From: an uncultured Planctomycetota bacterium
GTDB taxonomy: Bacteria > Planctomycetota > Planctomycetia > Isosphaerales > Isosphaeraceae
Reading direction: 5' to 3'
Length of the DNA stretch: 64,000 bases
Assembly (NCBI GenBank): GCA_963845755.1
Contig: CAWJTV010000011.1
Coordinates: forward strand, 1,120,001-1,184,000
This document shows positions 1 to 64,000 of this stretch, piece after piece (position 1 is the first letter of the stretch; each line of letters starts with the position of its first letter). A program made the translations under genes and the position numbers. Under the pieces are notes generated by a model. The model did no database searches and was not told the DNA's origin. It saw only the letters and a program-made list of their open reading frames with translations.

Positions 1-173
1 GTGACCAGCCACGATCCGCATCCGAAAGTACCACCTCAAGGACTGTGCGTTCGATTCATCCGAAGGACGATTGTCGCCGCCGAGTCGGTCCGTGAACCAC
101 CCGGATGCATCGACAACGCCCCTCCGTTATGATGAGTCTTGCTCGATCATGAACGCGGAGGGCGACGTCGGCC

Positions 174-3103
174 ATGAGCATTCCCCCTCGGACGATCCGG
201 CGCGAGAGTGTCTTCATCAGTGCGGTCACGCGCGAACTGGGCACGGTGCGAGACCTCGTGAAGAAAGCACTCGAGGACAGCGACTATCATGCCGTCGAGC
301 AGAAGAACTTCCCCGCCGATTACCGCGACCTGAAGGACAAGCTCCGCGAGCGGATCGGCTCGTGCGAGGCCGTGATCCACATCGCCGGCCACTGCTACGG
401 CGCCGAGCCGCCCGAGAAGCCCGCCGACGCGCCCCGGCGCAGCTATACCCAGCTCGAATACGACATCGCCGTCGAGCTGGAGAAGCCGGTCTATGCCTTC
501 CTCACCGGCGCCGGCTTCCCGGCCGACCGGCACGATTCCGAGCCCGCCGAGCTTCAGGAGTTGCAGGAGGCCCATCGCCATCGCGTGGCTTCGACCGGCC
601 AGGATTACAACCCCGTGGCCACGCCGAGGAGCTCGACCAGAAGATCCGCGGCCTGCGCCTGAAAGTGGAACGGCTCGCCACCGAGCTCCAGCAGGTCGAC
701 CAAAAGGTGGACGAGCACAGCGGCCGGTTGCGACGCGGACTCGTCGCCGTCGCGGTCCTGGTGATCACCGGGTTGGGCGCAATGGGTTACGTCGGCTGGC
801 GGCAGCAGGCCGAACATCGGGCCCAGCAGGACGAGCAAGTGAGGCAGCAGGCGGAACGCGAACGGCAGCAGGCGGAACGCGACAAGCAGGAACGCGAACG
901 GCTTGCGGCGGAGGCCGCTCGCAAAGAGGCTCAGACGATTCAGCAGGTCCAGCAGGAGTTCGCCGAGCGGTTCCTCCAGCAACTGTTGACGGACAAGCAG
1001 ATCTCAGCGGAGGTCGCCCGCCAGCGTGCCCTCAAGGAGTTGCCGGCGCTGGTCAAGCTCCCCCTGGCGGAGATCCAGGCCCTGATCGACCGCAAGATCG
1101 CCCCGCGGGCGACCGAGGAGAGCCTGTCTCCCCTCGACCGGGCGCGGGCAGCCCTGGCCAAGGGGAATCTTGATGAGGTGTTCCGGGCGTCGGACGAGCA
1201 GAAGCAGCAAGGGCGTGAGCTGGCGATGCTGGAAGGCACCGCGGCGCTGGCCCAGTTCCGCAAGACGCCGAAGCCGGAATGGAACACGCCGCGCCCTCGC
1301 CGCGTTCCAGCGGGCCATGGCCTCGGCCGACCCGAAATCCCCGACGGAGTGGCAAGCCTGGACCGACGCCGCGGTCGCGACCGCTTCGATTTTACACGAT
1401 CTTGCTCATTATTCGGAAGCTGAGCCACTGCTGCGGGATTGTCTGCGACTCCGCGAAGCCAACCGAGGGCCGAACTCGCCAGATGTCGCCATCGTCCTCA
1501 ACAACCTGGCGTTGTTGCTCCAGGCCACGAATCGGCTGGCGAGGCCGAGCCGCTCTTTCGCCGCGCGTTGGCGATCGACGAGCGAATCGTACGGCCCTCA
1601 CCACCCCACCGTTGCGAAAAGCCTCAACAACCTGGCGTTGTTGCTCCAGGCCACGAATCGGCTGAGCGAGGCCGAGCCGCTCTTTCGCCGCGCGTTGGCC
1701 ATCGACGAGAAATCGTACGGCCCCGACCACCCCGACGTTGCGATCGACCTCAACAACCTGGCGTTGTTGCTCCAGGCCACGAATCGGCTGAGCGAGGCCG
1801 AGCCGCTCTTTCGCCGCGCGTTGGCCATCGACGAGAAATCGTACGGCCCGGACCACCCCGACGTTGCGATCCACCTCAACAACCTGGCGGTGTTGCTCTA
1901 TGCCACGAAACGAATGACAGAGGCCGAGCCGTTGATGGCACGGGCCATTCGCATCCTCTCGCAATTCCAGCGATTGACCGGTCACGAACACCCGAACCTG
2001 CGAACCGATGTCGAAAACTACCGCCAACTGCTCACCCAGCACAAGCTGGCCGAGCCCGAGATCGCCAGGCGGATCAAGGCAGCGAGAGAGGGGACGGACA
2101 AGCTGTCGCCCATCATCCCCGAGGTGGAGCGGCTCCTCGGCCCGGCCAGACCGGTCGCGGACGTGCTGACATCCCTGGATCGCCAGTACAAAGAGCAGGG
2201 CAGACCGGCCGTCTATTTCCTCAGGCCCAAAGAACCGATCGCCCCTCATCTCGACGAGCTCCTCCGGCCCGACGGCGACTGGTTGAATGCCCAGGGAGTC
2301 CTCGCGTTCCGCAGGCGTGATTATGCCAGCGCAGTCGTGTTCTACGACGCCGCCCTGGAGCTGATGGCCGGCCAACCCGCAAAGCTTCCGACACGGCTCC
2401 TCATTCGCCTGAATCGTGCGGCGGCCTTGCGCGACTTGGGCCAGGTCTCGCAGGCGCGCGACGACCTCGTAAAGCTACTGCCCGAGCTCGATCAGCTCCC
2501 GGCCACGGAATCCACAACGAAGGGCCGGGCTCGCTATCACCTCGCGGTTTGCCAGTGGCGCCTGGGCGATCGGGCCGCGGCCCAGAAGTCGGTGGAGGAG
2601 TCGCTCGCCGTTTACGACGCCGCGCCGAAAGCGAAGCCCGTCGATCCTGGCATCCGTCAGCAGTCCGAGGAACTGCTCGCGGCCCTGAAGGCTGGAAAGG
2701 CCCCACCGCCGCTGGCCGCGATCGACGCACCCGCCGCGCTCGAGGCCGCCCGAGCCCGCTATCGAGCCCGCGAGGCGCTGACGAGGCTCCCCTTGAAGGA
2801 GAAGGCGGCTCCCTTGCTGGATCAGGTCCTCGGCCCGGCCCGGTCCACCGAGGAGGTCTTCGACGGCACTCGACCGCTACTACCGCGAGCAAGGGAAGCC
2901 CGCCGTCTGGTTCCTGCCGCTGAAGGAACCCATCGCGCCGCACCTCGATCAACTCCTCGGGCCGGCCAAGACCGTCAAGGAGGTGCTCGACTCTCTCGAC
3001 CGGCAGATACCGTGCCAAGGGGAAGCCTGCGGTCTGGTTCCTGCCGATCAACGAGCCGATCAGCCCGCACCTCGACGAGCTTCTGGGCAAGCCATCGAAG
3101 TAG
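174..3103 (+). CDS. DUF4062 domain - TM helix - coiled coil - TPR protein with C-terminal 42-aa repeats (stitched across several frameshifts)
   Basis: N-term VFISAV...IGSCEAVIHIAGHCYG...SYTQLEYDIA (DUF4062-like); shift near 620 into ORF 71..1423 with hydrophobic LVAVAVLVITGLGAMGYVGW and Q/E/R coiled coil; shift near 1285 into ORF 1170..3146 with LNNLALLLQATNRLSEAEPLFRRALAIDEKSYG TPRs; tail ends GKPSK-TAG at 3101-3103. Confidence 0.8.
1497..1950 (+). repeat. Four 126-bp (42-aa) kinesin-light-chain-type TPR coding repeats
   Basis: ctcaacaacctggcg recurs at about 1497, 1623, 1749 and 1876. Confidence 0.9.
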
Positions 3104-3213
3104 GGCTCGCTTGCTGGGGCGATCTGCCTGCAATCCAGATCGCTGAATCAGTGGCGTCGGTTTCTTTCCGAGTGAACACAGACTGATAGACCGTCCTCTT
3201 GATGGAGGTCATC

Positions 3214-3254
3214 GTCTTGACAGTCTTGACGGTCTCGACATCGCGGGGTAGCGT
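3214..3254 (+). promoter_or_regulatory. Sigma70-type promoter overlapped by three 9-bp direct repeats (putative operator)
   Basis: gtcttgaca/gtcttgacg/gtctcgaca at 3214-3240; TTGACG (3226-3231), 17 bp, TAGCGT (3249-3254); SD GGAGGTG before ATG 3273. Confidence 0.65.
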
Positions 3255-3272
3255 GAGGATGGGAGGTGAACC

Positions 3273-3470
3273 ATGCCCAAAGAAACGCCCCGATCGTCTT
3301 TCCGTCTGACGGCTCGCACGATCCAGCGAATCGAACTGATCGCCAGATGGCGCGGGGGCATGACCAAGACCCGAGTCATCGAAGAAGCCGTTACAGCCCT
3401 CGCCAACGAGGTGCCTGCGTGGTTCCTGGAAATGGACGCCAAACGACAGAAACACCAGGCGAAAACCTGA
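3273..3470 (+). CDS. Small ribbon-helix-helix-like DNA-binding protein
   Basis: 65 aa, beta-strand SSFRLT then two helices (..MTKTRVIEEAV); strong SD. Confidence 0.6.
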   Translation: MPKETPRSSFRLTARTIQRIELIARWRGGMTKTRVIEEAVTALANEVPAWFLEMDAKRQKHQAKT

Positions 3471-3482
3471 AAGGATCAACCC

Positions 3483-3725
3483 ATGGCCACCCACCTGCAA
3501 GTCCGCGATCTCATCACCGCCCAGCCCTTCCAACCGTTCCACGTCCGAATGGCCAGTGGCAGGACCTTCGAGGTCCGGCACCCCGAGAACATCGCCTGCT
3601 CTCAAAACAACCGCGACATGGTCATCTACGATGGCGACGAAATGATCCGCGTCGAAGCCCTCCTGGTCGAGATCCTCGAGCCGGTGAAAGCCACCAAGTC
3701 AACGGAGGGCAACGGCTCGTCATGA
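3483..3725 (+). CDS. Small conserved planctomycete hypothetical protein (PFxPFxxxxxxGRxFEVRHPE motif)
   Basis: 80 aa, motif QPFQPFHVRMASGRTFEVRHPE; SD AAGGA; 12 bp after the RHH gene. Confidence 0.7.
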   Translation: MATHLQVRDLITAQPFQPFHVRMASGRTFEVRHPENIACSQNNRDMVIYDGDEMIRVEALLVEILEPVKATKSTEGNGSS

Positions 3726-3765
3726 TTCCGGATCTGCCCCGAACTCGTTGAGAGGACCCCCGCTC

Positions 3766-3890
3766 GGGCACAGGGCGATTCGCATTCCTCCCGAATCGTC
3801 GGCCCGGTCGAATTCGGGCAGGAGGGATCCGCCATGCAGACCATTACGCTATCCAAGGACGCCGTCGCCGTGCTCCGACTCCGCGTCAAG
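3766..3890 (+). repeat. Repeat B copy 1: leader plus truncated 5' end of a small gene (MQTITLSKDAVAVLRLRVKG)
   Basis: Aligns by eye with 8559-8682 (ggcgattcgcattcctcccgaatc..ggcccggtcgaattcgg..ggaggga..ccgccatgc..gaccatt..gccgtcgccgtg..ccgcgtcaa). Confidence 0.85.
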
Positions 3891-4434
3891 GGCCTTCGGC
3901 TGCTGCGGCTTCCCGGCCGATCCGGTCGAACTCGCGCACCGCATCCAGGGCCTGGTCGATCGGGACATGAGGTTTCAGCCGACGAGTGTCGGCGAGGACT
4001 TCGACACCGCGGGGAACGCCGTTCTCCCGGGTCACGTAGAGGGCCGTGGCCAGATTCTCCAACTCCGTCACGCCCTTGGAGCCGAAGGCCTGCGCGACGT
4101 ACGTGATCTCGCGGGCGTACTTCGCCAGCGTCACGGGGTGGCGCGACGCGAATTCGGCGCTCGTCCCGGTCGGCACGAGGCCCGGGCCGTAGCCGGGCGA
4201 CCGGTGATCGAACTCGATCAGGAAATCCGCCCGCAGCGCGGTCATCTCCTCGCTCAGGTCGAACGAGTACGGGCCGTGCTTGTACAGGATGAACTCGTAT
4301 CCGGTCGGCACTCCGAGCAGTTCCTGAAGGAAGTAAGTCGCCTTCTGCATGTGGGTGTGGCCGCACCAGCTTTCTTCGCGTCGAAGCTGGTCGGCCAGCT
4401 CGGTGAGGATGGCGGCTTTCTGAAGGCGGTCCAT
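3886..4434 (-). CDS. YwgA-like / DUF4065 (Panacea/SocA)-related winged-helix partner of the HD protein
   Basis: HMQKATYFLQE...YEFILYKHGPYSFDL and ELENLATALYV motifs; starts 3 bp after the HD gene stop. Confidence 0.7.
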   Translation of the reverse strand: MDRLQKAAILTELADQLRREESWCGHTHMQKATYFLQELLGVPTGYEFILYKHGPYSFDLSEEMTALRADFLIEFDHRSPGYGPGLVPTGTSAEFASRHPVTLAKYAREITYVAQAFGSKGVTELENLATALYVTRENGVPRGVEVLADTRRLKPHVPIDQALDAVREFDRIGREAAAAEGP

Positions 4435-4437
4435 GGG

Positions 4438-7078
4438 TCAGGTCTCCTTGCGGGCCTGGATGAGCTGGTCACGGTTTGCGGTCAGCCAGTGGGTTGCATC
4501 CTTGAGCAGGTCCGCCCTGATGAACACGTAATCGACGGCGACCACCGGGAGGTGTTGTAATACCTCGGAGAGCTTCTCCGACGACGCGATCCGCCCATCC
4601 CGGAGCAAGACCGGAAAGACCGACGACTCGCGTTTCTGCGTGTACTTGTCGTGCCGGACGTTCTCCTCGCCAAACTCCGCCTTCGCCCCCTGGAACACGG
4701 CCTGGGCCGCCTCGGGATTCACCTTCACGTCCTCCGGATGGCGCTGATAGAGGACCTTGAAGTGGTCGTGGTGGGCGATCCGCCGCGCGGCAGCGTGACC
4801 CGCCAGCGACACGTCGCTCGCCGCAGCCAGGATACGGGAGTTCACTTCATTGTCGGTCATTTGCAGATGCGACTCAAGACCCGTCTGAAATTTTCCACCG
4901 GGCAGGTCGGCGGAGAGGAAGTCCTTGAGATGGATATCGTAGATCCGCCGGATCGGGTGGAAGTAGACCTGCGAGTACATGTAATGGCGGGCGAGCAGCA
5001 GCGCCTCGGCCGAGTGGAGACCGCCTTCTTCGACGCCCAGGGTGGGCTCGGCGACCGTATCCGGCTCGACCTGGAGGTGCAAAGGGATGATGCGCAGCGT
5101 ATCGATCAGGCGGAAGTGATCGAATCGCCCGTAGGCAACCCCAGCGTGATAGGAGTCGCGGAGCAGGTAATCCATCCGGTCGGCGCCGAAGGCATCGCCG
5201 ACGATGATCTCGGCCAGGATGGCTTCCCAGTACGAGAACGTGAGGCCCGTGGCCTTCCGGGGGCCGATGGCCAGCTTGACGACATCCAGCGGCCGCAGGG
5301 GCGGGGTCATGGACGTCCATAGGCTGGCCAGCTCCGGGCTCAGGATGATTTCCCGGCTCAGACGTTCGTGGTCCCAGCCCTCGGGGAGGAGTTCCTTCTC
5401 CGCCGCGTGCGAGAAAGGCAGGTGGCCCATGTCATGACAGAGCGCCGCCATCCGCAGGACCCGGCGCCAATATTGGAGCTGATTCGGCTGCCCGATCTCC
5501 TCGAGGACCTTCCGGACTTCGTCGCTAACGTTCGTGGGGTTAGGGCGCTCAACAATAAGTTACCGAATTTGGCTCTGTTTTCTGTGCGGTCGTATCTGAT
5601 AATTCCACTCGCCGTGAAAACTGTTACGGCGTATGAGGACTTCGGATAATTGCATACTGGATACGGTCTTTGCCTTCTGGTAGTGATTCTCGTCGAGCCA
5701 AGCGTGAACTTCCAGGCCCTCCTTGGTTCGCGTGCAGCCGATCAGCTTGACGACGATCTCCAAGGTCTCCAGGGGAACACCTCGCCAATTGCGGGTGATG
5801 TGGCAAAAGAGCCGATGCTCGATCTTGTTCCACTTGCTCGTGCCCGGTGGATAGTGGCAAAGTTCCACTGCCAGGCCCGTTTCGTTGGCGAACTGTTGAA
5901 CGGCCCACCTCCAGAGGCGCGTTCGCGGGCTGTTGCTGCCCCCACTGTCGGCCGTGATCAGCAACCGCGTCGCTCGCGGATATCTGGGTTGCCCCAGGCG
6001 CTCCCACCAGCGACGAATCGCGGCGACCGCGAACTCGGCCGTATCGTGGCTGATCCCCACCGACACGCCGGCTTCGTTGTGGGCCAGGTCGTAGACCCCG
6101 TACGGCACCGCCTTGCCGAGCTTCTTGTCCGGGAAGTCATGGGTCTTGACCTTCTTGGGGTCTCCCTTCCTCCGGTAACTGCGACCCGGATTCTTGAGAT
6201 TTCCCAGGGGCTCTTTCTTCTTCGTATCCACCGATATGGTCGGCTGTCCCGCACGCTGGAAGGCGGTGACTCGCTTGCTGATGTGTCGGAATTGTGCATC
6301 ACGATCCGGATGCTGCTTGCCTTCGATCGTCTTGCGGTTGGCTTGCAGGCTATAGCCGCACTCATGCAGGAGTCGGCCCACCGTGTTGGCGCTCACCGCG
6401 AACCCGTCTCGCGCCAACTCATCCGCCAACGTCCGCGTGCTCTTACACGTCCATCGGAGTGGCGACATGGGGTCGCCTCGCCGCCGGCATCGACCAGCTT
6501 CTGCAGGGCTTCGACGAGCTTCGGCTGCTCGGACGTCGCGGCATTTACGGCCGCCGCGACCGGCGTTGTTGGGTCGGCGGTGGCGAGTTGAGATCAGCCA
6601 GATCCCGGATCCCGGTTCGAATCGTGCGGTCCGACATCCCTGTAGCAGCAGCCACCGCTTCGATGCCGCCCCAACCGAGCGACCGCGACTCCACTGCGGC
6701 CCATCGCCTTCGAGCGAGCTCATCCAAGTCCCCGACAATCGCGGAATACTTCTCACGAATCCATTCGACGACTTGTGTGTTCGGCATCCTCGGAAATATC
6801 ATCCAACCTGCCGTCGTCCGTCAATACCAATTTCGGTAACTTATTGTTGAGCGCGCCTTAGTAACGATATCGAAGACTCTGCTGGCCAGCTCCATGACCC
6901 CGAGCGAATGCTCGAAACGCTTGTGCGTCGCCGCCGGATAGAGCATGTAGGTCAGCGCGAGTTGGTGGATATGTCGGAGGCGCTGGAACGGTCGCGAGTC
7001 CAGGACCGCACGCTCGTCCGAATCGAGTCGGACGAAGACGTGGATCGGGTCGCGGATCTCATGCAAGTTCTTGCCCAT
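4438..7078 (-). pseudogene. HD-domain dNTP triphosphohydrolase-like protein (SAMHD1/YwfO family), split by ISAzo13-family IS
   Basis: IRDPIH, FQRLRHIHQL, HKRFEHSLG (7078-6858) and LCHDMGHLPFSH, ADRMDYLLRDS, MYSQVYFH (5539-4438); removing the IS and one TTAG restores an in-frame 440-aa ORF (...DIVTNPTNVSDEV...). Confidence 0.92.
5544..6857 (-). mobile_element. ISAzo13-family insertion sequence, copy 1 (transposase with 5' frameshifts)
   Basis: ISVDTKKKE, ITADSGGSN, PPGTSKWNKIEHRLF motifs; inverted ends ctcaacaataagttaccgaa / ttcggtaacttattgttgag; TTAG duplicated at 5540-5543 and 6858-6861. Confidence 0.95.
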
Positions 7079-7247
7079 CGCGTCCGTCTCACGGCCTGGA
7101 CCACGGCGCCGATTACCCACGCCGAGGAATCGTCGTGTCCAGCAACGATAACCTCTCGTTGGGCTCGGTCAAGGTCGGGGGCAGAAATGAGGTGTCGTCA
7201 CGGAAGCCGGTCAGCCGGCCCCGAGACGGGCTGTTGGACGCGGTTGC

Positions 7248-7507
7248 TCATGATGTCCAATTCTCGATGCTCAAGCCGGGCACGGCAGATAGGTCGGTAT
7301 CCTCGCTGACAACGGTGCACTCGCCCAGGACGAGCGCGATGGCCGCGACCTGGATGTCTCGATTCCGAAGAATAGCTCGCCCACCACCGGGATGCACGTG
7401 CCCACTGCTGCTCCTGTCAAGCGAGCCGCCCTGGCCCGCTGGTCAACGCCTTTGCGACGATTGATCAGATCGCCCACGGCGCCGGTGTCGAGCAAATATC
7501 GTCTCAT
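7248..7507 (-). pseudogene. PIN-domain (VapC-like) toxin with internal deletion and frameshift
   Basis: N-term MRRYLLDTG...VVGELFFGIE joined out of frame to C-term DIQVAAIAL...VVSEDTDLSAVPGLSIENW; the usual central segment is missing. Confidence 0.85.
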
Positions 7508-7812
7508 TCGAATAACCCTTTAAGTCGCTCGGCTCGTTCGTCGAATCGGGCCTTCTCCCAGTCTCGCCGCTGTTGCCGTGCGGATTGCAGCGCGGCCTCC
7601 TCTTCCGCGGAGAAGCTCAAGGGTTCGAGCGAGGCGAGCCAGGCGAGCCAGCGAGCGATGGACTGCGGGTCGTCGCCGAGGAGGTCTCCCGGGGAATCGG
7701 TCTCGAGCGGTTCTGCGATCGGCTCGACCGCCAGTGCGGTCCCGTCGGGCCAGTCAACCGGTTGTGTCGGGACGATCTGCCCGTTCTTCCAGATCGCGTG
7801 AATGGATTTCAT
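7504..7812 (-). CDS. Antitoxin, AF2212/DUF104-like N-terminus
   Basis: MKSIHAIWKNGQIVPTQPVDWPDGT; ATGA overlap with the PIN gene. Confidence 0.75.
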   Translation of the reverse strand: MKSIHAIWKNGQIVPTQPVDWPDGTALAVEPIAEPLETDSPGDLLGDDPQSIARWLAWLASLEPLSFSAEEEAALQSARQQRRDWEKARFDERAERLKGLFE

Positions 7813-8146
7813 CGCGGTGCCCCCCTCCTTCGTCGGTGATGCGCCCGGATCGGATCAGACTTCGTCGCGATCGTCGTCTTCATCCCACCAGATATCGCGG
7901 TCGATGTCCATCGGGAATGAATTCGTGGCGAATTATCCTTAACATTCCTGGACCGCCCGTATCAAGCGCAGGGCAAGCCGGAGGTCTATTACCTCAAGGC
8001 GGTCGGCAGGAGTTCAGTGACCCCGGGTCTGGATGTCGTCGGCCTCTGTCGAAGGGCAATCGGGGGGTGCCGGATTGAGCCCCGAATGGGCGCGATGACA
8101 GCTCGGCGCGAGCCCCGAGAACGCCAGCCCGATCCTCTGGCGGTCC

Positions 8147-8213
8147 GCGAGCCCCGACGGGGCGACATCACCGCCGGCGCGGCGTGGAGCGATGTCGCCC
8201 CGTCGGGGCTCGC
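8147..8213. repeat. REP/REPIN-like perfect 23-bp inverted repeat
   Basis: gcgagccccgacggggcgacatc (8147-8169) / gatgtcgccccgtcggggctcgc (8191-8213). Confidence 0.85.
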
Positions 8214-8358
8214 CGGAAGGGAGGGAGCCGAGGCGTGGCGGGAGGTCCCGGGGTTGACACCACCCCGGGCTTTACGATCTCGTCCCGTTGGGACTGGCCG
8301 GAGCGTCTCGGTTGGGAACCGCTCGATTCCTGGGTGGACTTTGATCCGCCGGTCGCCC

Positions 8359-8682
8359 AAGCCGAGCGAACCGATCGTCCCGCACCTCGATCAACTGCTT
8401 GGGCCGGCCCGGTCGGTCCAGGACGAGCTCGACTCGCTCGGCCGGCAGAACCGTGCCCAGGATAAGCCCGCGGTCTGGTTCCTGCCGCTCAACGAGCCGA
8501 TCAGCCCGCACCTCGACGAGCTGCTGGGCAAGGCTTTCGAGTCGGGCTTGGTCATATGGGGCACCAGGCGATTCGCATTCCTCCCGAATCCTCGGCCCGG
8601 TCGAATTCGGCCTGGAGGGACCCGCCATGCCGACCATTGCGCGATCCGAGAACGCCGTCGCCGTGATCCGATTCCGCGTCAA
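8359..8682 (+). pseudogene. Orphan diverged copy of the 3' end of the DUF4062-TPR gene followed by repeat B copy 2
   Basis: EPIVPHLDQLLGPARSVQDELDSLGRQNRAQDKPAVWFLPLNEPISPHLDELLGK matches about 2925-3100; 8559-8682 matches 3766-3890. Confidence 0.85.
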
Positions 8683-9048
8683 CCCTGGAGACTCCCGGCG
8701 GGAGACCTGCGGTCCGGGCCACGGCGGGGTCGACAGACCCGCGTCGAACGTCGGACATCCTCGACCGGGATCGACCCAATCGCCAGGGGCCCGCGTCATC
8801 GCGGCGGAGAAGCCTCGTAGCGAATCCTCTTTGGTAACAGGGAGTTACGGGCGATGGACCGACGAACGGGACTCGGGCGGCTCGGGAGAGCGATCCGATG
8901 CCGCTCGGAGACGTTCCGGAACGGCTCGACAACGATCTGGCGAACCCGAGTCGGTTGAGATAAACTGGAATCGAAGTGATCGGGGCGTCCTGATCGGCGG
9001 ACGACTCGATCGATATTGACGGACAAACCTGACGAGGCGGGGTTCACC

Positions 9049-9386
9049 ATGCGTTTGGCGCCCGTGATCCTGCCCGACCTGGGAACCGGTCCGGACGTAC
9101 CGATCGTCGTGAGTCACTGGTTCGCGGCGCGAGGGCAGTGCGTCTGGGAGGGGGAACGGCTGGTGGAAGTGCTGGCCGGACCCGCGACCTTCGACGTCCC
9201 TTCGCCGGTGACCGGACACCTGGCCGAGATCCATGGCCAGGAAGACGATCGCGTCGAGCCGGGGGCCGTTCTCGGTCTGGTCGCGGAGGAGGATGCGGCC
9301 GGGCCGACGGGCGACCACGACCACGGCGCGGCGGTCCCCGCGGTCCGGTCCGTCGCGATCCCCGACCTCGTCGCCCCACGACATGA
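9049..9386 (+). CDS. Stand-alone lipoyl/biotinyl-domain protein lacking the acceptor Lys (3' end uncertain)
   Basis: VILPDLG...WF..G..V.EGERLVEVLAGPATFDVPSPVTGHLAEI...VEPGAVLG; a TGA at 9384-9386 in another frame overlaps the next ATG. Confidence 0.7.
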
Positions 9387-9845
9387 CGACGTTCCACGAG
9401 CACTCCGCCGGCGTGATCCCTTACCGCCGGGCAGACGATGCGGGCCCACTCTACCTGGTCCTTCATTCCGCCACGGTTCGCAACCCTCGCGCCAAGTGGG
9501 AATTCCCCAAGGGCGGGGTCGAGCCGGGCGAATCGATCCAGGCCGCCGCCGCGCGCGAATTCCAGGAGGAGACCGCCCTGGTGGACTGGTCCTTCCATGA
9601 CGGATTCCAGCGGAACCTGTCCTACACCTACATCCGGCGCGGTCACAAGGTCGTCAAGACCGTGACCTACTACCTCGTCGAAGTCCGAGACCCCGCGCCG
9701 CTGGCCCGATCCCCCGAGCATATGGAAGACCCCTCCGGCCAGTGGTATCACTGGGGCACGTTCGAGCAGGTCAGCGCAGTTGCTCTATCACAGCAAGATC
9801 CGCCAGATCTTCGCCGAGGCGGACGCCTTCCTCCGGAAGCCGTGA
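9383..9845 (+). CDS. NUDIX hydrolase, Ap4A hydrolase (NUDT2)-like; frameshift near 9775
   Basis: HSAGVIPYRR, WEFPKGGVEPGESIQAAAAREFQEET Nudix box, KTVTYYL. Confidence 0.85.
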
Positions 9846-9989
9846 CCGCCGCTCGACAATTCGCTGGCGGCGCCTGTCTACGCGGGTCCTCGATCCGCGT
9901 TCTTCGACTCGGGCGCGGGCCGGGAGACCCGCGCCGATCCGCCGGGTTTTCACCGGGGCATATTCATCGCCCGACCCATCGCCGGGCGA

Positions 9990-11207
9990 TCAGGCGATTC
10001 CCATCACGCGGTGATCGATCGAGAACGCCCGCCCGCGCGGGGATTTGTAGTCGAAATTCCCCAGGCCGACCTGGCCGGCCACCGCGATGTACTGGGGCTG
10101 GCGCATGTCGAACATCTCGTGATCGAACGCGTTGGCGGCGACGCGGCCGACGCCAGCCAGGGGGGCCATCTTCAACTCCTTGCGCTTGGCGTCGAGGATG
10201 TCCCATTCGACGCGATCCATCGCCACGGGGTCGGTCGCGAAGAGCATCGCATTGGAGTCCCAGAGCCACTTGGGATCCCGGCCGAACGGGCCCCCATCCC
10301 ACACGCCGCGGGTGCCGTCCATGATGTGGAGGACGCACTTCTTGCGGACGATCGGGTGGCTGACCACCGCGGGGATGTAGGCGACCATCGCGACGCCCTG
10401 GGGGTTGGAGTGCGAGCGGAAGACGTTGTTGAACAGCCCGTGGCTCATGTTCTTCAGGGCCCCGGTCACGCCGGCGGCATGGTGATCCTTGAGGCAGGGC
10501 AGGCAGATGATCTTGTCCAGGCGCTTGGTGACGATCCGGCCCAGGTGGGAGCGAAAACACCGGTCGTCCTTGGGGTCCATGCCGCGGCCGACGAGCGTCA
10601 AGTGCACATATTCGTCGCGGTCGTAACCCGTGATGGGATCGTCGCCCTCGAATTGGATCTTCAACTGGGCCTCGTCCCAGGCGTCGGGCGTCAGGCCGCC
10701 CCACGCGACGCCGTCGGGCAGGATCTTCTGGTAGCCCGCCTCGCGGAACTCGCGGCCATAGCGGTCGAAGACGACCATGTCCTTGAGCTTGATCCCGGCC
10801 GATCGCAGCCCGTCGATCACCTCGAGGATCAATTCGGGCGAGGTGTGGGCGCCGGGATACCCGTTGGGTACCGTTTTGATCCCTACGGCTTCCCCCGGCT
10901 TGACGAAGATCCGCCAGGCCTCGACGGGGTCATCCACACCCGTCAGGGCCTTCAGCCCGCGGTTGAGGGTCGCCCGAACACGGCCTCGCGGCCCCCCCCA
11001 CCTTCGCGCTTCAGGGCCGGGTTTCGAACCTCGATGACTCGACCCGGGTAGGGACCCGGCACGCCCAGCGTTCCCGGGTGGCCACCGGGGGCGCTCCGTC
11101 CTCCGGCTTGTTGTCCCGAGACGGTCGACGCCCCCAGGATCGAGAGCCGCGGTGGCGCCCAGGAAGTCGCGACGATGGATGCCGCCGCAGGGATATTGTC
11201 CTCGCAT
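9990..11207 (-). CDS. DUF362 domain protein with Tat-like signal
   Basis: HRRDFLG twin-Arg; VGIKTV, CLKDHHAAGVTGALKNMSHG, ATDPVAMD motifs. Confidence 0.85.
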   Translation of the reverse strand: MRGQYPCGGIHRRDFLGATAALDPGGVDRLGTTSRRTERPRWPPGNAGRAGSLPGSSHRGSKPGPEARRWGGPRGRVRATLNRGLKALTGVDDPVEAWRIFVKPGEAVGIKTVPNGYPGAHTSPELILEVIDGLRSAGIKLKDMVVFDRYGREFREAGYQKILPDGVAWGGLTPDAWDEAQLKIQFEGDDPITGYDRDEYVHLTLVGRGMDPKDDRCFRSHLGRIVTKRLDKIICLPCLKDHHAAGVTGALKNMSHGLFNNVFRSHSNPQGVAMVAYIPAVVSHPIVRKKCVLHIMDGTRGVWDGGPFGRDPKWLWDSNAMLFATDPVAMDRVEWDILDAKRKELKMAPLAGVGRVAANAFDHEMFDMRQPQYIAVAGQVGLGNFDYKSPRGRAFSIDHRVMGIA

Positions 11208-11293
11208 AAGTCGTCTCCTGTTGGTTCTAGGTCCGTGTCCGAAAGAAAGAGAGACGCGCCCTTGTTGATGAGAGATTGATCCGTAGCCGGCGC

Positions 11294-12146
11294 TCAGGAA
11301 TCGGGGGCTGGCCCGCCAGCCGCCCGCGGCTTGGCACGGCTGAGAGACAGATGATCGGCGACCAGGAGCGCACCGACCGCCACGCACAGGGCCACGCTCA
11401 GGTGAGCCAGGAGCCGAGGGGTCGCTTCGAACGCCATTGGCTGGAAGGTTTGCGAGGCGGGGAACAGGATGGCCCCGCCGAACTCGTAGATCGCGGCCCC
11501 GATGACGGCTCCCAGGATGCCCCCGACAATGGCTCGGGCCATCCGCGCCCCACCGCCGAGCCCGATTCCGAGAGCGAGCCCGGCCGCAGCCCCGACGGCC
11601 AGCCAGATGCCGCCGTGAGTCCGCAGAGCCAGCCCCAAATCCTTGTTGTGGTCCTCCTCTGAGGCGGCGGCGCGAGCTTGGTGGAACGAGGGAACCAGGG
11701 CGAGGGTGGTCCCGGCACCGGCGGCTCCCCCCAGGATCAGGCCGGTAACGCCCCCCAGGATCGCAGCCCGGGGCGATCGCCGAGACTGGCCGCCGGTCGC
11801 TCCCAGCACCATGCCCAAGAGCATCCCCAGGCTGCCGTAAGCCAGCGCCGCGGACCGATCCCAGGCGGCCCTCCGCCGCCGATCGGCCTCCACCCGCTTA
11901 TCGTTCGACGACCGTATCGAGGCGGGCATGTCGTTCGAGGGCCTGAACAGTTCCGGCGCGACCTCTCCAATGCAGAAACCGGCAAACCCGGCGAGGAGGC
12001 TCATAATGAGACTGACCAACCAGAGACGATAGTGAGGCCACGGGGCCGCCCCGCGTCGATTTGGTGTCGCGTACCGCGTCCTCAAGCGGCGGTATGCCGC
12101 CAGCCTCGGGTTGGGACGTCTGAGGTTGATGATCGGATCGCGTCAT
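11294..12146 (-). CDS. Gly/Ala-rich integral membrane protein (5' frameshift likely)
   Basis: ORF 11294..12085 with about six hydrophobic segments; probable start at 12146. Confidence 0.7.
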
Positions 12147-12240
12147 GATGCCACGTCCCTTGTCAAAAGAATGGAGGGCCGCACGGATGCGGCCTGATTG
12201 ACCAAACCAGGTCGGTCAGAACGGTCAGTGTGTTAACTCG

Positions 12241-13398
12241 TCAGTCTCCACCAGCGAATTGCTCGCGCCTTGCTGCTGGGAAGCGCCGAGCGGCGCTCCG
12301 CACGCGCCGGAGCTGCTCCATGAGCCGATCGGCGTCCTGCGCGACGACCGAGGCGGCGGTAGGCCTGGGCGAGGCTATAGAGAGGTCCAACCGCTCTCGG
12401 CTCGAGCGTCACCGCGCGATCGAGCGGCTCGATCGCCGTCGCAACGTGACCGCGCTGAAGCTCGAGCTTGCCGATCCGCCACCACGTGCCGAAGCGCTGC
12501 GGGGCCCATTGCAGGGCCAGGCGCCAGCAGTGCTCCGCCTCGTCGAACGCGCCTTCGAGATAGTACGATTGGCCGAGGAGATCGGCGACCTTGGCGTCAT
12601 CGTCCTCCTCGAGCGCCCGATGAAGATCGCGCCGCGCATCCTGCCAACGACCGACCACGAGCAGGTTGTGGCCATACTCGGCCCAGAACATCGAGCGGGG
12701 CTTCAACGGCATCTGCTTGAGCTCGGGATCGAGCGCGATGACGCGATCGAACGCGAAGACCGCCAGCTCGGAGTCCCCCGTGTTGTGGTGGACGACCCCA
12801 GCCAGGGTGTGACCGATCACGGCACCCGTGGGGATCTTGATCAAGCGATCGGCCGTCTCCAAAACGTCGGCCCAGCGCATTCTCCGAGATCAGGACCGCG
12901 GCCATCCGGCTCAGGGCCAGCACGTCGTCGGGCCGACGTTCCAGGATCTCGCGATACGCCTGGATCGCCGGCTCGCGGCGGTTGTTCAGCACGAGGGCGT
13001 AGGCGCGGATATGCAAGTCCTCAACATCCAGGCGGCTCGGGCCCGCTTTCTGATAGTAGACTTCGGCCCGGTCGGGCTGGCCGACTCGACTGAGGCAACG
13101 GGCGACCAGCAACGCCGCGTGCCGGCTGAACGGCCGGCGTGCCGAGGTAGCCCTCGGCCTCGCGGAGGGCGGTCGGCAAGTCGTTGCGTCGATACGCCGC
13201 CTCGGCCCTGGCCAGTTCCGCGGGATGGAGCTCGGCCCAGGCCAACACCGCCAGCAGCCCCGCGGTGACCAGTCCGATGGCGACGGCAACCCATCTCCGC
13301 AACCGGCGGCCGCGGCGGCCGCGGCCGGATGGCGTTGCCGGTGCGGGGATCCGTCCCGCGGCCATCAGCGTCAGAGGCGGAGACGTATCTGGCGGCAT
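12241..13398 (-). CDS. Membrane-anchored TPR protein (frameshifted)
   Basis: Stitched from ORFs 13021..13416 (TM), 12597..13289 and 12233..12880; helical TPR-like repeats. Confidence 0.75.
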
Positions 13399-13411
13399 GA
13401 TTCGCGCTTTC

Positions 13412-13697
13412 CCCAAACGCGGCCTTCGGCCGCAACCAAAAAGGGATTCAAGATTCGAGATTCAAGATTCCGGAATCATCTCCATTTTGAATGTTGAATA
13501 TTGAACTGGGAATCTCCAAAGATGCTCGCACGGCGCAGAGATCCCAAACGCGGCCTTCGGCCGCAACCAAAAAGGGATTCAAGATTCGAGATTCAAGATT
13601 CCCGAAGGGGAATGATCCGGGAATCCGGAATCGCGAATCCGGAATTCGGAATCCCCAGCTGCACGCACGGCGAAGCGAGCCTACGGAGGAAGACTCC
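13412..13697. repeat. Two tandem units of a heptamer-arm hairpin element
   Basis: 60-bp identity 13412-13471 = 13543-13602; starts aacgcggccttcggccgcaacc; (GATTCRA)n arms; third unit at 39518-39667. Confidence 0.9.
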
Positions 13698-13733
13698 AAG
13701 GACGTCGGACCACCTCGAAGGCTGAAGACCGAG

Positions 13734-15049
13734 TCAGAACGCGTTGGATTCATCCTTCATCCTTCCCGATAGGCGGGTCAGGGCGGCGCGGCTGACTTCG
13801 TTCTTGGGGTCGTTCCCCAGGACGATTCGGTGCCATGCACCGGCCTCTTCGGGCAACTCCATGCGCTCCCGCGCATCCGCGATCCTCTGATAAAGCTCCG
13901 CGTGGGGACGAATCCCCAGGTCGGGTATTGCGACGGCCTGGTCGTAGAGTGCGGCGTAGGTCCTGGCTGGCAGCGTCCCGGCGCCGCAGGCGCCGGTCGA
14001 TCTGATCGGCCTCGGCGGATCGGCCGGTGTGGCGTAGGGCGCCGCCAAGCCGATACTCGACGACCCGGTTGTCCGGCTCGGCCGCACGGGCCTGTCGGTA
14101 AAGGTCGGCGGCCTCGGTCCATTGGTTGCGTCCCTGGGCAACCCTGGCCCGATGCTTCGCGAGCTGCGGCAACGTCGAGAGGGTGGCGGGGAGTCGTTCG
14201 AGCTCGTCCTTCAAAACATCGACCTGGCCCGACTCGTCGAGGCCCGTCAGGAGGCAATCCCAGGCTTCGACACGCCCCGGATGAGCTTGAACCACCCGGC
14301 GGAGCTGGTCGATGCCCGCGTCGATCCGGCTGGCCCGCGTCATGGCCAGGCCCACGGCCAGGGCCGAACGGAACTCCCCGGGCTGATACCGGACCACCGG
14401 TTCGAAAATGTTCACGATCGACTCGGGTGCGGGCGGGCGCGCGTCCGTCCGCACCAACTCCAGTAGCAGCAGCACGCGGTCACGGGGGTCGGGTTCCACC
14501 GGGTAGAGTCGCATCGCCAACCGGCGGTGATCCTCCTTCCTTCCCTGGGCGTAGTAGAGATGCAGGAGGTGCCAGCCGCACTCTGGCGCAGTCAGGTCAA
14601 CCTTCGAGCGCCTCGAGCCAGGCCGCCTCGGCCTCATCCAGGCGCATCAGGCGATTCAGCGCATCCCCGCGCAACAGATGAAACGCAACGGCCATCGTCG
14701 AATTGCGGGGATGGACACGGTCGAGGTAGTCCAGCGCCAACTGCGCGGTCGGCGCCGGTCGGCGCTCGGATGGCGACCCACTCGGCTCAGGCCGCTTGAG
14801 GAGGATCTGGGCGAGCAAGAGATGGGCGGCCCCGTCGTCCGAGTCCGACGTCAGGCGAGGCCGGAGCATCGCTTCGGCCTCGTCGAGCCTTCCGGCATCC
14901 ACCAGCTTGATCGCCTCGTCGAGCGAGGGACGCAACGGCGACGCATGCCACGCGCCCCAGCCCAGACCGCCGGCCGCCATGGCAACCATCAGCCCGCCCA
15001 GGATCCACCGGGCAACCCTCTCTCGTTCCCAGCTCGGGTTTGAGTTCAT
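13734..15049 (-). CDS. Membrane-anchored TPR protein (frameshifted)
   Basis: Stitched from ORFs 14597..15196 (TM WILGGLMVAMAAGGLGWGAW), 13750..14637 and 13734..14141. Confidence 0.75.
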
Positions 15050-15129
15050 GGCTGCCGGACCCCGATCACCTCCGAAGACGATCTTGAGCGGCGAAGACGC
15101 GCATTCCGCATGCCGTCGATTCGGATGGA

Positions 15130-15383
15130 GGGACCCCCTCATCTGCCCTTTGGGCACCTTCTCTCCGGGAAGAGAAGGGGACGCGATCCGTCGCACTCGC
15201 CCCTACGGGGAGAGGGTTGGGGTGAGGGGGCCTTTGCGTAATCCAACCGTGAATCGCTCTAAGAGTCTGTTCCCGAAGGGGCCGGTCCGGGTGAGCGGGG
15301 GGCGTCAGCCCCCTGTGCGGTGAGCGACGGCCCTCGAAGACAGGGGTCTGACGCCCCCCGCTCGCTCTTCCGGAACAGACTCT
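15130..15383. repeat. Cluster of REP-like hairpins and a 122-bp MITE-like palindrome
   Basis: agagtctgttcc (15262) / ggaacagactct (15383) enclosing gagcggggggcgtcagccccctgt / acaggggtctgacgccccccgctc; further REP-like motif ggggagagggttggggtgagggg near 15208. Confidence 0.7.
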
Positions 15384-15540
15384 CCGTGAGGCGGACGGCG
15401 ATGGTCGGCGCTCGCCCGGGGAGAAACCCGGCCCGGTCAACGTCCATCAGGGACGATCGGAAGCGATCCGAACGCTCGTTCAAGCCCCCCAACGAGGGCT
15501 TCGCGGATCGCCTCCGAACTCCCAGGTCGCGGCGGTTCTC

Positions 15541-16735
15541 TCAGTAGGAATCCGAGCTGAGGACCTCACCCCCATTTCTCGTCCCGAGCCCCACCCAGGT
15601 CAGGGGGTTGACCGTCGCCTTGAGGAACTTGACCGACCCATCGCAGAACCCCACGTTGGAGCCACCCGGGTGCCGCGAAGCCGATGCGACCACGCTCGCG
15701 ATGCCGGAATAGGGCCGGCCGGGAACATCACTATACCAGCACGACTTCCGGTTGGGCGTTGTGGTGTGGCTGTAGGAGAACAGGTCGCCGAGCCACCAGT
15801 CCCCCTTCCAGGTGTAGGAACCGCTGCTCTGAGGAGTCGCATCGCAGGCCTTGGCCTGCAGGAAGTCGTTGTTGAGCTGGCCGGCGAAGGCATTCGCGGT
15901 CGCAGTCATCTGGTAGATATTGCCGAGGCCGGTATCCGATTGTCGCGCGCCACTGCCGTTGCCCCTGACCCATTCGCTGAAGGCGGCCGTGTTGCTCGTC
16001 CCGTCGGTGATGGAGGCGAGCGTGACCGGCGTTTCGTAGCTGCCACCCGCCAGGGATCCGAAACCGCCCCCGGTCGGCATCTCGGGACTTGCTGCCCCAT
16101 AGCCCTGCGCAGGCAATCAGACCCGCGTTGGCCGTGGGGACGTAGCACACCCCGTTCGAGGCCCCAACGGTGCCGGCGCGGAACGGGTTGCTCCCGCCGT
16201 TCATCGGATAGCTACCGCGGCCGACTAGACTCTGGCCTCCGCCCGGAGCGTAGATGAAGTACGTCAGGTTGGCCAGGTCGGTATCCGAGGGACACAGGAA
16301 GCTGTTCACCTGGTTGCCGGCGGCGGTGGCGTTGATCAGGCCCCACTGGTCGCAGTCGGCCGTCGAGCCGTTCATACTGCTGACGATATCCGAGCCGGAT
16401 GCCCCCCACCGCGCGGCGACATTGAAGTTGATCGCGTTGTAGATTGCGTTCAGCTCCAGGAACGGCGCCATCCGCGCCAGCGGACTGAACGTCTGGCCGG
16501 TATTCTTGCCGTTGTTTATGCTGTAGATGATGTACATCGTCGGCAGGGCTTCGTTCGCGCTGATGTAGTTATGCATGGCCAGCACGATCTGCTTGAGATT
16601 GTTGGTGCACTGGGCACGGCGGGCAGCCTCTCGGGCCGCCTGCACGGCTGGCAACAGCAGCGCAATCAACACGGCGATGATGGCGATGACGACCAAGAGT
16701 TCGATCAGAGTGAAACCGCGACGCAAACGCGACAT
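15541..16735 (-). CDS. DUF1559 prepilin-type N-terminal cleavage/methylation protein (frameshift near 16110)
   Basis: [54 protein letters not shown]-terminal H-X9-DG ([12 protein letters not shown]). Confidence 0.95.
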
Positions 16736-16919
16736 GTGAATGACTCCGAGTCGATGGAGGAGAGAGTAACTCCGACCGATCACGAGGCGATCTTCTCCTC
16801 ATCAGGATCATCTCGCGAGGACGACTGAAAGACGAATTGAGCGGGTCGAACGAACACGGCTACTGCCGGCGAAGACCCGCCCGATCGATGGACCATGACA
16901 GATCAGGGACATCTCTGCA

Positions 16920-17198
16920 TCATTGAGACTGAGGTTCCTCCTTCGGAGTCTCGGGCTTGTGTCTTCGAATCCCCTTGCCCTTGGCTGCCTTGGCGTCCTT
17001 CGCGAGCCTGGATGCATCTTTCTGATTCTGCTTCGTCGCAAATTCGCCGTAGTTCTTGGCACCGCCTCCACCTGTACCACTCGTGGGCTTGTTCCCAGTC
17101 AGGTTTTCATCATTCGTCGTGGACGGGCCGCATCCCGCCGACAGAAGGGCGCCCAGCGCCACTGCCGACAGCGCCAGCGTTCGGTACTTTCGCATCAT
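16920..17198 (-). CDS. Small lipoprotein accompanying DUF1559
   Basis: Signal with lipobox SAGC; SD GAGGAG; Lys-rich tail. Confidence 0.75.
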   Translation of the reverse strand: MMRKYRTLALSAVALGALLSAGCGPSTTNDENLTGNKPTSGTGGGGAKNYGEFATKQNQKDASRLAKDAKAAKGKGIRRHKPETPKEEPQSQ

Positions 17199-18304
17199 CA
17201 ATCGCTCCTCCGGAAAGTAAAGTTCGCCCCGCGATCACACCTCGCCGGGCTCCGTCTCGTCCGCAGAAAATCCAGGACCGACGCACATCCAGCCAGACGC
17301 TCACGCCGACCCTCAACCGGTCTTGTCGAAGGGACCCGACGAGCGCTAGCGAGTTGTGGACCAATTTCGAATCGACCGACTGGAGGACCGGCTTCAACCG
17401 GTTAATCCCGCCACAAAGCGGCACTCCGACCCACCAAAACAAGATCTGGCGGATCGCTCGTTGATAGGTCGATCCGGAGGCAAATTTCTAAACGGTTGCA
17501 GACGTCCGCGTCTCACTGCCCTTATGTGTCATCAACCTCGGTCCGACGGCTTGGATTACCGCCTCGAGGAAGAAAAATATCGGTCGAAGTTGGGACGGGA
17601 CTCCAGCCCGCCAATTGAAAGTGAACGCGACACCAGACGATAGGTAGTCGAAGAAGATCGCACGGCCTCTGACGGACGTAAAGTGATAGTGGGGATTATT
17701 TCGGAGTCGCCCCACGCTTGTCAAGAAAAAAGTCCTACGAGTTTGATTAAAAAGGAGTTTTTCCGCGGAAGATCGCCATCAACGAACTTATTAGGGGTTA
17801 GTTTTAACATCCATGGTGACTTGCCAGGAACCAGCGTGTTTACCTTTTGTCGCTTCAATGTTTATCGATTGTTTGTCAGCGATTCACGCGACTCAATCGA
17901 GGGAAGGGCGCCCCGAGCCGCATTTCTTCCCGAGTTGGGGAAGGTCCTCTTTCGTGTCCGACCGAGTGAGCCAACCGTGCGATTGCGGGCGTTGCCCTAC
18001 GGGGCAAGTTTGATCCTCCCTGCGTTCGACGAGAGACAGCCGCGGCTCGGCTGCTCGCCGAGGGTTCCCGATCGTGAGACGTCGCCGTCCTGGAAAGCGG
18101 GACGGATCAAGAATCCCAGGGCCATGGACTTCGGGGCTGTCGCCGATCCGGTAGAAAGGATTGTATGATAGGGTTCCCTGGCCGGACTCCCGTGACGAAC
18201 CGATCGACAGAGAGGAAAAGGAAGCTGCAAGCTTCCTTCGAGTACATCAAGCGACTGGTCATGCGGTCATTCGTGCGACCTGCTAAATAGGCTTGCGTGA
18301 TTCC

Positions 18305-18366
18305 GGGAGGGCGAGGCTCCGTCCGAGCCGGAGTTCGATGTGGCTCGCACGGAGGCTCGCCCTCCC
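18305..18366. repeat. REP-like imperfect inverted repeat
   Basis: gggagggcgaggctccgtccgagcc ... ggctcgcacggaggctcgccctccc. Confidence 0.7.
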
Positions 18367-18828
18367 AGGATCGTGCAAGGTGATTTAGAGCGCCCAAACG
18401 ATCGAGATGTCGGTTCAATCTCGATACGCGCGATGTTCGACAGAGTTCGTATCGCAGTGATTCTGCCTCTGCACCGGGTCGCCAGACCGGCTCCAACACG
18501 ATCCCGAATGAGGGGCCGTCGAGAACGGCGACAGGCGCCTTGAAGACTCGGAGCCTGTCCCCGTGGTCGAAGAATTCCGAGCTTCGAGGGCGGCTGCCAG
18601 GCGTCCAGACCTTATCGTGGCGCAACGACGCGACCCCGGCGAGTCTAGTCCTCAGGGCGACAGCGGGTAGGTCGTGCCCACCGGTTTTTCCGCGGCGGTG
18701 TCGGCTTCCGGTGGACCGTGCCCAGACTCCAGAGGTTTTCCAAGAGCCTGTTCATACACCCTCGAGACCCGACGAAGAGGACATTCTCCTTGAGCGTAGT
18801 GATTCCGTCCGATCGGGGCACCTCATCG

Positions 18829-20744
18829 ATGGCATCGCCTGCGTCCCGAGCGACGACGCCCCGGCTCCTCCCGCTGGACATCCTGGCGCTGTCGGCATAC
18901 TGCGGCCTGGCCAGCGGCTTGCTCGAAGTCGGAACCCGCGTCGTCGCCACGAGCCTCTCCGCCAATAACCGACTGCACTCGATGAGCCGACACTTCATCT
19001 GGCTGGTCCCGCTCACGGAGCTGCTGCTCTTCTCCCTGATCGGCCTGGTTCTGGCCCTGGTGGCCAAGCTCCGGCCACGGTTCGGTACATGGTTCGGGGT
19101 CCGTGTCATCGGTTTCCTGGCCATCCTGCCCGTGCTCATGGTCTCGAGCCCGCGGATCTATCGCGAGGCCTGGGTGCTCTTCGCGATGGGGGCGGCCGTG
19201 CCGCCTTGCGCCGTTGCTGGAGCGCCGCGCGCGCCGGGTTGCGCCGGCGACTTCTCCTGACGTTTCCCGGCTTGTTGGGTGTGGTCCTGGTCCTGGCCGG
19301 CTTCGTCCTGGGGGACGAATGGCTGGCCCAGCGGCGCGAGGATGCCCGCCCCTTGCCGCCCGGCAATCCGCCAAACGTCCTCTTCATCACGCTGGACACC
19401 GTCCGGGCCGACCATCTGAGCTTGTACGGCTATCAACGACCCACGTCGCCGAACCTCGAGAACCTGGCCAGATCGGGTATCCGCTTCGACGAAGCCCGCG
19501 CGGCCGCGCCCTGGACCCTTCCCTCACATGCAAGCATGTTCACAGGCCGCTGGAACCACGAACTGAGCGTCGATTGGATGATGCCGCTCGACAGGAAATA
19601 CCCGACCCTGGCCGAACATCTCGGGTCGCGCGGCTATGCCACGGCGGGATTTGTGGCCAATCTCTTCGGCTGCTCCTACGACAGCGGACTGAATCGCGGA
19701 TTCACCCACTATGAGGATTACACCCTCGACTATCTCGTACCCTTACGCATGGCGTGGCTCGTGGACCATCTTGCGAGGGTGATCTCCGGAGTGGGCACGC
19801 TGTTGGGCCACTCCGGGGACGCCGGCTATTTCCGTCCTCTGCACGAGTCCTGGCTCTCGCCGTATTTCGATCGATTGCGGAAGAAGGATGCTGGATTGAT
19901 CAATCGTGCCTTCCTGGAGTGGTTGTCGCACCGCTCTCAACCCGCGCGGCCGTTCTTCGCCTTCCTGAACTATTTTGATGCTCATGCCCCGTTCGTGCTC
20001 CCCGAGGGGACCGAATACCGCTTCGGGTTGAGACCCAGGAGACCGGCCGATTTCACCTTCCTCGAAGTCGACTGGGAGTTGAACGATAAGATGGTGTTTC
20101 GCCCGGTGTATCACGAGCTGGTCCGAGACTCCTACGACAACTGCGTGGCTTACCTCGACGGGCGACTCGGCGAGTTGCTCGATGAATTGCAACGCCGCGG
20201 CGTCCTCGATCAGACGGTGTTGATCGTGACCTCGGATCATGGCGAAGGGATGGGAGAACATCATCTCTTCGACCACGGCGAGAGCCTGTACCGGACTGAG
20301 ATCCACGTGCCGCTCGTGATCGTCTTGCCCGTGAGCCAGCGGGCCATGGGAGTCGTGCGCGAGACCGTGAGCCTGCGCGACCTGCCGGCCACCGTCCTCG
20401 ACCTCGTCGGCCTGCGAGACGGGTCGCCCTTCCCGGGCCGGTCACTGGCGGTCCTCTGGAGCGATCCTTCTTCCCGGGCGAGTCCTGGCGCCACGGGGGC
20501 GGTCCTCTCCGAATTGCCTCGACCCAATCCCGGCGACCCGAATGGTGGACGTTCGCCGGCGCGGCGCGGTCCCTTGATCTCCCTGGCCGAATCCGAGTAC
20601 GTTTATATCCGCAACCGAGGGGATGGCACCGAGGAGCTTTTCAACGAGCGCCTCGACCCCGGGGAGGTGCAGAATCTCATCGGTGTCGAGGCCATGCAGC
20701 CTGTCCTCGAGCGGCTCCGGCGACGACTCGATCAGGGGAAGTAA
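18829..20744 (+). CDS. Membrane-anchored sulfatase-like hydrolase/transferase (alkaline phosphatase superfamily); frameshift near 19200
   Basis: N-terminal TM helices; PNVLFITLDTVRADH, WTLPSHASMFTG, FLNYFDAH, TSDHGE motifs. Confidence 0.9.
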
Positions 20745-20749
20745 GCGAC

Positions 20750-23693
20750 ATGCATTTTTCGATCAAGGGGCTGCGGAAAGTGCGTCGCCACCGCCTGATC
20801 CTGATGATTGGCATGGGGCTGGCCGTGGCTGCCTGGAAGGGGCCCCCGTTGGTCGAGGGCTGGCAAGTACGATCCGAACTCCGCGCGGCAGAGCACGATC
20901 TGCGCACGGGACGTGTCGGGGACGCCCAAACCCGACTCGCTTCGCTGGCCAGGCGCTGGCCGGGCCGGGGCGACGTGGAATTCTTGCTGGGCACCTGTGA
21001 GATGGTCGCGGGCCATCAGGACGACGCCTTGAGCGCGTGGGGCCGAGTCCCGGATCGGGCCAGCGAAGCGTCCCGCGCGAACCTGTTCCGCGGCCGGTTG
21101 GCGCTGGAGACCGGCCGCTATGGACTCGCGGAGCGATGCCTGGAACGAGCCCGTCGCGCCGGCGGCGACGTCGGCGCGGAGACCCGGCAACTCCTGAGAG
21201 CGTTGTACTGGGTCACCGGCCGGCGGGACGAGGTCCGAAACATGCTCCAGGGGGAGGTCGAGCAGTTGCGCGATCCTTCCGAGCCCCTACGCATGCTCTG
21301 GAACCTCGACCACGACCCTTATCCCATCGACAGGATGACTCGGTCGCTCGAGCAAGCGAGGAAGGCGGCGCCCGACGACGACCGCGTGTGGCTAGCCCTC
21401 GCCGACCTGGCAACTCGCGTCGGACGATTTCGAAGAGGCCGACGATTGGCTCACGCGCTGCGAGCGGGCTCGGCCCGACGACGGCGCGGTCTGGCGCGCC
21501 CGCCTGCGATGGTCGCGGGCCGCGGGTCGGCCCGACGAAGTCGTACGCGCCGCGGGCCACTTGCCGCGGTCAAGCTGGACGCGGTCAGGCTTGCTCGAAT
21601 TCCATGCCTGGACGGCCGCACAACGCGGTGACCGCCACGCAGAGCGATCGGCCCTCGAATCGTTCGTCACCCTCGAGCCGGGCAATGCCGCGGCCTTCGA
21701 GCGCCTCGCCGACCTGGCCGCGCTGTCCGGAGAAAAGGAGCGGTTCGCCGAATTGCGACGCCGGAAGGCGGTCATCCAGAACGCGCGCGATCGCTACGAG
21801 CAACTGATCATTAGACCGGACATCGCGACGCACGCGGCCACGCTCGCCCGAGCCGCGGAATCGATCGGCAGGCGGTTTGACGCCAAGGCCTGGTGGCGGT
21901 TCGCCGCGGAACGGGATCGCTCTCTCGAGCAAGAAGCCGCTGCCGCGCGGATACGGCTGGCGGAGGCCGAGCCCACGCCGCTCGAGGGTGGTGGGACTCT
22001 CGCTGATCTCCTGGCGCCGGCTCGTTCTCCGAGAGCGGACAAGGAAGCGGCCCGCCGCCAGCCGAGCGTGGCCACGTTCGTCGAGGACGCCGAACCTCGC
22101 GGTGTCGTCTTCACGCTCGACAACGGGCGCAGCGACCTCCACCAGCTCCCCGAGACCATGAGCGGCGGCGTAGCCCTGCTCGATTTCGACGGCGACGGCT
22201 GGCTCGATATCTATGCGTTACAGGGGGGAATGTTTCCCCCGCCGGCTGGTCCGTCGCCATTCGGCGACCGCCTCTGGCGCAACCGGGGCGATGGCCGGTT
22301 CGAAGACGTGACGGTCGCATCCGGCCTGGCCAGGCTGCCCGGTGGTTACGGCCACGGAGTCGCGGTGGGCGACTACGATAACGACGGCCGGCCCGATCTC
22401 TTCGTCACGCGATGGCGGTCCTATGCCCTCTACCACAACCTCGGCCGGGGCCGGTTCGAAGACGTTACCGCCGGTGCCGGGCTCGGCGGCGATCGCGACT
22501 GGCCGACATCGGCGGCATGGGCCGATCTCGACAACGACGGGGATCTCGACCTGTACGTGTGCCATTATCTCAATTGGGATACCGTGAATCCCACAATTTG
22601 TAATCGACCGGGAGCTCTGGAAGAAGGGCGCGGTTACTGCGACCCGCGCCGCTTCGAAGCGCTGCCGGACCATGTCTTCCGCAACGACGGCGGCCGATTC
22701 GTGGACGTGACCGAAAAGTCCGGCCTGGCCGACCACGAGGGGCGCGGGCTGGGGGTCGTGGCGGCCGACCTCGATGACGACGGCAAGATCGACCTGTTCG
22801 TGGCCAACGATATGTCGGCCAACTACTTTCTCCGCAATCGCGGAACGTGGCGATTCTCCGAGGAGGGGCTCGAGTCGGGCCTGGCGTCGGGCGCGGCCGG
22901 CGGTTATCTGTCGGGAATGGGCGTGGCGTGCGGCGACTTCGACGGCGACGGTCGGCTTGACCTGGCCGTCACCAACTTCGTCAATCAGTCCACCACGCTT
23001 TATCACAACCACGGCGGAGGTAACTTCAGCGAACGATCCGCCGAAATCGGCCTCGCCGCCGCGACACGATTCGTGCTCGGCTTCGGGCTTGCCGCCCTGG
23101 ACGCGAACAACGACGGTCGGCTCGATCTCGTCCAGGCCAACGGCGACGTCGAGGACTACCGCCCCGCGATGCCCTATGAGATGCGCCCTCAACTGTTCCT
23201 CGGCGACGGCACCGGAAGGCTCGTCGACGTTTCGGAGACGGCCGGGCCGGCATGGCAAGTGCCGAGGGTCGCGCGCGGCCTGGCAACCGGCGATCTGGAC
23301 AACGACGGACGCGTCGATGTGGTCATCATCTCCCAGAATAGCCGGCTGGCCTTGTTGCACAACCAGTCCGCGTCCCAGGACCAATTTCTCACGCTCTTGC
23401 TCGAGGGAACCGCCTCGAATCGCGATGCTGTCGGCGCGCGCGTGACGGTGATCGCCGCCGGACGAACCCAGGTCGCGGCGCGGTTCGGCGGAGGCAGTTA
23501 TCAGTCGGCGAGCGACCAACGTCTGCATTTCGGACTGGGACCGGCACGGGTGGTCGATCGTGTCGAGGTCACGTGGCCGTCGGGCCGTCGAAGCTGCTAT
23601 CAGGGCCTCGCCGCGGGCACCGGATACCGTCTGCGCGAGGGAGACGCGGTCCCCAAGCCCCTGGCCGGCTTCCCCGCCGCGATACAGCGCTGA
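20750..23693 (+). CDS. TPR + FG-GAP repeat + ASPIC/UnbV (CRTAC1-family) protein; frameshift near 21430
   Basis: N-terminal TPRs; repeated DxDxDGxxDL motifs; SNRDAVGARV...GGSYQS..RLHFGLG...VTWPSG. Confidence 0.92.
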
Positions 23694-23753
23694 GTTCAGA
23701 TCGGCGGACGGAGCCGCCTCCTACAGGCGGATTTGTCGGAGGCGAGCCCTGGC

Positions 23754-26668
23754 TCAACCTACGATCGGCTCGTCGAATGACTTCGGCGGCGAGGGAAGTG
23801 CCGATCGCTCTCGACGAGACCACCAGGCGAAGGCCATCCAACCACAGAGGGTCGCTATGGAGATCATCGCGCCGATGAGGAACGATGCCGGCCGATAGGT
23901 GTACACCAGCGTGTGCTGACCCGCGCGGCACCGCGGCGCCTCGCATCATGCGGTTGGCGCGATAGATCGGCGCCGACTCGCCGTCGATGGTCAAGTGCCA
24001 GCCGGGATAATAGGTGTCGGCCAGGATGACCAGGCCGGGGCGCTCGAGTGCGGCTCGCAGGACCACCCGCTGCGGCCCGTGCTCGACGACCGTCACCGAC
24101 TCCGACGGCCCGACCGGCGTCGAGGAGAGGGCTCCCTTGAGGCCCTCCTTGTCATCGACCTCGATCAAGGCCGTCTGGCGCAGGTCAAGGACAGGTCGGT
24201 CGGGCCCACTCCAGATCGGATCGTTCATGAAGGCCAGGGTCCTCATCATTTCGCCTCGGGTCGCCGGGTCCCGGGCGGGAGAGCGTACCCGCGCGGAGTG
24301 GACAATCCAGGCGCGTGGGTAGGCGGCCTTGTTCCGGCGGAGCTGCCAGTCCTGGCTGACGGACCAGGGCTCGCCCCGACCCGGCGTGGGCTCTTCATGC
24401 AGGACCTCGGAACTGGGGTAGATCAGCTCGGTCTGGTCAAGGAACGAGGCGAATCCCCGGAGGTTGCTTCCCCACTCGGGCGTGGCGGGCAGGAGGAAGT
24501 AGCGGACGCCCCAGACGTCGAAGCTGCGGCGAGGGAAATAGGCCAGCGGCTGTCCGGCGGGGACGCCCAGGGCCCGGGCGATCCCGTCGGGCATGGGCAT
24601 CATCCTCGGCTGGAAGAAGGTGACATAGTCCTCGATTTCCAGGGATCCGATCGTCATGCCGTACTCGAGCCCGAGCGGTAGGCCGATCAGAGGGTAGAGG
24701 GTCTCGTGTGACCAGGTGGACAGTTCGGAGAGCCGCCGGGGCGTGCGGGTGGCAATGAAGCGGGTCGGATACCAGCCGGTCATTCGATGGATCCGGAACG
24801 GGCCCGGGGAAGGGTCGGACCGCTCGGCCGTCTCGATGAGCTGGGCAGCCCTGGAGGGGGCGTCGAACACGGCCTGGGGCACGGTCCAGATCAGTTTAGC
24901 ATTGGCTGTGGCGAGGTCGGCAGCCACGCACACCAACGCCAGGACACCGGCGATCCGGGGGCGACGTGGGAAAACGTATGCCAACGCGAGGATCGCCGCG
25001 AGGACGGTCGCGCCCTGGGTCAAGGCCCACTGCGTCTCGCCCCAGTGCCGGGGATATCCGCCGGGCCGAATGCCGAGTCGAGCGGGACACGACCGGCCAG
25101 ATAGCCGAGAGCGCGACCGCGCGCCGCCGTCGCCAAGGCCAGGCCTGCCAGACCGGCGGCGAGCCCGGTGAGACCGAGCCGACGCAGTCGACGCCACCCG
25201 GCGCCGTCGGCCGTCGCACGATCCCACCCCGCACCCGCCAGGACCGCCAGGGCCACCGCGGCGAACGTCACGAACTTGGCCGGATATCGGAATCCTCCGA
25301 AGCCGGGAAGGAGGATCGCGAGCAATCCGAAGGGGCTCCCGGTCCCGTCGTAGGGAAACGGATCCGGGCGCAGTTCGTCTTGAGCGGGATCGTGCGGTCC
25401 CAGCAGGGAGGCCCAAGGAGTCTCCCTCGCCCACCAGAGAGGGCCGCCGTACTTGCCGAGACTCGCGAGCAGGCTCACGACCGCGATGGTCGTCAGCCAG
25501 GTGCGCCAGGGCGGGCCAGACTTCCATCCGGCCGCGCTGAGGGCGAGGGCCAGCGTCGAGGCGCCCATGTAGAGCGAAGCGGTCCAGAACTCGTGTTCGC
25601 CGACGGGTGGGATGGCCTGCAGCCAGGAGCGATTCTCGGGACAGCTCGTCCCGAACACATTCGGCCAGAGGAGTTCGGCGAATCGGCAGGGGTCCAGGCT
25701 GTAGCGGTAAAGGGTGGGCGCGGGGATCCCGGCCGCCCGCCAGCTCTGGCCGGCGAACTCCAGGGCCGGCAGAATCTGCACCGCGGCCAGCGATGCCGCC
25801 AGGATGAAGATGGCCGCCAAACCGGCCAGCATCGGTGCCAGCCGGGCCTCGTGCGGGCGACGATGCCAGCGCCACGCCATGCCCAGGCCGACGGCCACCC
25901 AGGCCGCCAGGACCCACCCATCCGCCGTCAGCAACCGCGGCGGAGCCCATCGGGTGTAGGCGGCACCCAGCGTGGCCACGATCCAGACCCCCGCCATGCC
26001 CAGGACCATCGGCCCGTTGAGAAACGGCACCGGCCGCGCCCGGGCATGGATCGTCAGTACGATGGCATAGCCAGCGCCGCAGAGAGCCGTCAGGTAGGCC
26101 GCCTCTGGGTCGCCGGCGAGGACTTCCAGCGCCAGGACCACCGCCAGCTCGGCGCCGCCGCGAAGCCGTCGCTGTCGTAACAAGCGGTCGATGGCCCACA
26201 GGCCCCAGGGGATCCAGGCGGCTCCCATCAGGCGGTTCATGTAACAATAGAGGAACAACACCGGCGCCCCAAAGGCATAGTTCAATCCGCCGAGGTAGGA
26301 TCCCGCACGACTTACGCCGAACCCCCGCCCCAGCAAGACCACGCCGAGGAACGCCACGATCGTATGTGCGATGACGAAGAGCCGGGCAGCCCACGGATAC
26401 GGGAGCAGGGCGTAGAGCACCTTGCCGGGATAGAAAACCGCCGCGTTCGCGTTGCCGAGCAGCGGCTCGCCGCTGTTCTGCCCATCGTTCCACAGCGGCC
26501 AGCGCCCGGCGCCCACTCTTGCTGCACTTTCAGATAGAGCGGATAGAAGAGGTTGCCCGCATCGCGGTAGGCGAACTGGCCGTCTTCGAACAGGACGGTT
26601 CGATAGCAGACCACCAGGAGGACCGAGCAGCAGACCAGACCAACCAGATGCGACAGGGCGCGGGGCAT
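23754..26668 (-). CDS. YfhO-family multi-TM protein (GT-C-like), frameshifted
   Basis: RDAGNLFYP, WPLWND..SGEPLLGN...FYP, FRYPAKF, LADTYYPGW...IYRANRMMRG motifs. Confidence 0.85.
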
Positions 26669-28208
26669 GACAAGACTCTCGGCCGGGATCCCTCGGTCCC
26701 TTCAATGCCGGAGCGGGATCGATCTCCGAGGCCCATCAATTTGACGGCCCGCGCCCGGTTGGGTCAAGCGGCAGCCATCACGGGAGATCTGGTAGGGGGC
26801 TCTCTGAGCACCGAGACAAGCCAGCGCTTGCGCCGCCGATTCGAAACACTTCCCGATTCAGTGGGTATCCTGGATCCGGATAGTGACCGGATACTGTGCT
26901 GCGGGCCCCACTTGAAGCTCGAGCCGGCTGCCACTCGGGCCGGTCGTGACCTTCGCAGGTAAGCCTTCGACTACGATGCGTCCGGGGAGGCCGGAGAGCT
27001 GCACGGTCGTAATGTGAGTGTCTGCCGAGCGGTTCTCCAGGGTGAAGCGGGTTTCGCGCAAGGAAGGGTCGATCCGGATGGGCTGGTCGGCGGCGAAACC
27101 GTCGCGATTGAGGACCACGTGGAGTCGTCGTTCGTTGCGCACGACGTGCAGCCGCTGCCGCAAGCCGTCCTTGGGCGTGACGGCGAAGCCATCGGGGGTT
27201 TCGGTGAGGTGGCCGCCGTAAGCGATCGGGCCGAAGATCGGGTCATCGGCGACGATCGTGGCGGCCGTGCGCAGGGCGCCGCAATAGCCCAGATCGATCT
27301 CGCAACCATAGTACCAAGAGCCGCGCGGGTGCGACTTGCGGAGCCAGCTTGTCGCCCAGGCGCGGGGCTCGAAGCCGCCGCCGGCCGCGCCATCGTTCTC
27401 CTTGCCGGGATACCAATAGCCGTAATGCGATTCCGGCGTGCCGCTGTTCACAAGGGCCCAGGAGCTGAGGTAGGACGCGTAGCCCAACCGGAGATAGTCC
27501 GCCGGCTGCCTGGCATCGTGCAATGCGTAATCGAGCACGCCCCAGCCGCCCATCTGGGACATGTAGCTGAGCGTGTAGCTGCCCCCCATCCCGGCGCGGT
27601 AGTCGCTGCCGAGCAGATAGTACGCGGTTTCCAACCAACCGCGGTCCGCGATGTTGGCCCGGATTTGTTTCTCCAGGAAGCGGAGGGCGGCGTCGCGGGT
27701 GACCGAGGCCCCGGCGCCCTCGGGACGCGGCGTCGAGCCGGTCATCCGCTCCAGGGCCCACCGGGCCAGGGCGTGGGTCGATTCGAACCCCGTCGAGTCG
27801 AACGCGTACTCGGAGCCGAAGAGATAGGGGTCCTTGTTGACGAAATGGGCGACCTTCTTCTCCCAATGGCCTCGTAGCTCCTCGGCTTGCCGGGTCTTTC
27901 CATTTTCCTGGAGGGCGTCGATCACGTCCGGAATGATGACTTCGTTGTAGGTACCGGTCTCGTAGGCCGACCAGCGCTCGATGGCCATGGGCACGGTGAA
28001 GAAGGCGCGGGCCGTGCCGAACGCGCGCTCCAGGTAGGCGTCGGCGGTCAGCTCGGTCTGGATTCCGGAATAGAGCCGGGCGATCTGGTACATCCGGTAA
28101 TAGAGCAGGATGATATGCGGGTAGTCGTAGATCCGCCACAGGTGCTGTTTACCGTTGCGGCCGGGGTTCTTGCTCTCGCGGTTGGTCTTCCAGTTGGGAA
28201 TGCCGTAG

Positions 28209-29522
28209 GGTGGCTCAACAATAAGTTACCGAAATTGGTATTGACGGACGACGGCAGGTTGGATGATATTTCCGAGGATGCCGAACACACAAGTCGTCGA
28301 ATGGATTCGTGAGAAGTATTCCGCGATTGTCGGGGACTTGGATGAGCGCGCTCGAAGGCGATGGGCCGCAGTGGAGGCGCGGTCGCTCGGTTGGGGCGGC
28401 ATCGAAGCGGTGGCTGCTGCTACAGGGATGTCGGACCGCACGATTCGAACCGGGATTCGGGAACTGGATGATCTCAACTCGCCACCGCCGACCCAACAAC
28501 GCCGGTCTGGCGGCGGCCGTAAATGCCGCGAGTCCGAGCAGCCGAAGCTCGTCGAAGCCCTGCAGAAGCTGGTCGATGCCGGCGCGCGAGGCGACCCCAT
28601 GTCGCCACTCCGATGGACGTGTAAGAGCACGCGGACGTTGGCGGATGAGCTGGCGCGAGACGGGTTCGCGGTGAGCGCCAACACGGTGGGCCGACTCCTG
28701 CATGAGTGCGGCTATAGCCTGCAAGCCAACCGCAAGACGATCGAAGGCAAGCAGCATCCGGATCGTGATGCACAATTCCGACACATCAGCAAGCGAGTCA
28801 CCGCCTTCCAGCGTGCGGGACAGCCGACCATATCGGTGGATACGAAGAAGAAAGAGCCCCTGGGAAATCTCAAGAATCCGGGTCGCAGTTACCGGAGGAA
28901 GGGAGACCCCAAGAAGGTCAAGACCCATGACTTCCCGGACAAGAAGCTCGGCAAGGCGGTGCCGTACGGGGTCTACGACCTGGCCCACAACGAAGCCGGC
29001 GTGTCGGTGGGGATCAGCCACGATACGGCCGAGTTCGCGGTCGCCGCGATTCGTCGCTGGTGGGAGCGCCTGGGGCAACCCAGATATCCGCGAGCGACGC
29101 GGTTGCTGATCACGGCCGACAGTGGGGGCAGCAACAGCCCGCGAACGCGCCTCTGGAGGTGGGCCGTTCAACAGTTCGCCAACGAAACGGGCCTGGCAGT
29201 GGAACTTTGCCACTATCCACCGGGCACGAGCAAGTGGAACAAGATCGAGCATCGGCTCTTTTGCCACATCACCCGCAATTGGCGAGGTGTTCCCCTGGAG
29301 ACCTTGGAGATCGTCGTCAAGCTGATCGGCTGCACGCGAACCAAGGAGGGCCTGGAAGTTCACGCTTGGCTCGACGAGAATCACTACCAGAAGGCAAAGA
29401 CCGTATCCAGTATGCAATTATCCGAAGTCCTCATACGCCGTAACAGTTTTCACGGCGAGTGGAATTATCAGATACGACCGCACAGAAAACAGAGCCAAAT
29501 TCGGTAACTTATTGTTGAGGCC
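28209..29522 (+). mobile_element. ISAzo13-family insertion sequence, copy 2
   Basis: Same inverted ends as copy 1; TAG duplicated at 28206-28208 and 29523-29525. Confidence 0.95.
28263..29507 (+). CDS. ISAzo13-family DDE transposase (intact)
   Basis: 414-aa ORF; the stop codon lies inside the right inverted repeat. Confidence 0.95.
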   Translation: MIFPRMPNTQVVEWIREKYSAIVGDLDERARRRWAAVEARSLGWGGIEAVAAATGMSDRTIRTGIRELDDLNSPPPTQQRRSGGGRKCRESEQPKLVEALQKLVDAGARGDPMSPLRWTCKSTRTLADELARDGFAVSANTVGRLLHECGYSLQANRKTIEGKQHPDRDAQFRHISKRVTAFQRAGQPTISVDTKKKEPLGNLKNPGRSYRRKGDPKKVKTHDFPDKKLGKAVPYGVYDLAHNEAGVSVGISHDTAEFAVAAIRRWWERLGQPRYPRATRLLITADSGGSNSPRTRLWRWAVQQFANETGLAVELCHYPPGTSKWNKIEHRLFCHITRNWRGVPLETLEIVVKLIGCTRTKEGLEVHAWLDENHYQKAKTVSSMQLSEVLIRRNSFHGEWNYQIRPHRKQSQIR

Positions 29523-31257
29523 TAGATCGCGTAGGGAAAAGGCTCCGTCTCGGTGCACTGGAGTCCGCCCCAGACGTAATGGTGAATGTAATAGTCGATG
29601 GCTGAGACTTCGCGCTGATCGGGATACGAGACGTTCTTGGAGGCGACGTAGGGCGCCTTGCACAGACCGGGATCGTCGCAGGCGACGATGTAGGCATTGA
29701 GGCCGTCGGTGTCGTCGGGGCTGCGGAGGACCTGCTTGCGCTGGTCCCAGTCCGAGATCAGGCCGTTGTACCATTTGGATGGATCGCGGTGCTGCTGATG
29801 GCTGACCAGGAAGCGCGCCCGCTTCTTGATCAGGGTTTCCAGCGGCTCGGTGACGAAGAACTCGAGGACGGCCGATTTCTTGCCGGCGTATCGGATCGTC
29901 AGCAGGTTTTCCCCCAGCCGGGAGAAGCTGACCTTGTAGATATGGTTGTCCTGGCCGTGAGTGCCGAGATCCTCGATCCGGGTCTGATCGGGGAATTCGG
30001 CGGTGAGTGAGTCGATCGGATTGCGGGTATGCAGGGAGATCAGGGCCGGGAGGTCGGTCGGGACGGTCATTCCCGGTACGACGTTCACGTCGAAGAGATC
30101 TTCCTCGTAGAGGATGGTACGGACCCCGGCATAATCCTCACCCCATCGGCACTTGAAGCCATAGCGAGCGCGGTCGCCGGGCTGGTCTCGGGGCGCGAGG
30201 GTGACGCTGGTATGGGCTTGCCGCCAATTTCCGCCGCGGTCGCGGGCCCGAGCCCCCGCGATCGCCGAATGGAGGAACAGACTCCAGGCACGTCCGCCTC
30301 CAGGCTGCGTATCCGCGTCGAAGTACTCGAGCCGGGTGTCGTTGACGGGCGTGATGACCAGGTAGGGTCCGACGCTGTTGGGGCGCATCAGGAAGAGGAA
30401 CGAGCCGTGCCCGGAGATCCAGGAGTGGACAATCTGCCGCGCGGTGTCGGTGGCCGTCTTATCCCGGGAGAATCGCGTGTTGAAGGCCATGGGGAATGCC
30501 AGGTCGCCGATTTCGAGCGGTCCGCCGCCGAAGTTGCGCAGTGCGATGGTCCAGAGCAGCTCGCGGCCCTGGAGGGTGAACGACTCGATCAGCTCCAGGT
30601 CGGAATCGATCGGATACGTGATCTGATAGCCCGGCCGGTCCTTCGCCGCGTCGACGCGGTCGCCCCGGCCGGTCAGGCTGGACGTTCGCACCGTCTTCCA
30701 GTCGCCGCCATCGCGGCGGTAGCCGATCACCAGCGTGCCCAGGAACTTGCCGTTCTGGATGTAGTCGGTATCGAAGGCGTCGTGGGTGTGCTTGAGGCTG
30801 GCGATGCCGCCCTTGCCGAGAGTCAGCGTGAACTGGTCGTTGGCGAGCCGTTCCTGGCCGAATGCCGCGGTCGAGGAGCCGATGAAGACCAAGACCAACA
30901 CGGCGCGCGCTGCAAGTTTCATGGTTCACCCTCGAGGGATGCCCTGGGAATCGGACCGGGGATTCGGATCATTAGACGTTTCCCCCGAGATTGACGCAAC
31001 CGGACCGGATCGGGAGTGTGAGTTCGTGGCACAACCACACGGCGACTCCTACGATTGAAGACATGATACTAGATGCGGGCGACAGAGGCTCGTGCGGTTC
31101 TTGGAATCATCCCATCTTATCCGAGCCCAGCCGGCAGCCGCACGATTCGTTCCGTCCCCGTTTCGAGCACCGATCCTGACGCCCCGGTCATCGATGCGCG
31201 GAATGGGGCGGCTCTTGGGACGGTCGTCGCTTCAAACTCGTCTCCGTTGGGGCCGGC

Positions 31258-31285
31258 TTGAACCTTGAGCAAGTCCTTGCATAAT
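31258..31285 (+). promoter_or_regulatory. Putative sigma70 promoter giving a leaderless transcript
   Basis: TTGAAC, 16 bp, CATAAT ending 7 bp before ATG 31293; no SD. Confidence 0.45.
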
Positions 31286-31292
31286 CTACGCT

Positions 31293-34200
31293 ATGGCAAC
31301 AGTTCCCGAAGCGTTCGCCATCGCGATTCAGCACCATCAAGCCGGTCGGCTCCAGGCTGCCGAGCCGATCTATCGGCAGATCTTACAGGCTGAACCGAGC
31401 CATGCCGATGCGTGGCATCTGTTGGGTGTAATCCACAAGCAGACCGGCAATTATCAAGTTGCGGCTGAGTGCATCTCTCGCGCCTTGACCGTGAGACCCC
31501 ATTGGGCCGAGGCCCAGGCTAACCTGGGTGATGTCTTGAGGAGGCTGGGGAAACCGGACGAAGCGATCACCTGCTACCGCCGGGCACTGGAGTTGAGGCC
31601 GGACTTTGCCGAGGTCCAGATCAACCTGGGCAATGCGTTCAAGGGCCAGGGGAAACTGGAGGAAGCGATTGCCTCCTACCGACGGGCGGTCGAGCTGCGA
31701 CCGGACTTTGCCTTGCGCAGAACAACCTAGGCGCAGCGTTGAGCGATCTTGGCTACCTGGAAGAGGCGATCGCCTGCTACCGCCGGGCGCTGGACCTGAA
31801 GCCGGACTATGCCGAGGCTCAGAACAACCTGGGCAATGCGTTCAGGAAACGGGGAAAACTGGACGAAGCGATCGCCTGTCACCGCCAGGCGCTGGAGCTG
31901 AAGCCGGATTTTACCGAGGCGCAGAATGACCTGGGAACCGCGTTGACAGATCAGGGCAATCTGGAGGAAGCCATCGCCTGCCACCGCCGGGCGCTAAAGC
32001 TGAAGCCGAACTTCATCGCGGCTCAGAACAGCCTGGCCAATCTGTTGAGCCGTATTGGAGAGCTGGAGGAAGCGGTCGCCTGCTACCGTCGGGTGCTGGC
32101 ACTCAAGCCGGACTTTGCCGAGGCGCAGAACAACCTGGCGCAGCGCTGAGCAGCTTGGGGAAGCTAGACGAAGCGATCGCCTGCCACCGTCGTGCACTGG
32201 AGTTGAAGCCGGACTATGCCGCGGCCCAGAACAACCTGGGCACGGCGCTGAGCGATCTTGGGAATCTGGAGGAAGCGATCGCCTGCTACTGTCGGGCGCT
32301 GGAGCTGAAGCCGGATTATCCCGAGGCGCAGAACAATCTGGGCAATGCGTTCAGGAAACAGGGAAAACTGGAAGAAGCGATCGCCTGCCACCGCCGGGCG
32401 CTCGAGTTGAAGCGGGACTTTGTCGAGGCGCAGGTCAGCCTGGGCAATACCTTGAGCAGCCTTGGGAATCTGGAGGAAGCGATCGCCTGCTTCCGCCGGG
32501 CGCTGGAGTTGAAGCCGGACTTTGCCGAGGCCCAGAGCAACCTGGGCAATGCGTTGAAAGACCAGGGGAATCTGGAGGAAGCGATCGCCTGCCACCGCCG
32601 GGCGCTGGAACTGAAACCGGATTCTGCCGAGGCGCAGGTCAACCTAGCTGCGGCGTTGAGCGATCTTGGGAAGCGTGAGGAGGCGATCGCTAGCTACCGC
32701 CGGGCGCTGGAGTTGAAGCCGGACTTTGCCGAGGCGCAGAACAGCCTGGGCGTAGCGCTGAGCGGTATTGGGAGGCTTGAGGAAGCGATCGCCTGCTACG
32801 TCCGTGCACTGGAGTTGAGGCCGGACTTTGCCGAGGCGCAGAACAACCTGGGAATCGCATTGAGTCGTATCGGCAGGCTGGGCGAGGCGATCGCCTGCTA
32901 CCGTCGGGCGCTGGAGTTGGAGCCGGACTCTGCCCAGGCTCAGAACAACCTGGGCAATGCGTTCAGGGATCAGGGGAAACTGGAGGAGGCGATCGCCTGC
33001 TACCACCGGGCACTGGAGCTGCAACCGGACTTTGCCGTGACTCAGAACAACCTGGGCAACGCGTTCAAGGATCAGGGGAAACTGGAGGAGGCGATCGCCT
33101 GTTACCGCCGGGCACTAGAGCTGCAACCGGGTTTGGCCGAGGCTGAGAATAACCTGGGCAATGCGTTCAAGGATCAAGGGAAGGTTGATCAGGCGATCGC
33201 CGGCTACACACGGGCACTGGAGTTGCGACCGGACTATGCCGAGGCACACAGCAACCTCCTCTGTACTCTCCAGTATCGTACGGGTATGACACTCGCGGAA
33301 TTAGCCGAGGCCCATGCCGAGTACGACCGCCAGCACGCGGCACCCCTCTACGCGCCTTTTGTACGCCATGAGAAGATCCGCCATTCTCGTCGACGGCCCC
33401 GTATCGGATTCGTTTCGCCCGACCTGGGCCGGCACCCCGTCGGCTTTTTTCTGATCCGCACCTTGGAAAACCTCGGCCAGGAGCAGCAGGAGACGATCTG
33501 TTACTCCGACCGAATTATCAAAGACGGCTTAACTCATCGCCTTCAAACGGCCGCGACCCAATGGCGCGATGTCTTTGGCATGAGCCACGAAGGGCTGGCC
33601 GAGCAGGTCCGGGACGACGGGATCGACATCCTGTTCGACCTCGCAGGCCACACCGCTCGGAACCGCCTACTGGTCTTCGCCCGCAAGCCGGCGCCGATTC
33701 AAGTCAGTTGGATCGGCTATGAGGGAACGACCGGCTTGGCGGCGATGGACTACCTGCTCGTGGATCGGTTGATGGTCCCAGAAGGAAGCGAGCGGCACTA
33801 TCGGGAAACGGTGTTGCGCATGCCGGATGGCTATCTCTGTTACGATCCGCCGGAGACGGCACCGCCGGTCGGCCCGTCACCGGCTTGGGAGCGGGGATTT
33901 GCAACCTTTGGCAGTTTCAACAATCTGGCCAAGATTACGCCGGAAGTGGTGGCGGTCTGGGCGAAGATCCTGCTCAGGGCACCGACCACGCGCCTCGTCC
34001 TCAAATATCGCGGACTGGAGGATTCGGCTGTGAAAGAGCGGTTCTTCAACCTCTTCGGCGCTCACGGAGTGGACCCACAACGGCTGGATTTGCTCCCGGC
34101 GAGTTCCTATTCCGATTATCTGGCAACTTATCACCAGGTGGATGTGACGCTGGATCCGTTTCCGTTTTCCGGCAGTACGATAACCTGTGAGTCCTTGTGG

Positions 34201-34494
34201 ATGGGGGTGCCGGTGATTACCTGCCCCGGCGAGACCTTCGCCAGTCGGCACTCGCTCAGCCACCTCTCCAATATAGGCCTGACGGAGACGATCGCTCGGG
34301 ACCGGGAGGAGTATGTGGAACTGGCAGTCTCGTTGGCAAGCGACCGGCCGCGCCTGGCGGCGCTGCGGTCGGGGCTGCGTGAGCGAATGTCGGCCTCTCC
34401 GCTGTGCGATGGGAGGCGATTCGCAACCCATTTGATGTCGATTCTGCACGACGTTTGGGAAGGTGGTGTCCCGAGATTACGAGTAGAATTGTAG
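31293..34494 (+). CDS. TPR-array O-GlcNAc transferase / SPINDLY-like GT41 protein (frameshifts near 31712 and 32140)
   Basis: About 18-19 34-aa TPRs; RIGFVSPDLGRHPVG, DILFDLAGHT, FGSFNNLAK, LDPFPFSG..TCESLWMGVPV. Confidence 0.93.
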
Positions 34495-34688
34495 AGGCCG
34501 TTGCGAAGGTCGCGGTGGATGCTGAAGTGCGCCCTGGAACTGGACCACTTGGGAGCCATCGTTATGGCATGGCGAGCATGTCGAACCATACAGGGCAATC
34601 GGCAGGAATCCAACGCTCCTTGGGCTTGATCTTTGCTTGATCGGTCACGAAAGACGCAGAGAGTGCGCTGCCCGCGCCGCAATCGACC

Positions 34689-37600
34689 TCAGGCCAGGGC
34701 TTCCAGCAGCGACCCAGCCTCCACGAGGTCCGGTGTCGTGAAACCTTCCGTATACGTATCGAAGACGGCCGCCAGCGCGGCGCGGGCCTCGCCGCGACCG
34801 CCCTGCCGCTGCCAGAGCCGGGCAAGGCTCATCCTGGCCCGCAGCTCCCAGGCCCGGCTCCGCTGGTGTCGGGCGATCTCGATGGCACGGCGGAAGCATT
34901 CTTCTGCGGCAGCGGCCTGGTCGGGCGACTCCGCCAGCAACAGCTCGCCTTTGAGGCGGTGCAGCTCGGCCTCCTGGAACCGCTCGTCGTTCCTCTCCGC
35001 GATTGCCAGGCCCTCGTCCAGCGCCCGCGCGCGTCCCCGAACCGGCCGGCCTGAGTGTAGGCATCGCCCAGGGCGCTGAGTTGGACCGGAAGGATCAGTT
35101 CGGCGCCCGTGGCGCGCCAGGCGTGGACGCCCTTGAGGATCAAGGGAATCGCCTCCTCCACCTGACCTTGGTGGAGCATTCCGTCGCCCTTGTAGAAGGT
35201 CCCCGAAGCGATCCACCACGCAAACCCTAGCTCGGTTGAGATCGCGAGGGATTCCTCGCCGGCCGTCTGAACCTCGGTCCCGAGTCGGCAGCACTGGTGC
35301 AGCAAACCCGTGTGGTGCAGAGCGTAACCCAGAGTGAACGGGTGGCCGACCGCGCGGGCGAGCTCACGCATCTCTCGATTGATCCTGAGAGCTTGATCCG
35401 GGAATCCCAGGTGCCAGAGGGACATCGCCAGATGGCAGCGATTGGCGACTCGCGGATCCGTGCTGGTGTAGGCGGCCCAGTCCCGCTTATCCTCCGGGCA
35501 GTCGTACTGGTCCACGGCCATCGCGAGTCTGTCGTGGGCGCCGGCGAAATCAGCGCGGTAGAGCATCGTCTGCCCCACCCACTTCAAGGCTTCCATCACA
35601 ATGCCGCGATCCCCGAGCCGATTGGCAAATTCCATCCCCTCGTCGGCCAGCCCCGTGCACCGCCGAAAATCGCCGCGCGTGAAGTGAAACACCCAGCTTC
35701 CAAACATGCTGGCGAATACTTGCGTCGGCTGACCCACCCGCTCGCTCAGCTCACGTGCCCGCGCGAAGACGGGGCCGACCCCGGGGGCGGAGTAACCGCG
35801 CGATGCGATGTAGGCGGCGCCGAGAGGGCGGAGCAATGCCATTTCCCGCGCGTCCCTCTCGGGGGAATCGTCCAGCGTCTCCAGCAGCGTTCAGCCCCCG
35901 GGACAGGTGGCTGATCGCTTCGCTCTCCGCCGATCGCTCCCGCGAGCGCACCCCCGCCTTGAGCCAGTAGGCGACCGCCTTCTCGGTCAGCCCGGCCTCG
36001 GTGAAGTGGTGGCCCAGCAGCTCCGGTTGCGTCTCGGCGGTCTGCGGGAACTCGACCTCCAGCACCTCGGCGACCCGCCGATGGAACTGTTGCCGCTTGC
36101 TCTTGACCAGTGCGTTATAGAGCGCATCTTGCAGGAGGGCATGCTTGAAGACGTAGGTGCAGCGGGGGGGCCGGCCCTTCGCATACAGGATCTCCGCCCG
36201 CGTCAGCTTGCCCAACTCCGCCTGGAGCGCCGGCTCGTCCATGTCCGCCACGGCGGCGAGCAGCTCGTAGCTGGTCTCGCGGCCGAGCACCGCGGCGAGC
36301 TGGCCCACCTCCCGGTCGCCCTCCATCCGGTCCAGGCGGGCCATGACGAGATCCTGGAGCGTGGCAGGGATCTCGCCGCGCCATGAGGGTCCTGACCCGC
36401 GTGCTGTCTCCCTCTTCCTGATCCAGCACGCCCGACTCTTGCGCCAGCTTCGTGAACTCTTCGACGAATAGCGGCACGCCGGCGGTCCGTTCGTAGATCT
36501 GCTCGACCACCGCCTCCGGAGTGGCAGTCCCCAACTTCTTCTGCATCAGCTCGCCGACCTGGCGCCGCGTCAAGCGGTTCAGGGCCAGGCTGGTCTGATG
36601 GGCGACCGCGGGCCACGGCGTCTGGAACTCGGGGCGGAAGGTCAGCAGGGTAAGGATGGAGTCGTGCAGGCCCTCGGCGAGGAACAGCCCGAGGAACTCC
36701 AGGGTGGAGGCGTCTACCCAGTGCAGGTCCTCGACGACGAACAGGACCGGCCTCCGCGCGGCGAGCGTGTGCAGCCACTCCAGCATGGTCTTGAACGTCT
36801 CTTCCCTCTGCCGGATCGCGGGCAACGAGAGCGGGGGGAAGCGGTCCGTGGTCGGCAGCGATAGCAACGACGCCCACAGCGGCACGGTCTCCGGCCGGGC
36901 CAGGCCGTAATGCTCCAGGCGGTGGAGCAGTCGGTCGAACCGGGCCTGCGGCGGCTCGTCGCGACCGAATCCGAGGGCCCGCTCGTAGAATTCGATGGCC
37001 GGGTACAGCCCCGTGTTCTGGTATTGCGGCGCACGCGCCACTCGATGATCGGCGCGTCCACCTCGCCTTCGACCATCCGCCCCAGGACGTGCTCCTTCAG
37101 CGTGTGCACGAGGCGCGACTTGCCCAGGCCCGGCTCGCCGATGAGCAGGACGATCTGGCCCATGCCCTCCAGGGCTTGCTCCCAGCGCTCCTTCAGCAGG
37201 CTGATCTCTTGGTCGCGGCCGGTGAGTGGCGTGAGCCCAACCGGCCCCGCCACCTCGATCGGGTCGCGTACCGGGGCGACGGCCCGTACCCGGAACAGCT
37301 CGGTGGGCTGCGCCACGCCCTTCAGTTTGAGGCTGCCGAGGCTGTCGCATTCGAAGTGGGCCTGGAGCAACTGGTGGGTGGCCCTGGTGCAGACGACCTG
37401 ACCGGCCGCGGCCACGTCCATGAGCCGGGCCGCCACGGTGCGTGCCTCTCCCACCAGCGAAACCGACTCCTCTCCCGCCTCCACGACGGCCGGTCCGGTA
37501 TGGACGCCGACCCACGGATTCAGCTCCAGCGTTTGTCCGCGGCGGAGCCGCTCGCTGAGGGCTTTCAGATCCTCCAGGAGGCCGAGGCCGGCCAGAGCGG

Positions 37601-38936
37601 CGCGGCGGGCGGCGTCCTCATAGGCAACCGGGTAGCCGAAGCAGGCGAGCAGCCCCCCCTCATTGCACTGCACGACCGACCCACCAAACCGGCATACCGC
37701 CTGCTCGCAAGCCTGTTCGAAGGCCCGCAGCAGCTTGACCTGGTCCTCCGCGTCGATTTCCAGATACGCCTCGGACTCGAACAGACCGCAGCCGCAGACC
37801 AGGACTGTCACCTGGCGGCGTTCGGCCTCGCGGGCGCCGCGCCGGGACGAGGACGGCTTCGGGGTATCGGGTCCCGATGGGGCCTGCGGTGCCGCGCGGA
37901 CCTCATCCGTCGGTATTGAGACCGGCGCCTGCGGGGATGCCGGCGTCTGGACGGCGCGACGCAGGTCGTCGGCGAAGTCTGCCGCGGTCGTGTAGCGGTC
38001 CGAGAGCCGCTTCGCGAGGGCCTTGAGGCAGGCCCGCTCCAACTCGGGCGGGATCTCGGGGCGGAGCTGGCGCGGGGGCTGCGGATCGTCGTCGCGAATC
38101 TGCCGCAGCAACTCCCGAATGTTGCGCGCCCGGAACGGCAAGTGGCCGCAGAGCATCTCGTAAAGCACCACGCCCAGGCTGTAGATGTCGGTGCGGCCGT
38201 CGATGCGGTGCGCCGCGCCGGCGACCTGCTCCGGCGCCATGTACGCCGGCGTGCCGGAGATGACGCCGAGTTCGGAACCACCTGCCCCGGCCTCGTCGAG
38301 GCCCAGCCCGAAATCCACGAGGATCGGGCCGCGGTCCGGCGTGAGGATGATGTTCGCCGGCTTGATGTCGCGGTGGAGGATGAGGCGGGCGTGGGCGTGG
38401 GCCAGGGCATCGGCCAGAGCCGCCGCGATCCGGGCCGCCTCCGGCCAGGGCGGGCGGTGATCCCCCAGCCACCGGCTGAGGTCGGGGCCGTCGAGGAAGT
38501 CCGAGACGATGTAGACTTGTCCCCCATCCAGGCCGATGTCGTGGACCGTCACGATGCCGGGGTGGCTCAGCCGGGCGAGCCTGCGGGCCTCCTGGAGGAA
38601 CCGCTCCGCCTCGGCCTGTGGCCCCTCGGGGCCGCCGCGGAGGACCTTGATGGCGACGGGCCGATCGAGCTGCGTGTCGTGGCCAAGGTACACCGCGCCG
38701 AAGCCGCCGGTCCCCACGACGTTCCGCACCTGGTAGCGGCCGAATGCGGCCGGAGGGGACGGAGCGTCCTTCCTCGTCGTCGGCTTGGCCGGCTGACCCG
38801 GCGTCAGGTCTATGGTCAGATCCGAGTCGCTCCCCGGCTCGGGATTACTGACGGCCGGGCTGGAAAGAGCGGAATCCGACTGCACGGCGACATCGCCCGA
38901 GGGCTCGTCTGGGTGGGGCTTACCCGTCGGGTGCAA
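34689..38936 (-). CDS. Ser/Thr kinase - cyclase-like - AAA ATPase - TPR fusion protein (frameshifted)
   Basis: GTGGFG, VAIK, HRDIKPAN, DFG; ERRQVTVL..FGYPVAYEDAARRA; GEPGLGKS, VEDLHWVD; EAELHRLKG, WELRA..SLARLW; SD GAGGAGG before TTG 38936. Confidence 0.9.
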
Positions 38937-39227
38937 TGTTGTTTCCTCCTCGCGACACAGGGCAGGCGATTGTGCCGATCGCGCGAATGGAAGGCGGAGT
39001 GCCTGGGACGGACGTAGCGGTTGGAGACCCTCAAGGACAGGATCGGCGGATCCGGAATCTCCGACGACCATATCCTAGCAGCATCGACCGATCCTCCGCG
39101 AGAGAGCGGGCGACCATCGCTTGCTGCGAAGACCTGGAGATGCAGGAAGACCGGTTGATGCGGCGCTCTGCGGAATGAACGGACGCAGAAGGCGGTTGGG
39201 TTTTGCCCATTCGCCATCGCGTGGCCA

Positions 39228-39365
39228 CTTCCAGCGGGCGACACGCTCGGGCTTCAACTTGTGCTGCCGTGCCACCTCGCCCTGGCTCGTCAGGCCGGTG
39301 AGGACTTCGAGGACGATCTGGGCCTTGAACTCGGCGGTAAAGGTTCGGCGGCGACGCTTGGGCAT
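39228..39365 (-). pseudogene. IS3-family OrfA (HTH) transposase remnant
   Basis: MPKRRRRTFTAEFKAQIVLEVLTG...VARQHKLKPERVARWK, then homology is lost. Confidence 0.75.
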
Positions 39366-39517
39366 GAGAGGACGCTCCTGGGAGGCCAGTATTGACTATC
39401 GTACTGGTCCAATCCCAGGGGCGCAGTTCAGGCGCCCGCCCCAGTCTCATCTGAGCGAAGGCATCGATCGGCTCAGGGACGAGATGGGACTGAAACGGGC
39501 GTGAGCCGTGGTGTCCT

Positions 39518-39667
39518 AACGCGGCCTTCGGCCGCAACCCCATCGGGATTCCGGATTCGCGATTCCGGATTCCCGAAGGGGAATGATCCGGGAATCCGGA
39601 ATCGCGAATCCGGAATTCGGAATCCCCAGATGCGCGCAGGGCGCAGGGATCCTACGGAGGACGACTC
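39518..39667. repeat. Third copy of the heptamer-arm hairpin element
   Basis: aacgcggccttcggccgcaacc plus an identical block of about 60 bp (gattcccgaagggg...ggaatccccag) shared with 13597-13658. Confidence 0.9.
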
Positions 39668-39870
39668 TAGGGGCGGGTGTTAACGGCTCTGTGATTTCCA
39701 AGCAAGAAGCGATAGGCAAGATACGGCACCACTAGGACTGGGGACACGAACAGAAGAGAAGCGACGAAGATGCCGAGGAGGACGGCCAGTTCGGGGAAGG
39801 CACAGAAGTACCCGATGATCGCGATCGCGATCATGCACCAGCCGATAGTGAACTGTGTCGCTCGGACCAT
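39667..39870 (-). CDS. Small hydrophobic membrane protein
   Basis: 67 aa, QFTIGWCMIAIAII start typical of planctomycete small membrane proteins; SD GGAGG. Confidence 0.5.
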   Translation of the reverse strand: MVRATQFTIGWCMIAIAIIGYFCAFPELAVLLGIFVASLLFVSPVLVVPYLAYRFLLGNHRAVNTRP

Positions 39871-40034
39871 GGCGGGCCCTCCGAATTCGATGAACAGAGA
39901 TCGCTCTCGATCCAGTGTACGAGGACGGCGCGGCTCCAGCCGTGTTCAACCGTTGCACGGGCGTACCAGAGACGTTCCTTGGGGTCCTTGATCTGGTCGA
40001 GGATAACGCAGTTGTGGAACCAGGGAAGTTGTGT

Positions 40035-40822
40035 ACCCGATGACCGCCTGGAAGAACAGCGTCCACTGGGCGAGGTAACTGGTGTCCGCCGTGTCGGGTC
40101 GCTTTCGCGCCTCGGCCATCGCCTTGAGGTGATGCGCGATGCACTTGTGGGTGCGGTAGGGAACGTTCTCGTAGCTGGCCAGGCAGTCGCTGACCAGCAC
40201 CCCCGGAAAGTCCGCGCCCAACGTGTCGGTCACCACCTCACGGCCGCGGCTCGACTCGACCCGGTAGACCGTCGCGATGTCGGTGGTGAAGACCCACAGC
40301 CAGGCCCCCGGTGCGCCGACATACCAACTCGTCTCATCGACGAATACCGCCGCCGCCGCTCGCACGTTGACGATCAGGGCCGCGTAGGAGGCTTCGGCCT
40401 TCTGCCCAACCCGCTGCACCCGCTGCGCCAAGCCGCCGGGACTCAGCCGCAGCCCAGCGACCTGCTCGAGGACCCGGCAGGTCGTTCGCATCGTCAAGCC
40501 GTGCTGCTTGTTCAAGGTGGCGGCCAGCGCCTGGGCCCGCGGCCCCAGTTGCGTCGCGGCGGCCCCGGTGGCGTCGGAGGTCTTCAGCGGGTGCGTGCTG
40601 TGGACCTCACCGCAGTGGGGGCACACGCCGCGATACGTGACCAGATGGGTGACCCGCGGTTGGACCACCGGGATTTCTTCGATGAACTGCTCGATCGGCT
40701 CGACCCCTTCGACGGCACCACCGCAGTGGGGGCAGGCCGGCAGCGGCACTTCGATATGCTCATCAACTTGCGCGGGCACGGGGCGAGAGACGCCCGGATG
40801 TCCCTTGGGACGGCCGGGCCGC
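40035..40822 (-). pseudogene. IS66-family transposase internal fragment
   Basis: GRPKGHPG, CPHCGG zinc finger, VDETSW, WLWVF, VLVSDCLASY, KCIAHHLK; both ends missing. Confidence 0.88.
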
Positions 40823-40825
40823 TCG

Positions 40826-40895
40826 CAGCAGCCTGCTGCACAATTGGTTCATCGGGCCAGCCGTCGGCGAAAGCCCGCATGTCTTTGAGGTTGCC
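40826..40895 (-). pseudogene. DUF1016/YhcG N-terminal fragment
   Basis: NLKDMRAFADGWPDEPIVQQAAA resembles the DUF1016 NLKYMRAFAEAWPD..IVQQ motif. Confidence 0.65.
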
Positions 40896-41027
40896 GTGTC
40901 GGCGTGACGACAATCGGCCGTGATGAATCCTGAAGATACCATGGTCGGCCGGAATTGTCAGGGGTTATCGCCGTGGCCGTTCTGTTCGTGGGGCGCTTCG
41001 TTGCCTCTGTTGGGCAGGGAATCGTCT

Positions 41028-41411
41028 TCATAGCCGTTGCGCCGCATACGCGACCAGTCTGCTAAGCGTCGTCAGTCCATCGGAAGTGATCCCCAGCTCG
41101 AACAGCCGCCGGGCTGTCTCTTCGGCATTGACGAAGCCGGGGGTGTCCAGATAGCGGAAGATCATCACGAACTCGACCAGCACGGGGTAAAGGTCTTCCA
41201 TCTCCGGCATGACGGTGAACAGGGATCGCAAAAGACGGCTTGGTTCATACTCGGCCGCCCCCTCCAGGCCGTCGGTTAGAAGCAATCCCGCCCACCAGAG
41301 CAGATAACCCTCACTGAAGGGGGCAAGCTGCACGATGCTGCCGAACGGGCCGAATCGTATGGCGCATTTCTTCTGGGACGTCACGGGGGTGCTCCTCTCC
41401 TGTGTTGCCAT
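41028..41411 (-). CDS. Hypothetical protein, 127 aa
   Basis: MATQERST... reads from the minus strand (CAT at 41409-41411, TCA at 41028), although the ORF track labels it +. Confidence 0.5.
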   Translation of the reverse strand: MATQERSTPVTSQKKCAIRFGPFGSIVQLAPFSEGYLLWWAGLLLTDGLEGAAEYEPSRLLRSLFTVMPEMEDLYPVLVEFVMIFRYLDTPGFVNAEETARRLFELGITSDGLTTLSRLVAYAAQRL

Positions 41412-41644
41412 CCTAAGATCGGAGCCGGTTCCGGTTCAATGGCCGTCGAGCCGATACAGGCAATCATTTCCGGGGAGGGGACGGTAGCGGGAAATAATCC
41501 TTTTGATTTCTCGCGATGCCTCGGTTGCGGGTCGCGTAAATGACGAGGAGGTTAAGCAGCCGACCACTCTGGCGGGTCCGAGGTAGCGACCGCAGGCGCC
41601 CGGTCGGCGTCGAGACTCACGCCAACCCGCGCGGCCGGGCGCAG

Positions 41645-42571
41645 TCACGGGCCCGTGTACTGGACCTGGACCTCAGTGCCGCCGATCAGGCTCGACTTCG
41701 CGATCACGCCCCCCGACCCATTGACCATGTTGATCAACTGGGCAGAACCGGAATCGACCGTCGCGCCCGATTGCGTTCCGGCATTGCAGTCGGTGAAGTC
41801 CACCGTGTCGAAACGGGCCAGCGTATAGCCGAGCTGACTCAAAAGCGCCTCCACGATCCACTCGGCGCTGCTCCCAGCCACCTGGGTGCCCGACGGCGCC
41901 GTCGCATGAAAGAACCCGCCCGTGTTGGTCGTGTTGTTGCTCAAGAAGACCGCCGCGCTGGTCGTCGAACCCTGCGTGATGCAAATGAGCAGCGAGATCT
42001 CGTTGCCCGGCGCAAAGCTCAGGTTCGTGATCCAGAACGATCCGGCCGGGAACCACTCCCACCAGGGGTTGTATTGATGCTGCGGTGCTCCGCCGGAGGT
42101 TTCGACGTCGGAATCGCAGCCGGCCTGAAGGATGTCGCCCGTGCCGTTGTCGCCGTCGATGCCGATCCACGTCGAACGCAAAGTACTCGACGTTGTCCTG
42201 AGCGCCTCCCGGCATATAGCTCTGCGGAAAGCGCCAGGTCGAACTCCACCCACTTGATGCTCGTCCCCTGGGGCGGGACCACATAGGCACCCGCCCAGTT
42301 GGAGGTCTCCTGCGGGCCGTGTTTTCCCAGCAGGTGCGGAAGCTTCTTCCGGCGCGGCTCGCGCGGTTTGAATTCGGGCTGAATGAATCGGTATTCCTTG
42401 TGACTCAACTTGCGAGTCCACCGATCGGCCAGTTCGGGGAACTCAACCGGACAGCGAGGATAGCCGTACATGGCGCGCCTCGCGGTCTGTTGCCTTGGCT
42501 GGGTCAATGCCCGGCGGCGGTGGCGGAAACGTGCGGACGGTCACCCCACCCGGAAGCTGAATCTCACGCAT
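41645..42571 (-). CDS. Glutamic peptidase family G1 (eqolisin) with propeptide; frameshifted
   Basis: TFPPPPPGIDP...YGYPR propeptide; SNWAGA, WIGIDG, ILQAG (catalytic Q), WWEWFP, SAEWIVEA (catalytic E). Confidence 0.9.
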
Positions 42572-42930
42572 CGTGTTCTCCCTTCGCTCTTGGAGTTCCT
42601 CAACGGCGGTTCGGCCAAGCCCACATCGCAGTCATCTAATGAGATCAACCGACCGGGCTCAGCAGCGAAACGCTGGCTGATTTTTTGCCAAGGGAGGAAC
42701 GAGGCCGGAAGCAGGGTGCCCTGCGCAGACCTCGGTGGATCCTGGCGTCCCGAGCTGGCACTTCCAGTCCTGAACATCGGTGTCCAGGACTCGGCGGGTC
42801 TCCCCTGGGTGTGCTGGGCGAGCTTCTGGCTGCGGAGTTCTTCTGTGGCCGAAAGAGGGGTCCGTGCTTGAGCCCGGCCTGAGTGACGTACTCGGCGATT
42901 GCCTCGGCGGCAGTGAGGACCCTCCGGGCA

Positions 42931-44214
<1,284 letters not shown>

Positions 44215-44268
44215 GCTTGTCACTCCAGATCGAAATCACGGCCGGAACAGGGACGTAGCCGGACCGGG

Positions 44269-44373
44269 GACCAGAACGAGGGCATTCCTCAATCACACTA
44301 ACGGTTGGGACCGGAAGAAACCAGAACGAGAGACCAGAACGAGGGCATTCCTCAATCATCCTGACGGCTGGGT
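44269..44373. repeat. 63-bp-period tandem duplication upstream of clpX
   Basis: gaccagaacgagggcattcctcaatca at 44269-44295 and 44332-44358 with degenerate continuation. Confidence 0.85.
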
Positions 44374-44601
44374 CATCTCGAGGACGCTCTCATATCGCCC
44401 GTGGGTACAATGGCAAAAACGCGACTCAAGGACTGCATCCCAGGATTCGGATCGGTTGAACGCAAGCGACGGCGGAAGTACAATCGCCGGATTGCCAAGA
44501 TGATCATAAAGATCGACCTGGAGCAGTCTACGACCCGCTGGTCCCGGGGATGCCTTCCTGGCGTCGGATGGATGTCGGGTCGCCGATCCGGGACGTCTGG
44601 T

Positions 44602-46348
44602 ATGAGGAGTCGGTTCGCGGCAATCGCACTGGTGGCTTCGACGTTGTCCGGTTGTGGCGGAGGACCTTCGTCCAAACCACCACCGATCCCTGCTGGGCCG
44701 GTCCCGGTGGCGAATGCCGTTCAGCCGGCTCCCGCTTTGACAAAGGTTGAGGCCGCGGCAGGACCGTTCCGGTTTGTCGATATCTGTCCCGGCTCCGGCG
44801 TCGACTTCGTCCACGTCTCGGGCATGACCCCGCAAAAGCTCTTCCCGACTGCCAACGGCTCGGGGGTTGCGGTCTTCGACTTCGACGGAGATGGCAAGCT
44901 CGACCTCTATTTCGCCACGGGCAATGCCCTGCCGCTCTCGGCGGCGCCGGATGCCCGGAACCGACTTTACAAGAACCTGGGCGGAGGAACGTTTCGCGAC
45001 GAGACGGAGCGCTCCGGCCTGGGGTTTCGAGGCTACTGCCACGGCATTACCGTGGGCGATATTGACAATGATGGCGATCCGGATCTGTTCTTGAGCAACT
45101 ATGGGGGGGACGCCCTGTTCGTCAACAAGGGCGACGGCACGTTCACCGAGGTCGGCCGTGCGGCGGGGATCTTCCGGCCCGGCACCTGGTCGACCAGCGC
45201 CGCGTTCCTCGACTATGATAGCGACGGCGATCTCGACCTGTACGTGAGTCGCTACGGCGATTGGCAGTACCCGCGAGACGACAAACTCTGCGGGGACGAG
45301 AAGCGGAGGATCCGCCGCTATTGTCCTCCCGCCGAGCTCAAGCCGGTCAAACACACCCTTTTCCGAAACAACGGCGACCGGACCTTCACCGACGTGACCG
45401 ACCAGGCGGGACTCGGCCGGCCGGACGGGCACGGCTTCGCGGCCCTCGCGGCCGATCTGGACGGCGACGGCAAGATCGACATCTATGTGGCCAACGATAG
45501 AGATCCCCATTTCCTCTATCTGAATAACGGCGATGGCACCTTCCGCGATGTTTCGGAGAAGAGCGGCGCGGCTTTTGACATCGATGGTCGGGCCCAGGCC
45601 GGCATGGGTGTCGACGCCGAGGACGTCGACGGCGACGGCCGGCCCGAACTGTTCGTCACCAATTTCGCGAACGAGTACAACACGCTCTACCGAAACCTGG
45701 GAGGGGGATACTTCTTCGACGCCACCGGCGACTTCGGTCTCGCGGTCGACAGCATTCCATGGATTGGCTGGGGCTGCGCCCTGGCCGACCTCGACAACGA
45801 CGGCTGGCCGGACAGTCGTCGTGGCCAACGCCAATATCGACGACAATGCCGAATCCCTGGGCCAGTCGCTCGACTATCGGGAGCCGCCGCTCTTACACCG
45901 GAACCTCGGCGGCCGGCGGTTTCGCCTGTCGACCTCGGGTGCAGGGGCCTATTTCGAGGGTCGGCACCTCGGCCATGGCCTGGCGGTCGGAGACCTTGAT
46001 GACGACGGCGACCTCGATCTGGTCATCAGCCACAAGGACGGTCCACCTGCGATCCTTCGCAACGATACGCCGACCGGAAACCACTGGATCCGCTTTGCCC
46101 TGGTTGGGACTCGCGGATCCCGCGACGCCGTGGGGACGCGCGTCGAGGTCGAGGCCGGAGGGCGGGTCATCTGCCGACAGAAAAAGAGCGGACACAGCCT
46201 CATGTCGTCGCACGACCCGAGGATTCTGGTGGGCCTGGGCCCGTCCGAGGTCGTCGGCCGGGTGACCATCCGATGGCCCTCCGGCATGATCAGCACGCTC
46301 GACCGGCCCCTCGTGGGACGAACCCATGAGATCGTGGAACCGAGGTAA
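44602..46348 (+). CDS. CRTAC1-family (FG-GAP + ASPIC/UnbV) lipoprotein; frameshift near 45812
   Basis: Lipobox LSGC; many DxDxDG repeats; SRDAVG.RV...HDPRILVGLG...RWPSG. Confidence 0.92.
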
Positions 46349-46602
46349 GCCCAGGGGTCTTTGGGAACGTGGGCGATCATGGTTCCTGCCGGCGCTCGAC
46401 TGCGTTGTCACGGCGATCCAACCCGAGGCCGCGACCACCCACCGAGACAGCCCGTGCCCAGGAGCGCCTGGAACGGCAGGTGAATTGCCAGATCGAAGCC
46501 GCGGGGATAGAGTGTAGCGGTGCGGGTGGGCCGCGATTCCAGACTGCGGCGTGGATGCGGTTCGAAGCAACCCCATGAGGTCGGATTGACTCCGAACCAT
46601 CG

Positions 46603-48988
46603 ATGTCAACGCGACCAACAGCCTCCACCTCGGTTCGTCGGCCGGTAGCCGGGGCGGTCCGGTTCTTGCTCCTGGTGGTGGGGATCGTGGGAGCATCGGT
46701 TGGTGTGGCCGTGTGGTCAACGGATCCGGCCCGGTCGGCGCGGCCGGTCGCAGTCGCACCGCGACGGGCAGCCCCGGGCCCTCACCAGGTCAAGCCAGAA
46801 TCGCCGGCGGCTCCGGCGACCCCGCCACGGATCCCGCTTTACACCCAGGACTGGACCGACGATAGCGGCGTCGGGCTCGCCGCCCGGTTCTCGCAACCGA
46901 TCACCGACCCGCAGTCGCTCGAGCAGATCCGGGCTTCGGACGAGGGCGCGGGGCCAGCGCGGGATCGCTCAACTGCGCCAGGAGCTGGCCGCGATCGATC
47001 GCCGGACCCCGGCAGGGCGGGTACAGGCGCTCCAGCTCGGCGTCTTCCTGGGGACCCTCCACATGTCGATCGGCGAATTCCACGAGGCCGACCACTGCTT
47101 CGCCGAGGCCCAGGTCGCGGATCCCGACTGCCCGAACCTGCTCAGAGTGAACATCGAGGCGCTCCGCGGGGTCGCGGCCCTGCGGCGTGGGGAGACGGAG
47201 AACTGCGTCGACTGCTGCAACGGGTCGAGCTGCATCTTCCCGCTCGCCCCGGCGGCGGTCCACCTGCAGCCCTCCGGATCGCGCCAGGCGATCCGCCACT
47301 TCACCGGCTATCTCGAGCAGAGGCCCGAGGACCTGGGCGTCCAGTGGCTCTTGAACGTCGCCTACATGACCCTGGGCGAGTATCCCGACGGGGTGCCGAA
47401 AAAGTACGTGATCCCCCTGGGGCCGTACCGGTCGGACGGGGGCGTCGGCCGGCTGGAGAACGTCGCCGGGCGAGTCGGCCTGAGCGCGAGGGGCCCGAAC
47501 ATGTCGGGCGGGATCATCGTCAACGACTTCAACGGCGACGGCCTACTCGACGTCTTCTACTCGACCAGGGACGCGGCGCAGGGCTGCGCCCTGTTCGTCA
47601 ACCGCGGCGATGGCACGTTCGAGGACCGTTCCGCCCAGGCCGGGATCACGTCGCAGGTCGGGGCCCTGAATTGCAACGACGCCGACTACGACAACGACGG
47701 CGACCTCGACATCCTGCTGCTGCGGGGCGGCTGGGACCTGGCCCGTCGGCCTTCGTTGCTGCGCAACGAGGGAGACGGCCGCTTCACCGATGTGACGGTC
47801 GCCGCCGGCCTGTGCGAGCCGATCGCCTCGCAGGCCGGCGCCTGGGCCGACTACGACAATGACGGTAAGGTCGACCTGTACATCGCCGGCGAGTTCCGGC
47901 CCGAGAACGCCGACCCGGGCAACCGGGGGCGGCTCTACCACAACAACGGCGACGGCACCTTCACCGATGTCGCCGACTCGGCCGGCGTCTGCAATGAGCG
48001 CTATGGCAAGGGCGTTGCCTGGGGCGACTACGATAACGACGGCCGGCCCGACCTGTACATCTCGAACTTGAACGAGGGGAACCGTCTGTACCACAACAAC
48101 GGCGATGGCACCTTCACCGACGTGGCCAGGCGATTGGGCGTGGCCGAGCCTTACACCAGCTTCTCTTCCTGGTTCTGGGACTACGACAACGACGGCCGGC
48201 TGGACATCTTCGCCACCGGCTCCCATGCCACCCTCGCGGAGATCATCTTGAGCCAACTGGGCCGCCCGACCGGCGGCGAGCGCCCGCGACTGTACCACAA
48301 CGAAGGGGGCCGGTTCACCGACGTGACGAAGGAGGCCGGCCTCGACCGGGTCTGGCTGCCGATGGGCTCGAATTTCGGCGACGTCGACAACGACGGCTTC
48401 CCCGACTTCTACCTGGGCACCGGCAGTCCGCCCTATTCCTACCTGGTGCCCAACGTCCTCATGCATAACGTCGACGGCCGCCGGTTCGAGGACATCACCA
48501 TCGCCTCGGGCACGGGCCATCTCCAGAAGGGACACGGTGTCTCGTTCGCCGACTGGGACCGCGACGGCGACGTGGACCTGTTCCTCGAGTCCGGCGGCGC
48601 GGTACCGGGAGACAAGGCCCATAACGCCCTCTTCGAGAACCCAGGACATGGTCGTCGCTGGTTGACGCTCCGGCTGGTCGGCACGCGGTCCAACCGTGCT
48701 GCGATCGGTGCCCGGGTGCGCGTGGATCTGTCCGGGCCCGACGGCCGGCGCTCGGTCCACTCCGCGATCGGCGGCGGTTCGAGCTTCGGCAACAACCCGT
48801 TGACGCCGACCATCGGCCTGGGCCGGGCCACGGCGATCGACGCGGTGGAGATCACCTGGCCGGATGGGGGCACGCGCCAGGTCGTGCGCGGCCTGCCAAT
48901 CGACCGGGCCGTCGAGATCATCGAGGGACGCGAGGGTTTCCGCGTCCTGGACTGGACGCCGGTCCCTCGATCGGGGCATGGGTCCTGA
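46603..48988 (+). CDS. CRTAC1-family protein with N-terminal anchor and helical Cys-containing domain; frameshift near 46945
   Basis: TM segment; GETENCVDCCNGSSCIFP; DYDNDG repeats; GTGHLQKGHG; SNRAAIGARV. Confidence 0.92.
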
Positions 48989-49133
48989 GATGGTCGCAGT
49001 CGTAGGCTGGGTCCGGCCTCGATTGATCGAGGCGAGGCCCGCCGGACTCGCTGACGTGACGACCGATCTCCAGCCGGATAGACTGGAGACCGTCGGGTCT
49101 CCTCGATCCCGCTCTCGATCCCCGGACATTCAC

Positions 49134-52100
49134 ATGAATCGAACGACATTGGCTTACTGCGTTGGCCTCGCATTCACCATCATCACTCGATCGATTGCGG
49201 GCGACGATTTCCCGACTCCTCGCAACACGGAACCATCAACGACGCGGGCATCCCTCCAGCCGAGGCCGCAGCCGGCTTCCGGGCTCCGCCGGGGTTCCGC
49301 GTCTCGGCCTTCGCGGCCGAGCCCGACGTCCAGAACCCGATCGCGATGGCCTGGGACCGGCGCGGTCGGCTCTGGATCGCTGAGAACTACACCTATTCCG
49401 ACGCAACCGATCGGTTCGACCTCCGTCATCGCGATCGCGTGCTCATCTTCGAGGATGCTGATGCCGACGGCCGGTTCGACCGTCGCACCGTGTTCACCGA
49501 CGACGTGCAGATGCTCGCCAGCGTCGAGCTCGGATTCGGCGGTGCCTGGCTGCTGTGTCCGCCGCGGCTGCTGTTCGTCCCCGACCGCAATCGGCGACGA
49601 CGTCCCCGACGGTCCCGGCCGAGGTCGTACTCGACGGGTTCTCCGTTGTGGTCGATAACCATCACACGTTTGCCAACGGCCTGAAGTGGGGACCGGACGG
49701 CTGGCTCTATGGACGTTGCGGGGCATCTTCCCCGGGACAGGTCGGGATCCCCGGCACACCCGACGCCTTGCGGATCCCTCTCCGCGGCGGCCTCTGGCGA
49801 TTTCATCCGCTTCGCAAGCGGTTCGAGGTCCTCGCCCACGGCACGACCAATCCCTGGGGACACGACTGGAATGCGCTCGGCGAGGCGTTCTTCATCAACA
49901 CGGTCAACGGCCACCTCTGGCACCTGATCCCGGGCTCGCACCTCGTCCGCCCCCACACGATCGAGCCGAACCCCCGGGCGTACGCGCTGATCGACCAGCA
50001 CGCCGACCACTGGCACTGGGACAACTCCAAGCCACTCACCTACGGCAGCAAGGTCGGTCCCGACGACGGCCGGCGCGGCGGCGGGCATGCCCATAGCGGA
50101 CTCATGATCTACCTGGCCGATCAATGGCCGGAATCCTATCGAGGCCAGCTCCTGACCCTGAACTTCCACGGTCGGCGCGACAACGTCGAGCGGCTCGAAC
50201 GGTCCGGCAGCGGCTACGTCGGCCGCCACGAGCCGGACATCCTCTTCGCCGCCGATCCCTGGTTCCGCGGGATCGACCTCGGGTACGGGCCGGACGGCGG
50301 CGTCTTCCTGCTCGACTGGAGCGATACCGGCGAATGCCACGATCATGAGGGCGTCCACCGCACCTCGGGTCGGATCTACAAGGTCACGTATGGGAAGCCT
50401 TCCCAGGTGATGGTCGGCGACCTGTCGAAGCTCGACGAGCGCGCGCTGGCCGACCTGCACCGGCACCCGAACGAGTGGTTCGTCCGCCAGGCCCGGCGCG
50501 TGTTGGCCGACCGCGCGGCACGTGGAGAACCGCTCCACGAAACGAAGAAGGCCCTCCGCACTCTCTTCGACGAAGACCCTGACCCGGTGCGCAAGCTGAG
50601 GGGGCTCTGGTCACTCTACGTCATCGGTGCGGCGGATGATTCCTTCGTCCGACGCCTGCTGGATCACGAGCACGAATCGGTGCGCACCTGGGCGGTCCGG
50701 CTGCTCACCGACGATTGGTCGCTCGACACCATCTTCAGCGATCGGATCGGACCCGATGTCGAACCACCTCCCGACCTACTGGCCAAACTGACCGCAATGG
50801 CCCGCGACGACTCCTCGGGCCTGGTGCGGCTGGTGCTGGCCTCGACGTTGCAACGGCTGCCGGTGAACCGGCGCATTCCCCTGGCCCGCGCCTTCTCTCA
50901 CATACCGAGGACGCCCACGACCACAACCTGCCGTCCCTGATCTGGACCGGACTCATCCCCGTCGCGGCGACCGATCCCGCCTCGCTCGCCTCGCTGGCGG
51001 CCGACTGCCGGATCCCCGACGTGGTCGGACTGATCGCCCGGCGACTGGGAGAGGACATCGAGTCCCGGCCTGACGCTCTGAATCGCCTGCTCAGCATCGC
51101 CGCAACGCGCCCCATCGACTTCCAGTCGCAAGTCGTGTCGGGCCTGGCGGCGGCGCTGGCCGGCTGGCGCAAGGCGCGGAAGCCCTCGGGCTGGGATGCG
51201 TTCCAGCGTCAGATTGCCACGACGTCGAATCCAGCCCTCCGCTCGCAGTTTCGGGAGTTGGAAGTCCTCTTCGGCAACGGCCGCGCCCTGGACGAGGTCC
51301 GTCGCCTGGCCCTGGACGAAAACGCGGAGATCGAGGAGCGAAAGACCGCGCTGCGGACCTTGATCGAGAGCCGGCCGACGGATCTACGCGCGATCTGCGA
51401 GAAGCTGGTCCGAGTCCGTTACGTCAATGCGGTCGCTGTGCGCGGGCTCGCCCTCTTCGACGACCCGGCGATCGGCCAGTCGCTGGCCCGGAACTATCGC
51501 GCGTTCCACCCTTCGGAGCGTCCCGCGGCGCTCGAGACCCTGGTCTCCCGCCCGGCCTTCGCCCGGGCGCTGCTCGACCAGGTCGCCGCGGCCAAGATCG
51601 CGCACAACGACGTTACCCCCTTCCATGCGCGGCAGATCCTCAGCCTCAATGACCCGGCCTTGACGAAGCGGCTCTCCGAAGTCTGGGGCGAACTGCGCAG
51701 TTCGTCGGCCGATCGTCGCGATCGGATCGCCGCCCTCAAGCAACGGTTGGACGCGGGGACCCTCGCCCAGGCCGACCGGAGCCGGGGACGTGCGCTCTTC
51801 ACCCGCGTCTGCGCCAGTTGTCATCGACTCCACGGCGAGGGCGGCTCGATCGGTCCCGACCTGACGGGCTCGGGTCGCGACAACCTCGATTACTTGCTCG
51901 AAAACATCGTCAACCCCGCCGCCATGGTCACCGCCGACTTCCGCATGGTCGTGGTCGCGATGAACGACGGCCGCGTCCTCAATGGCCTGGTGAAGGCCCA
52001 GACGGCACGCACCCTGACCCTCCAGACCCAGACCGAGGCGATGGTGCTGGACCGATCCGAGATCGAAGAGGTCAAGCCCTCATCCTCGTCCCTCATGCCC

Positions 52101-52202
52101 GACGGCCTGATCGATACCCTCAAGCCCGACGAGATCCGCGACCTGATCGGTTACCTCGCACATCCGGCGCAGGTGCCTTTGCCAGCAGCCGGCGGAGGGT
52201 GA
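49134..52202 (+). CDS. PVC-type membrane-bound dehydrogenase domain / heme c-binding protein (frameshifted)
   Basis: FAAEPDVQNPIAMAWD, WGPDGWLYG, NPWG, HEAT-like repeats, CASCH, IGPDLTG, SLMPDGL. Confidence 0.92.
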
Positions 52203-52239
52203 GACATCGGCCGGACCCAGTCCCGGTGAGAGAGCTCTC

Positions 52240-52520
52240 ATGAAACGGTTCCGATTCTCAGTTGCGGGCTTGATGGCTGTCATCCTGCTGCTGGCCGTTG
52301 GCATGGCCGCACTTCGCGACCCGACCACGCTCTGGGCCAGGGCGATCTTTACCGCCGCCGTGACCCTCTTCGCGGCATCCCTCCTCGGGGCGATGATTCA
52401 TCGCGGCATCCCTCGGTTCTCGTGGGCGGGCCTGGCCGTCTTCGGATGGGTTTAACTCATCATCAGCTTCGAGCCCTGGCCGGGGAATGCGGTCGGACCG
52501 CCGCCGCTGCTGCCCTCCTC
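52240..52520 (+). pseudogene. Truncated planctomycete membrane protein
   Basis: RFRFSVAGLM...FGWV then TAA where Tyr is expected; the frame continues LIISFEPWP...LLP. Confidence 0.55.
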
Positions 52521-52543
52521 TTTATCACATTTAAGAGGCATTT

Positions 52544-53212
52544 ATGATCGTATCGGAATGGCTGACGTGCGCCGATCCCATTGCGATGCTGGATTATCTC
52601 CACGGCAGGGCCAGCGACCGGAAGCTGAGGCTGTTCGCCTGTGCGTGCTGTCGGCACTACTGGCATCTCCTGAACGAAAAACCGAGTCGCAATGCAGTTC
52701 TCGTTGCGGAGCGGTTCGCTGATGGTCAAGCTACACCGCAAGAACTGGAGGATGCAGGGGAGGAGGCCGTGGATGCCGGTAGGGAGGGTGATGGGACGGG
52801 TCCGGTGGCTTGTTGTCACTTTCCTCCTGACCAATCCTATCCTGTGGAAGCGGCGAAGCATGCGGCTCGGGAAATGATCGATGTGATGAACACGGGGAGA
52901 ATTGTATCAGGTGGCGGCGAGTTGTCGGATGCCGAGTGGAGGGCTGAGCTGTGGGCAGAAGCAGACATTCTACGTGATATCTTCGGCAACCCCTCCCGCC
53001 CCGCCGTCATCGACCCGGTTTGGCTTACACCTGGCGTGATCACGCTCGCCCGGAGCATCGATAACGAACGAGCCTTCGACCACATGCCCTTTCTCGGCGA
53101 TGCCCTGGAAGAAGCGGGCTGCGACAAACCGGACATCCTTGACCACTGCCGATCGCAGAATCAGCATTTTCGGGGATGCTGGGTCATTGATGTAATCCTC
53201 GGCAAGTCGTGA
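52544..53212 (+). CDS. Planctomycete expanded-family protein (often annotated SMI1/KNR4 family)
   Basis: EWLTCADP..ML..L....SDRKLRLFACACCR and LRDIFGNP...DALEEAGC...HCR....HFRGCWVID. Confidence 0.8.
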   Translation: MIVSEWLTCADPIAMLDYLHGRASDRKLRLFACACCRHYWHLLNEKPSRNAVLVAERFADGQATPQELEDAGEEAVDAGREGDGTGPVACCHFPPDQSYPVEAAKHAAREMIDVMNTGRIVSGGGELSDAEWRAELWAEADILRDIFGNPSRPAVIDPVWLTPGVITLARSIDNERAFDHMPFLGDALEEAGCDKPDILDHCRSQNQHFRGCWVIDVILGKS

Positions 53213-53339
53213 GTCGGGTGTACCGAATACTCCTTGACTTCCTCGTGACCGAGCTGACCGACAATCTGAATCCGGCAGACTGCACATTCTGTCGTTCGAC
53301 CCGCCCTACCTCTCCAGATATCACGTAGGAAAGCCGCAT

Positions 53340-54137
53340 CTACTTGTTCGCGATCGCCGCCGTCCAGTGGGTGATCTCGTCGGCGGTCATCATTCCTTGG
53401 GGTTTCAAGCGAGCGTCCTCATAGCCCCACAAACCGATGTCAACCAGGTATTGCTCGCGCGAGAGCAGCGTCCCCTGGCAGAGCTTTTCCGCGGGCTCCG
53501 GTTGCCCCGACTCCCGCCGGAGGCAGTCCGACAACTCCTTCATGACCCAGGATGGGACCGTGTCGCGCTCGCCAGGATAGATAAATCCAAACATCACGAG
53601 ATGCGAGAAGAGAATGCGCCAATCCCGGTCGAACCGACGGAGCAGGCGGTGCCAGTCGAAGTTCCGGCCGCTCTGGCGGATGAGGTGGGCGATGTCGGCC
53701 CCGTCGAACCGTTCGCGCTCCATGACATATCCTTTCGACCAGATAATCTCCTCGGGCGGGCACAGTCGCACCGGGATGCCGAGCAGCTCGGCCGGGACCG
53801 CGTGCGCGAACCAATCGTCGTCAACCGTGGCCACGCCGTTGCCCGATCGGTAGATCACGTCAACGAACCGTTCGACGATCCAGGCCTTGGCCAGCCAATG
53901 AGGGAAGGTGACCTCGGTCCGATAGCCGTGTGCCTCGAACGCACGGAGGATTCGATCCAGATCGCTCGCGCGCACGAAGACGTCGATATCCTTCGTATGC
54001 CGCTCGATCCCGGCCAGGGTCGCCAGGGAATACGCCCCACCCACGAGATAAGGCACGTCGGTTTCATTCAGGATCGTGAGCGTGCGAATATAGAAATCGC
54101 GCGTCCCTTGATCGAGCTCCACATGTCCGGGCTGCAC
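53340..54137 (-). CDS. Uncharacterised pol-beta-superfamily nucleotidyltransferase
   Basis: YLVGGAYSL...RHTKDIDVF (GG + DxD), RERFDGADIAH; SD GGAGG before GTG. Confidence 0.88.
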   Translation of the reverse strand: MQPGHVELDQGTRDFYIRTLTILNETDVPYLVGGAYSLATLAGIERHTKDIDVFVRASDLDRILRAFEAHGYRTEVTFPHWLAKAWIVERFVDVIYRSGNGVATVDDDWFAHAVPAELLGIPVRLCPPEEIIWSKGYVMERERFDGADIAHLIRQSGRNFDWHRLLRRFDRDWRILFSHLVMFGFIYPGERDTVPSWVMKELSDCLRRESGQPEPAEKLCQGTLLSREQYLVDIGLWGYEDARLKPQGMMTADEITHWTAAIANK

Positions 54138-54212
54138 GAGTCCGCCTCCTTGGCAGTAGGCAGTAGGTAATAGGCAACATCCTCAACCCTGCCAATTGTT
54201 CTCTACAGGAGA

Positions 54213-54228
54213 GGCACGGCGCGTGCCG
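54213..54228 (-). promoter_or_regulatory. sigma54-type -24/-12 promoter for the nucleotidyltransferase
   Basis: minus strand cGG-CACGCGCCGT-GCc (GG-N10-GC). Confidence 0.55.
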
Positions 54229-54231
54229 AAC

Positions 54232-54247
54232 CGGCATCGGCTTTGCA
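54232..54247 (+). promoter_or_regulatory. sigma54-type -24/-12 promoter for the metallophosphoesterase
   Basis: cGG-CATCGGCTTT-GCa. Confidence 0.7.
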
Positions 54248-54298
54248 ACCGAGGGATTTACTACCTACTGCCTACTGCCTACTGCCTGGGAGGCGGAC

Positions 54299-55084
54299 AT
54301 GCTCGACTCGGAAAACCTGGTGCGTCTGGCCGCGGTAGGAGATCTGCATTGCACCAAGAAGTCGCAGGGGCAGTTCCAGGCGTTATTCACGGCGGCGGCT
54401 GAGCAGGCGGACATCCTGGTTCTCTGCGGCGACTTGACCGACTATGGCCTACCGGAGGAGGCCGAGATCCTGGTCCGGGAGATGGCCGGCGCCGCCAAGC
54501 TTCCGACGATCGCCGTCCTGGGCAACCACGACTTCGAGTCGGGGCACGAGGCGGAGGTCCGGCAAATCCTGGTCGATGCGGGCATGATCGTGCTCGATGG
54601 CGATGCCATCGAGGTGCGCGGGATCGGCTTCGCGGGTGCGAAGGGGTTCGCGGGTGGTTTCGGTCGTGGCACGCTCGGCGCCTGGGGTGAACGAGCCGTC
54701 AAGGTCTTCGTACAAGAAGCGATCGACGAAGCGATGAAGCTCGAGGCGGCCCTGGCGCGCCTTCGCACTGAGCGTCGCATCGCCGTGTTGCATTATGCAC
54801 CGATCCGGGCCACGGTCGAGAACGAGCCGGTCGAGATCTTCCCCTTCCTGGGATGCAGTCGCCTGGAGGACCCGCTCAACCGCTATCCCGTCACGGCCGT
54901 GCTCCACGGCCATGCGCATAACGGCAGCCCGCAGGGCCGGACCAGCGCCGGCGTGCCTGTGTACAATGTCTCGCTGCCCCTGCTCCGCAAGACCTCCCCG
55001 GAATCGCATCCCTTCCGCATCCTCGAGATTCCCACGGGACCGGGCGCGGAGCCCGAGACGCCGGCGACGAAACCGGAGATGTGA
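54299..55084 (+). CDS. Calcineurin-like metallophosphoesterase
   Basis: GDLH, CGDLTD, GNHD, LHY, HGHAH motifs. Confidence 0.92.
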   Translation: MLDSENLVRLAAVGDLHCTKKSQGQFQALFTAAAEQADILVLCGDLTDYGLPEEAEILVREMAGAAKLPTIAVLGNHDFESGHEAEVRQILVDAGMIVLDGDAIEVRGIGFAGAKGFAGGFGRGTLGAWGERAVKVFVQEAIDEAMKLEAALARLRTERRIAVLHYAPIRATVENEPVEIFPFLGCSRLEDPLNRYPVTAVLHGHAHNGSPQGRTSAGVPVYNVSLPLLRKTSPESHPFRILEIPTGPGAEPETPATKPEM

Positions 55085-55129
55085 GACGACTCGCACTCTG
55101 ATCCCATCGCCGAGATTCGCGCGAACCGT

Positions 55130-55622
55130 TCACGCCCGTTCCTCGGGCCGGGTGACATCCGGCACGTCCACCCCCAGCGCGGTCGCCAGGTCCATCTGGT
55201 GTTCCTGTTCGTTGACCAGGATACTGCGGATCTGCTCGGCCAGAGCATATTCGCCGAGTGCCTCGCACTGGCGCACGCGCTCGCGATAATTCCGGATCGT
55301 TTCGTTCTCATTCTCCAGGTCGAAGCGGAGCATCTCTTCCGCCTTCTCCGAGGTCTTCACCGGCCTGGGCGTCACCGACGGCATGCCGCCGAGGTAATCG
55401 ATCTGCTTGGCGATTGTCAGCGCAGTGCTGAAGCTCCTGCTTCGCGTGCAGCTCCAGTTCGCCGGCGATGTTCATGTACTGTGCGCCCTTGAGGACCTGC
55501 GAATACACCACATAGGCGATGATCGCCTGGTACTCGCGGGAGAGGTCCTGGTTGAGCAGCTCGATCAACTGCTCGCGGGAAACCGTCTTCGATCCTGTGG
55601 ATGCGGTCGCAACGTTGGCCAT
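55130..55622 (-). CDS. Ferritin-like (bacterioferritin-related) protein; frameshift near 55420
   Basis: LLNQDLSREYQAIIAY, QELQHA, IDYLGG.P, DLENENETIRNY, NEQEH di-iron motifs. Confidence 0.9.
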
Positions 55623-55663
55623 GGTATGCTCCTGAACGGGGGATAAACCTTCCACTGCGGCAG

Positions 55664-55679
55664 AGCAAATGTCATGCCG
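55664..55679 (-). promoter_or_regulatory. sigma54-type -24/-12 promoter for the ferritin-like gene
   Basis: minus strand cGG-CATGACATTT-GCt, about 42 bp upstream of ATG. Confidence 0.7.
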
Positions 55680-55895
55680 AGTCCCAATGGCCCACCAACG
55701 GCCCCGCAGCCGGAGCATGCCGGGGGAACGGCCAGGCTCGAGCTTCTCTGTTCCCGCGAGTCTCGACACCTGGCCGCCCCGAGGTACCGAGGGTTGCAAA
55801 CGCCGCACCAGTGACGTTCGGGACCGCGAGAGATCCGGTCGCAAGGGACATTCTGTCTCCCGGTTCGTCCGGTCACGACGTGGCTCGAATCGGCC

Positions 55896-55911
55896 CGGCA
55901 CCGATTTTGCG
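55896..55911 (+). promoter_or_regulatory. sigma54-type -24/-12 promoter for the HAD-ATPase gene
   Basis: cGG-CACCGATTTT-GCg, about 74 bp upstream of ATG. Confidence 0.7.
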
Positions 55912-55984
55912 ACGGGGATACCTTCTCGGGCTTCGCTTGATCGTTAGGTTGAGAAGCCCCTTGTTCTTACGGAGACAGAACCGA

Positions 55985-57762
55985 ATGCGATACCTGGCCC
56001 TGGCTGCCGACTATGATGGGACCCTGGCCAAGGATGGCCATGTCGACGGATCGACCCTGGCGGCCCTCGAGCGATTCCGAGAATCAGGCCGTCGTCTTAT
56101 CCTGGTCACGGGCCGGGAGCTCGATGAACTGCTGGAAATCTTCCCGCGGATCGACCTTTTCGATCGCGTCGTGGTCGAGAACGGCGCGTTGCTCTACCGG
56201 CCCGAGGGCCGTGAGGAAAAGGTGCTGGGCGAGCCTCCTCCTCCCGCGTTGGTCGAGGCGCTCCGGACGCGTGGAGTCGAACCGCTCTCCGTGGGGCGTG
56301 CGATCATCGCCACGCGGGAACCGCAGCAAGGTGCCGTCCTCGATGCCATCCGCGAGCTGGGCCTGGAATGGCAGGTCATCTTCAACAAAGGGTCCGTCAT
56401 GGTGCTCCCCTCGGGCATCAACAAGGCGACAGGCCTGGCCGTCGCGCTCGAGGAGCTGGCCCTCTCGCCGCACAACGTCGTCGGCGTGGGCGACGCCGAG
56501 AACGACCACGCGTTCCTGAGCCTCTGCGAGTTCTCGGCCGCCGTGGCCAACGCGTTGCCGACGCTCAAGGAGCGGGCCGATTTCGTCACCCGGCAGAGTC
56601 ACGGCCGGGGGGTCGTCGAGCTCATCGATCAGATCCTCGCCGACGAACTGGAGACGCTCTCGCGGTGCATGACGCGGCATGCGATCCCCCTCGGCACGCG
56701 CGAGGATGGGACCGAGATCGGCATCGACTGCTACGGAGTGAACATCCTGGTCGCGGGGACATCGGGGAGCGGCAAGTCAACGATCACCACCGGGCTGCTG
56801 GAGCGGCTCGCCGAGGCCGGTTACCAGTTCGCGGTCGTCGATCCCGAGGGGGATTACTCGACGCTCGAAGGCGCGGTCGTCCTGGGCGAGCCGGAGCAGG
56901 CTCCCACCGTCGAGGGAGCCCTCGATCTCCTGGCCGGGCCCCGACAGAATGCCGTGGTCAACCTGGTCGGCATCCCGATCGAGCACCGGCCCGCCTTCTT
57001 CGATGGACTGCTGCCGCGCCTCCAGGAGCTGAGGACCCGGACCGGCCGGCCCCACTGGATCGTCGTCGAACGAGACGCACCACCTCGTCCCTACCACCTG
57101 GCACCCCACCCCGCTGACCCTTCCTCAACAACTGGAAGGGATGCTGCTCATCACCGTCCATCCCGAGAGCATCGCCGAGGCGATGTTGACCGCGGTCGAC
57201 CTGGTCCTGGCCGTGGGCGGATCACCCGAGCAGACCATCCGGGCCTTTTGCAAGGCCGTGGGGGAAAGTCCGCCCAACATTGAACCGACCCAGCTCGAGC
57301 CGGGCGAGGTCCTCGCCTGGTGGCGCCGATCGAACGAATTGCCGATCCGGGTCCGCGGTATCCTCCCGCGCTCGAGAGCGCCGCCGCCATTCCCGCAAGT
57401 ATGCCGAGGGAAACCTGGGACCCGACCGGAGTTTCCACTTCCGGGGTCCGGACGAGAAGCTCAACCTCCGCGCCCAGAACTTGAACCTGTTCCTCCAGAT
57501 CGCCGACGGCGTCGACGACGAGACCTGGACGCATCACCTCCGCCAGGGGGACTATTCGGAATGGTTCCGCGACAAGATCAAGGATGCCGAACTCGCCGAC
57601 GAGACAAAGCGGATCGAGCAGCAGTCGGGGATCAGCCCCCAGGACTCGCGCGCCGCCATCCGCGAGGAGGTCGAACGCCGATACACCCTCCCCAGCGAAC
57701 CGGCGGAGTATACCAAGGCCGCCGAGCCGGCCTCGGAAGTAACGGCCGATTCCAGAAAGTAA
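55985..57762 (+). CDS. HAD-IIB (Cof-like) phosphatase fused to a HerA/DUF87-like P-loop domain (frameshifted)
   Basis: DYDGTL, VTGR, NKATGL, GDAEND; GTSGSGKST, VVDPEGDY; C-term RRHSRKYAEG...SFHFRG. Confidence 0.88.
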
Positions 57763-57846
57763 GACAGTTGTGCTTTCCTCGCCCTCGTATGGGGGAGGTA
57801 GCCGAAGGCCGGTGGGGGTGTGCTCGTTCGCTATAAGGATGCGAGG

Positions 57847-60419
57847 TCAGAAACCACGCCGGGATTCGCCTGAGAGGATCGCCCAGTCCGGCCAGGTTTT
57901 TCGCAAGCACTGCTCGTAAGAGAGGCCGAGCAAGCTGGCAACGTGGATCCGGGCGTCGTTCGTGCTCACGTCTGGACCGACGGGCAGTTTCTCGAGCCGC
58001 GCGACCGCGGCGCGGGGGTCGAACGAAGCCCAGGCCTCGAACTCGGAGAACCAGGTCACCAGCTCGCGATCCTCGGTGTGATCGATCCGGTCGCGACTCG
58101 TCTCGAACAGCGCGGCGGCCATTTCGCGGTCGTACCAGGCGAGGTGCTGGATCAGAGCGCTCGGGGAATAGGTGCTGACCATGCGCGGATTGGCGAACGG
58201 AGGCCGTGCGGCCACGTAGCGCCACAAGACCTCGGGCACGAGGGCCGGGTCGATCCGCTCGACGACCGGCAGCAAGCTTCCGGCTCGGCGGTCCTGGAGC
58301 TGTTCGGGCCGCTCCTGCATGAGCCGGTCGATGAGTCGCAGTCCGTCTTCCAGCGAGCGACGCGAGGCGGTTCCATCCCGGTCCTTCTCGGCCAAGGCCA
58401 CATACACGGGCACCTCGGGGAGCTGCCCAATCCCTGGGATTTTGCCGATGACCCGCCGGGCCCGCGCCGAATCCACTTGGGCCAACTTCCAGAAATACGT
58501 CCCTAAAGTCCCGTTCCAGACGCTCCCCAGGTCTTTCCAGAACTGCACACTTTCGGCCGGATCCAGATACCGAAGAGGCAGGACGACTTTGCCTGAGCCT
58601 CCCATGCGGACACCTTTGAGCTCTTTGGCGAGAGCCAGGGACCCGGGCGCGTCGACCACAGCGAGTTGCGCGGCGAAGTAGGCCCGTCGATACTCCGTCT
58701 TGTTCGTCATCTGGTTGGCGAGGCGGAGGCCCTCGGCGAAGAGCGATTTGGCCTTCTCGACCTCGCCCAGCTCATCGAACCGCTCGGCCGCACCACCGAT
58801 CCCCCAAAGCCGCTCGGCGGCGTCGGGCGCGGCCCTGGCGTGGAGCGCGGCGCGATCGAGTAGGGCGAGCTCGCGCGCACGTTGCGCGGCGGGAAGGGCG
58901 TCGACCACCCCGAACAAGGCCCTGGCGCGCTGGGCGGGGTCGGCGATCGACTCGGCGACTGAGCCGGCTTCTTCCGGATCGGTGTCGGCGAGTGCCTCGG
59001 CGACCGCAGTCTGGATCCGGAACTCCCAGATCTTGTTCAGGAACTTCGCCGATTCCAGCTTCTCCAGAACCCCAGCGGGATCGGCGTTGGCAAGGGCCTT
59101 CAAAGTCTCGTACTTGGTCCGATCGGCCCCCTTCTCTACGACCACCTTCCAGACCGGCTCGACCAGCCGCCGCGCCATCGCCCGGGATTCCTCCCTCGGG
59201 ATCAGCTCGGGGAGCATCCGCATCGCGCGCGCCGGCCGTTCGGTCCCGCGCGTCAACTCGACCGTGACCTCACTCTCCCCCTCCTTGATCAACTGCCCCT
59301 GGAATCGAAACCCCACGCCGCGTGCGAAGACGAACACCGGGCCCTGGCGAAAGCCGCTGAGAGAGAACCGTCCATCGGAGCCGGTCTGGGTCGTTGTCTG
59401 TTCCGGCCCGTCGCCCGACTGGAACACTTCGACATTCGCGGCCGGCTTCCCCTGGCGATCGATGACCCGTCCGCCGATGGTCCGCAACGACCGCAACTGC
59501 ATGGGAAGGAGGGTTCGTGGCGCCTCGTCGATCGCGATCCAGTCGGAAAGGATCGGGTCCTTGCCCGGGGCTCGAACGGCGACACGATATGTCGATCCGA
59601 CCAGGAGGTTATCCGGTGTCTGAAAGTGGCCGTCGGCCGTCGTCTTCAGCGGGCCGCCGCGCAGCTCGACCGAATTCGGCCTCAGCCAACCCCCTCCTCT
59701 CGACCAGATCTCGACCACTTGACCGGCGACAGGCTGACCGGCGGAATCCACGATCCGGCCAGCGAGCCGGCTGGTCTTCTTGAGCTTGATCGTGATGACC
59801 GGCTCCACGGCGCTCTGACCAGGTCGCTCGACCAGCAAGACGTCCTGCGTGCCGATCGGGTCGGCCGCGACCCGCACGGCGACCAGTTGATCGCGGGCCG
59901 CCAGGTAGTGGAAGGTCGCCCGGCCGTCCGGCCCGGTGGTAACCGCCAGAGGACTCGCCATCGACTCGGGGATCTCCGCGGTGTCTCCGTTGAAGACGTG
60001 AACGATGAGCGGGGCAATCCGCGCCCCGGCGATCGGCCGGCCGTCGGAGCCCACGATCTGGATGGTCCGCGGCTCCGGCTTCCGCAAAACCAGGCGGTAC
60101 GGCCTGAGGAGAAGCGATTTCGCCGTGATGGCTGACCCGGGCCGGTAGGCCAGGAAGTTGTGGGCCACGCCGCTCCCCAATGGCGGGAGCTTCATGCGGA
60201 ACTGGCCGCCGGCATCGGTCCTAGCCCGGGCCTCCGCCTGGTATTCCTTGCCCGACACTCTGGGAGCGACATAGAAGACGACCAGGACATCCGCGACCGG
60301 CTTGCCCTGGTCGTCGACCACCGCGCCCGCGGCCGTCAGATCAAACCCTGCGGCCGTCAGACCACTTTGAGCCTGAGCAAGGCCAGCACCGCCAGCAGTG
60401 GACCCAGAAGCGTCGCCAT
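57847..60419 (-). CDS. Secreted carboxypeptidase-regulatory-like (transthyretin-like beta) repeat protein with helical C-terminal region
   Basis: Repeated G.V.D..GKP...V...T.TD..G.F modules; signal MATLLGPLLAVLAL after SD GAGGAGG (frameshift near 60378). Confidence 0.8.
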
Positions 60420-60506
60420 CGAACCGACCTCCTCGATATGGTGTGCACAATCGCCCTATCTTATCGGAATGAGCGTCGGTCCGGCATCGCTTGGCTCGGA
60501 AAGTCG

Positions 60507-60641
60507 GTCAGGCTTTCCAGCCTGACGTATCTGGTGAATCAGGCTAGAAAGCCTGACTTAGAAACGATCCGAGAATCTTGTAGGGTGGGTGAAACCCACC
60601 AGGAAGTGTCCCGATTCTGGTGGGTTTCACCCACCCTACAA
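60507..60641. repeat. REP cluster including a GTAG-type REP doublet (25-bp perfect IR)
   Basis: ttgtagggtgggtgaaacccaccag (60578-60602) / ctggtgggtttcacccaccctacaa (60617-60641); gtcaggctttccagcctgac and tcaggctagaaagcctga palindromes. Confidence 0.9.
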
Positions 60642-62884
60642 ACCCCGGATCCGCGTCTCGGACAGTTTCTTACATGAGGTTCTTTTGTTGTCGGGGTAAT
60701 CCATCGAGAACGGGCGTACGTCACGATCTGGACTGACCCGAGATCGAGTCGGCGACGGCGCAAGACATCCAATCTCCCTCGGATCGCGGTCGCGAAGGGA
60801 TGGGTCGCATCGAAGACTCGCCGGCAAAGCGTCTCCGCTTCCTGGAAGAGGATCTCGGCACCGACGGTATCGCCGCACGCCAGGAGGGCGTCGGCTGAAG
60901 ATGCCAGACAGTTCAGGTAGCGGGGATCCAGCTCGCCGTAGCTGTCGCGGAAAATCGCATTCTTGCGGTCGAAGGTGGATCGCGCGCCGGCCCAATCTCC
61001 CTGCTCCGCCTGCAACTGACCAACGACCGTCATCCAGGTCGAGAAATCGGGGCTGAGTTCACCTGCGATCGCCCGGCTCAGCTCGACCATCCGAAGCGAT
61101 AAGATCTCGGCATCCTTCTTGCGCCCCAGGGAAATCAACCCCAAGATCTCGCCTCGGAGGCGGTGGGACTCGACCTGGAATTGGTCGACGTCCGAGGGCG
61201 GCCCTGCCATCGAATCCGGTCGCTCAGGCGCGCCACGATCGGCGATCGGTTCCGTCGCGACGTCAGATTCGATGGTCGGATCAGGCGTCGCCGGGACGGC
61301 CTCGGGGGATTGGGCTCCGCGCAGATCCATGAGTTGCGGCAGCCAGGCGCGGACGTCGATCAGTTCGAGGGCGATGTCCAGTTCGGGGGTAGAGATTTCG
61401 CCGGTCGAGTGCAGGGCGAAGATGCCGTCGGATGCTCCCATCGGACGTGCGGGCGTCGTCGATCTCGCGGCCGGTTGGCCCGGCAGGCGCACGGATTCGG
61501 CAAAGCCCGGACGACTGACGGGCGGCCTGGCTTCACGCCTGCCTTGAAATCCGGCGGCAGCGCCCACGAAGGCGGCCACCTCAGCGGCCACCTCATCGTT
61601 GATCGGACGCTCGCGAGCGATAAGCGACTTGAGCTGCTTCTCTTCCGCCTCAAGTTTGGCCAGGTCTCGCATCTGAGCATGCAACAGTCGGAGCTCTTCT
61701 CGTGATGTCGCCAGCTCGTGTTCCCGGGCTCGGAGCGTACGGGCGTACTCGTCTTCGACGGCCCTCCGCGCGGTCACAGCCTCCGTCATCTGGCTTTCCA
61801 ACTCTCCGAGGCGGGCCCGTAGCTGTTCCGCTTCCCGCGGATGGATCAGCCGCTCGGTCGAGTCCTTTTCGATCTCGGCCAGGGCCTGGTAGATTCCGTC
61901 CTGGAGTGTCGACGAATGAGCGAGCAGGTCTTCGAACTCGCGCGTTGCCGTATCGGCGGCGTCCCGGGCATCGCGGCAATCGGCTCGCAGCCGCGCGACC
62001 TCCTCGATGGCGGCCCGTAACTCCTCTTCGAGCCGCGCCGACGACGCGGCGCGGTCGCGCACCGCGGCCGCCTCAGACTTGTGGCGCTCGAGTTCCGTCC
62101 GGATTTCCTCCAGCTCGACCCGTAGGTCATCTTCGCGCCGGGACCGCTCTCTCGCCTGGTCCTTGAGACCTTCACATTCGGCTGCAAGTCTCTCGGACTC
62201 GCACGCCCCGCTCCTGAACAAGTCGACTTCGACGCGAAGTCGGTCGAGCTGCGTACGCGCCTCCACGAGTTCTTCATTCGACCCCACGTCGTCTTCGGAA
62301 TCCTCGACCGTCGGTCCCAGAGGCGCGGGGGATGGCGATTCTCCGATCGCCGGGACCGGCCCGACCGAGTTTCCCCGCACCACTTCGTCCACCCAGTCCT
62401 GCTCGCACTGGCCAGCCGACTCGATTCCGCCGGTCGTCAGGACAGGGGCTGGACCTGCCCCTTCGGCTCGCCCCGCCTCGAAGTCGGCGAGCCCCTGGGA
62501 ACGGCCGTCTTCACCGGAGTCGGCCTTCTCAGGGTGATCATCGACCATGGACGAGTGGAGGCCATTGCTCATGGATGGGACGTGCATCTCGCACGGCCCC
62601 CCTGTCATCGACGCGGCCTCCCGTTGATTCGATGGGACTTTATCGTTAGTGACGGGCAGCGCCTCGTACACGACGTCGCAGCGGTTGCATCGGATCACCC
62701 GCCCTAGATCCTCGGCCCGGAAACTTGCGCCCAGCCCGCACTCCGGACAGGCGACCGGCAGGATCCGGGGTACCACGAAGGGATGACTGCAGCGGTTACA
62801 CTGGACTCGCTGACCGATGTATTCGGTCCGAATCTTGACGGTCTGATGGCATTTGGGACAAGGGATCGGGACTCGATTGAGCAT
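60539..62884 (-). CDS. Double Zn-ribbon / coiled-coil / TPR-like protein (3' end uncertain)
   Basis: CPKC..CNRC..CPEC..CNRC; long E/R-rich coiled coil; C-terminal KLC-like helices (YGELDPRY..L). Confidence 0.7.
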   Translation of the reverse strand: MLNRVPIPCPKCHQTVKIRTEYIGQRVQCNRCSHPFVVPRILPVACPECGLGASFRAEDLGRVIRCNRCDVVYEALPVTNDKVPSNQREAASMTGGPCEMHVPSMSNGLHSSMVDDHPEKADSGEDGRSQGLADFEAGRAEGAGPAPVLTTGGIESAGQCEQDWVDEVVRGNSVGPVPAIGESPSPAPLGPTVEDSEDDVGSNEELVEARTQLDRLRVEVDLFRSGACESERLAAECEGLKDQARERSRREDDLRVELEEIRTELERHKSEAAAVRDRAASSARLEEELRAAIEEVARLRADCRDARDAADTATREFEDLLAHSSTLQDGIYQALAEIEKDSTERLIHPREAEQLRARLGELESQMTEAVTARRAVEDEYARTLRAREHELATSREELRLLHAQMRDLAKLEAEEKQLKSLIARERPINDEVAAEVAAFVGAAAGFQGRREARPPVSRPGFAESVRLPGQPAARSTTPARPMGASDGIFALHSTGEISTPELDIALELIDVRAWLPQLMDLRGAQSPEAVPATPDPTIESDVATEPIADRGAPERPDSMAGPPSDVDQFQVESHRLRGEILGLISLGRKKDAEILSLRMVELSRAIAGELSPDFSTWMTVVGQLQAEQGDWAGARSTFDRKNAIFRDSYGELDPRYLNCLASSADALLACGDTVGAEILFQEAETLCRRVFDATHPFATAIRGRLDVLRRRRLDLGSVQIVTYARSRWITPTTKEPHVRNCPRRGSGVCRVGETHQNRDTSWWVSPTLQDSRIVSKSGFLA

Positions 62885-63329
62885 GGAACACCCGCGATAT
62901 GTGGCCAGGTCGCCAGGGCCGACGGGCACGATTGCCGGCCCGGCGACTACACTCGCCGCCATCGGTGAGTTCAACTGCGCAGGAGCGAGCAATCATCGAT
63001 TTAACATAAAAGATTCGCAATTCTTTATCAGGCAACAATGCAATGGTGATACCGATGTGTTTCTCTAGCTCTTGTATCTTGACTCGCAGATCTTAACGAG
63101 CCTAGGATAAGCCTTTCAAGTTCATTCCGACGGGCAGAGCGTAACCGGCGAATCAGCGTCGTTCGGCCGGCGTTGCGCACCGACCTTGCCGGTCGGCCAG
63201 TTCTCGCGGTTCCTCCAGGATCACCGTTCGCGGCGCGATGGCACTGCAAGATCTGGACGAGTCGACCCCCGTCGGGTCCGAAGCGCTCGTTGTGAGGGAA
63301 GCTGTCTGAACCCTCCGGAGGGTCCGAAT

Positions 63330-64000
63330 ATGGCGGCGCCACCAGTCACGGACGAGGCATTCTTCGAGTTGGTCAATCGGAGCGGGCTGCTCCCATCGAA
63401 CCGGCTGAATGCATACCTCGCGAGCCGGGGCCCGGTAGCGGGCGGGCCGGGGGGGGCGCGTGCCGCCGCACAGGCCGCGCTCACCGAGGGACTGCTGACC
63501 AAGTATCAGGCCGAGCAATTGCTCGTGGGCCGGTGGCGCAACTTCCTCTGCGCCGGGAAATACCTGATCCTGGAACGCGTCGGCCATGGCGGGTCGTCGG
63601 CGATCTTCCTCGCGAACCATCTGGCGATCCAGCGACCCGTCGCGTTGAAGGTCCTGCCGGAGAACAAGGCCGAGAACCCGGAGGCCCTGGCCCGCTTCTA
63701 CCGCGAGGCCCGGGCCGCGGCGATGTTGGACCACCCGAATATCGCCGACTTCTATGATATCCACCGCGCCGACAACCTGCATTTCCTCGTCATGGAATTC
63801 GTCCATGGCCCGGACCTGGAAGGGCTTGTCGGGAGGGGCGGGCCGCTGCCTCCAGGACGAGCCGCGGAATACATCCGACAGGCCGCGTTGGGGCTGCAGC
63901 ACGCCCACGAGGTCGGCCTAGTCCACCGCGACATTAAGCCCGGCAACCTGCTCGTCAACCGCTGGGGGACGGTGAAGATCCTCGACCTCGGCCTGGTGCG
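63330..64000 (+). CDS. Ser/Thr protein kinase, runs off the window end
   Basis: LLTKYQAEQLL, VGHGG, VALKVL, RFYREARAAAMLDHPNI, HRDIKPGNLL, KILDLGL. Confidence 0.93.
   Translation, partial: MAAPPVTDEAFFELVNRSGLLPSNRLNAYLASRGPVAGGPGGARAAAQAALTEGLLTKYQAEQLLVGRWRNFLCAGKYLILERVGHGGSSAIFLANHLAIQRPVALKVLPENKAENPEALARFYREARAAAMLDHPNIADFYDIHRADNLHFLVMEFVHGPDLEGLVGRGGPLPPGRAAEYIRQAALGLQHAHEVGLVHRDIKPGNLLVNRWGTVKILDLGLV

Follow-up and report, generated by a model that had tools for sequence, protein, structure and literature searches.

Our analysis of the window, a stretch of 64,000 nucleotides from an uncultured Planctomycetota bacterium, suggests that four genes in two divergent pairs are likely to be driven by four, perhaps five, RpoN (sigma-54) promoters (Table 1). 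Comparison with other genomes identified a nucleotidyltransferase (NTase) and a metallophosphoesterase (MPE) gene with two predicted back-to-back promoters as the conserved unit of this locus, and the ferritin-like and HAD-ATPase genes as separate predicted sigma-54 targets which adjoin the pair in this lineage alone. A preliminary description had proposed one co-regulated four-gene module. This is not borne out, as conservation of the whole neighbourhood is confined to the nearest relatives: besides G000, G001 and G015, only three or four close relatives have all four genes in one place. NTase–MPE represents an uncharacterised gene pair which is kept together in many bacterial phyla.

Table 1. 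Features of the locus, with positions in the window.
Feature	Position	Strand	Details
NTase, 265 aa, Pol-beta superfamily, PF14907 NTP_transf_5	53340..54137	-	GTG start; Pfam 33.1 bits (cut-off 31.2)
(CCTACTG)n heptamer array	54150..54172	-	predicted NTase 5' leader, just before ribosome-binding site
NTase box ttCGGCACgcgccGTGCCtc	54211..54230	-	core CGGCACgcgccGTGCC 54213-54228; score 11.0; expected transcription start ~54202
Predicted sigma-54-type MPE promoter acCGGCATcggctTTGCAac	54230..54249	+	core CGGCATcggctTTGCA 54232-54247; score 17.4; expected start ~54258
(CCTACTG)3 heptamer array	54264..54286	+	predicted MPE 5' leader, just before ribosome-binding site
MPE, 261 aa, calcineurin-like	54299..55084	+	PF00149 48.6 bits (cut-off 21.5)
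Ferritin-like di-iron protein, ~163 aa if intact	55130..55622	-	C-terminal part matches PF00210; one extra base at 55424 splits gene
Predicted sigma-54-type promoter of ferritin-like gene ctCGGCATgacatTTGCTct	55662..55681	-	core CGGCATgacatTTGCT 55664-55679; score 20.6; expected start ~55653
Conserved intergenic hairpin	55725..55780	-	kept in G000, G001, L139, L140
Second sigma-54-like box acTGGTGCggcgtTTGCAac	55793..55812	-	score 12.3; faces hairpin and ferritin-like gene
Predicted sigma-54-type promoter of HAD-ATPase gene ccCGGCACcgattTTGCGac	55894..55913	+	core CGGCACcgattTTGCG 55896-55911; score 15.6; expected start ~55922
HAD-IIB phosphatase + HerA/DUF87-type P-loop ATPase + C-terminal region, ~590 aa if intact	55985..57762	+	Pfam Hydrolase_3, DUF87

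The four motif coordinates of the preliminary description were exact, and each box has a co-oriented gene whose start codon follows 39–76 nt downstream. The extended match is YGGCAYG-N4-TTGCW, with GG and GC exactly 10 nt apart. Both spacing and placement are those of canonical RpoN promoters, and the genome encodes an intact RpoN with all three domains as well as about 20 activator genes, represented by 30 PF00158 matches. Together with the matrix scores and the boxes kept upstream of orthologues, this upholds the −24/−12 reading, and the boxes are very probably RpoN promoters. Unlike in canonical systems, the base preceding the GG is C roughly as often as T among the sites of this genome, and the NTase and MPE boxes abut back to back, so that neither leaves room for a classical upstream enhancer. 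Moreover, canonical RpoN systems differ from these promoters, predicted from sequence, in having an activator gene nearby: none was found in the window, none up to 3 kb away at any of the 80 loci, and none in 19 of 20 relatives' 13-kb loci; in the other (L044), an activator gene lies some 5 kb away from the HAD gene. The −12 element of the NTase box is weak (GTGC); the MPE box scores 18.4 in G001.

The bare GG-N10-GC pattern is uninformative here because it matches the genome 265,755 times. The longer GGCAY-N5-TTGC occurs 266 times, versus about 278 expected from base composition (arithmetic on counts). Of these sites, 54 (20%) have a gene call in the same orientation 10–250 nt downstream, compared with a mean of 18.7 of 374 (5%) for 30 permuted control motifs. 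For scoring, a sigma-54 matrix was trained on the same genome with the locus left out and repeated copies removed; the gene calls used were crude (coding fraction 0.69). Unique co-directional upstream sites in sense versus antisense orientation numbered 171 versus 93 at scores of at least 10, 44 versus 8 at 14, 37 versus 4 at 15 and 26 versus 2 at 16. Because of the counts at 10 and 15, the ferritin-like, MPE and HAD-ATPase boxes stand well above chance, whereas the NTase box taken alone is background. Across every upstream region of the genome, just 10 unique sites score 20 or more; the ferritin-like box scores 20.6.

What lifts the NTase box above background is conservation alone. Among 61 genomes, G000 included, NTase was detected in eight and MPE in those same eight, the two genes being divergent neighbours every time, and all eight have two back-to-back boxes, ~4–20 nt apart, with the NTase box in the same place and orientation. 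More widely, 78 of 80 loci, drawn from some ten phyla, have MPE next to NTase, and across phyla GG, GC and their spacing are kept while the spacer varies. The best box beats 200 shuffles (p ≤0.02) in 38 of 76 loci, including 12/12 in Planctomycetota, 6/6 in Betaproteobacteria, 4/6 in Chloroflexota, 11/33 in Acidobacteriota, 0/4 in Melainabacteria and 0/2 in Cyanobacteria. The operon-type boxes of Acidobacteriota are mostly weak, and 22 of 33 fail the shuffles at this threshold with a planctomycete-trained matrix. Furthermore, rpoN was found in 7/7 tested genomes with boxes and in 0/3 without, a concordance of 10/10. These conservation counts overstate the support because related genomes are not independent, and at least three planctomycete loci share intergenic sequence with members of the eight-genome set. 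In Thermoanaerobaculia, 25 loci carry an operon NTase–MPE–(DinB_2+FGE-sulfatase; EgtB-like), followed in 17 of them by a gene for an Fe/Mn superoxide dismutase.

All four genes are as the preliminary description had them, except that it did not mention one frameshift in the ferritin-like and two in the HAD-ATPase gene, the latter two each due to one surplus base, the first near 57070, at the Walker B motif, and the second near 57375. Both orthologues are intact in G001 (86.1 bits for the ferritin-like protein; 597 aa for the HAD-ATPase) and in G015, and the HAD-ATPase matches TIGR01484 with a score of 83.7 (cut-off 41.8). A box lies 39–74 nt upstream of the ferritin-like orthologue in 7 of 15 loci, with none in the other 8, and additionally in L139–L141 (3/3). 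For the HAD-ATPase, boxes scoring at least 12 were found at 30–63 nt in 6 of 20 loci, with none in 10 of the 20, and also in L139–L142 (4/4). The hairpin between the two genes comprises 19 predicted pairs, shows one-sided G-U changes and one compensatory change, and has a fold z-score of −3.05; it had no Rfam match and is a candidate for a structured RNA or an activator-binding site. The second box beside it also occurs in G001, L139 (11.9) and L140 (14.5).

The three +1 insertions raise the alternative that the locus is decaying, in which case the ferritin-like and HAD-ATPase genes would be genuine pseudogenes, leaving NTase and MPE as the only working genes. None of these insertions, all within 2.3 kb of coding sequence, lies in a long homopolymer, and they exceed the rough rate implied by the activator genes, about 20 in number, 3 of which the assembly likewise splits between frames. 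However, the base at 55424 is absent from short-read contigs of X2 (3 mismatches in 198 bases) and X5 (8 in 168), and that near 57070 from a contig of run X1; no short-read contig covers the site near 57375. Apart from the insertions, both frames are open, with 84–90% protein identity to G001, and the predicted promoters are intact. We regard decay as unlikely, and the frameshifts as most probably assembly errors. Considerably less probable is the original proposal of one stress or dormancy module, with a single activator and all products on one pathway of nucleotide addition and removal, phosphatase activity and iron handling. In its favour, the four genes are adjacent, each with a box, in G000, G001, G015, L139, L140 and L141, the HAD gene also adjoins the pair in L142, L158 and L188, and a close ferritin-like orthologue is present in 8/8 genomes with NTase–MPE, as against 8 or 9 of the remaining 53. 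Yet this gene is distant or on another contig in five of the eight; the HAD gene adjoins the pair in G024, but is distant or on another contig in G003, G033 and G034 and was not found in G035. The full-length HAD-ATPase is present in only three of the eight and was not found in five searched NTase–MPE genomes of other phyla, one of which has a HAD-only relative. Evidence for one activator acting on all four promoters was not found either, there being no activator gene nearby and no common upstream motif (8-mer) among 90 candidate promoters.

Least probable of all, and very improbable in our view, is that the boxes match by chance or serve some other DNA-binding protein as operators, for instance a dimer on GGCACGGCGCGTGCC, with transcription from sigma-70-type promoters. 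Such a reading could draw on the abundance of GG-N10-GC at 64% G+C, on a GGCAY-N5-TTGC total at the composition expectation, and on the NTase box, which combines a background-level score with the perfect palindrome GGCACGGCGCGTGCC; moreover, E. coli sigma-54 reportedly binds many non-productive sites (PMC4591121). The palindrome, however, is restricted to G000 and G001, and the other six genomes have a non-palindromic GGCAY-N5-TTGCC in the same place. The bases and spacing kept across phyla in a varying spacer, the tracking of rpoN and the sense–antisense asymmetry likewise argue for sigma-54 promoters.

Genes for HSP70, DnaJ, HSP20, for a trehalase-like protein of family GH15, for Rex and for DUF3072 also rank among the best sigma-54 candidates of the genome, and the candidates of the genome-wide scan include GroES-like genes as well. 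The HSP70, DnaJ and HSP20 candidates and the EgtB-like and superoxide dismutase neighbours fit the stress role suggested earlier. According to the main text of a recent study, predicted sigma-54 promoters in Planctomycetia are enriched before GroEL/ES, IbpA, GrpE, DnaJ, DnaK, UspA and MscS genes (PMC12316311, PLoS One 2025), and the HSP70, DnaJ-domain, HSP20 and GroES-like candidates of this genome resemble that regulon. Sigma-54 promoters of stress genes had thus already been predicted in this class, which qualifies the remark of the preliminary description that it knew of no account; for the NTase–MPE pair, no description was found in our literature searches. That main text names no phosphoesterase, nucleotidyltransferase, haloacid, ferritin, Dps or superoxide; its supplements may list such groups.

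The NTase has a GG...DxD motif and a third acidic residue which vary little or not at all among 44 sequences, and its AF2 model (pLDDT 91.4) is closest to ANT(2'')-Ia, LnuA, MenT1 and TM1012. It shares the catalytic motif with ANT(2'')-Ia, LnuA and MenT toxins, the best structural matches to its core, but differs from them in query-normalised TM scores of at most 0.45, identities of 12–20%, an extra, conserved C-terminal helical half (residues ~146–265) and its partner, an MPE rather than an antitoxin or resistance context. PADLOC gave only marginal AbiEii matches (E = 0.005). The NTase belongs to PF14907 and is neither a ligase nor a member of the RlaP family (PF10127). The MPE motifs DxH, GD, GNH, H and GHxH are kept across 41 sequences. 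The AF2 model of the MPE (pLDDT 89.1) is nearest to MPPED2, Rv0805 and PptH (TM ~0.55–0.63), and a profile search of solved structures gave only marginal LpxH matches (E ~7e-4). Like Rv0805 and MPPED2, class III cyclic-nucleotide phosphodiesterases and relatives, the putative enzyme has all metal-binding motifs, at identities of only 18–22%. For both proteins the modelled fold matches apply at superfamily level only, and any substrate is a guess. RNA is one such guess: as reported in PMC7790460 and PMC2190708, the stress-induced rtcBA RNA-repair operon encodes enzymes of nucleic-acid ends under RtcR and sigma-54, and the phosphatase domain of CthPnkp is a dinuclear metallophosphoesterase which opens 2',3'-cyclic phosphate ends. 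The pair described here resembles these systems in its predicted sigma-54-type control and its metallophosphoesterase, but no activator gene adjoins it, and the neighbour clusters that recur in the 80 loci, only five of which were given Pfam names, included no RtcA, RtcB, ligase or kinase gene.

Sigma-54 RNA polymerase would be held closed on each GG-N10-GC box and would fire only once an enhancer-binding ATPase, whose gene would lie elsewhere in the genome, is activated, most likely by a stress signal. The ferritin-like protein could then handle iron and oxidants. The NTase, with its minimal-type ANT/Lnu/MenT fold, may attach a nucleotide to a conserved substrate in the cell and the MPE, as a phosphodiesterase with a fold like Rv0805/MPPED2, may cut such a nucleotide-phosphate bond, which would make them a writer/eraser or make/break couple. 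Both heptamer arrays in the predicted leaders of this pair belong to a genome-wide family of 49 arrays.

Our comparative analysis of the region at 53340-57762, which holds four genes arranged as two divergent pairs (see the table), supports well the prediction that this locus is controlled by sigma-54 (RpoN). Its broader and more solid result is an uncharacterised gene pair, encoding a PF14907 nucleotidyltransferase (NTase) and a calcineurin-like metallophosphoesterase (MPE), whose conservation extends across phyla and whose predicted promoters tie it to sigma-54. Sigma-54 control as such is textbook knowledge, and the locus adds members to a known type of regulon.

Features of the four-gene locus and further sigma-54 matrix matches in the window
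Feature	Position	Strand	Remarks
NTase, 265 aa, Pol-beta, PF14907 NTP_transf_5	53340-54137	-	Pfam 33.1 bits, cut-off 31.2
(CCTACTG)n array, predicted NTase 5' leader	54150-54172	-	directly before ribosome-binding site
NTase box	54213-54228	-	
MPE box	54232-54247	+	
(CCTACTG)n array, predicted MPE 5' leader	54264-54286	+	directly before ribosome-binding site
MPE, 261 aa, calcineurin-like	54299-55084	+	PF00149 48.6 bits, cut-off 21.5
Ferritin-like protein	55130-55622	-	extra base at 55424; ATG at 55622
Ferritin-like box	55664-55679	-	
Hairpin downstream of second box	about 55725-55780	-	consensus fold, 19 pairs
Second sigma-54-like box	55793-55812	-	score 12.3; between ferritin-like and HAD-ATPase genes
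HAD-ATPase box	55896-55911	+	
HAD-IIB phosphatase fused to HerA/DUF87-type P-loop ATPase (HAD-ATPase)	55985-57762	+	extra bases near 57070 and 57375
Other matrix match	3000-3019	-	score 14.0-14.4
Other matrix match	61106-61125	+	score 14.0-14.4; inside gene call on opposite strand
Other matrix match	63037-63056	-	score 14.0-14.4

On re-reading the sequence, we found all four motifs where the preliminary description had placed them. They show the GG-N10-GC spacing expected of sigma-54 promoters, and three of the four match the extended form YTGGCACG-N4-TTGCW above genome background. Taken alone, the loose GG-N10-GC pattern is meaningless in this genome (14.27 Mb, 64.4% G+C, 49 contigs, with the window at C11:1120001-1184000), where it matches 265,755 times. 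The stricter GGCAY-N5-TTGC matches 266 times, against about 278 expected from base composition, and 54 of these sites (20%) have a gene call in the same orientation beginning 10-250 nt downstream; 30 control motifs with permuted letters averaged 18.7 out of 374 (5%) at such positions. A scoring matrix was derived from the upstream sites with this locus left out and with unique sites only, because a first version had been inflated by an insertion sequence of about 17 copies that carries a box. Among unique sites in upstream regions with a co-directional neighbour gene, sense and antisense matches numbered 171 and 93 at scores of at least 10, 44 and 8 at 14, 37 and 4 at 15, and 26 and 2 at 16; these background counts are rough, the gene calls being crude (coding fraction 0.69), but the asymmetry between sense and antisense is independent of fine gene-call detail. 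Set against this background, a comparison that the preliminary description had proposed, the boxes of the ferritin-like (20.6), MPE (17.4) and HAD-ATPase (15.6) genes are strong and clearly beyond it, whereas by score alone the NTase box (11.0), which has GTGC in place of TTGC at -12 and scores low for that reason, is no better than background.

The preliminary description had made its case dependent on an rpoN gene, and the host genome has one on contig C33, with the activator-interacting (AID), core-binding (CBD) and DNA-binding (DBD) domains all present. The AAA+ domain of sigma-54 activators (PF00158) gave 30 matches in this genome, which correspond to about 20 genes. A tblastn search with two activator AAA+ domains detected no activator gene in the window or within 3 kb in 80 loci, and the single match, in L044, is some 5 kb away from a distant HAD homologue. 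No 8-mer was significantly enriched upstream of 90 candidate promoters compared with 1141 controls, the best p of 2e-4 falling short given the number of words tested. A search of RNA runs for the locus returned none that contains it. Elsewhere in the genome, the high-scoring candidates are varied but lean clearly towards stress functions. They comprise chaperones (HSP70, a DnaJ-domain protein, HSP20 and a GroES-like gene), Rex, a GH15 trehalase-like enzyme, KaiC-like and MutS-like proteins, a fatty-acid desaturase, and the little-known DUF3072, DUF1003, DUF3175 and small lysine-rich proteins. This list agrees with a 2025 survey of Planctomycetia, in which genes for chaperones, UspA and MscS are predicted to be enriched in sigma-54 promoters (PMC12316311). 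A link between sigma-54 and stress genes in this class has therefore already been predicted in print. Literature searches found nothing on the NTase-MPE pair; the papers that matched PF14907 concern phosphonates. The rpoN gene has a box of its own, scoring 16.1 and located 159 nt upstream (C33:387998-388011), a hint of possible autoregulation.

The promoters between the NTase and MPE genes are also supported by related genomes. In a comparison set of 61 genomes (60 relatives and the host, G000), both genes occur in the same eight (G000, G001, G003, G015, G024, G033, G034 and G035). In all eight they are divergent neighbours, separated by two back-to-back boxes about 4-20 nt apart, one per gene, and it is this conservation that rescues the weak NTase box. 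Six of these genomes, all but G000 and G001, have a strong GGCAY-N5-TTGCRA box toward the NTase gene and GGGCAY-N5-TTGCC toward the MPE gene. In G000 and G001, the double box of about 40 bp (54205-54252 in the window) appears inverted: aligned with G015, G035 and G034, it reached 31, 20 and 20 as the reverse complement against 13, 8 and 9 in direct orientation, and a T-to-G change has turned the weaker box into a perfect palindrome in both genomes. The strong box would accordingly serve the MPE gene in G000 and G001 and the NTase gene in the remaining six genomes. That two sigma-54 promoters adjoin each other back to back is unusual and raises the question of the activator site. The MPE leaders of G001 (L083), G033 (L086) and G024 (L089) also carry long palindromic insertions between promoter and start codon, which resemble miniature mobile elements; these leaders are 195-337 nt long.

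Boxes are also kept at the other two genes. Of 20 loci with a HAD(-ATPase) orthologue, six (G015, G006, G014, G030, G011 and G040) have a box scoring at least 12 that lies 30-63 nt ahead of the gene, weaker boxes are present in G001, G059, G060 and G003, and no box was detected in 10. Seven of the 15 ferritin-like orthologues have a box 39-74 nt ahead of the gene; GTGC stands at -12 in four of the seven, which shows that the family tolerates this variant. In four further near relatives (L139-L142), boxes precede both genes wherever these are present (HAD 4/4, ferritin-like 3/3), so that the conservation of the motif upstream of orthologues, which the preliminary description had proposed to check, is borne out for all four genes.

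Both members of the pair show the hallmarks of their superfamilies. The NTase has the hGG/S and DxD motifs, the third acidic residue, the family score and the alpha-beta fold of Pol-beta enzymes; G34, D50 and D52 are invariant and G33 and D93 nearly invariant among 44 sequences. The core of its predicted model (pLDDT 91.4) folds like ANT(2'')-Ia, LnuA, MenT1, TM1012 and JHP933 (TM at most 0.45, identity 12-20%, match probability 1.00) and bears a more distant likeness to CCA-adding enzymes, while the helical C-terminal half is extra and well conserved. In the MPE, the calcineurin-like motifs DxH, GD, GNH(D/E), H and GHxH are all present, and among 41 sequences D15, H17, G44, G75, N76, H77, H165, G204, H205 and H207 are invariant and D45 nearly so. 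Its model (pLDDT 89.1) resembles MPPED2, Rv0805, PptH and purple acid phosphatases at a TM of about 0.6. These superfamily-level matches fit a pairing of a nucleotide-transfer enzyme with a nucleotide phosphodiesterase but name no substrate. A defence system was rejected as the main reading, since there was no system-level match and only PADLOC-type matches of individual proteins were obtained: a marginal one to AbiEii for the NTase (E = 0.005), one to the candidate family PDC-S10 for the MPE (8.7e-14) and one to the mad8/HerA P-loop for the ATPase.

A profile search of species-representative genomes returned 460 confirmed NTase relatives, and the cross-phylum analysis covered the best 80 of these loci (NTase identity 51-79%). 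They come from Planctomycetota, Acidobacteriota (mostly Thermoanaerobaculia), Melainabacteria, Cyanobacteria, Chloroflexota, Methylomirabilota, Beta- and Gammaproteobacteria, Myxococcota, Verrucomicrobiota and Gemmatimonadota. An MPE orthologue adjoins the NTase gene in 78 of these best 80, divergently or as an operon. When the best upstream box was compared with 200 shuffles (p <= 0.02), boxes beat the shuffles in 38 of 76 loci: 12/12 in Planctomycetota, at least three of which have intergenic sequences identical to genomes already counted among the eight, 6/6 in Betaproteobacteria, 2/2 in other Proteobacteria, 1/1 in Verrucomicrobiota, 4/6 in Chloroflexota, 11/33 in Acidobacteriota, 1/4 in Methylomirabilota, 0/4 in Melainabacteria, 0/2 each in Cyanobacteria and Myxococcota, and 1/5 in the four remaining groups together. 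Many operons of Acidobacteriota have GGCAY-N5-VTGCA 14-29 nt upstream, which scores low with our planctomycete-trained matrix. Moreover, rpoN was found in all seven tested genomes with boxes at the pair (G061-G065, G069 and G070) and in none of the three tested without them (G066-G068), so that boxes and rpoN were concordant in 10 of 10 genomes. What is new is the target, an uncharacterised two-gene pair that has remained linked in about ten phyla (51-79% protein identity) and carries sigma-54 boxes in most of the rpoN-owning lineages that have it. It offers a clearly defined starting point in the search for a stress-induced nucleotide-transfer reaction that would be new. Since cultivable Noviherbaspirillum strains (sp. 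ST 5-3, N. album and N. aerium; L193, L204 and L212) own the pair with strong boxes, it could be studied at the bench without growing a planctomycete.

In 25 loci of Thermoanaerobaculia (within L150-L211), the NTase and MPE genes are followed by an EgtB-like DinB_2+FGE-sulfatase gene on the same strand and with short gaps, and in 17 of the 25 an Fe/Mn superoxide dismutase gene comes next; most of these operon loci have GGCAY-N5-VTGCA 14-29 nt upstream. The pair therefore adjoins antioxidant-type genes in two unrelated phyla, each case being one lineage. Among 17 longer homologues there was one NTase-MPE fusion, a singleton on a 1.9-kb contig and weak evidence. In 11 of the others the NTase is preceded by 160-310 additional N-terminal residues that do not match MPE, and we take these to be over-long ORF calls. 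An RtcR-controlled RNA-repair operon was considered and dismissed, as the Pfam-named recurrent neighbour clusters contained no RtcB or RtcA and no activator was detected within 3 kb.

The preliminary description had proposed that all four genes form a single co-regulated module, an idea that our results support only in part. Each gene does have its box, and all four lie together in six cases including the host; however, these are the only ones (G000, G001, G015, L139, L140 and L141), and the cluster is not a conserved unit. L142 has three of the four genes together. The ferritin-like gene is distant from the NTase-MPE pair or on another contig in G003, G033, G034 and G035, as is the HAD gene in the first three of these, and no HAD gene was found in G035. 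A full-length HAD-ATPase is encoded in three of the eight genomes with the pair and was not found in five genomes of other phyla with the pair, one of which has a HAD-only relative. A close ferritin-like orthologue is present in 8/8 NTase-MPE genomes compared with 8 or 9 of the other 53, but because the genomes are kin, this co-occurrence can serve as a hint, not as a test. The conservation of gene neighbourhood thus holds across phyla for the adjacency of NTase and MPE genes and, for the four-gene cluster, is limited to near relatives. In G001, the MPE and ferritin-like genes are separated by an insert that is missing from the window (L032:4804-6014) and encodes a P-loop protein of 296 aa and a second protein, of 195 aa, with no Pfam family; G015 (L033) has a gap of about 850 nt there.

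Three extra bases interrupt the ferritin-like and HAD-ATPase genes in the window, while their orthologues are intact in G001 (163 aa and 597 aa) and G015. The intact G001 ferritin-like orthologue matches the general ferritin-like domain (PF00210, 86.1, cut-off 24.5); scores below the equivalog cut-off for bacterioferritin (TIGR00754, 43.2 against 125.55) and below the cut-offs for Dps (DpsA, 39.8 against 170; PRK09448, 17.8 against 114) led us to reject these assignments. The HAD-ATPase matches HAD-IIB (TIGR01484, 83.7, cut-off 41.8) and, in the intact G001 orthologue, DUF87 (31.1, cut-off 23.2); the phosphoglycolate phosphatase equivalog (TIGR01487) was rejected at 103 against 122.75. In the window, DYDGT (DxDxT motif I) and GSGKST (Walker A) are legible, and the Walker B motif WIVVDE is interrupted by the extra base near 57070. 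Contigs from soil short-read runs lack base 55424 (X2, 3 mismatches in 198 bases; X5, 8 in 168), and a 92% identical contig from run X1 lacks the one at 57070. These contigs come from other than the identical strain, which leaves true pseudogenes as a possible, less probable explanation; no contig of at least 99% identity spans 57070, and a contig from X3 that is identical to the window ends at 57373, short of the frameshift near 57375. Furthermore, in three of the roughly 20 activator genes the coding sequence is broken up into two or three adjacent frames (C28:384322-384823, C40:134550-135049 and C28:241636-242128), which suggests single-base indel errors across the assembly, and the completeness of the genome is 87.9%. 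Taking the contigs, the split genes and the completeness together, we regard the three extra bases as probable assembly errors.

From these predictions we infer a mechanism in which sigma-54 holoenzyme would sit closed at each box until an activator whose gene lies elsewhere opens it, probably in response to oxidative, heat or drying stress. The ferritin-like protein would then limit iron-driven damage, and a conserved target would receive a nucleotidyl group from the NTase and lose it again to the MPE. Between the ferritin-like and HAD-ATPase genes, a second box and a hairpin are kept in G000, G001, L139 and L140 with diverging flanks. Several pairs of the hairpin are kept by G-U changes valid on the minus strand only and one by a two-sided change, and its single-sequence fold has a z-score of -3.05. 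Rfam gave no match in 53300-57800 at E up to 1; among the 61 genomes, matches to the hairpin core were at the level of a reversed-pattern control, and the block was present only in G000 and G001. With four sequences, the conservation is only suggestive of a putative sigma-54-dependent small RNA or leader, or of an activator-binding site. A joint reading would combine these elements: the NTase and the Rv0805/MPPED2-like MPE as an undescribed writer/eraser couple that reversibly places a nucleotide on a conserved target in the cell, for instance a protein, a small metabolite or the 3' end of an RNA, under oxidative or drying stress; a wiring of this couple to sigma-54 in at least five phyla, tied to antioxidant genes (ferritin-like here, EgtB-like and superoxide dismutase in Thermoanaerobaculia); and box and hairpin (55725-55812) as a sigma-54-dependent small RNA or leader controlling the ferritin-like gene. 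That all of this holds at once seems unlikely to us.

Two kinds of repeated element were also observed. The host genome encodes a transposase in about 17 copies (full-length 266-268 aa, some truncated; for example C6:88880-89683, C41:562719-563519 and C33:44666-45466), and full-length copies carry a strong sigma-54-like box, ACTGGCACGCTGTCTGCTCT, 47 nt ahead of the start codon, which could be a genuine promoter or belong to the end of the element. The leaders of the NTase and MPE genes contain CCTACTG arrays. There are 49 such arrays in the genome, of which 44 are non-coding and 20 lie no more than 60 nt ahead of a gene call in the same orientation. Divergent intergenic regions are flanked by inverted pairs of them in 12 cases. 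CCTACTG gave 57 matches against 0-11 for six control heptamers. G024 has another heptamer, (GAGTGCT)n, at the same place. The CCTACTG arrays recall the short, tandemly repeated heptamers of cyanobacteria.
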